A stretch of 30,930 bases of DNA from Coleofasciculus sp. B1-GNL1-01 (lineage in GTDB: Bacteria > Cyanobacteriota > Cyanobacteriia > Cyanobacteriales > Coleofasciculaceae): assembly GCA_040220235.1 (NCBI GenBank), contig JAVJTO010000170.1; one strand, given 5' to 3'. Made by a program: the position numbers and the translations under genes. The notes beneath the pieces were generated by a model. The model was not told the origin of the DNA and did no database searches. It saw nothing but the letters and a program-made list of their open reading frames with translations. Every line of letters begins with the position of its first letter. Within the stretch, counting starts at the first letter, position 1. Positions 1 to 30,930 of this stretch are shown here, in pieces.

Positions 1-134
1 ACGTCGGCGGATTCACTGATACCAAAAAGACTCAGAAGGTTTCTGTTTGTGACTACACCTGGAAACGAATTGGGCAATTTGCTCCTAGTAAAGTTGAGCT
101 AATCAGGAGAAATAACGGCTTATGTGTGGCGTGA
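1..134 (+). CDS. 3' end (partial) of an RRXRR-domain protein, IsrB/IscB-like IS200/IS605 accessory nuclease
   Basis: Frame from base 3 reads VGGFTDTKKTQKVSVCDYTWKRIGQFAPSKVELIRRNNGLCVA* (TGA 132-134). This resembles, from memory, the cyanobacterial RRXRR/IsrB C-terminus (G.V.G.T..QVSV.D..WKR.GQF..SKV.L.RR..GL). Not in the ORF track because it runs off the window edge. Confidence 0.75.
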   Translation, partial: VGGFTDTKKTQKVSVCDYTWKRIGQFAPSKVELIRRNNGLCVA

Positions 135-147
135 AAAAAAAAGAATT

Positions 148-240
148 GGATGCCTCCATCCTTCCGGCATCCCGCTATTCCTCCTCACCCTACGAGAGTT
201 GAGGGTGAGGACTCCCGCGAGTACGTTGAGTGAGGTACTC
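148..240 (+). mobile_element. Candidate IS200/IS605-type right end (subterminal hairpins)
   Basis: Hairpins GGATGCC(148-154)/GGCATCC(166-172), TCCTCACCCT(182-191)/AGGGTGAGGA(202-211) and GAGTAC(219-224)/GTACTC(235-240), directly after the RRXRR-like stop codon. Confidence 0.5.
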
Positions 241-242
241 CA

Positions 243-320
243 GATCCCCCTCCCGTCCCCCTTCAAAAGGGGGAAGCCAGAGGATGCTTCGCTTTTATTG
301 CACGGGGATTTAGGGGGATC
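243..320. repeat. Cyanobacterial REP/MITE-like palindromic element
   Basis: Terminal inverted repeat GATCCCCCT...AGGGGGATC with internal hairpin TCCCCCTT-CAA-AAGGGGGA. Confidence 0.65.
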
Positions 321-403
321 GACAATGTACCGCATAGCAGAGCAAACTGCTGTATTCTCAAGCCTCCCCAAAAATCGGTTGTATATTTTTGGAGCTAACC
401 GAT

Positions 404-1237
404 TTACTTCTCCTCAAAATGTATCCGTTCCTTTCCTGTATAAATATTAAATCGTTTTCCGCGCAAAAATCCGACTAAGGTGATGCCAAACTCTTTGGCT
501 AAGGCAACCGCTAAACTACTGGGTGCAGATACCGCACAAACAATCGGGACACTGGCGGTTAGACATTTCTGTACTATCTCAAAGCTAGAACGTCCACTCA
601 CCAGAACAATTGGGTTGGTTAAAGGTAATTGATTACTCAAAAAAGCAGCACCAATTAATTTATCCAGGGCGTTGTGGCGTCCCACATCTTCTCGGACTGA
701 AAGTAACTGTCCTTGGGTGTCGAATAAGGCGGCGGCGTGTAATCCTCCGGTACTTGAGAAAATCCGCTGGGCGGTGTGTAATTGTTCGGGTAAACTATAA
801 ATCACATCTGGACTAACGGTTAATCCGGCTGAGATAATTGGACATCCCCGTAAATGTAGGGCTTCTAGACTGGCTTTCCCACAAACACCACAGGCGCTGG
901 TGGTAAAAAAGTGGCGTTCTAAGGGTTGTAAATTAACCGATAATCCGGGTCGAAGTTTTACATTAACAATGTTGTAACGCTGTTCCCCATCGACATCCGG
1001 ATCAACACAATAACTAATCTGCTGAATATCATCGCGATCGCGAACCACTCCTTCAGAGTACAAAAACCCCGCCGCCAGTTCAAAATCTGCCCCTGGTGTT
1101 CGCATGGTAACGGCTACCGTTTGCTGGGGAGAAACAAGGCGAATTTCCAGGGGTTCTTCCGTCGCCACCTGATCCTGGCGCGATCGCACGTTACGATTGT
1201 CTACAACCCAAACCCTCGTTTTCGTTTTACTCCCCAC
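404..1237 (-). CDS. fdhD: Formate dehydrogenase accessory sulfurtransferase FdhD
   Basis: Motifs EEPLEI, TMRTPG.D.ELAAGFL.SEG, SACGVCG, TGGLHAA, REDVGRHNALDK, SAPSSLAV; lies 36 bp downstream of the FdhF/YdeP gene on the same strand. Confidence 0.95.
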   Translation of the reverse strand: MGSKTKTRVWVVDNRNVRSRQDQVATEEPLEIRLVSPQQTVAVTMRTPGADFELAAGFLYSEGVVRDRDDIQQISYCVDPDVDGEQRYNIVNVKLRPGLSVNLQPLERHFFTTSACGVCGKASLEALHLRGCPIISAGLTVSPDVIYSLPEQLHTAQRIFSSTGGLHAAALFDTQGQLLSVREDVGRHNALDKLIGAAFLSNQLPLTNPIVLVSGRSSFEIVQKCLTASVPIVCAVSAPSSLAVALAKEFGITLVGFLRGKRFNIYTGKERIHFEEK

Positions 1238-1273
1238 TCTGTATCCTCTGTGCCTGTGTGGTTCCCCTCTCTC

Positions 1274-3517
1274 TTACCCGATTTCCAACCGCACCAGGGC
1301 ATTATAATCAGGAATCGCCACTTCAGGCGATCGCTTATTCTTATCTAAGAGTATATTCCCTTCGGGCCAATGCACTTGCAGGTTCCCGGGTTTCACCGGG
1401 GCAGTACACACTCGTCCCTTCAATTCCCCAACTTCATTTTTAAGAATCACAGCATCCCCATCCTTTAACCCCAACGCCGAAGCATCCACCGCACTCATTA
1501 ACACCGCCTCACGCACTGCACCCGTAATCGCATCTTTCTTTTCCTGCACCATACTATTAAACTGCTTCCCACGTCGGGTGGCGACTAAGAAACATCCCTC
1601 TGGTAAATCTCGTTGTGGCGGCGATAACGGAGTAAACCGCGCCTTCCCATCGGGTGTGGGAAAAGTCCAACCAAAACAAAGATGAGAACCGCCATATTGA
1701 AACTGATCCCCCGCTTCTTTGAGATGTTGAATCCCCGCATATTGGGGAATGATTTGGGCAATTTCTTGGCGAATCGCGGCTGTTCCGTCGAAGTTTAACG
1801 GCGAATTCCCCTCATTTTCTGCGGCTAAATCGGGACGAACTCTCTGTGCCAATTCCATGAATACTTCCCATTCTGGACGCGCTTCGCCAATGCGATTTCC
1901 CTGAACTTCGGGACTGAAAATGACTCGTCGTTCTGTCGTGGTTTCGGTTACGCCTCCTGGCACTTCATACCGAGTGGTAGCGGGGAGTAGAATTACCGTA
2001 TCCGCCGGATCAACTAACATTTGGCTAGAACAAATAATATCCTGATGTACCCGCAGGGGAACGCGCTTTAATGCCGTTTCCACATAATCGGGTTCGGGTA
2101 GCACTTCTAGGAAATTTCCCCCCACGGAAAACAGGATATCTAAGTCTTCCGCATAAGCCGCTTGAATCATTTCTGATGCGGTTAATCCTGGGGAGGTTGG
2201 CAGATCAAATCCCCATTTTTCACTCAACTGTGCCGCATTTTCTGAGGTAATCGGCTTTCCTCCAGGGAGTACCGTGGCGTAGCATCCCATCTCCGCACCC
2301 CCTTGTACTCCAGAATGTCCGCGAATCGGCATCAAGCCACAGCCTTCTCTGCCGACAAAGCCTTTGGTTAGTGCTAGATTAATTAGCGATCGCACGTTAT
2401 CTTCGCCACATTCATGCTGGGTAATCCCCATACTCCAGACAAAGACAGCCTTGTTCGCCTCGGCTATCATCTGGGCAAATTCATACATCTGATCACGAGA
2501 TGCGCCAGATAGCCGTTCGAGTTCCTCCCAGGATTGGCAGTCTAGGGTGGCTTTTAAGTCCTCAAAGTTGCGCGTATAGGTGGTGATAAACGAGTGATCA
2601 ACCCAATCATTGGCGATTAAATGTTTCAGTGTACCATTAATAAACGCCATATCCCCGCCCATATTCACCAGGAAAAAGTTTTCGGCGAATTTAGTGCCAA
2701 ATAAAGCACTTTCGGGAATCGACGGCACCCAATAGCGTTCCATTCCGGGTTCCTGGTAGGTGTTAATCACGACTATTTTGGTTCCCGCTTTTTTTGCCCA
2801 GTGGAGATACTTCACCGTGACGGGTTGGTTATTTGCCACATTTGACCCAATGAATACTAATAAATCCGTTCCTATCCAATCTTTATAGGAACAGGTTGTC
2901 GCCGCTACCCCTAAGGCGTTTTTCAATCCCGCCGTACTCGGAGAATGACAAATTCGCGCCGCATTATCAATATTATTGGTTCCCATTGCCCGCACCGCTT
3001 TTTGGGCAGCATAATAGGTTTCATTAACGGTGCCGCGACTGGTGAGATAAAAGCCGAGTTTATCGGGTGTCGTGGCGCGAATGCGATTGGCGATAACATC
3101 CAGGGCTTCTTCCCAACTCACCCGACGAAATCCTTTCTCTCCCCGTTGACGCATCATCGGGTAAGGAAGTCGCCCCATCTGTCGCAGTTCAGCACTTTTT
3201 TTGCCCTGCAACTGGGATACATCTGCCAGGAGTTCGGGGTCAAAAGCTGGCATTGTATTCATCCGCAGCAGTCGCAACCGGACATTACAAACATGAATCC
3301 CCTCTAATGTCCAGTCTTTCATCCCCGTGGTGCCTAACGCACAACCGTCGCAGACGCCTTGGTTGAGGATATCCCAGGCGTAGGGAAGTTGATCCCGATT
3401 TTCCCAGATGGCGCGAAATACTTCCCAGTAATTATTCGGGTATTGTTCGCCGATACCGAAGGGTTTCCAGGTTGCCCAGTGTTCAGGCGTCCAGCGCTTT
3501 TTAGGTTGAGGTAACAT
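1274..3517 (-). CDS. FdhF/YdeP family molybdopterin oxidoreductase
   Basis: 747 aa; CDGCALG, NNIDNAARICHSPS (Cys-His), PIRGHSGVQG, TRRGKQFNSM, C-terminal IPDYNA; adjacent to fdhD. Confidence 0.9.
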   Translation of the reverse strand: MLPQPKKRWTPEHWATWKPFGIGEQYPNNYWEVFRAIWENRDQLPYAWDILNQGVCDGCALGTTGMKDWTLEGIHVCNVRLRLLRMNTMPAFDPELLADVSQLQGKKSAELRQMGRLPYPMMRQRGEKGFRRVSWEEALDVIANRIRATTPDKLGFYLTSRGTVNETYYAAQKAVRAMGTNNIDNAARICHSPSTAGLKNALGVAATTCSYKDWIGTDLLVFIGSNVANNQPVTVKYLHWAKKAGTKIVVINTYQEPGMERYWVPSIPESALFGTKFAENFFLVNMGGDMAFINGTLKHLIANDWVDHSFITTYTRNFEDLKATLDCQSWEELERLSGASRDQMYEFAQMIAEANKAVFVWSMGITQHECGEDNVRSLINLALTKGFVGREGCGLMPIRGHSGVQGGAEMGCYATVLPGGKPITSENAAQLSEKWGFDLPTSPGLTASEMIQAAYAEDLDILFSVGGNFLEVLPEPDYVETALKRVPLRVHQDIICSSQMLVDPADTVILLPATTRYEVPGGVTETTTERRVIFSPEVQGNRIGEARPEWEVFMELAQRVRPDLAAENEGNSPLNFDGTAAIRQEIAQIIPQYAGIQHLKEAGDQFQYGGSHLCFGWTFPTPDGKARFTPLSPPQRDLPEGCFLVATRRGKQFNSMVQEKKDAITGAVREAVLMSAVDASALGLKDGDAVILKNEVGELKGRVCTAPVKPGNLQVHWPEGNILLDKNKRSPEVAIPDYNALVRLEIG

Positions 3518-3628
3518 GATTTGGAGTGGTGCTAATGCTTGCGATTCTTTAACGCTACCATTTTCCTATTCTAATCCGATAGTTTGGTTCGGTCTATCGC
3601 CTTTCCACTCGATCATCAAACCTAATGC

Positions 3629-3751
3629 TAAGTAGGTCGGTGTCAATAAAGCTATCTATATTAATTTCTGTAAATAAACCTCAAACTCTTACAAATGACA
3701 AATGACAAATGACAATCTTCACCGTTCACGTTAATTATATCCACCTACTTA
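3629..3751. mobile_element. MITE-like element with TAAGTAGGT termini and internal TGACAAA heptamers
   Basis: TAAGTAGGT (3629-3637)...ACCTACTTA (3743-3751). The same left end recurs near 8824 and 12554. Confidence 0.65.
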
Positions 3752-3754
3752 GGG

Positions 3755-5131
3755 TCAAATGTCCAGCAATCCATACCGTTTCTGAAGTTGCAGCAATTTT
3801 AGTCGGGCTTCTCCTGCATTATCGGCTAAATCAGCAAACTCTAAAAACCGTTTCAACTCTTTTTTGAGCAAATTCCGTTCTACCTCTAACGTTTCCCGTC
3901 CTAAATCTGGAGGGAGAACAATCATATCAAATAAAGTTGCCCGTTCCTTATCAGGATGCGGGCGCAAAATCCGCCCCCGCCGTTGAATAAACTGGCGGGG
4001 ATTTCCACTACTAGCAAGAATAACAGCGGTTTGAATCGCTGGAATATCTACCCCTTCATCAAGACAGCGAATCGCCACCAATCCTTGTAATTTCCCGGTT
4101 TCAAATTGACGACGTAATTCTTCTCGTTCGGCTAAAGGCGTGTCTGCTGTATAGGTGTTAATCCGATATCCAAGTTCACTTCCCAATAACCGGGTTACGG
4201 CTGCTAATTGACGAGTGGTTTCCTGACTTACACTGCCTTCAACTGAACCATCTCCACAATAAAACAACGTGTGATAGGTCTCTAATCGTTCTGCCATTAA
4301 CTGTTGCAATGCGGTTAACTTGTTAGCCGCTGACCCAATTAAACGAGCGCGTTGCATTAATAAGGCAGTTACAGTATCATTATTCTGGATATCAAGACCT
4401 TCATTATTCATTAGCGCCCAGCCAATGCGTTTAGTGAATTTGGCATAAGCAATTGATTCAGTTTCGGTTAATTCCACTAATATTGGATAGTAGAGATAGT
4501 GAACTAATGCCCCTTGGTGAATCGCATCCGCTAACGTCAGTTCAGGTTGCAAAACTGAGCCAAAATAGTTGAATAAGCCGTGGGTTCCTTCTTCATCAAA
4601 ATAGCGTTCTGGTGTGGCGGATAGGGCAAGACGTAAGCCAATGTTGCGCGGTAAACTTTCTTCTAAGCGTCGAGACCCTAGGTTATGGGCTTCATCACCA
4701 ACAATTAAGGTTTTGGGGGGAAGGTATTTGAGTTGAGATTGTAACCCCTCTGTGATCAAGGTGGCGTTGGTGGTGATAATTGTCAGAAAAGATTGATTGC
4801 CCGATTGTAAGTTATAAAGGGCAGTAGAGAGTTGATTTTGCCAATGGCGTACATTTTCAAATGCCAGAATCGGTTCTAAATTAAACGTCTGACATTCTCG
4901 CGCCCATTGGGTAACTAGATGACGATAGGGACAAACAACCAGTAAGACTTGTAAGCCGATTTGGTGATAGAGTTGGGTTGCGATCGCGAGGGCGGTAATG
5001 GTTTTGCCACTCCCTGTCGCCATCTTCAGCGTACCGCGTCCCTGATTGCTAAACCAGTTGGTTATCGCTTGTTGCTGGTAGGAACGCAGGTGCAGTGATG
5101 GGGGTAGCCGGGGACAACCTGGTGATATCAT
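3755..5131 (-). CDS. SF2 DEAD/DEAH helicase (type III Res-like; DNA phosphorothioation system restriction enzyme family)
   Basis: LRSYQ Q-motif, MATGSGKT Walker A, DEAH, LSATP, CLDEGVDIP, QFIQRRGRILR. Confidence 0.85.
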   Translation of the reverse strand: MISPGCPRLPPSLHLRSYQQQAITNWFSNQGRGTLKMATGSGKTITALAIATQLYHQIGLQVLLVVCPYRHLVTQWARECQTFNLEPILAFENVRHWQNQLSTALYNLQSGNQSFLTIITTNATLITEGLQSQLKYLPPKTLIVGDEAHNLGSRRLEESLPRNIGLRLALSATPERYFDEEGTHGLFNYFGSVLQPELTLADAIHQGALVHYLYYPILVELTETESIAYAKFTKRIGWALMNNEGLDIQNNDTVTALLMQRARLIGSAANKLTALQQLMAERLETYHTLFYCGDGSVEGSVSQETTRQLAAVTRLLGSELGYRINTYTADTPLAEREELRRQFETGKLQGLVAIRCLDEGVDIPAIQTAVILASSGNPRQFIQRRGRILRPHPDKERATLFDMIVLPPDLGRETLEVERNLLKKELKRFLEFADLADNAGEARLKLLQLQKRYGLLDI

Positions 5132-5151
5132 CTCTTGAAGGCAGATGGCAG

Positions 5152-5279
5152 AGGGGAAGTTGGGGAAACTGGGGGAGCCATGTAGAGGCGTGCCATGGCA
5201 CGTCTGGAAGATAAGGGCGGGTTTTGAACCAACGTTATCATCAATAGCTGGCGCGAAGTCCCTAAACCCGCCCCTACAA
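5152..5279. repeat. Composite REP-like repeats
   Basis: GGGGAA/GGGGGA tract; palindrome GAGGCGTGCCATGGCACGTCT (near copy at about 18795-18815); AGGGCGGGTTT...AAACCCGCCCCTACA element. Confidence 0.75.
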
Positions 5280-5320
5280 ATCAGGTTCCCTTAAAGGAAG
5301 CGAAGGGTCAACACTCAACC

Positions 5321-6253
5321 CTAAAAAATTTCCCAAGCCTTTCCGCGATACCCAAAATTAAATAATTCTGGATGCAGGATTTCTGCCAAAATTTCTAACG
5401 AATCCACTAATCGGGGTCCGGGACGATTAAAATAAGCATTGCCATCGGTAATATAGACTCTCTTATTTCGTACCGCCTGTAACTCTGACCACTCTGAACG
5501 CTGAGTTAGCTGCTGGGTTTCCTGACGGGTGCGCTCTAAATCAAAACCACAGGGCATAATAATCATAACCTGGGGGTCAGTTTTCAGTAGTGCATCCCAT
5601 TCTAAGTACGGCGAATGCTTCCCCAAAGCGGCAAATAAGTGATGACCTCCAGCCATATCCACTAATTCGGGAATCCAATTCCCACTTGCCATTAACGGAT
5701 CAGTCCATTCAATCGCGGCGACTGTGGGTTGATTGGCGAGGGAGAGGTTCTGTGTCATTTGCTGAATGGTGTCCACACGAGATTGGAGTTGCTTCAGCAA
5801 GGGTTGCGAGTCTACGCCTAATGTAGCCGCTACTCGTTTAATATCTGCCCACACCTCGCTTAATTGATTCGGCTGTAAGGAAATTACTTTTGGCTGACTT
5901 TGGGTGAGCTCAGCAACCGCTTTCTCGACTTCTGGAAAATTGACCGCACAGACATCACATTGATCTTGAGTAACAATGTGGGTGGGTTGTAACTGTTCCA
6001 GGATATCGGTTTTAATTTGGTAGATGCTCAGGGCGTCCTTGACTAAGCGACGCACATCTCGGTCAATTTGGGCGCTGGGTTTTTCGGCATTCAGTCGCGC
6101 TTCGGTACAAATGGGGCGGTTTTGGATGTCGGGAGGATAGTCGCATTCGTGCGATCGCCCGACAATTGCATCGGTTAAGCCTAAAGCGGCGACAATCTCG
6201 GTAGCGCTGGGGAGTAGGGAGACTATTTTTAGGTCAGATGGTGGCATGATCAA
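5321..6253 (-). CDS. Cobalamin/Fe-siderophore-type ABC substrate-binding protein (BtuF-like)
   Basis: KIVSLLPSATEI, GRSHECDYP, QDQCDVCAV, DGNAYFNRPGPRLVDSLEILA. Confidence 0.85.
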   Translation of the reverse strand: MIMPPSDLKIVSLLPSATEIVAALGLTDAIVGRSHECDYPPDIQNRPICTEARLNAEKPSAQIDRDVRRLVKDALSIYQIKTDILEQLQPTHIVTQDQCDVCAVNFPEVEKAVAELTQSQPKVISLQPNQLSEVWADIKRVAATLGVDSQPLLKQLQSRVDTIQQMTQNLSLANQPTVAAIEWTDPLMASGNWIPELVDMAGGHHLFAALGKHSPYLEWDALLKTDPQVMIIMPCGFDLERTRQETQQLTQRSEWSELQAVRNKRVYITDGNAYFNRPGPRLVDSLEILAEILHPELFNFGYRGKAWEIF

Positions 6254-6270
6254 GGGGATTATGTTTATTT

Positions 6271-6415
6271 AACGCAGAGGACGCAGAGGGAAACGCCGAG
6301 GTACGCAGAGGGATTGAGAGGTTTTGAGGGCATGTTTTGTGTAGGGGCGGGTTTGACTACTAATATTCCTCATAACAGACTTGACTAGGTTATTACCAAC
6401 AGAAGCGGGTTGGAT
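6271..6415. repeat. ACGCAGAGG short repeats plus a partial GTAGGGGCGGGTTT REP
   Basis: Four ACGC(A/C)GAGG units at about 6272-6311; TGTAGGGGCGGGTTTG at 6340. Confidence 0.6.
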
Positions 6416-6554
6416 TGGTTAAAGGGAGTCTTTGGAAATTTATGACCCTTCACGATATTCGGGGATTTGCTTTTGATTGGCTACGTTAACCGGATCTTTG
6501 TGCTAAAACTTGTACTATTATCCGATGCCAAATTTTAGGTGATTTAGTTCTAAT

Positions 6555-8138
6555 ATGAAAGCATTGCTCGTCTATCCCCTCTTTCCCAAGACATTCTGGT
6601 CTTATGAAAAAATATTAGAATTAGTCGATCGCAAAGTTTTACTGCCTCCTTTAGGGTTGGTCACTGTTGCGGCTATTTTACCACAGACGTGGGAATTTAA
6701 ACTGGTGGATCGCAATATCCGAGCCGTCACCGAAGCGGAATGGGAATGGGCGGATATTGTGATTCTTTCAGCGATGATTGTCCAAAAAGGGGATTTACTG
6801 GCACAAATCCGGGAAGCCAAACGGCGAGGGAAACGGGTGGCTTGTGGGGGTCCTTTCCCCACCTCTGTTCCCGATGAGGTGCAGCAGGCGGGGACTGATT
6901 ATCTGATTTTAGACGAAGGCGAAATTACGTTACCCCTGTTTGTCGAGGCGATTCAACGGGGAGATGAGACGGGCATATTCCGTTCTAATGGGGAAAAACC
7001 GGATGTGACAACCACGCCAATTCCTCGGTTTGATTTATTGGAATTGGATGCTTATGATTCAATGTCGGTGCAATTCTCGCGCGGTTGTCCGTTTCAATGT
7101 GAATTTTGCGATATTATTGTCCTCTATGGACGCAAGCCCCGGACGAAAACACCCGCCCAGTTATTGGCAGAATTAGACTATCTCTATGAACTGGGATGGC
7201 GGCGGGGTGTGTTTATGGTCGATGATAATTTCATTGGCAATAAGCGGAATGTCAAATTATTGCTCAAAGAATTAAAAGTGTGGCAAGAAGCACACCAGTA
7301 TCCTTTCCGATTTAATACTGAAGCCTCGGTTGACTTGGCGCAAGACCCCGAACTGATGCAATTAATGGTCGAGTGCTATTTTGATGCCGTGTTTCTGGGA
7401 ATTGAAACCCCCGATGAGGATAGTTTACAGTTGACCAAAAAATTCCAAAATACCCGCAGTTCGTTGGCTGAATCAGTGGATATTATTACGGAGGCAGGAT
7501 TGCGTGTGATTGCTGGTTTTATTGTCGGTTTTGATGGGGAAAAATCGGGTGCGGGTTCGCGGATTGTCCGGTTTGCTGAACAGACAGGAATTCCGACTAC
7601 AACCTTTGCCATGTTGCAAGCGTTGCCGAATACAGCATTGTGGCATCGGTTAGATAAGGAGGGACGACTCCGGGGCAAAGATGGTAATATTAACCAGACC
7701 ACGTTAATGAATTTTATCCCCACTCGTCCTTTAGAAGAAATTGCCCGGGAATATGTCGAGGCGTTTTGGCAATTATATGAGCCGGAGCAATATTTAGATC
7801 GGGTGTATCGGTATTTTCTGAAACTCGGAGAACCCAAGTGTAAAACGCCGTTTAAATTGCCAAGTTGGGTAGATTTAAAGGCAGTGGCAATTGTGTGTTG
7901 GCGACAGGGGCTGAAAAGGAAAACACGCTGGAAGTTTTGGCATCATTTATTTAGTATGATTCGGCGAAATCCAGCGGTTTGGGAGCATTATTTAATTGTT
8001 TGCGCTCACAACGAGCATTTTATGGAATATCGTCACATTGTCCGGGAGCAAATTGAGGGACAGTTGGCGGAGTTTTTGGCACGAGAGGAGAAGTTAAAAG
8101 CCTCTACAGAGAATCGGAAAACTCAGGTGGCTGTATAA
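6555..8138 (+). CDS. B12-binding domain radical SAM protein (DUF4070-type)
   Basis: N-terminal B12-binding region (PPLGL, GGPFPT, DEGE); CPFQCEFC CxxxCxxC motif; VDDNFIG. Confidence 0.92.
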   Translation: MKALLVYPLFPKTFWSYEKILELVDRKVLLPPLGLVTVAAILPQTWEFKLVDRNIRAVTEAEWEWADIVILSAMIVQKGDLLAQIREAKRRGKRVACGGPFPTSVPDEVQQAGTDYLILDEGEITLPLFVEAIQRGDETGIFRSNGEKPDVTTTPIPRFDLLELDAYDSMSVQFSRGCPFQCEFCDIIVLYGRKPRTKTPAQLLAELDYLYELGWRRGVFMVDDNFIGNKRNVKLLLKELKVWQEAHQYPFRFNTEASVDLAQDPELMQLMVECYFDAVFLGIETPDEDSLQLTKKFQNTRSSLAESVDIITEAGLRVIAGFIVGFDGEKSGAGSRIVRFAEQTGIPTTTFAMLQALPNTALWHRLDKEGRLRGKDGNINQTTLMNFIPTRPLEEIAREYVEAFWQLYEPEQYLDRVYRYFLKLGEPKCKTPFKLPSWVDLKAVAIVCWRQGLKRKTRWKFWHHLFSMIRRNPAVWEHYLIVCAHNEHFMEYRHIVREQIEGQLAEFLAREEKLKASTENRKTQVAV

Positions 8139-8180
8139 CGTGATTCAAGTTTCTCTCCTACTGGTTTGGCACAGCTAAGT

Positions 8181-8277
8181 CAGTAAACAGTGATCAGTGA
8201 ACAGTTATCAATAAGCAGTGCTAAGTCTGTGATACCTGATAACTGACAACTGATAACTGACAACTGACAACTGACAA
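8181..8277. terminator. Heptamer STRR inverted array between convergent genes, likely terminator/processing hairpin
   Basis: CAGT(A/G)A.. / CAGTTATCA units facing CTGA(T/C)AA x6. Confidence 0.5.
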
Positions 8278-8294
8278 GGAAACGTCTTGCGAAA

Positions 8295-8681
8295 CTAAGA
8301 TAAATCTAAGTTGGTTTTATTAGCAATCTGATCCTGTACTCCCATCTTAATGTCTTGAGCTATCTTCGTGAATTTATCGAGGCTCTTGGGTTGAGACTGT
8401 ACCGTATCCGCTATAGCTTGGATGCTTTTAGCAACCTCTGAGTCGGTTTTGGCGACTTCTTCTATATGTTTGGCAATGCGAGCCGCTTGATTGCCATTTA
8501 ATGGCTGTTGCTCAGTTAATTCTATCTCAGTTGCCGTTGTGGGAAATCTATCTTGAAGTAGATGCCATAATTTGTGCCGTTGTTCAAGCAACTGTCCTTC
8601 GATTGGTTCACCTGTTTTTTCTACAGCGTTTGTCAGTACCAAGGTAGCAATTGCTGGTTCTGTTAGTGAAGTGGATGTCAT
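8295..8681 (-). CDS. Hypothetical protein (128 aa, small helical cyanobacterial protein)
   Basis: ATG-started ORF filling the gap; no recognisable catalytic motif. Confidence 0.7.
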   Translation of the reverse strand: MTSTSLTEPAIATLVLTNAVEKTGEPIEGQLLEQRHKLWHLLQDRFPTTATEIELTEQQPLNGNQAARIAKHIEEVAKTDSEVAKSIQAIADTVQSQPKSLDKFTKIAQDIKMGVQDQIANKTNLDLS

Positions 8682-8915
8682 AAAGCATTATTATTGATCA
8701 ACGGTTATACCTTAGCAAAGCATACCGAGGCAAGTTTATCGTCTATGAAAAGTTAGAGTTTGAGCAATACTGGCATTTCTCCTTCTGCGTAGAAGAAGCC
8801 CATAGCGCTTCTTTGCCTGCGATTAAGTAGGTTGGTGGAAATTAGCGGATGTCGGGGCTTACTGATAAACGTGCAAGATGTAAGGTTAACCTAATCCTTG
8901 AGTGGAGGCAAGTTT

Positions 8916-9935
8916 GTGCGTATAGGTTCATTACTGGGATTATTCTTATTTATCCTCTCCGTTTACATTTTGTGGAAAATTAAAACGGTTATTTTGCTCG
9001 GCTTTGCTGCCGTAGTTTTTGCCACTACACTTAACCGTCTGGTGCGATTTCTGCTGCGCTTTCGGCTCAAACGAGCTTTCGCTATCATTATATCTGTGGG
9101 GTTTTGTCTAGGATTACTGGTTGGTTTTTTTGTCCTGGTTGTTCCCCCCTTTGTTAATCAAGTTCAGCAATTGATTGATTTAGTTCCGATTGGATTACAA
9201 CAAATTCCTGAATGGGCAAACTGGGTGAGAAATTTGGTTCCCGATGGACTTTTAGATGATATTGGCGGTTTGAAGGTTTTTACTCAAAATTTGCGCTCAT
9301 GGGCAACCAAACTCTTTGGCAACTTTTTTGATATATTCTACAGCTCAATTGGTGTAGTTTTGAACATGTTGTTAGTTGTGGTTGTAACTATTATGTTACT
9401 TGCCAATCCTGAACCCTACCGCCAAGGTTTTATCCTCCTATTTCCTGCCTTTTATCGCCGCCGAATTCAGGAGATTCTGGATGAATGTGAAGATACTCTG
9501 GGCGGTTGGGCAGTCGGTATTCTCTTTAACATGACGGTAATTGCTATATTGAGTGGGCTTGGGTTATGGATTTTGCAGGTGCAACTGCCCCTAGCGAATG
9601 GTTTGTTAGCGGGTATATTTACATTTATCCCAAATTTGGGTCCGACTTTAAGTGTAATTCCTCCCGTGGCATTGGCTTTACTTGATTCGCCTTGGAAAGC
9701 TCTAGCGGTGGTGATTTTGTATATAGTAATTCAGCAAATTGAAAGTAATATTTTAACTCCGCTGGTTATGCAAAAACAGGTGTCTTTGCTGCCAGCGGTT
9801 ACGTTGTTGTCTCAGATGGCTTTTGCTATATTTTTTGGTATCTTTGGTTTGTTTCTGGCGCTTCCTATTGTTGTCGTGGCTCAGGTTTGCTTAAAAGAAG
9901 TTTTGGTCAAGGATATCCTAAACAAATGGGAATAG
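8916..9935 (+). CDS. AI-2E family transporter
   Basis: Multi-TM protein with FIPNLGP and QQIESNILTPLVM motifs; GTG at 8916 preceded by GGAGG. Confidence 0.9.
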   Translation: MRIGSLLGLFLFILSVYILWKIKTVILLGFAAVVFATTLNRLVRFLLRFRLKRAFAIIISVGFCLGLLVGFFVLVVPPFVNQVQQLIDLVPIGLQQIPEWANWVRNLVPDGLLDDIGGLKVFTQNLRSWATKLFGNFFDIFYSSIGVVLNMLLVVVVTIMLLANPEPYRQGFILLFPAFYRRRIQEILDECEDTLGGWAVGILFNMTVIAILSGLGLWILQVQLPLANGLLAGIFTFIPNLGPTLSVIPPVALALLDSPWKALAVVILYIVIQQIESNILTPLVMQKQVSLLPAVTLLSQMAFAIFFGIFGLFLALPIVVVAQVCLKEVLVKDILNKWE

Positions 9936-9937
9936 TT

Positions 9938-10065
9938 TAAGCTGTAATGCATTTAAATTGGGTATTAGTAGCGAGCAAGATGCAAAGCCTGCGGCATGGC
10001 TTCGCTAAACGCACTACAAGGATTGCGCCATTATTGATATTAAGGTTTAAATGCCGAACAGCTTA
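9938..10065. mobile_element. MITE-like element with a nested very small repeat
   Basis: TIR TAAGCTGT..GCATTTAAA / TTTAAATGC..ACAGCTTA; nested AGCCTGCGGCATGGCTTCGCT at about 9986-10006. Confidence 0.7.
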
Positions 10066-10084
10066 TTAAAAAAGCATTTTTCAG

Positions 10085-10163
10085 GGGGCGTTGAACGAAG
10101 TGAAACCCAACAGATTTGGATCAAGTTTTTGTTTGTTGGGTCTCGTTCCTCGACCCAACCTAC
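10085..10163. repeat. REP pair of the GTAGGTTGGG...AACCCAAC type
   Basis: GAAACCCAACA...TGTTGGGTCTCGTTCCTCGACCCAACCTAC. Confidence 0.65.
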
Positions 10164-10173
10164 TTCTTTAAGT

Positions 10174-10704
10174 TTATTTAAGAACTGAAGGAATTGCTGC
10201 CATTATCTGTGATGTAATGAATTCCGGTGTATCACTGACACTAATTGGAATGTGAAGATCGGCTTCTGCATACATAAGACGCCGTTTATCAAGTAAATTT
10301 TGCAGGGCTGCTGTTGGATCAGTTGTTTGTAATAAGGGGCGTGTCGTATCATCTTGCAGACGCTGTATTAATAGGTCTACAGGTGCATCTAACCAGACAA
10401 TTAAACCTTGGTGTAGATAACTCCAATTCATCTGTTTGATTACAATGCCACCACCTGTGGCAACAGTCAAGTTAGTATAAGCGGATACTTCTGACAAGAC
10501 TTGAGCTTCTAACTGGCGAAATTCTTCCTCTCCCCTGTCAGCAAAAATCTGATTAATGCTTTGTCCTGCTACTTGTTCAATCAGGACATCTGTGTCTACA
10601 AAACGATAGCCTAGTTCTTTTGCCAATCGTTGTCCTACGGTGGTTTTCCCGACACCCATCATGCCAATCAGGTAGACATTGATGCCTTTTAATAAATCGT
10701 TCAT
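10174..10704 (-). CDS. aroK: Shikimate kinase
   Basis: GMMGVGKTT P-loop, FVDTD, GEEEFRQLE, ATGGGIV, RPLL. Confidence 0.95.
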   Translation of the reverse strand: MNDLLKGINVYLIGMMGVGKTTVGQRLAKELGYRFVDTDVLIEQVAGQSINQIFADRGEEEFRQLEAQVLSEVSAYTNLTVATGGGIVIKQMNWSYLHQGLIVWLDAPVDLLIQRLQDDTTRPLLQTTDPTAALQNLLDKRRLMYAEADLHIPISVSDTPEFITSQIMAAIPSVLK

Positions 10705-10790
10705 CACCAAAGCGTTTCTCTCTCATCTCCTGGTTAAGACGAGTTACATTCTACCTGATTGAACACTATAAAATTTCGAGGTGCCTTCGG

Positions 10791-11204
10791 TTATTGTGCC
10801 AATTGGGGATAAAATTTACCCTGCTCAAGGATAGCCGCGATCGCTAATAAATCATCAACCTTGAGCGGTTTAGTGATATGGCTGTCAAACCCTGCGGCTA
10901 GGGCGAGTTGGCGATCTGGCTCAGTCGCTGCTACCGTCACCGCGATCGCGGCAACATGATACCCTCGTTTTGTCTCTAGGCTTCTGATTTGACGGATCAA
11001 CCAATAGCCATCTTCTCCCGGCAGAAGTAGCTCGCAGAGTAGAATATCCGGTTGAAAATCCTCAAATACCTCTAAAGCTTCCCTCGCGCCAGTAACAGTC
11101 AGAACATTGGCTTCTTCTTGCTCAAAAATGATGCTGAGTAATTCTCTGGAATCGGCATTTTGATCTACAACCAGAATCCGCCTATTTTTGAAATTATGGT
11201 TCAT
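10791..11204 (-). CDS. Single-domain response regulator (receiver domain; phospho-acceptor position appears to be Glu)
   Basis: ILVVD, PDILLCEL.LP..DGY, GFDSHITKP. Confidence 0.85.
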   Translation of the reverse strand: MNHNFKNRRILVVDQNADSRELLSIIFEQEEANVLTVTGAREALEVFEDFQPDILLCELLLPGEDGYWLIRQIRSLETKRGYHVAAIAVTVAATEPDRQLALAAGFDSHITKPLKVDDLLAIAAILEQGKFYPQLAQ

Positions 11205-11337
11205 TGGTGTTGTCTAGCTTTTGTTGATTCAACCGCGATCGCCTACGCTGGCACAGATTGAGTTAGACCTTTTGCCATTCCATTCAAGGATTACACAATG
11301 AATAGTATTCGTCGGTACGGTAGCGTACAGAGGTAGG

Positions 11338-11430
11338 GCTGGGGGAGCAGGGGAAGCAGGGGGAGCTGGGGGAGCTGGGGGAGCTGGGGGAGCATGGGGA
11401 GCAGGGGGAGCTGGGGGAGCTGGGGAAGCT
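11338..11430. repeat. 9-bp tandem repeat GC(T/A)GGGG(G/A)A, about 10 copies
   Basis: Read directly from the sequence; same family at about 16040-16076. Confidence 0.9.
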
Positions 11431-11455
11431 GAGACGTTCCGATGAAACATCTTTT

Positions 11456-11574
11456 GTAGGGGCGGGTTTTACCACTAACGTTTCGTTTTCACCCTGATAT
11501 AACTAAACCCGCCCTGCCCTAACCTTTCAATTATCACACATGACAAATGACAAATGACAAATGACGAATGACAA
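11456..11574. repeat. GTAGGGGCGGGTTT...AAACCCGCCC REP followed by a TGACAAA heptamer tract
   Basis: Inverted repeat 11456-11515; TGAC(A/G)AA x5 at 11541-11574. Confidence 0.75.
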
Positions 11575-12300
11575 TCACCGATCGCCCTGTTTCGGATAAA
11601 GTAAGCGATCGCACTCGTGTTTGACGACGCTGTAACATTCACACGCTATAGTTTCCAACAGTTCCCGATTGAGAATGGTAATCATCCCTCGGTGATGGCG
11701 AATTGCACCTGCCTCCTGAAGCTTACCCGCTGCCACTGTCACCGTCGCACGACGGGTTCCCAGCATATTGCCCAGAAATTCTTGAGTGAGTCGCAACTCA
11801 GAGCCAGAAATACTATCCTGAGCCGAGAGTAACCAACGAGCCAGCCTTTGTTCTAGCCGATGCTGGCGATTGCAAGCCGCCGTTTGACTCACCTGATTCA
11901 AGAGGGTTTGGGTGTAGCACAGGAGCAATCGTTGCAATCTATCCCCTCGCTCAAACTCGCTTTTGAGAATCGAGGCATCCATTTTCATCGCTGTGCCTTC
12001 GAGTTGCACAACGGCTTGGTTGATTGCCATCCCATCTCCCAGAAATACAGGAATACCAACCATCCCCTCCTTTCCTACCATGCCGACTTCCGTTGTTGAA
12101 CCATTTGCCAAGAGGGTGACTAACGAAACCATTGCCCGATTCGGGAAATAGATATGGAGAATTGGTTCTCCAGGTTGATAAAGAATTTGTCCTAATATCA
12201 GAGAGACTTCTTCGAGGTGGGGAACGAGGCGTTGGTAGTCCTGATTGGGTAACGCCGTCAGTAATTGATTAATGACAGAGTTGCTATTTGAAGACGGCAT
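11575..12300 (-). CDS. Crp/Fnr family transcriptional regulator
   Basis: NQLLTALP, EVGMVGKEG, QTAACNRQH..EQRLARWLL, HTH LTQEFLGNMLGTRRATVT. ATG at 12300 preferred over GTG at 12330. Confidence 0.92.
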   Translation of the reverse strand: MPSSNSNSVINQLLTALPNQDYQRLVPHLEEVSLILGQILYQPGEPILHIYFPNRAMVSLVTLLANGSTTEVGMVGKEGMVGIPVFLGDGMAINQAVVQLEGTAMKMDASILKSEFERGDRLQRLLLCYTQTLLNQVSQTAACNRQHRLEQRLARWLLSAQDSISGSELRLTQEFLGNMLGTRRATVTVAAGKLQEAGAIRHHRGMITILNRELLETIACECYSVVKHECDRLLYPKQGDR

Positions 12301-12553
12301 TTTGTCGATTATTTTTAAGTAATTTATCACAGGTATATCAATATTTATACCATGATACCTACATGATCAATTATTATTTAACATCCCTTAATTAATCTGA
12401 GTCCAGCTTTGAATAACCAGGAGGACAACTTGGATCTTGCGTTTCATCCACGGGCAAAATTGCTTGGGAAGGTGGGACGGTAGTTGGGCGATCGCTTTCA
12501 CAAAACTTAGCAGATACGAACTCTTCATTTTTATCTTCATATTTACCCACCCA

Positions 12554-12690
12554 TAAGTAGGTTGGTGGAAATAAACTCAACCTTATGAAGTTATGTTAAC
12601 AAGCCTCAAACCCTCACAAATGGCGTAGCTTGCTTCTCAAGGGAGCGAGTATGACGAATGACGCTCTTTACAGTTTACCTTCCAATTTCC
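12554..12690. mobile_element. Degenerate TAAGTAGGT-family MITE with nested small repeat
   Basis: TAAGTAGGTTGGTGGAAATAAA left end, AAGCCTCAAACCCT(C)ACAAATG core as in 3629-3751, insert GGCGTAGCTTGCTTCTC...GAGTA. Confidence 0.55.
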
Positions 12691-12709
12691 GCGATTCAGG
12701 AGCCTCTAT

Positions 12710-13447
12710 TTATTCAGATAACTTTTCATGCAAAGATGATAAGTTTTCCATGAGTCTGAAAACTGATGCCTTTGTTTCTTCATCTAAAGAATTGGCATCA
12801 TCTAATAGTTTTTGATGCTCGGTTGGATAGATGGTCGCTATAGCTTTACCAATTATTAAGTCCTGGTTGACAAATCCCCAATAATGACTGTCATAAGAGT
12901 TGTTGCGATTATCTCCGAGGACTAGATAATGATTGTCAGGAACCACAACAGGTCCATATTGATACTCTGGGGCTTCTTCGATATACTCTTCTAACAAGGG
13001 TTGACCATTAATATAAACTAAACCGTCTTTCACGGCTACGGTTTCTCCAGGTAAACCAATCAAGCGATGAAGAAAAGGATCGGTAAAATTTTGTTCCCTA
13101 AGGGTTGGAGTTGGCTGGAATAAAATAATATCGCGGCGTTGAGGAGGCTGAGATGTATAAGCTGTTTTATCCACTAAAATGTGAACATTAATTGGCAAAG
13201 TTGGCTCCATTGAACCACTTGCCATATAGCGGGTTTCGAGTACTTCAGGACATCTCGATAAAGATAAGGGAAGAGTCTCCAGTTCTCTTGTAGATAACAA
13301 TCCTGTCAAGGTTGATACGAATAAGTTGATACATTCGCTTTTAGTGGGTAATGGCTCAGGAGAATCAGCCAAGGATGGTAAAGCATTCGTCCAGAATAAG
13401 CCCAATCCTAAAAAAGCCGCTGCGATACTATTTTTAATGTCTGACAT
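12710..13447 (-). CDS. Signal peptidase I (S26) homolog, atypical
   Basis: Box B SGSMEPTL, box C RRDIILF, box D FLHRLIGLPG (His at the catalytic Lys position), box E GDNRNNSYDSHYWG. Confidence 0.88.
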   Translation of the reverse strand: MSDIKNSIAAAFLGLGLFWTNALPSLADSPEPLPTKSECINLFVSTLTGLLSTRELETLPLSLSRCPEVLETRYMASGSMEPTLPINVHILVDKTAYTSQPPQRRDIILFQPTPTLREQNFTDPFLHRLIGLPGETVAVKDGLVYINGQPLLEEYIEEAPEYQYGPVVVPDNHYLVLGDNRNNSYDSHYWGFVNQDLIIGKAIATIYPTEHQKLLDDANSLDEETKASVFRLMENLSSLHEKLSE

Positions 13448-13510
13448 AATGGATAATAATGAACGATTTGAACTGAACGGGCTAATCAACACATCTACGT
13501 TATCAGTGCA

Positions 13511-16009
13511 ATGCCTTTACTTGACGCCTACAGCGACTTTGAGCAACAACTGACACACCTGCCGCTCATTTTGGCAGGTCCCATCTTGCGGCGTACTGAT
13601 CCCGATGGCGTCACGGTTTGGCTGGCACTGAAAGCGCCGAGTGTGGTCACGCTTCGAGTGTATACCACGATCGCAGGTCAGGGGAAAAGCCTTGATCTGG
13701 AACGGCTGGCTGGATCACGCGCCACTGTGCCAGTGGGCAAATACCTGCATATTGTCGCGGTAACGGCTAAACCTGTTGATGGATACTTACTGGAACCGGG
13801 ACAAATTTATGCCTACGATTTGGAGTTTAGCGATCGCAATCAAACCCTCAACGATGCCCTCAACGCCAGAGACGTTTTTCCCCTGATCACCATTAGCTAT
13901 TTAGACCACAATCTGCCCACATTTGCTATGCCGCCGGATGACTTAAATCATCTGCGGATCGTGCATGGTTCCTGTCGCAAAGCCCACGGAAACGGACAAG
14001 ATGCCCTACCCCTGCTAGATGGTTTAATCGAACAGTCAGCCGATCAACCTAATCATCGACCTCATCAACTCTTTTTAACGGGGGATCAAATTTACGCCGA
14101 TGATGTCGCTGATCCCCTGTTAGCCGCCCTCAGCGATATCGGGAATACGTTACTCGGTTGGGAGGAAGAATTGCCCTATAAAGGTGATTTTGTCAAGGGG
14201 TATTCCTGGAAAAAAGTGAGTGAATGGAAACCGGGACAGCGCACAGAAATTGCCCGAAATTATGCAGGCTTAACCGCGATGCTGGAGAATCAACCCGAAC
14301 GCGCTAAAAGCCATCTGTTTAGTCTGGGTGAATATTTGGCGATGTATCTGTTATCTTGGTCACCAATCCTGTGGGTGAATCATCTTACTAAAGGCAAGAC
14401 AAGGGGGAAAAAGTCGAAATCATGGGATAAGGAAGTTGATGCCATTCAGGACTTTTCCAGGTATTTGTGGCAAGTCAGGCGATCGCTGGCGAATGTGCCA
14501 ACCTATATGGTTTTTGATGACCACGATGTTAGCGATGATTGGTATTTGAATCGGGAGTGGTGTAACCGAGTTTTGGGCAAACCCCTAGGCAGACAGATCG
14601 TCCAAAATGGACTATTAGCTTATGCCCTATGTCAGGCGTGGGGAAATACACCAGAACAGTTTACCTCTGGGCAACCGGGAGAAAAATTCTTGCAAGCGTT
14701 GCAACAATGGTCAGAATCAGCCGGGACAGATGCATCCGCCTGGGAAACGATGGGGAAATGTTTGGGAGTGCCTGACATTGAAGCCGAAACAGGATTGCCG
14801 AAGTTGAAACAGGATGGAGCAGTTTTAATTCTGAATCGGAATAATTCAGATGGTACTCCAACTTTAACCTGGCACTATAGCGTTAGAAGTTTTAAGCACG
14901 AAGTTATCGTATTAGATACGCGGACGTGGCGCGGTTTTCCTATGGGAGAGGATCAAATGATCGCGCCGCCAATGCTATTATCCCCGACAGCTTTTGATCA
15001 GCAGATTGAAGATCCCCTAGAAGCAACCGATCAGCTAAAAGCGGCGGGTAAGTCGAGGATTGAAGCCACGTTAATTGTTTTACCAACCAACCTGATCCAT
15101 GCGTCGTTAGTGGATATTGCCCAACAGTGGCATTGGCATCAGGGTAAGGTATTTGGTACTGATGTGGGGGATTCGTGGAACTTTCATGATGTCGCCTTTA
15201 GTAAGCTATTAACTGCGCTATTTCAGCGACGCGATCGCATCGTGTTGCTGTCGGGGGATATTCACTATGGCTACGTGGTTCGCCTCAACTATTGGTCAAA
15301 TCCCCGTGGGAAACTCCAGAGACAAGAAGTCGGCTACGTCTGGGAAGCTGGAGAGAGGGACAATCATAACTCGGCATCGGTGCTAGTCCAGTTAACCTCC
15401 AGTTCTATCAAAAATGCTGAGTTCAAAACGTATTTAGTTCATACCAAAGTTAAATCACTAGCATTAGAACAATCGGAATATTGGGTGGGATGGCAACAAC
15501 CGCCGCAATTGGTGGAAATAATCGCAACTCCTGGTAAGGTAAGAATCCAGGATATGCCAGTTCCCAGTCAAGGACCCTTTTGGCAGCAAATCCATACGCC
15601 GAGTGGTGACTGGGACATCGCGTGGCAAGTCGCCCTCAAGGATGAGCGATCGCAACCCGACTGGCGGTATCGAACAGCATGGAGTAAACGCCAAAAAGCT
15701 GAACCCGTTCCTTGGCTGAAACGATATCCCCAACCAGAATTACAGCCGAAGTCACCTCTATGGCGAAAGCTTTTAGTCGGTTCCCTATCGTGGTTATGGC
15801 GCAATCGCTGGCTACAAGAGGGTGACGAAATTGTTGGCTGTAATAACATTAGCGTTGTCAGTTTCCAATGGTCATCCGATGAGAATAAAGCGGTGATTCA
15901 AGAGGTCTATTGGCATCCACCCTGGAAGCCGAATAGTGTAGTTAAGAGTCGGTATTTTGCGCCACTCCAGTTAGAGTCGCCACCCCCGTTACCTACCATT
16001 AACAGTTAA
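13511..16009 (+). CDS. PhoD-like metallophosphatase
   Basis: HGSCRK, GDQIYADD, FDDHDV, LDTRT, LSGDIH metal-binding motifs. Confidence 0.85.
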   Translation: MPLLDAYSDFEQQLTHLPLILAGPILRRTDPDGVTVWLALKAPSVVTLRVYTTIAGQGKSLDLERLAGSRATVPVGKYLHIVAVTAKPVDGYLLEPGQIYAYDLEFSDRNQTLNDALNARDVFPLITISYLDHNLPTFAMPPDDLNHLRIVHGSCRKAHGNGQDALPLLDGLIEQSADQPNHRPHQLFLTGDQIYADDVADPLLAALSDIGNTLLGWEEELPYKGDFVKGYSWKKVSEWKPGQRTEIARNYAGLTAMLENQPERAKSHLFSLGEYLAMYLLSWSPILWVNHLTKGKTRGKKSKSWDKEVDAIQDFSRYLWQVRRSLANVPTYMVFDDHDVSDDWYLNREWCNRVLGKPLGRQIVQNGLLAYALCQAWGNTPEQFTSGQPGEKFLQALQQWSESAGTDASAWETMGKCLGVPDIEAETGLPKLKQDGAVLILNRNNSDGTPTLTWHYSVRSFKHEVIVLDTRTWRGFPMGEDQMIAPPMLLSPTAFDQQIEDPLEATDQLKAAGKSRIEATLIVLPTNLIHASLVDIAQQWHWHQGKVFGTDVGDSWNFHDVAFSKLLTALFQRRDRIVLLSGDIHYGYVVRLNYWSNPRGKLQRQEVGYVWEAGERDNHNSASVLVQLTSSSIKNAEFKTYLVHTKVKSLALEQSEYWVGWQQPPQLVEIIATPGKVRIQDMPVPSQGPFWQQIHTPSGDWDIAWQVALKDERSQPDWRYRTAWSKRQKAEPVPWLKRYPQPELQPKSPLWRKLLVGSLSWLWRNRWLQEGDEIVGCNNISVVSFQWSSDENKAVIQEVYWHPPWKPNSVVKSRYFAPLQLESPPPLPTINS

Positions 16010-16146
16010 GGCAGAAGGCACAAGGGAGAGGAAGGGGACGCTGGGGAAGCAGGGGGAGCAGGGGGAGCAGGGGGAGATAGGGGAGGTTAACTCAAAACTC
16101 TACTTTACCTATTGCCCATTGCCTATTGCCTATTGCCTATTGCCTA
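16010..16146. repeat. GCAGGGGGA 9-mers and CCTATTG heptamer tract
   Basis: Read directly: GCAGGGGGA x3, CC(T/C)ATTG x5. Confidence 0.8.
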
Positions 16147-16191
16147 GCGCTATATTTCCGAGAACATCTTTACCTGCACTCCCCGCAAACG

Positions 16192-16233
16192 GTAATATTC
16201 ACTACAGTTCTAGATCCAATTTAGACCAATCTT
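16192..16233 (+). promoter_or_regulatory. Candidate NtcA-activated promoter
   Basis: GTA-ATATTCAC-TAC (16192-16205) is an exact GTA-N8-TAC; imperfect -10-like CAATCT 21 nt downstream; RBS AGGAGGAGG at 16256-16264. Confidence 0.6.
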
Positions 16234-16276
16234 GGAATACGTAGGGTGTACATCAAGGAGGAGGGGTGTAGTAAAC

Positions 16277-17722
16277 GTGGCAGTACAATGGGATCTCTAC
16301 AATCCAGAAGACTTCTATGATGAGCTGTTTTCAGCCCAAGGGCAGCCACGACAGTCAGCCGCTGCCCTGATTCAATGGATGCAGGGACTGCGCCCTGATG
16401 AACTCCAGCGACACCGGGAAACGGCTCAAGTTGCTCTGCTTAAGTTAGGCGTAACCTTTAGCGTCTACAGTGATAATCAGGGCATCGAACGGGTATTTCC
16501 TTTTGATATTATTCCCCGAATTATCTCGGCTCAGGAATGGAAAACCCTAGAGGGTGGACTCAAACAACGGATTAGAGCGCTGAACCTCTTCCTCAACGAT
16601 ATGTATGGGGAACAGCGTATTCTCAACGATGGCAAAATTCCCCCCGAAGTTGTGTTTTCGGCAACGGGATTTCTCAAGCCTTGCGTCGGCTTAAAGCCGC
16701 CCAGCGATGTCTGGTGTCACATTACCGGAACCGATTTGGTGCGCGATCGCGAGGGTCAGTGGTATGTTCTAGAAGATAACCTGCGTGTACCTTCGGGCAT
16801 CTCCTACGTATTGGAAAATCGGCGGGTGATGAAAAGTACATTCCCGGCAATCTTCCAAACTCTGGCAATTCAACCCGTGGACGATTATCCCAGCCATTTG
16901 CTAGAAACGCTGCTCAATTTAGCACCACCTCAACTCCCTGATCCCACGGTTGTTGTCCTAACTCCCGGTATTTACAACTCCGCCTACTTTGAACATTCCT
17001 TTTTAGCCCAGCAAATGGGGGTGGAACTGGTTGAAGGTCGGGATTTAGTCGTCGTGGATGGCTATTTGCAAATGCGAACGACGAAAGGATTGCGGCGAGT
17101 GGATGTGGTGTATCGTCGTGTGGATGATGACTTTTTAGATCCCCAAGTCTTTCGTCCGGATTCCCTCTTAGGTGTACCCGGATTGATGGAGGTTTATCGC
17201 CAAGGGCGAGTCGCCTTAGCCAATGCACCCGGAACAGGTGTAGCCGATGATAAGGTTGTCTACGCTTATGTCCCCGAAATGATTCGCTATTACCTGGGAG
17301 AAGAACCAATCTTATCCAATGTTCCCACCTATTTATGTTGGCAAGAACAAGACCGAAACTATGTCTTGAATAATTTAGAAAACGTCGTGGTTAAGTCTGC
17401 CAATGAGTCGGGGGGGTATGGTATGTTAGTGGGTTCGAGTTCCACGGAGGTAGAACGGGCGGAGTTTGCTGAACGAATTAAAGCTAATCCTCGCAATTAT
17501 ATTGCCCAACCCATCCTTTGTTTGTCGCGAGTGCCAACCTTGATTGATCATCAGGTAGAAGGACGACATGTCGATTTGCGCCCTTACATTTTGCATCGGG
17601 GAGACGACATTTATGTTCATCCCGGTGGATTAACCCGTGTGGCGTTGAGAAAAGGTTCTCTGGTGGTAAATTCATCCCAAGGGGGCGGAAGTAAGGATAC
17701 GTGGGTTCTGAATCACTCATGA
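16277..17722 (+). CDS. Circularly permuted type 2 ATP-grasp protein
   Basis: [66 protein letters not shown] at 16277 after a strong RBS. Confidence 0.93.
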
Positions 17723-17742
17723 ATTACACTGTTCCCAAGCTA

Positions 17743-17818
17743 GTCCTTTGTTAATAACTTCCTCAACACAACAAAGGACTAATGACAAATGACAAAGGAC
17801 GAATGACAAAGGACGAAT
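17743..17818. repeat. GACAAAG/TGACAAA heptamer repeat hairpin inside the operon
   Basis: GTCCTTTGT...ACAAAGGAC plus tandem heptamers. Confidence 0.65.
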
Positions 17819-17826
17819 AAATACTT

Positions 17827-18774
17827 ATGCTAAGTCGGGTTGCTGATTCTATCTACTGGCTCAATCGCTATATCGAACGGGCAGAAAATATTGCCCGATT
17901 TGTGGATGTTAACTTAAATTCCATGCTGGATATGCCACCCGGAGTAACCCAGCAATGGGAACCCTTGGTGATTACAACAGGGGATCGAGATGTATTCCAG
18001 GAACGCTATGGCGAGGCTACCTCGGACAATGTTATCCACTTCCTCACCTTTGACTCGAACTATCCCAATTCGATTCTATCTGTACTCCAACTTGCTCGCG
18101 AGAATGCCCGTTCGGTTCGGGAAGTGATATCTTCAGAAATGTGGGAAGAGGTTAATCAATTTTTCCTCATGGTGAAAGAGGCGTCTCAAGGAGGAGCATT
18201 GGGGACATTGCCTGATTTTTTCACCCAAGTTAAACTGGCTAGCCATCGCTTTGCTGGGGTTATGGATGCCACGATGACCCATAATGAAGGGTGGCATTTT
18301 GGGCAACTGGGTCGATTATTAGAACGGGCAGATAAAACAACCCGCATTCTCGATGTGAAGTATTTTGTGTTACTGCCATCGGTACAGTGGGTAGGAACGC
18401 CATTGGATCAAATTCAATGGATGGCGCTGCTGAAATCTGCTAGTGCTTATGAAATGTATCGCAAGTCTCAGCATCGGATTACACCCACAGGTGTCGCTGA
18501 GTTTCTAATTTTAAACCGCCAGTTTCCCCGCTCAATTCACTTCTGTCTAGCGCAAGCGGAACAATCATTACATCAAATTACTAGCACCCCCCGTGGAACC
18601 TGGTGCAACCCAGCAGAACGTGCGTTAGGGCGTTTGTGTTCTCAACTCGGATATCTGACCATAGAAGATGTGTTTGAGAATGGCTTGCATGAATTTTTAA
18701 ACCAAATGCAAATCGAAATTAATCAGGTAGGTAACCAAATCTCGAAAACATTTTGTGCGGTAGAACCTGTATAG
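17827..18774 (+). CDS. Alpha-E domain protein (DUF403)
   Basis: MLSRVADS.YW..RY.ERAEN.AR, ARENAR..RE.IS.EMWE, GRLLERADKT.R, FPRS. Confidence 0.93.
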   Translation: MLSRVADSIYWLNRYIERAENIARFVDVNLNSMLDMPPGVTQQWEPLVITTGDRDVFQERYGEATSDNVIHFLTFDSNYPNSILSVLQLARENARSVREVISSEMWEEVNQFFLMVKEASQGGALGTLPDFFTQVKLASHRFAGVMDATMTHNEGWHFGQLGRLLERADKTTRILDVKYFVLLPSVQWVGTPLDQIQWMALLKSASAYEMYRKSQHRITPTGVAEFLILNRQFPRSIHFCLAQAEQSLHQITSTPRGTWCNPAERALGRLCSQLGYLTIEDVFENGLHEFLNQMQIEINQVGNQISKTFCAVEPV

Positions 18775-18787
18775 TGAGCGAGGGAGA

Positions 18788-18816
18788 CATGTAGAGACGT
18801 GCCATGGCACGTCTAG
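18788..18816. repeat. REP palindrome
   Basis: AGACGTGCCATGGCACGTCT perfect palindrome preceded by TGTAG. Confidence 0.8.
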
Positions 18817-18843
18817 AGGAGCAGGGGAGATTAAATTAATATA

Positions 18844-19755
18844 GTGCGTTACAAAATTTGTCATACCACAACCTATACCTATAATCAGCCCGTTATATTA
18901 AAACCCCATATCATCAGGCTACGTCCCCGGTGTGACGGGACTCAGACAATGCATTCGTTTAGATTGGAGATTGAACCTAAACCTGAGAAAATTGCTGAGA
19001 TTATTGAACTCGATGGAAACGCGATCGCGAAACTTTTATTTAATACCAGCACCGAACAATTAACGATCAGCGCTACATCCGTTGTGGAAACCTGTCGAAC
19101 TAATCCCGATAGCATTCAACTCGAATCCTGGGCGACTCAGTTACCGATTAATTATCCCGACTACTGGTTCTCTCAGTTACAGCCTTATCAGCAATTTTAT
19201 GACCCTACCTCCGGGAATTCGATCAAGCAATTAGCCCAAGATCTTTACCATCAAGTTAATGGCGATACCGTTAACTTTGTCAAAACACTAAACCAACATC
19301 TCTACAGCCATTGTAAACCCCAGTATCGGGAAAAAGGTGCGCCTCGGTCTCCCCGTAAAACCTGGGACTTAAAGAAAGGCTCTTGTCGCGATTTAGCGGT
19401 ACTATTCATGGATGTTTGTCGGGTGATGGGATTAGGCGCACGGTTTGTTAGTGGGTATCAGGAAGGGAATCTAGAACGATCGCAACGATATCTTCATGCT
19501 TGGGTAGAAATTTACTTACCGGGTGCAGGCTGGCAAGGCTATGATCCTAATCAAGGTGTTATTGTTACAGATCGCCATATTCCCCTCGTGGCTTGTGCTA
19601 TACCCCGATATGCTGCTCCGATTTCCGGTGCGATCGCGACGACGAAATCGGTGGGTGAAGGGGGTAATAAAATTGAGTCAGATATGAAAATTAATTTGTC
19701 GATTGCCAGAGATGAATATAGCGGTTTTCAGTCCGATACAATACATTTAACATAA
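18844..19755 (+). CDS. Transglutaminase-like protein with bacterial N-terminal domain
   Basis: Y.I.H.T.Y.Y N-domain; triad GSCRD (Cys), HAWVE (His), GYDP (Asp); ARFVSGY. Confidence 0.92.
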   Translation: MRYKICHTTTYTYNQPVILKPHIIRLRPRCDGTQTMHSFRLEIEPKPEKIAEIIELDGNAIAKLLFNTSTEQLTISATSVVETCRTNPDSIQLESWATQLPINYPDYWFSQLQPYQQFYDPTSGNSIKQLAQDLYHQVNGDTVNFVKTLNQHLYSHCKPQYREKGAPRSPRKTWDLKKGSCRDLAVLFMDVCRVMGLGARFVSGYQEGNLERSQRYLHAWVEIYLPGAGWQGYDPNQGVIVTDRHIPLVACAIPRYAAPISGAIATTKSVGEGGNKIESDMKINLSIARDEYSGFQSDTIHLT

Positions 19756-19776
19756 GTCAATGTTCACCAATCGACT

Positions 19777-21267
19777 ATGGTACAAGCACTCACCCCAACC
19801 ACCACCGCAACGGATTTGGCTCAACTGGCGATTGATTTAATTCGTCAAGCTGGCTGTGAATACGGCGATGTCCGATTTTGCACCTACCGCCATCAAAATC
19901 TTTATGCCCGCGATCGCTCCCTGAGTCAACTTTGTGATAATGTTAGTGCTGGCTTTGGGGTGCGGGTGTTATTGGATGGGGCGTGGGGTTTTGCAGCCAG
20001 TCCCTATAAAACACCAGCAGAGGTGGAACGGATTGTCACCTTAGCCGTGGAAATCGCCAAGGGGAGTCGCCTGTCTCAGCAGACAGGGGTGCAACTGGTT
20101 CCTGTCGCCGCCTATCAGGATACCTACGTCACTCCGATGGACATTGATCCCTTTAGTATCCCGATTACTGAAAAAGCTGATCTACTGTTGCATATTAATG
20201 ACCAACTGCTGGGTTATGGCGAACGGGGGATTAAAAAGGCATATTCGTATTTACAATTTACCAAGGAAGATAAGACCTTTGCTTCGACGGAAGGTTCGCT
20301 GATTCACCAAACGCTGTATCGGACGTATCCTGGATTTGGTTGCAGTGCGATCGCCAATGGAGATGCTCAAAATCGCAGCTATGAACGTCCGCCGATGAAT
20401 AAGGGCTATGAGCATGTTATCCGAGCGGATTTACTCTCTCAAGTGGAACGAGTTGCGGAAGAGGCGATTGAAAAAGTCCATGCACCGAAAAGTCCCTCTG
20501 GTATTCGCACCACGCTAATTCTGAAACCGACAAACCTGTGGTTAACGATTCATGAATCCGTCGGACATCCCACAGAATTAGATCGAGTATACGGCTATGA
20601 AGCCAACTTTGCTGGCACCAGTTTCGCCACCACTGATAAATTAGGGAAACTCCAGTATGCTGCACCTTGGGTCAATTTCAAAGCCGATCGCACCCAACCT
20701 GGTGGACGCAGTACCATGGGGTATGATGACGAGGGCGTACCATCACAAGAGTGGTACGTTGTCAGGGACGGAATTTTAGTTGATTATTTGACTGATCGCG
20801 AAACCGCCTATCGATTGGGGCGAGGCAGTAGTAATGGTAGCGCCTTTGCCGATAGTTGGTCAAGTGTACCGATGGTACGCATTCCCAATTTAGGCTTAGA
20901 ACCGGGAGTCGAGGGGAGAAGTCATACGGCGACATTAGCCGAAATGATTGCTGATACCGAGGATGGTATTTTAATTGATGGCATTGGCAGTTTTTCTATT
21001 GATCAGCAACGGCGTAATTTTCAGTTTGGTGGCGATGCATTTTGGAAGGTAGAAAAGGGTAAAGTGGTAGGAATGTTAAAAGATGTCACCTATCATTCCA
21101 TGACCACAGACTTTTGGAATAGTGTAGACGCGATCGGACCTAAGTCTGAATGGCAACAATGTGGGACGAATTTATGTGGTAAAGGTGAACCCATGCAAAT
21201 CGCCCAAATGACCCATGCTTGTGTTCCGGTGCGGGTGCGAAATATCCACATCGGCGGCGCATCTTAA
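19777..21267 (+). CDS. tldD: TldD/PmbA family metalloprotease (catalytic TldD-type)
   Basis: G.GVRVL..GAWGFA, HESVGH (HExxxH), YDDEG, C-terminal CGKGEP. Confidence 0.88.
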   Translation: MVQALTPTTTATDLAQLAIDLIRQAGCEYGDVRFCTYRHQNLYARDRSLSQLCDNVSAGFGVRVLLDGAWGFAASPYKTPAEVERIVTLAVEIAKGSRLSQQTGVQLVPVAAYQDTYVTPMDIDPFSIPITEKADLLLHINDQLLGYGERGIKKAYSYLQFTKEDKTFASTEGSLIHQTLYRTYPGFGCSAIANGDAQNRSYERPPMNKGYEHVIRADLLSQVERVAEEAIEKVHAPKSPSGIRTTLILKPTNLWLTIHESVGHPTELDRVYGYEANFAGTSFATTDKLGKLQYAAPWVNFKADRTQPGGRSTMGYDDEGVPSQEWYVVRDGILVDYLTDRETAYRLGRGSSNGSAFADSWSSVPMVRIPNLGLEPGVEGRSHTATLAEMIADTEDGILIDGIGSFSIDQQRRNFQFGGDAFWKVEKGKVVGMLKDVTYHSMTTDFWNSVDAIGPKSEWQQCGTNLCGKGEPMQIAQMTHACVPVRVRNIHIGGAS

Positions 21268-21330
21268 TCCGTTTGTAGTTCGTAGTAAAGGAACCTTAGC
21301 CTTTCAACGTTTCAACGAAGCCAATAACCC

Positions 21331-21590
21331 TTGAATAAAGGGCGGGTTTTGTTGCTCAGTTATTGGTAACCCGCCCAATTGAATCCCTAAACCCGCCCCT
21401 ACGAATGGATATTGGGGGAATCTGGGATAATTATTAAGCGCGATCGCCTATCGTAATCTGTAGGGTGGGTTAGGCGGGATTTAATTGAAGCGCCATTGAA
21501 TAAAGGGCGGATTTTGTTGCTCAGTTATCGGTAACCCTCCCAATTGAATCCCTAAACCCGCCCCTACGATAGAACTATCCGCCGTAACCC
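21331..21590. repeat. Two copies of a 74-bp REP unit, the second embedded in a GTAGGGTGGGTTA...TAACCCACC element
   Basis: TTGAATAAAGGGCGG...AAACCCGCCCCTACGA at 21331-21404 and 21496-21569. Confidence 0.85.
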
Positions 21591-21619
21591 ACCGATATTC
21601 AGGCTGAAAATGTCTTAAA

Positions 21620-21958
21620 ATGGAGCCAAGCCTGATAATTAAATTGTGGAGTGGTTGCGAAAAGTTCGCGCTACTTATTTCCACCAAGGTTCAACAAGTC
21701 ATTAGAGACATTCATCAACGATTTAATCAGGATGACTTTATTTCACCCACAGCAACTGCCAACTCAACCCTTAATCCTCATCTAGAAATCAAAACCCAGT
21801 ATCTTTATGGCAAGGAAGTGGAGATAATTATTAATCAAGGAACCGTAATTGGAGTTATCAGTGCTAATAAAATTTCCCAACCCAGTCGGCATAAATTGAA
21901 CCAAGCAGGTATTGCGTTTGCCGAAAATATACCCAAATCAGTATTTACCCATTCCTAA
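21620..21958 (+). CDS. Hypothetical protein (start uncertain)
   Basis: 112-aa ORF; C-terminal half has a beta-helix-beta pattern (IGVISA..IS..SR.KL..AGI.FAE); 18 bp upstream of the next ORF. Confidence 0.55.
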   Translation: MEPSLIIKLWSGCEKFALLISTKVQQVIRDIHQRFNQDDFISPTATANSTLNPHLEIKTQYLYGKEVEIIINQGTVIGVISANKISQPSRHKLNQAGIAFAENIPKSVFTHS

Positions 21959-21976
21959 TCGGAGAGAGGATAACTT

Positions 21977-22342
21977 ATGTTAAGCATTAATTTCTATGGA
22001 GAAAACGGAGAATCCCCGAAAAGCATTCGGGTGGGAGAAGATTTTTATCAGTGGTTAGCCTATTCAGATTTTGCTCAAGTTGGGCGTTCCCAACTGACGA
22101 CGATTTGTGTTGATGGAGAAGAAATAGAACTCCCACTGCTTCCCTTAACCAGCACCACAAGAAGTATGTTGATTGCCCTTTTTAATGAAATGATTTTGAC
22201 AGAAACAGCCGCTATGTTAACCGACTTAGAAAAAGCGGTTTCTCAAAAACTATTAGAGCCAAGAACTTATCGGTTAAAAAAGCTTTTGGCGTTGTTGAAT
22301 TGCTGTAAAGACAACGGTTTCGCTTACTTGCAGAGGGAATAA
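21977..22342 (+). CDS. Hypothetical protein (121 aa)
   Basis: ATG with GAGAGGA RBS; closely coupled to the upstream ORF. Confidence 0.75.
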   Translation: MLSINFYGENGESPKSIRVGEDFYQWLAYSDFAQVGRSQLTTICVDGEEIELPLLPLTSTTRSMLIALFNEMILTETAAMLTDLEKAVSQKLLEPRTYRLKKLLALLNCCKDNGFAYLQRE

Positions 22343-22394
22343 TGAGGGCAGGCTACAGAATACAGCAATTCCTTCTTAGTAAGGGATGCGAGCC

Positions 22395-22585
22395 TTTAAA
22401 AATGTTCAACGAAGGCAATAATCCTTTAAAACTATCCGCCGTAACTCTAATCTGTAGGGTGGGTTAGGCGGGATTTAGTTAGGCGGGATTTATTTAATTG
22501 AGGCGCCATTGAATAAAGGGCGGGTTTTGTTGCTCAGTTATCGGTAACCCTCCCAATTGAATCCCTAAACCCGCCCCTACGATAG
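22395..22585. repeat. Third copy of the 74-bp REP unit and its flanks
   Basis: 22448-22585 nearly duplicates 21454-21572; 74-bp unit at 22509-22582. Confidence 0.85.
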
Positions 22586-22721
22586 GTTAACAAATTCTGA
22601 ATTCAACTTTTATCGGGTTCGCGATCGCACTCCGGTTGAAATGGTTTGAGCAAAGGGGTTCTCTTTCATTAAGATACTACCTTTTTGATAATTGATCAAG
22701 CGTCACCTTTAACAGCATTCA

Positions 22722-22735
22722 GTATCAGAATATAC
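22722..22735 (+). promoter_or_regulatory. Candidate NtcA box upstream of gltB
   Basis: A-GTA-TCAGAATA-TAC-T, exact GTA-N8-TAC, about 360 bp before the gltB ATG; no clean -10 at the canonical spacing. Confidence 0.45.
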
Positions 22736-22867
22736 TGTTTTTTTGAAGCATTTTCCAACAAAACTCAACCCTCCACTAAATTAAAGCCAAATCCCCCAAA
22801 TCTTATCGTTTTGTTAAAGCTTGGCTTGTACTTCTGGTGGAGTTGGTTTATCGTAATCCCACAGGCT

Positions 22868-23062
22868 TGTGGTGTCGCAGCGGGATACCCTCCCGAAAAG
22901 GCAGGAGGCTACAAGGCAAGGAGGCAGAAGGTAGAAGAAAGGAATGCTTGTACAGTAAGCTGTTGCACCTTTTTCCACTGGATACTGATTTCCGCTACGT
23001 TGCACCAGATAGCTTTCCAACCTCTACACTGAAAAACGGGCGCAGGTCCTTGCGCCCCTACA
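22868..23062. repeat. Degenerate MITE-like element plus REP hairpin in the gltB leader
   Basis: Imperfect IR TGGTGTCGCAGCGGGA / TTCCGCTACGTTGCACCA; GGCAG(G/A)A heptamers; GGGCGCAGG-T-CCTTGCGCCC-CTACA. Confidence 0.5.
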
Positions 23063-23091
23063 ACCCTCGTCATTTTTGGGTCATTTTTAAG

Positions 23092-26000
23092 ATGAAAAGC
23101 AACCAACTGCCAAAAAAACAAGGTTTATACGATCCACAATTTGAACACGATGCGTGCGGTGTCGGATTTGTCGTGCAGATGAAGGGGAATCAGTCCCACG
23201 ATATCGTGGAACAAGCGCTAACGATTCTGGCAAACTTGGAACATCGCGGCGCGTGTGGTTGTGAACCGAACACTGGAGATGGTGCAGGGATTTTAATCCA
23301 AATCCCGGATCAGTTTATGCGGAAAGTCGCCGCCGCTGATAATATTACCCTACCGGAAGCGGGTCAGTATGGGGTGGGGGCGATTTTTACCTCCCCTGAT
23401 CCGATGATTCGCCAGCAGAGTCGCCAGATTTTTGAGAAAATTGCCACGGAAGAAGGGCAAAGGGTTCTAGGGTGGCGGGATGTTCCCGTGGATAATTCGC
23501 CCCTGGGAAGTATCGCTAAACTGGGTGAACCGTTTATGCAACAGGTGTTCATCCAGCGTTCCTCAAATCTGGCTGATGATCTGTCCTTTGAACGGAAACT
23601 CTATGTGATCCTGAAACGGGCGGAAAAAGAACTGAGTAAGTCAGAGATTGACCCCTGTTGGTACACGGCTAGCCTCTCCTGTCGCACGATTGTGTACAAA
23701 GGGATGCTGACGCCGATACAGGTGGGACAATATTATCCCGAACTCCATGATCCGGATCTCAAAAGCGCCCTAGCCTTAGTGCATTCCCGATTTAGTACCA
23801 ATACCTTCCCCAGTTGGGAACGCGCCCACCCCTATCGCTACATCGCCCATAATGGGGAAATTAATACCTTACGGGGTAATATTAACTGGATGCACGCCCG
23901 ACAGTCGCTGTTTAAGTCCAAGCTGTTTGGCGATGACTTGGAGAAAATTCAGCCCGTTATTGATTTAGAGGGGAGTGACTCAGCGATATTCGACAACTCC
24001 CTCGAAATGTTAGTCCTGTCTGGGCGTTCCTTACCCCATGCGGTAATGATGATGATTCCAGAACCTTGGACGAATCATGAGTCGATGAGTGATGAGACAA
24101 AGGCATTCTATGAGTATCACTCCTGTCTCATGGAACCCTGGGATGGTCCAGCTTCCATTGCCTTTACTGATGGTACGACGATTGGGGCAGTTTTGGATCG
24201 CAATGGGTTGCGTCCATCGCGGTATTATGTCACCAAAGATGATCGGGTAATTATGGCATCGGAAGCCGGAGTTTTACCCGTGGAACCCGAAGACGTGGCG
24301 TTTAAAGGGCGCTTGCAACCCGGGCGGATGTTCTTGGTGAATATGGAAGAAGGGCGGATTATTGCTGATGAGGAATTGAAACAGGCAATTATTACCGAAC
24401 ATCCCTATCAAGCGTGGATTGACGAATACATGGTGGAACTGGCACAGTTAAAGGATGCGCCAGAGGTAGCCCAACCGGAACCCGACACCCTGATTCAACG
24501 GCAAGTCGCCTTTGGCTATACCTTCGAGGAATTGCGGATGCTGATGGCACCGATGGCACAGAATGGGGTGGAAGCTGTGGGTTCGATGGGTTCAGATACG
24601 CCCTTGGCGGTGCTATCCGATCGCCCGAAGTTACTTTACAATTATTTCCAGCAACTCTTCGCCCAAGTCACCAATCCCCCGATTGATTCGATTCGGGAAG
24701 AAATTATCACCTCAGCCGAAACCACAATTGGTTCAGAACGCAACTTACTTGAACCTGAACCCCAGAGTTGTCATTTAATTGAACTGAAAACGCCGATTCT
24801 CACCAACGAGGAATTGGCAAAGCTGAAATATGTCTCCGAAGGGGAGTTTAAATCCATTACCCTTCCGATTCTATTTGACCCCAAGGCTGGGGTGAAGGGA
24901 TTGGAAACGGCGATGGAGGAGATTTTCGCCAAAGCGGATCAGGCGATCGCAGAGGGGACGACTATAATTATTTTGAGCGATCGCGGCATTGATAAAGACC
25001 ATGCACCCATCCCCGCTTTACTGGCGGTGGCGGGATTACATCACCACCTAATCCGCAAAAAGACACGTACCAAGGTGGGAATCGTCTTAGAATCCGGAGA
25101 ACCTCGCGAAGTTCATCATCATGCGCTGCTTATCGGGTATGGCTGCGGTGGGATTAATCCCTATCTGATCTATGAAACCATTGACGATATGATCAGCCAG
25201 GGCTTGCTGGAGAATATTGATCGCAAGACAGCCCAGAAAAACTATATCAAAGCCGCCACCAAAGGGGTAATTAAAGTCGCCTCCAAGATTGGCATTTCCA
25301 CGATTCAAAGCTATCGCGGCGCCCAAATCTTTGAAACCATTGGACTCAAACAAGCCCTGGTTGATAAATATTTTACCTGGACAGCCACCCGGATTGAAGG
25401 GGCGGATTTAGACGTAATTGCCCAAGAAGCCATTATGCGTCATCGCCACGCCTTCCCAGATCGAGAGGTGAATGGACATACCCTAGATGCAGGCGGCGAA
25501 TATCAGTGGCGTAAAGACGGTGAGGCACACCTATTAAGCCCCCAAACCATCCACGCCCTACAAAACGCCGTGCGTCAGGGAAGTTATGAGTCCTATAAAG
25601 AGTATTCTGCCCTAATTAATGAGCAGACCAAGCAACATTTTACCCTACGTGGACTCCTACAATTCAAGAAACGCGACCCGATTCCCTTAGAGGAAGTCGA
25701 ACCCGTGGAGGCGATTACCCGACGCTTCAAAACTGGGGCGATGAGTTATGGTTCCATTTCTAAAGAAGCACATGAATCCCTAGCCATCGCCATGAACCGA
25801 ATTGGCGGGAAATCCAATACCGGGGAAGGGGGAGAAGATCCCGAACGCTATACCTGGACGAATGAACAGGGCGATTCTAAGAATAGCGCGATTAAACAAG
25901 TCGCATCGGGGCGGTTTGGCGTCAACAGTTTGTATTTGTCTCAAGCCAAGGAACTCCAAATCAAGATGGCGCAGGGGGCGAAACCGGGAGAAGGGGGACA

Positions 26001-27681
26001 GTTACCGGGGCGCAAGGTGTATCCTTGGATTGCCAAAGTCCGCAACTCGACGCCAGGAGTGGGGTTAATCTCGCCACCGCCGCACCACGATATCTACTCA
26101 ATTGAAGACTTAGCCGAATTAATTCATGACTTGAAAAACGCCAACCGTGACGCCCGGATTAATGTGAAACTGGTGTCTGAGGTGGGAGTGGGAACCATCG
26201 CGGCGGGGGTTGCCAAAGCCCATGCGGATGTGGTACTGATTTCCGGTTTTGATGGCGGAACGGGTGCATCGCCGCAAACCTCGATTAAACACGCCGGATT
26301 ACCCTGGGAATTAGGGGTGGCGGAAACCCATCAAACCTTGGTATTAAATGATCTGCGATCGCGGATTGTCGTGGAAACCGATGGTCAAATGAAAACCGGG
26401 CGCGATGTGGTCATGGCGGCGCTATTAGGGGCAGAGGAATTTGGCTTCTCTACGGCACCTCTCGTGACCCTGGGCTGCATTATGATGCGAGTTTGTCAAA
26501 AAAACACCTGTCCAGCGGGAATTGCCACTCAGAACCCGGTGCTGCGTCAGAGTTTCATCGGCAATCCGGATCATACGGTAAACTTCATGACCTTTGTCGC
26601 CCAAGAAGTGCGGGAAATCATGGCACAACTGGGATTCCGCACCCTGAATGAAATGGTGGGGCGTGTAGATGTCTTAGAAGCGAAGCAGGCGGTGGATCAT
26701 TGGAAGGCGAAGGGATTGGATTTATCCCAAATTCTCTATCAACCGGATGTGGGACCCGAAATTGGGCGCTACTGTCAAATTCCCCAGGATCATGGGTTGG
26801 ATAAGTCCCTGGATATGAGGGTTCTACTAGACTTATGCAAAGGTGCGATCGCCAAGGGTGAAAAAGTAACCGCTACCCTACCGATTCAGAATACCAATCG
26901 GGCGGTTGGCACGATTTTAGGCAATGAAATCACCAAGCGCCATTGGCAGGGGTTACCGGAGGATACCATCCATCTGCATTTCCAAGGAAGTGCAGGTCAA
27001 AGCTTTGGCGCATTTGTCCCCAAGGGTGTCACCTTAGAACTCGAAGGAGATGCTAATGACTACTTTGGCAAAGGATTATCTGGCGGTAAATTAATCCTCT
27101 ATCCCCCCGCCCGTTCCACCTTTGTCCCCCGTGAAAATATCATCGTCGGGAATGTCGCCCTCTATGGCGCAACCGGGGGTGAAGTCTATATTCGGGGAAT
27201 GGCAGGTGAACGGTTCTGTGTTCGCAACTCAGGGGTTAACGCGGTGGTGGAAGCCGTGGGTGATCATGGTTGCGAATATATGACGGGCGGTAAAGTAGTG
27301 GTTTTGGGTCCAACTGGGCGCAACTTTGCCGCTGGAATGAGTGGCGGTGTCGCCTATGTGTTGGATGAACAGGGTGATTTTGCCACTCGTTGCAATACCC
27401 AGATGTCCGACTTGGAAAAACTGGAAGATGAGGAGGAAATTGAAATCATCCACCAAATGATTGCCAAACACGTCGAGTACACCAAGAGTCAACTAGGGTT
27501 AACCATCTTGGCGAATTGGACAGAAATGGTGCCGAAGTTTGTCAAGGTGATACCCAGGGATTACAAGCGGGTACTAACTTGTCTGCATAAAGCCGAAGAA
27601 GCCGGATTAAGTGGCGATGATGCGCTGACGGCGGCGTTTGAAGAAAACGCCCGCGATTTAGCCCGGATTAGCGGTAGCTAG
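23092..27681 (+). CDS. gltB: Glutamate synthase large subunit
   Basis: EHDACGVGF (N-terminal Cys nucleophile after processing), [39 protein letters not shown] [3Fe-4S], GXGXG domain. ATG at 23092 preferred. Confidence 0.96.
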
Positions 27682-27691
27682 TCCAGCCTTA

Positions 27692-27844
27692 CGTAGGGTG
27701 CGTTAGCGAAGCGTAACGCACCATTTCCCCAAGGTTTAATCACAGGGAAGCGTAACGCACCATTTCCCCAGGGTTTGATCACAGGGCGACCCGAGTCAAT
27801 TGAATGGACAGCGTTGTTCATTGATGCAGGCGGGTCGCCCCTAC
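27692..27844. repeat. REP cluster with a 39-bp tandem duplication
   Basis: GGTGCGTTA-GCGAAGCG-TAACGCACC hairpin; 27708-27746 duplicated at 27747-27785; GGGCGACCCG...CGGGTCGCCC-CTAC. Confidence 0.8.
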
Positions 27845-27877
27845 CGATCAACCGATACACGCCTAGAAAAAGCGGTC

Positions 27878-28210
27878 ATGAAAATTCCTAATCGCGATCG
27901 CGCTATTATTGAATCATCCAAATTAACGGAATATCTGCTAAATCCAGACCATAAGCGAGGCGGCACTAAAGCCAAACTTTTAATTCAATGCGGCTATTCT
28001 CAAGAAAAATATCAGCAATTAGAAACCGATATTCGTGCTTATCATCTATCGGAAGATATTGATATTGTGAAAGAAACGGCTTATGGAACGCGATATGAAA
28101 TCAGTGCTTATCTTTCTACACCTGTCGGTAGACAACTGCTTGTCCGGACGATTTGGCAAATAGATAAAGGTACAGATTTCCCCCGTTTGATTACGTTGAT
28201 TCCTGATTAA
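27878..28210 (+). CDS. DUF6883-like protein
   Basis: A.I...KL..YLLN..H..G..KA......GY, YGTRY, V.T.W..D.....PRLIT pattern; ATG at 27878. Confidence 0.75.
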   Translation: MKIPNRDRAIIESSKLTEYLLNPDHKRGGTKAKLLIQCGYSQEKYQQLETDIRAYHLSEDIDIVKETAYGTRYEISAYLSTPVGRQLLVRTIWQIDKGTDFPRLITLIPD

Positions 28211-28229
28211 TCGGTGAATAGAGGATACC

Positions 28230-28478
28230 ATGGATTACGAACTTTATTCAGACGTTATCTTGCTTGGCGATATTCCTGAAGCTGGACTTTATGCAGGTGA
28301 TATCGGTACAGTTGTCGAAAAACATAACGTTGCTGAATTAGAAACGGGTTATAGTGTTGAATTTTTTGATATGTTAGGCAATACCGTAGCCGTTATGACT
28401 CTACCTGAAAGTTCCCTCCGTTCACCAACTCATGCAGACCGACCAACGGTTAGACAAATTAATAATTTTGCCGCGTAG
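28230..28478 (+). CDS. DUF4926-like small protein
   Basis: LY.DV.L..DIPE.GL.AGDIGTVVE, GYSVEFFD..G.T.AV; RBS GAGG. Confidence 0.8.
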   Translation: MDYELYSDVILLGDIPEAGLYAGDIGTVVEKHNVAELETGYSVEFFDMLGNTVAVMTLPESSLRSPTHADRPTVRQINNFAA

Positions 28479-28512
28479 CGAATCAGATATGAAAATTATC
28501 AACGTGGAAAGA

Positions 28513-28661
28513 GAGCCTTGAAATAAATTTCAGGCTCAAAGCTCAAGTAAGCTAAAGCTTACTGAACTCTTGGATAAAGTTATTAACCCGTTTTAACGGG
28601 TTTTAGCTCTTAGCCCGTAGACGCGGAGCGGCTTCTCTTCGAGTATTTTAATTCAGGGCTA
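28513..28661. mobile_element. Multi-hairpin MITE-like element with nested small repeat
   Basis: GAGCCTTGAAAT/ATTTCAGGCTC, AGTAAGCT/AGCTTACT, AACCCGTT/AACGGGTT, TAGCCC...GGGCTA interrupted by GTAGACGCGGAGCGGCTTCTCTTCGAGTA. Confidence 0.65.
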
Positions 28662-28663
28662 AC

Positions 28664-29104
28664 TCTCGACTTCAGAGTAAGTTGATTCAATCCATTAATA
28701 ATGTCAGCGAAGCCGAACAACTTGCTTATGCGTTTCCTGAATTGCGTTGCACCTTTGGCGGACGGTCAATTGTTGCCGATATAGCGGTTCTGCGGTGGGA
28801 ACATATTCAGTTTGATCAACAGGGCGAACCCCTTGATGATGTGGTCATCCCGCCAGATTGGATGATTGAAATTCTCTCACCCAACCAAAGTTCTAATCAG
28901 GTTACAGGTAATATTCTGCACGCGCTCAAGTATGGGTGTCAATTGGGATGGCTACTTGACCCAGAGGATCGTTCAATTTTAGTGTTTATGCCTCAACAAC
29001 AACCAGAGTTAAAGAATAATCGTGATGCGTTAATTGGGTTAGAAGGCATTCCATTAACGTTAACCGTTGAGCAAGTTTTTGGTTGGTTAAAAATGAAAAA
29101 ATAG
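28664..29104 (+). pseudogene. 5'-truncated Uma2 (DUF820) family endonuclease
   Basis: Frame reads SRLQSKLIQSIN...AFPELRCTFGGRSIVADIAV...PDWMIEILSP...GWLLDP. The usual N-terminal LEEFL/EY..G/KPMP segment is absent and repeat DNA lies in its place. Confidence 0.75.
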
Positions 29105-29235
29105 CATTTTTATGAGTGTTTTATTGTGGGATTGGGGCGGTGTCAGGTATGGTCAACGTAGAACCCGCAAGACTTCGTGGATTTTGCCTCTGTTGTAAAT
29201 TGTTACATTCTGCTGAAACCTTTATATGTTACATT

Positions 29236-30672
29236 TTACAAGTCTCGACGCGAGAGAAGAGCATCGCACCATTCCCACAAATGAGATTCGTACGTCTCAT
29301 AACCCGGAGCAACCGGCAGCCTATAGCAGTATCGATACTTAACCGTAGGGAGATGCCCCTGGGGGGCATGGGGACTGTAGAAAAGGTTGTCGTCTCTAAT
29401 CCAACTCTTATTCACACGCCAACCCACGGTATCACCAAACGCACATAATACGCCTAAATTATACACGCCTTGCCCCCCTACACTTTGCCAAATTTGCTTT
29501 TGCACAGAAAAACCAAAGCGTCCGTTACTGTATTTTACCCAGAGACGGTCAATCGTTCGCAGGTCAGTGCAAGGGAATTTTCCAATATCTTCTCTGGTTA
29601 CATCCAACCAGTATTTTTTGCCGATAACAGCCAGCATTTTATCTGCCGTTTCTTCATCGGCTGCTTTCCATTTTCCAGCCGCTAATAAATCTTGCAGTCG
29701 GCGGTAATCGACCTTCTCCGACACACCGACTACCGGACCGCTTTCGACATTTGGTTGTGGTTCCTGGTCCACTGGTTGTAGTGGTGTTAATAAATCTCGC
29801 AGTCGGCGGTAATCGATACCACATTCTGAACTCAAATCATCATCCAAATTCTCAGGAATCAATAACCGCAACCATTCCGACACCGATTGAGGACGATTTT
29901 CCGGTTGCAGTTCCATTCCCGTCAAAATCCCTTGATTCACCCTATCACTCAGAGTTGAATTCAGCGCCTGTGGTGGTTGTAACGAATCCCGCACCACTCG
30001 CATAAATGCTGGCGGTGGTACTTTTGTCGTCAGTAGACAATACAGCGTCGCCGCCAACCCATACACATCCGTATATTCTCCCCGATGTGCCTGCTCATCA
30101 TACTGCTCAATCGGCGCAAACCCTGGTGTGACATGAACACTATGAGTTTGGGTTAGATTGGGGATAAATTCTCTAGCAATACCAAAATCAATTAGTACCG
30201 CTTCTGATACACCAGAACGCACCATAATATTCTGGGGTTTTAAATCTCGATGCAATAATCCCTTATCATGAACCACCGTCAGCGCTTCCCCAATCTGCTG
30301 GATATAGCCTAATGCTTCAGCTTCCGATAAAGGACTACGATTTCTCACCCGTCGCCATAAATCTTCCCCCTGGATATATTCCATGGCGATACAGGGAAGG
30401 GATTGTTCATGAAAAACATTTTCAATCTGGACAATATGGGGATGTCTACATACAGCTAATCGGGTAGCTTCCTGTTCAAAATCTCGTTGGTATTTATCGC
30501 GAAACTCGCTAAAGTCGGGATTCGTCATCACCTCGTCTTTCAGGGTTTTGATGACGAGGGGGTTGCCTTTTTTGTTTTTTGCCAGGTAGGTGATACCAAA
30601 GCCACCTTGACCGAGTTTTCGTTCAATGACGTAGCGACGACCGTATAATTGCTGTCCCTTGAGCCAGACCAT
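29236..30672 (-). CDS. Ser/Thr protein kinase fused to a C-terminal GUN4-like domain
   Basis: LGQGGFGITY, VIK, HRDLKPQN, DFG, GFAPIEQ, DVYGLAAT; GUN4 motifs DY..L.DLL....WK.AD.ET, FPC.DL.TID.LW..YS.GRFGFSVQK.IW, GWR, AP.GHLP. Confidence 0.93.
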   Translation of the reverse strand: MVWLKGQQLYGRRYVIERKLGQGGFGITYLAKNKKGNPLVIKTLKDEVMTNPDFSEFRDKYQRDFEQEATRLAVCRHPHIVQIENVFHEQSLPCIAMEYIQGEDLWRRVRNRSPLSEAEALGYIQQIGEALTVVHDKGLLHRDLKPQNIMVRSGVSEAVLIDFGIAREFIPNLTQTHSVHVTPGFAPIEQYDEQAHRGEYTDVYGLAATLYCLLTTKVPPPAFMRVVRDSLQPPQALNSTLSDRVNQGILTGMELQPENRPQSVSEWLRLLIPENLDDDLSSECGIDYRRLRDLLTPLQPVDQEPQPNVESGPVVGVSEKVDYRRLQDLLAAGKWKAADEETADKMLAVIGKKYWLDVTREDIGKFPCTDLRTIDRLWVKYSNGRFGFSVQKQIWQSVGGQGVYNLGVLCAFGDTVGWRVNKSWIRDDNLFYSPHAPQGHLPTVKYRYCYRLPVAPGYETYESHLWEWCDALLSRRDL

Positions 30673-30766
30673 TGATGATTTTTGCGATAATCCTGTCTTG
30701 ATTGTGCCACAATCGCTGGATGGAATCGGGATGTTTGTTGATTAGGGGTGTCATTGTTAAGCTATA

Positions 30767-30828
30767 AACCCCTCACCCCCAGCCCCTCTCCCAACCCCCC
30801 TCGTTCCCCCCTACAAGAGGCAGGGCTA
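30767..30828. repeat. C-rich REP-like element
   Basis: CCCCTCACCCCCAGCCCCTCTCCC...; partial. Confidence 0.5.
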
Positions 30829-30930
30829 ATTCATTGTGATGAGAGAAAATTAGGGCAACCAGGACTATTCATACCAAATCCGATTGCGAGAACCACCTTA
30901 TAAATTAGAACAGCAAAATGCCATCAACAA

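Follow-up and report, generated by a model that had tools for sequence, protein, structure and literature searches.

Simple-sequence contingency loci bring about phase variation by slipped-strand mispairing. Diversity-generating retroelements (DGRs) vary their target proteins by adenine-specific substitution. In cyanobacteria they are known on kinase, caspase and similar multidomain proteins, and the passages of PMC7517822 that deal with these targets list GUN4-like domains among their N-terminal partner domains. GUN4 also appears as the C-terminal sensor of cyanobacterial conflict systems and bacterial NLR-like proteins, where, in the relevant parts of PMC7159879 and bioRxiv 10.1101/2022.07.19.500537, it is fused to kinase, caspase, trypsin, TIR or NACHT domains and stands where other systems carry FGS or repeat sensors. 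The canonical Gun4 porphyrin-binding protein (PDB 1Y6I, 1Z3X, 4XKB/4XKC) has a short fixed loop after the GHLP motif and no effector fusion. Finally, RAYT/TnpA-REP and IS200/IS605 systems are built on the Y1_Tnp domain.

Here we describe a GUN4-domain gene in a stretch of 30,930 nucleotides from Coleofasciculus sp. B1-GNL1-01 (hereafter the window). A preliminary description of this DNA had proposed that the gene ends in a tail readable in all three frames and belongs to a C-terminal diversification system. As in the DGR targets covered in PMC7517822, a hypervariable C-terminal patch is found on kinase-, caspase- and TIR-type sensors, conserved DNA bounds the patch on its 3’ side, and the variable part is presumed to tune recognition. 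The two differ in most other respects: here, whole-genome blastn revealed no template repeat and the 23 window ORFs include no reverse transcriptase, variation consists of length change and wholesale turnover rather than adenine-specific substitution and is seen only above ~5% divergence, the fold is GUN4 and not C-type lectin, and the patch is followed by a three-frame constant region, which DGR targets do not need. The genes may resemble contingency loci, in which length change in short non-triplet repeats shifts the frame within the ORF: near-repeats are enriched at spacings 4, 5 and 7, and one 5-nt indel switches the frame. However, the shift is not an on/off switch, as every frame ends in an equivalent predicted helix and a stop (138 genes); moreover, the tracts are degenerate rather than long perfect repeats, and no high-frequency switching is seen between close relatives. 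Canonical Gun4 shares the fold (Z 16-19), with the C-terminal helix in the same place, but lacks a three-frame tail; the genome’s own canonical copy ends ...ATLLSHPAWLS. With RAYT/TnpA-REP and IS200/IS605 systems, the locus has in common a Y1_Tnp domain in the gene found downstream in relatives and a small hairpin in the adjacent conserved DNA. In contrast to RAYT/REP systems, a REP or REPIN family was not identified, the flanks of two intact copies showed no convincing inverted REPs, there are 0 to 4 copies or remnants per genome instead of one, and these are tied to the 3’ ends of GUN4 genes, a link absent from the passages of PMC6006769 on cyanobacteria. Nor do the passages on GUN4 conflict systems cited above mention a RAYT neighbour, a tail readable in three frames or a linker that is hypervariable.

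A kinase-GUN4 gene closed by a three-frame tail

The window gene (Table 1) belongs to a large family of cyanobacterial genes that encode an effector domain and, after it, a GUN4 sensor domain. Its effector is a kinase, of Hanks type as judged by the Pkinase profile (134.2 bits against a cut-off of 31.7), while family members elsewhere carry a caspase, TIR, CHAT or other domain before GUN4. PF05419 aligns over profile positions 4-126 of 141 with 137.7 bits (cut-off 29.2), and the GUN4 profile was matched by all 86 of the 86 tail-bearing ORFs scanned. The conserved core ends at the GHLP motif: our home-built GUN4-core HMM stops there, the proline is invariant in alignment A3, and metagenome contigs diverge from and rejoin the window at 29347/29348. 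At the other end, homology to the paralog on contig C158 of the same genome and to relatives stops near 29125, and the Uma2-family gene occupies the spot where relatives carry a RAYT-like gene.

Table 1 Features of the window gene and its surroundings
Feature	Position	Strand	Basis
Ser/Thr protein kinase-GUN4 gene	29236..30672	-	ORF, 478 aa
Pkinase domain, window gene	aa 14-221 = nt 30010-30633	-	Pfam 7e-39
GUN4 domain (PF05419), window gene	aa 319-445 = nt 29338-29718	-	Pfam 3.9e-40
GHLP motif, last conserved GUN4-core residues and 5’ border of the variable segment	29347..29358	-	
Hypervariable GHLP-to-tail segment (linker), 85 nt (TVKYRYCYRLPVAPGYETYESHLWEWCD-)	29262..29346	-	
Three-frame tail, 40 nt, CTCTTCTCTCGCGTCGAGACTTGTAAAATGTAACATATAA	29222..29261	-	
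Small inverted repeat TCTCG-CGT-CGAGA within the tail	29243..29255	-	Read from sequence
Conserved block 3’ of the tail, putative 3’-terminal remnant of a RAYT-like (Y1 HUH) gene plus flank	29126..29221	+	
Convergent Uma2-family gene	28682..29104	+	Pfam Uma2 3.4e-19

The minus-strand 39-mer on which the preliminary description was based (29260-29222) is present exactly as quoted, and its three readings were reproduced. The frame in use closes the window gene with ...ALLSRRDL (LLSRRDL in the 39-mer; TAA at 29238-29236), and the other two would end FSRVETCKM (TAA at 29231-29229) and ...SSLASRLVKCNI (TAA at 29224-29222). Within the tail, CTCTTCTCTCGCGTCGAGA encodes L-x-S-R at offsets 0, 2 and 7 and is followed by hydrophobic codons and then by the three stops, spaced by 7 nt (TGTAAAA TGTAACA TATAAAG). 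Stops in all three frames no more than 17 nt from the gene’s own stop occur in 244 of the 4594 long open frames of the genome (5.3%), and stops at exactly 0, +7 and +14 in 53. Three nearby stops are by themselves only mildly unusual; the conservation and use of the tail are far beyond chance. The inverted repeat TCTCG-N3-CGAGA was also located, with the spacer CGT. It shows no compensatory change or covariation and is broken in the common variant TCTCGCGTCCAGA and in variants with TCCAGA, and its conservation follows from its supplying Arg/Ser codons in all frames.

An AlphaFold2 (AF2) model of the last 174 residues of the window gene product, which uses frame 23, superimposes on the solved GUN4 structure 4xkc with Z 18.9 and an rmsd of 1.7 over 143 residues (model residues 5 to 174). 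For a frame-37 protein the values are Z 16.2 and rmsd 3.0 over 150 residues (model residues 1 to 175); for both, the aligner gives the first and last aligned residues only. Both models have a C-terminal helix and align to solved GUN4 through their last residue, which points to the tail as encoding the last helix of the GUN4 fold. The earlier suggestion that the tail supplies a terminal helix whatever the frame is thus borne out, as a prediction, for the two frames folded.

That all three endings occur among GUN4 paralogs had already been put forward, and this proved correct: other GUN4-domain genes end, in three frames, on the same tail DNA, which is ~90% identical from one cyanobacterial family to another. 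A first scan of the collection with a looser pattern had given ~25 usable cyanobacterial loci among the matches listed. In the final set of 138 dereplicated genes, 55 end in ...LFSRVETCK(M/L/V), 43 in ...LLSRRDL and 40 in ...SSLASRLV(K/N)CNI, and the lengths from GHLP to the tail cover all residues modulo 3 in the same, roughly equal shares. Genome loci divide into 21 (ending at t=30), 14 (t=23) and 12 (t=37), and metagenome loci into 36, 33 and 31 + 4. Of 61 related genomes, 34 have the tail conserved, and the core motif (TCTCTCGC-N4-AGACTTGTA) occurs in 64 of 401 genomes of the phylum. Genomes may carry several tails, some of them in tandem. In the present genome, the profile of tail plus block matches only C170 (the window contig), C158, C111 and C12; the gene on C158 ends ...ISSLASRLVKCNI on the same tail DNA, in a frame different from that of the window gene.

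Stops that are not in use are mostly kept. All three stops are retained in 139 of 171 tails, and frame-23 genes keep their two unused stops in 40 and 34 of 43 cases. An L-x-S-R-like motif lies at the expected offset in 130 of the 138 genes, and alignment A3, which replaced A2 (A1 and A2 were split by tandem-domain proteins, and A1 was still folded), shows conservation of 90% or more for L, S and R across frames. A stop precedes the tail in only 9 of 162 genes with GUN4 upstream, and tails are occasionally read through inside longer proteins (C12; L165.1 and L190.1). The reading frame carries no phylogenetic signal: on a 32-gene tree the frame label changes 15 times, against a mean of 15.3 for shuffled labels. 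Two further paralogs in the genome end similarly on diverged DNA. C42 closes with SLLSRQDL, where 6 of 7 tail codons give the residue of the window gene, 5 of those through a different codon, and C15 closes with LFARVRACNL. The persistence of two of the endings on diverged DNA suggests that the tail peptides themselves matter.

In keeping with the constant region envisaged in the preliminary description, the DNA of the tail is conserved irrespective of the frame in which a gene reads it, and not in one frame with normal third-position divergence. Identity over tail positions t0-22 is 0.90, and at third codon positions it is 0.87, 0.94 and 0.79 in the three frames, compared with 0.44 at GUN4-core third positions of the same genes (0.54 at near-invariant columns). 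Third codon positions in the tail are not free to vary. Past the last stop, identity is still 0.64-0.66, and three-frame coding therefore cannot be the sole constraint on the 3’ half.

A linker that changes in length and sequence

The segment between GHLP and the tail had been proposed to change length freely. The linker ranges from 24 to 147 nt across genes and is unalignable among same-genus homologues that are ~93% identical in the kinase part and 93-100% identical in the tail, its own identity to them being 3-50% per 30-column block. Neither can the window linker be aligned to that of C158, and blastn of the gene and its flank found no second copy of it in the whole genome. The borders of the variable region are sharp on both sides in C158, in same-genus homologues and in metagenome contigs, with the 3’ border falling exactly at the tail start, and metagenome contigs carry further linker variants between the same borders. 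AF2 confidence is low over the linker (model residues 139-157).

Linkers have a strand-asymmetric composition (G.38, C.11). On the coding strand, G is enriched and C depleted at all codon positions; at synonymous third positions, G was observed 306 times against 176 expected and C 122 times against 201 (p = 5e-32). They are of low complexity and enriched in 4-7-nt near-repeats, with 371 near-repeats of 5-mers against 241 +/- 17.5 in shuffles and peaks at spacings 4, 5, 7 and 14. Tandem duplications are visible in the linkers of L082, L118 and L184.1, and between L276.1 and L055, the cores of which are 98.7% identical, a 5-nt indel shifts the tail from frame 37 to frame 23. Current linkers are degenerate, that of the window being devoid of a long perfect repeat tract, and canonical G4 motifs show only a weak excess (7 of 46 linkers, against 3.7 in shuffles). 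Off-frame stops number 50 and 57 in ~1050 codons, close to the expectation from base composition, which gives no sign of selection against them. RNA pairing between the G-rich linker and the CU-rich tail would involve 54% of tail positions compared with 37% in the control, but z is ~0 against shuffled linkers. Purine/pyrimidine strings of L011 and C158, compared by eye for a hyper-transition origin of linkers, did not match.

Close relatives keep their linker. DNA pairs with cores at least 99% identical have identical linkers in 4 of 4 cases, protein pairs with cores at least 95% identical have linkers of the same length and at least 80% identity in 157 of 157, and no real-time change was seen at these distances. 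Turnover therefore proceeds on an evolutionary time-scale, and this invariance, which the preliminary description had itself named as grounds for refutation, leaves its active diversification system unsupported. Complete linker replacement is reached at ~6% core divergence (Planktothrix cluster 4; 25 pairs at 90-95%); as DNA pairs are either at least 99% or at most 95% identical, with none between, the rate of turnover is poorly bounded.

A conserved block and a convergent RAYT-like gene

Conservation continues beyond the tail. The block that follows it in the window is 98% identical to that of C158, its sub-blocks are conserved across families, and its identity across families is 72-80%, compared with 44% at GUN4-core third positions. 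The plus-strand translation of 29137-29208 matches the intact RAYT-like protein of L017 over its residues 248-271, with 13 of 24 positions identical (E 5e-7). By this homology, the block appears to be the 3’ remnant, 24 C-terminal residues long, of a convergent RAYT-like HUH (Y1) gene. The preliminary description had reported neither a reverse transcriptase nor a recombinase in the window; this holds for the 23 ORFs scanned but overlooked the apparent tyrosine-transposase remnant.

Of 172 tails in the collection, 64 have a RAYT-like gene or its remnant downstream; the orientation is convergent throughout, and the median nearest distance is t=74. Only 11 of the 64 copies look intact. Over 164 tails, block motif and RAYT homology occur together in 56 and are both missing in 69, with one only in 33 and 6. 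Seen from the other side, the 61 related genomes contain 34 RAYT-like loci of this clade, and for 23 of these a tail is no more than ~420 nt away (tables compared by eye). The copies are 65-81% identical between genomes, with many of them broken. No intact copy was found in the present genome, where a broken one adjoins C158, nor in most tail-bearing genomes among the 61 searched. The proteins of relatives have a long tail at the C terminus and carry the motifs NH(I/V)H and YIHANP; Pfam Y1_Tnp was matched in 4 of 4 at 1e-19 to 1e-20, and the best NCBIfam match, to the REP-associated tyrosine transposase (NF047646), scores 74 bits and so falls short of the cut-off of 80. Around two intact genes, a search for REP-like inverted repeats gave only short, weak pairs, and neither a second element end nor defined ends of a RAYT-like unit were found. 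In relatives, a two-gene cassette is inserted directly after the block, flanked by a ~25-nt direct repeat. Median linker G is.42-.43 with RAYT and.38 without, which is no clear difference (best p 0.03, uncorrected).

Other functions were also considered for the block. An antisense protein across it was rejected: only about half of the loci keep the frame open, and conservation has no 3-nt period (0.90/0.98/0.92). The RAYT-like gene accounts for this pattern through its remnants and the variability of its C-terminal end. The block holds neither a promoter-like nor a terminator-like site, Rfam at a permissive threshold gave two chance-level matches only over 28800-29600, and RNAalifold, applied to both strands of 36 tails plus 132 nt, gave no consensus structure.

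How the module may have arisen and what it means

We favour, with moderate confidence, an account in which the tail is an indel-tolerant constant region that buffers frameshifting length change in the linker. Most changes in the linker would be short tandem duplications, insertions or deletions of a length not divisible by three, and each tail frame would give a terminal helix and a stop. Because every frame supplies both, length changes would neither truncate nor extend the protein, and the linker would thus be free to explore length and sequence. Genes would drift among the three frames so often that the phylogenetic signal of the frame is lost, and selection, acting on all three readings in turn, would freeze the DNA sequence of the tail. 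Slippage and indel mutation of the ordinary kind, over evolutionary time, would probably suffice, with no dedicated enzyme needed in this genome, and the linker may tune what the sensor recognises. Several observations stand against this account, among them the conservation past the last stop and the poorly bounded turnover rate noted above. The depletion of C and enrichment of G on the coding strand at all codon positions are not obviously explained by slippage alone, and neither is complete replacement at ~6% core divergence. Linkers are degenerate, without long perfect repeats, and only 7 of 46 have a canonical G4 motif. Finally, the account does not need the strong, orientation-specific association with RAYT-like genes, which hints at an enzyme-driven or mobile-element process.

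This association is central to a second account, which we consider rather unlikely, namely a targeted diversifier that works without a reverse transcriptase. A RAYT-like HUH (Y1) nuclease would nick one strand at the border marked by tail and hairpin; repair, slipped or untemplated synthesis would then write new G-rich DNA of arbitrary length before the tail, and the three-frame tail would make each rewrite productive, i.e. a full-length sensor with a new loop beside the ligand site. In the present genome the enzyme would have been lost, leaving the window module as a fossil or inactivated copy. The convergent arrangement and short distance of the RAYT-like loci, the Y1_Tnp domain in all four proteins tested and the best NCBIfam match described above, the sharp 3’ border of variability at the tail start, the strand-asymmetric composition of the linkers and the occurrence of the module behind kinase, caspase, TIR, CHAT and FGE-sulfatase N-termini all fit this account, as do the broken copy beside C158 and the 24-residue remnant in the window. 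Against it, few copies look intact and none was found here or in most of the tail-bearing genomes searched, linker composition shows no clear difference by RAYT status, close relatives keep their linker, and REP-like inverted repeats around the gene were not found. Furthermore, HUH Y1 transposases are known to cut and join precisely and are not known for mutagenic synthesis.

Alternatively, tail and block could be the target or a cis-acting end of a site-specific RAYT/IS200-like element that lands behind GUN4 genes and then decays. Conservation of the DNA would reflect the requirements of the element and its recent spread, and the three readable frames would be a by-product. The fixed orientation and distance, the few intact copies among many remnants, the tracking of RAYT homology by the block motif, the conservation of the block above that of GUN4-core third positions and the cassette inserted directly after the block in relatives all fit such an element. 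We nonetheless find this improbable. The tail persists without block or RAYT homology in 69 of 164 cases and is far better conserved (0.90) than the block; the peptides persist in diverged paralogs despite recoding of their DNA; the terminal helix of canonical GUN4 is where the tail aligns; all frames retain L-x-S-R, for which a site acting purely as DNA would have no need; and the second element end was not found.

Equally, GUN4 core and tail plus block could serve as homology arms, with homologous recombination or gene conversion swapping linkers or whole GUN4 cassettes between paralogs and strains in the manner of pilin-type antigenic variation. C170 and C158 indeed form a mosaic (identity is 94% over 1 kb and 79% in the GUN4 part, the linker cannot be aligned, and tail and block are 98% identical), protein clusters at 90% identity hold GUN4 cores only 74-89% identical with unrelated linkers, genomes carry several tails, some in tandem, and L165.1 and L239.1 share an identical linker on cores that are 77% identical. 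Otherwise, among 140 linkers, sharing is confined to near-identical genes, and this genome holds no donor copy of the window linker. Exchange also moves variation without creating any and leaves the G bias unexplained, and we regard it as a doubtful source of the linkers, placing it just after the mobile element. The weakest account, a DGR acting in trans on the window gene, is highly improbable and already close to refuted: it would fit the C-terminal variable patch with its conserved DNA element and the multidomain targets with GUN4-like partners in the passages of PMC7517822, but linkers of 24-147 nt that cannot be aligned are unlike A-to-N substitution at fixed length, and neither a template-like copy, a reverse transcriptase nor a C-type lectin fold was found in the searches described above.

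A constant region that means the same in three frames, placed after a loop, is a natural route to making that loop evolvable by indels of any length. The sequence space thus opened is far larger than that of systems confined to substitution, such as DGRs. In annotation, an apparent frameshift of a GUN4 gene relative to its relatives is likely to conceal an intact gene, and engineers have in the tail a terminator and helix that already work in any frame. The association described here also gives a clade of domesticated HUH (RAYT-like) genes a testable candidate role. If the diversifier account were true, GUN4 core, G-rich linker, tail, block and RAYT-like nuclease would together constitute an undescribed diversity generator free of reverse transcriptase, and prokaryotic immune-type sensors would gain junctional diversity in both length and sequence. 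In multicellular cyanobacteria, the module takes the place of the sensor in proteins of kinase, caspase, TIR, CHAT and NLR type, and it may thus bear on how conflict and immune systems keep pace with their targets.

A tail read in three frames

The kinase-GUN4 gene closes in a 40-nt tail (minus strand, 29261-29222). The preliminary description quoted a 39-mer from it, which is present letter for letter, and its three frames with nearby stops of their own are confirmed. Of the 4594 long open frames of the source genome, 244 (5.3%) likewise have a stop in each of the three frames no more than 17 nt from their own stop. Thus, three nearby stops alone are not rare, and the case rests wholly on comparative evidence.

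Features of the kinase-GUN4 gene, its tail and the adjoining DNA
Feature	Coordinates	Strand	Detail
Ser/Thr kinase-GUN4 gene, 478 aa	29236-30672	minus	Hanks-type kinase domain aa 14-221, GUN4 domain aa 319-445
In-use tail ending ...ALLSRRDL*	TAA 29238-29236	minus	read from sequence
Second-frame ending ...FSRVETCKM*	TAA 29231-29229	minus	read from sequence
Third-frame ending ...SSLASRLVKCNI*	TAA 29224-29222	minus	read from sequence
Inverted repeat TCTCG-CGT-CGAGA	29255-29243	minus	read from sequence
RAYT-like remnant	29137-29208	plus	translation matches residues 248-271 of an intact copy at 13/24 positions (E 5e-7)

The source genome (8.66 Mb in 172 contigs, the window being contig C170) contains nine GUN4-domain matches. 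One, on contig C158, is a recent paralog of the window gene, with 94% identity across the first 1 kb. It ends in ...ISSLASRLVKCNI*: its tail and downstream DNA are 98% identical to the window's, a different frame is used, and the ~85 nt preceding the tail cannot be aligned between the two genes. The window gene also carries a 29-nt direct repeat (29683-29711 and 29788-29816, 96.6% identical), a duplication of the first part of the GUN4 domain (..IDYRRLRDLL.. / ..VDYRRLQDLL..), and therefore has an extra partial linker copy absent from the C158 paralog.

A BLAST search of 61 related genomes with window positions 29110-29300 gave matches in 34, at up to 5 places per genome, nearly always starting at the first tail base. 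With t=0 set at window 29261, the frame of the GHLP motif, located with our own GUN4-core HMM, was traced to its stop. GUN4 lies upstream of 50 of the 57 tail-bearing genome loci; 21 of these 50 have an LFSRVETCK-type ending (stop at t=30), 14 LLSRRDL (t=23) and 12 SSLASRLV.CNI (t=37), while 3 stop ahead of the tail. A metagenome scan yielded at least 122 further tails, at least 112 of them with GUN4. Among the matches listed, these use the three frames, in the same order, 36, 33 and 31(+4) times, with 6 premature stops and 2 genes that continue past the tail into another GUN4 domain. Dereplicated frame use, again among the matches listed, is 55, 43 and 40 genes. The same endings occur in public proteins of Microcystis, Planktothrix, Dolichospermum, Nodularia, Nostoc and others; together with the C158 paralog, these counts bear out the preliminary description's statement that all three exist among GUN4 paralogs. 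Across the phylum, the tail core motif TCTCTCGC-N4-AGACTTGTA is present in 64 of 401 genomes sampled, and a reversed control pattern gave no match in the same sample. The motif was not found in the 29 genomes of small-genome family f38, nor in 225 genomes of other classes.

The tail is frozen as DNA, with an equivalent meaning in each frame. In a codon alignment of 32 genes, pairwise nucleotide identity of the GUN4 core is 0.66, 0.73 and 0.44 by codon position, and 0.54 at the third positions of 35 near-invariant columns; for tail positions t0-22 of the 32 genes it is 0.90. Third codon positions within the tail reach 0.87, 0.94 and 0.79 for the three frame groups. Among the matches listed, all three stops are kept in 139 of 171 unique tails, and genes using the first TAA keep the second stop in 40 and the third in 34 of 43 cases. 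The stops form a triple heptamer, TGTAAAA TGTAACA TATAAAG, with one TAA per frame, and CTCTTCTCTCGCGTCGAGA codes L-F-S-R, L-L-S-R and L-A-S-R at offsets 0, 2 and 7, respectively. Conservation of L, S and R in the protein alignment is 90% or higher over all frames, and an L-x-S-R-like motif stands at the expected offset in 130 of 138 genes among the matches listed.

Recoded endings, read-through tails and modelled helices all argue that the tail peptides themselves matter. Two of the endings persist on diverged DNA in paralogs on own-genome contigs C42 (SLLSRQDL*) and C15 (LFARVRACNL*); in the C42 tail, 6 of 7 codons give the same residue as the window's, five via a different codon. Tails are read through within longer proteins on own-genome contig C12 and at loci L165.1 and L190.1. 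AF2 models of the window domain (frame 23) and the C158 domain (frame 37) predict a terminal helix each, spanning residues 158-169 in the former and, with pLDDT 84-90, 153-172 in the latter, and align with solved GUN4 up to the last residue (Z 18.9, rmsd 1.7, 143 residues, and Z 16.2, rmsd 3.0, 150 residues, respectively). The proposal that the tail gives a terminal helix whatever the frame is thus supported for these two frames, the ones folded.

Individual loci show further arrangements. On contig C12 (~23620-24065, minus), an 847-aa open frame joins a GUN4 domain, a G-rich linker and a tail-like YLSRRLVECN whose stops are lost, so that reading runs on into proline-rich and leucine-rich repeats. 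In the syntenic orthologue of the window gene (L012, G003:C56), whose flank past the conserved downstream DNA is 90-100% identical to the window, the GHLP frame stops 28 nt ahead of the tail; loci L033 and L106 also have early stops. A same-genus locus (L014, G004:C3) keeps the kinase part (~93% identical) and the tail and lacks the entire GUN4 domain; with just 15 open codons before the tail, it is probably a deletion derivative or pseudogene.

Turnover of the GHLP-to-tail segment

The variable stretch lies between GHLP and the tail (29346-29262). Same-genus homologues are ~93% identical to the window over the kinase part. From GHLP (29347) to the tail (29261), and exactly there, 30-column blocks drop to 3-50%; the tail and ~120 nt beyond are back at 93-100%. 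Metagenome contigs diverge from the window at 29261 and rejoin it at 29347/29348, with 40, 39 or 32 different letters between. Among the matches listed, the 119 unique segments measure 24-147 nt (median 63) and are G-rich and C-poor (G.35-.44, C.10-.15), evenly along their length; certain segments are nearly pure G/T and a few G/A. The window's own is of ordinary composition (G.32, C.18). The bias acts at the nucleotide level: synonymous third positions hold 306 G against 176 expected, 122 C against 201 and 166 A against 236 (p = 5e-32), and GGG (83 versus 38 expected) and AGG (33 versus 6) are in excess. Off-frame stops are as frequent as composition predicts.

Short near-repeats number 371 in the segments versus 241 +/- 17.5 after shuffling (maximum 290 over 500 shuffles), with spacing peaks at 4, 5, 7 and 14, and tandem duplications are visible, some including part of the tail. 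Remnants of older tails (e.g. ..LFSRIQT.., ..LFSCVET..) precede the present tail in 4 of 141 loci among the matches listed (L181.1, L184.1, L215.1 and L226.1); duplications can therefore take in the tail start.

On a 32-gene GUN4-core tree, the frame label changes 15 times, versus a shuffled mean of 15.3; a count equally low arose in 112 of 200 shuffles, and frame is therefore without phylogenetic signal. One well-supported genus-level clade contains all three frames. A frame switch was caught in the act between loci L276.1 and L055, whose cores are 98.7% identical: a 5-nt indel close to the segment's 3' end separates them and takes the tail out of frame 37 and into frame 23.

Closer relatives keep the segment. 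Where DNA cores match at 99% or more, it is identical in 4 of 4 pairs; at 90-95% core identity it is identical in 0, of the same length in 1 and in the same frame in 8 of 25, the sample holding no pairs at 95-99%. Among proteins, 157 pairs, most of them from one Microcystis family, share at least 95% identity ahead of GHLP; beyond it none of the 157 differs in length or falls below 80% identity. Of 47 pairs at 80-90%, 4 agree in length. Linker sharing is limited to near-identical genes, with one odd case in 140 among the matches listed. The 4 DNA and 157 protein pairs speak against a fast, ongoing diversifier, by a criterion that the preliminary description had itself set. In ten 90%-identity clusters, members whose GUN4 core matches the representative's at 93% or more share its segment too, point changes aside; the lone exception is a Planktothrix sequence (core 94%). 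Members with unrelated segments have cores just 74-89% identical, which points to exchange of the whole GUN4 cassette, or to paralogs, behind conserved N-termini.

The block and the RAYT-like gene beyond the tail

The ~95 nt past the last stop (29221-29126, the block) show blockwise conservation across families; no Rfam family matches them, and they contain no consensus RNA structure and no promoter-like or terminator-like site that we could find. Beyond the tail, 38 loci carry an opposite-strand ORF family resembling REP-associated tyrosine transposases (RAYT-like, a Y1 HUH gene). By tblastn it lies behind 64 of 172 tails with at least 150 nt of downstream sequence each, among the matches listed, convergent in 64 of 64 at a median nearest distance of t=74. 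Eleven copies look intact (at least 230 aa open) and 53 are remnants or cut by the locus end; 65 tails with at least 800 nt downstream have no RAYT-like homology. Pfam Y1_Tnp matched all four proteins tested (1e-19 to 1e-20), and the best NCBIfam match, REP-associated tyrosine transposase, scored 74 bits, under the cut-off of 80. NH(I/V)H and YIHANP motifs are present in these proteins, as is a long tail at the C-terminus. Read in antisense, the block motif CGATACCTGGCAC corresponds to a VPGIG motif close to that terminus; among the matches listed, 56 tails have both block motif and RAYT homology, 33 the motif only, 6 the homology only and 69 neither. Comparing tables by eye, 23 of 34 loci of this clade in the 61 related genomes lie within ~420 nt of a tail. 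The window remnant is now followed by a Uma2-family gene, the C158 paralog has a broken copy beside it, and an intact copy was not found in the source genome.

Small genes for DUF6883 (136 aa) and DUF4926 (82 aa), at 27800-28478, adjoin the Uma2-family gene. Together they make up a small island of accessory genes, with the glutamate synthase gene on one side and the kinase-GUN4 gene on the other. In two same-genus loci (L011 and L015, both at 1600-2650; G001:C96, G008:C186), a two-gene insertion of ~850 nt directly follows the block, flanked by a ~25-nt direct repeat (ACCTGGCACCGCCCCAAC...); its ORFs (~140 and ~120 aa) resemble an XisH/XisI-type pair. A TTGGTCA heptamer run after the canonical gun4 stop codon (source-genome contig C140, ~19410-19460) is one we take to resemble the heptanucleotide STRR repeats of heterocystous cyanobacteria. 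The N-termini ahead of the module are kinase, caspase, TIR, CHAT/EAD1 and FGE-sulfatase domains. The last, of C-type-lectin-like fold, shares one protein with a tail-bearing GUN4 domain in L021, L186 and public protein P0071; this fold is the one that diversity-generating retroelements (DGRs) usually diversify.

Origin of the turnover

We favour, at about even probability for the whole statement, a constant region beside a low-complexity tract whose turnover would be driven by ordinary slippage, duplication and deletion over evolutionary time. We do so because of the short-repeat signature, the 5-nt indel, the stability among close relatives, and because no intact RAYT-like gene turned up here or in most of the genomes that bear a tail. 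Slippage fits poorly with three features: a strand bias towards G and away from C that affects all codon positions, a 3' border of variability that is razor-sharp, and the tight, oriented association with an HUH nuclease gene. These would suit an enzyme-driven diversifier free of reverse transcriptase (RT), which we consider unlikely, and also a site-specific mobile element with the tail as its target or end, which seems to us distinctly improbable. Cassette exchange between paralogs probably contributes, and as the explanation we give it little credence. We regard a DGR as nearly excluded. The window holds no RT or recombinase, as had been noted, nor a transposase, in the other 19 ORFs of at least 110 aa scanned; these are either unassigned or of an ordinary housekeeping kind.

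Full-text literature searches yielded nothing on a hypervariable linker, three-frame tail or RAYT neighbour of GUN4 genes, and the passages on cyanobacteria in a RAYT classification paper (PMC6006769) gave no RAYT-GUN4 link. Two studies assign GUN4 a sensor position within conflict systems (PMC7159879; bioRxiv 10.1101/2022.07.19.500537). Whatever drives the turnover, we regard the tail as shown to be a constant region with a working coding sequence in each of the three frames, beside a linker turning over by length-changing events, and the term "indel-tolerant constant region" is apt for it.
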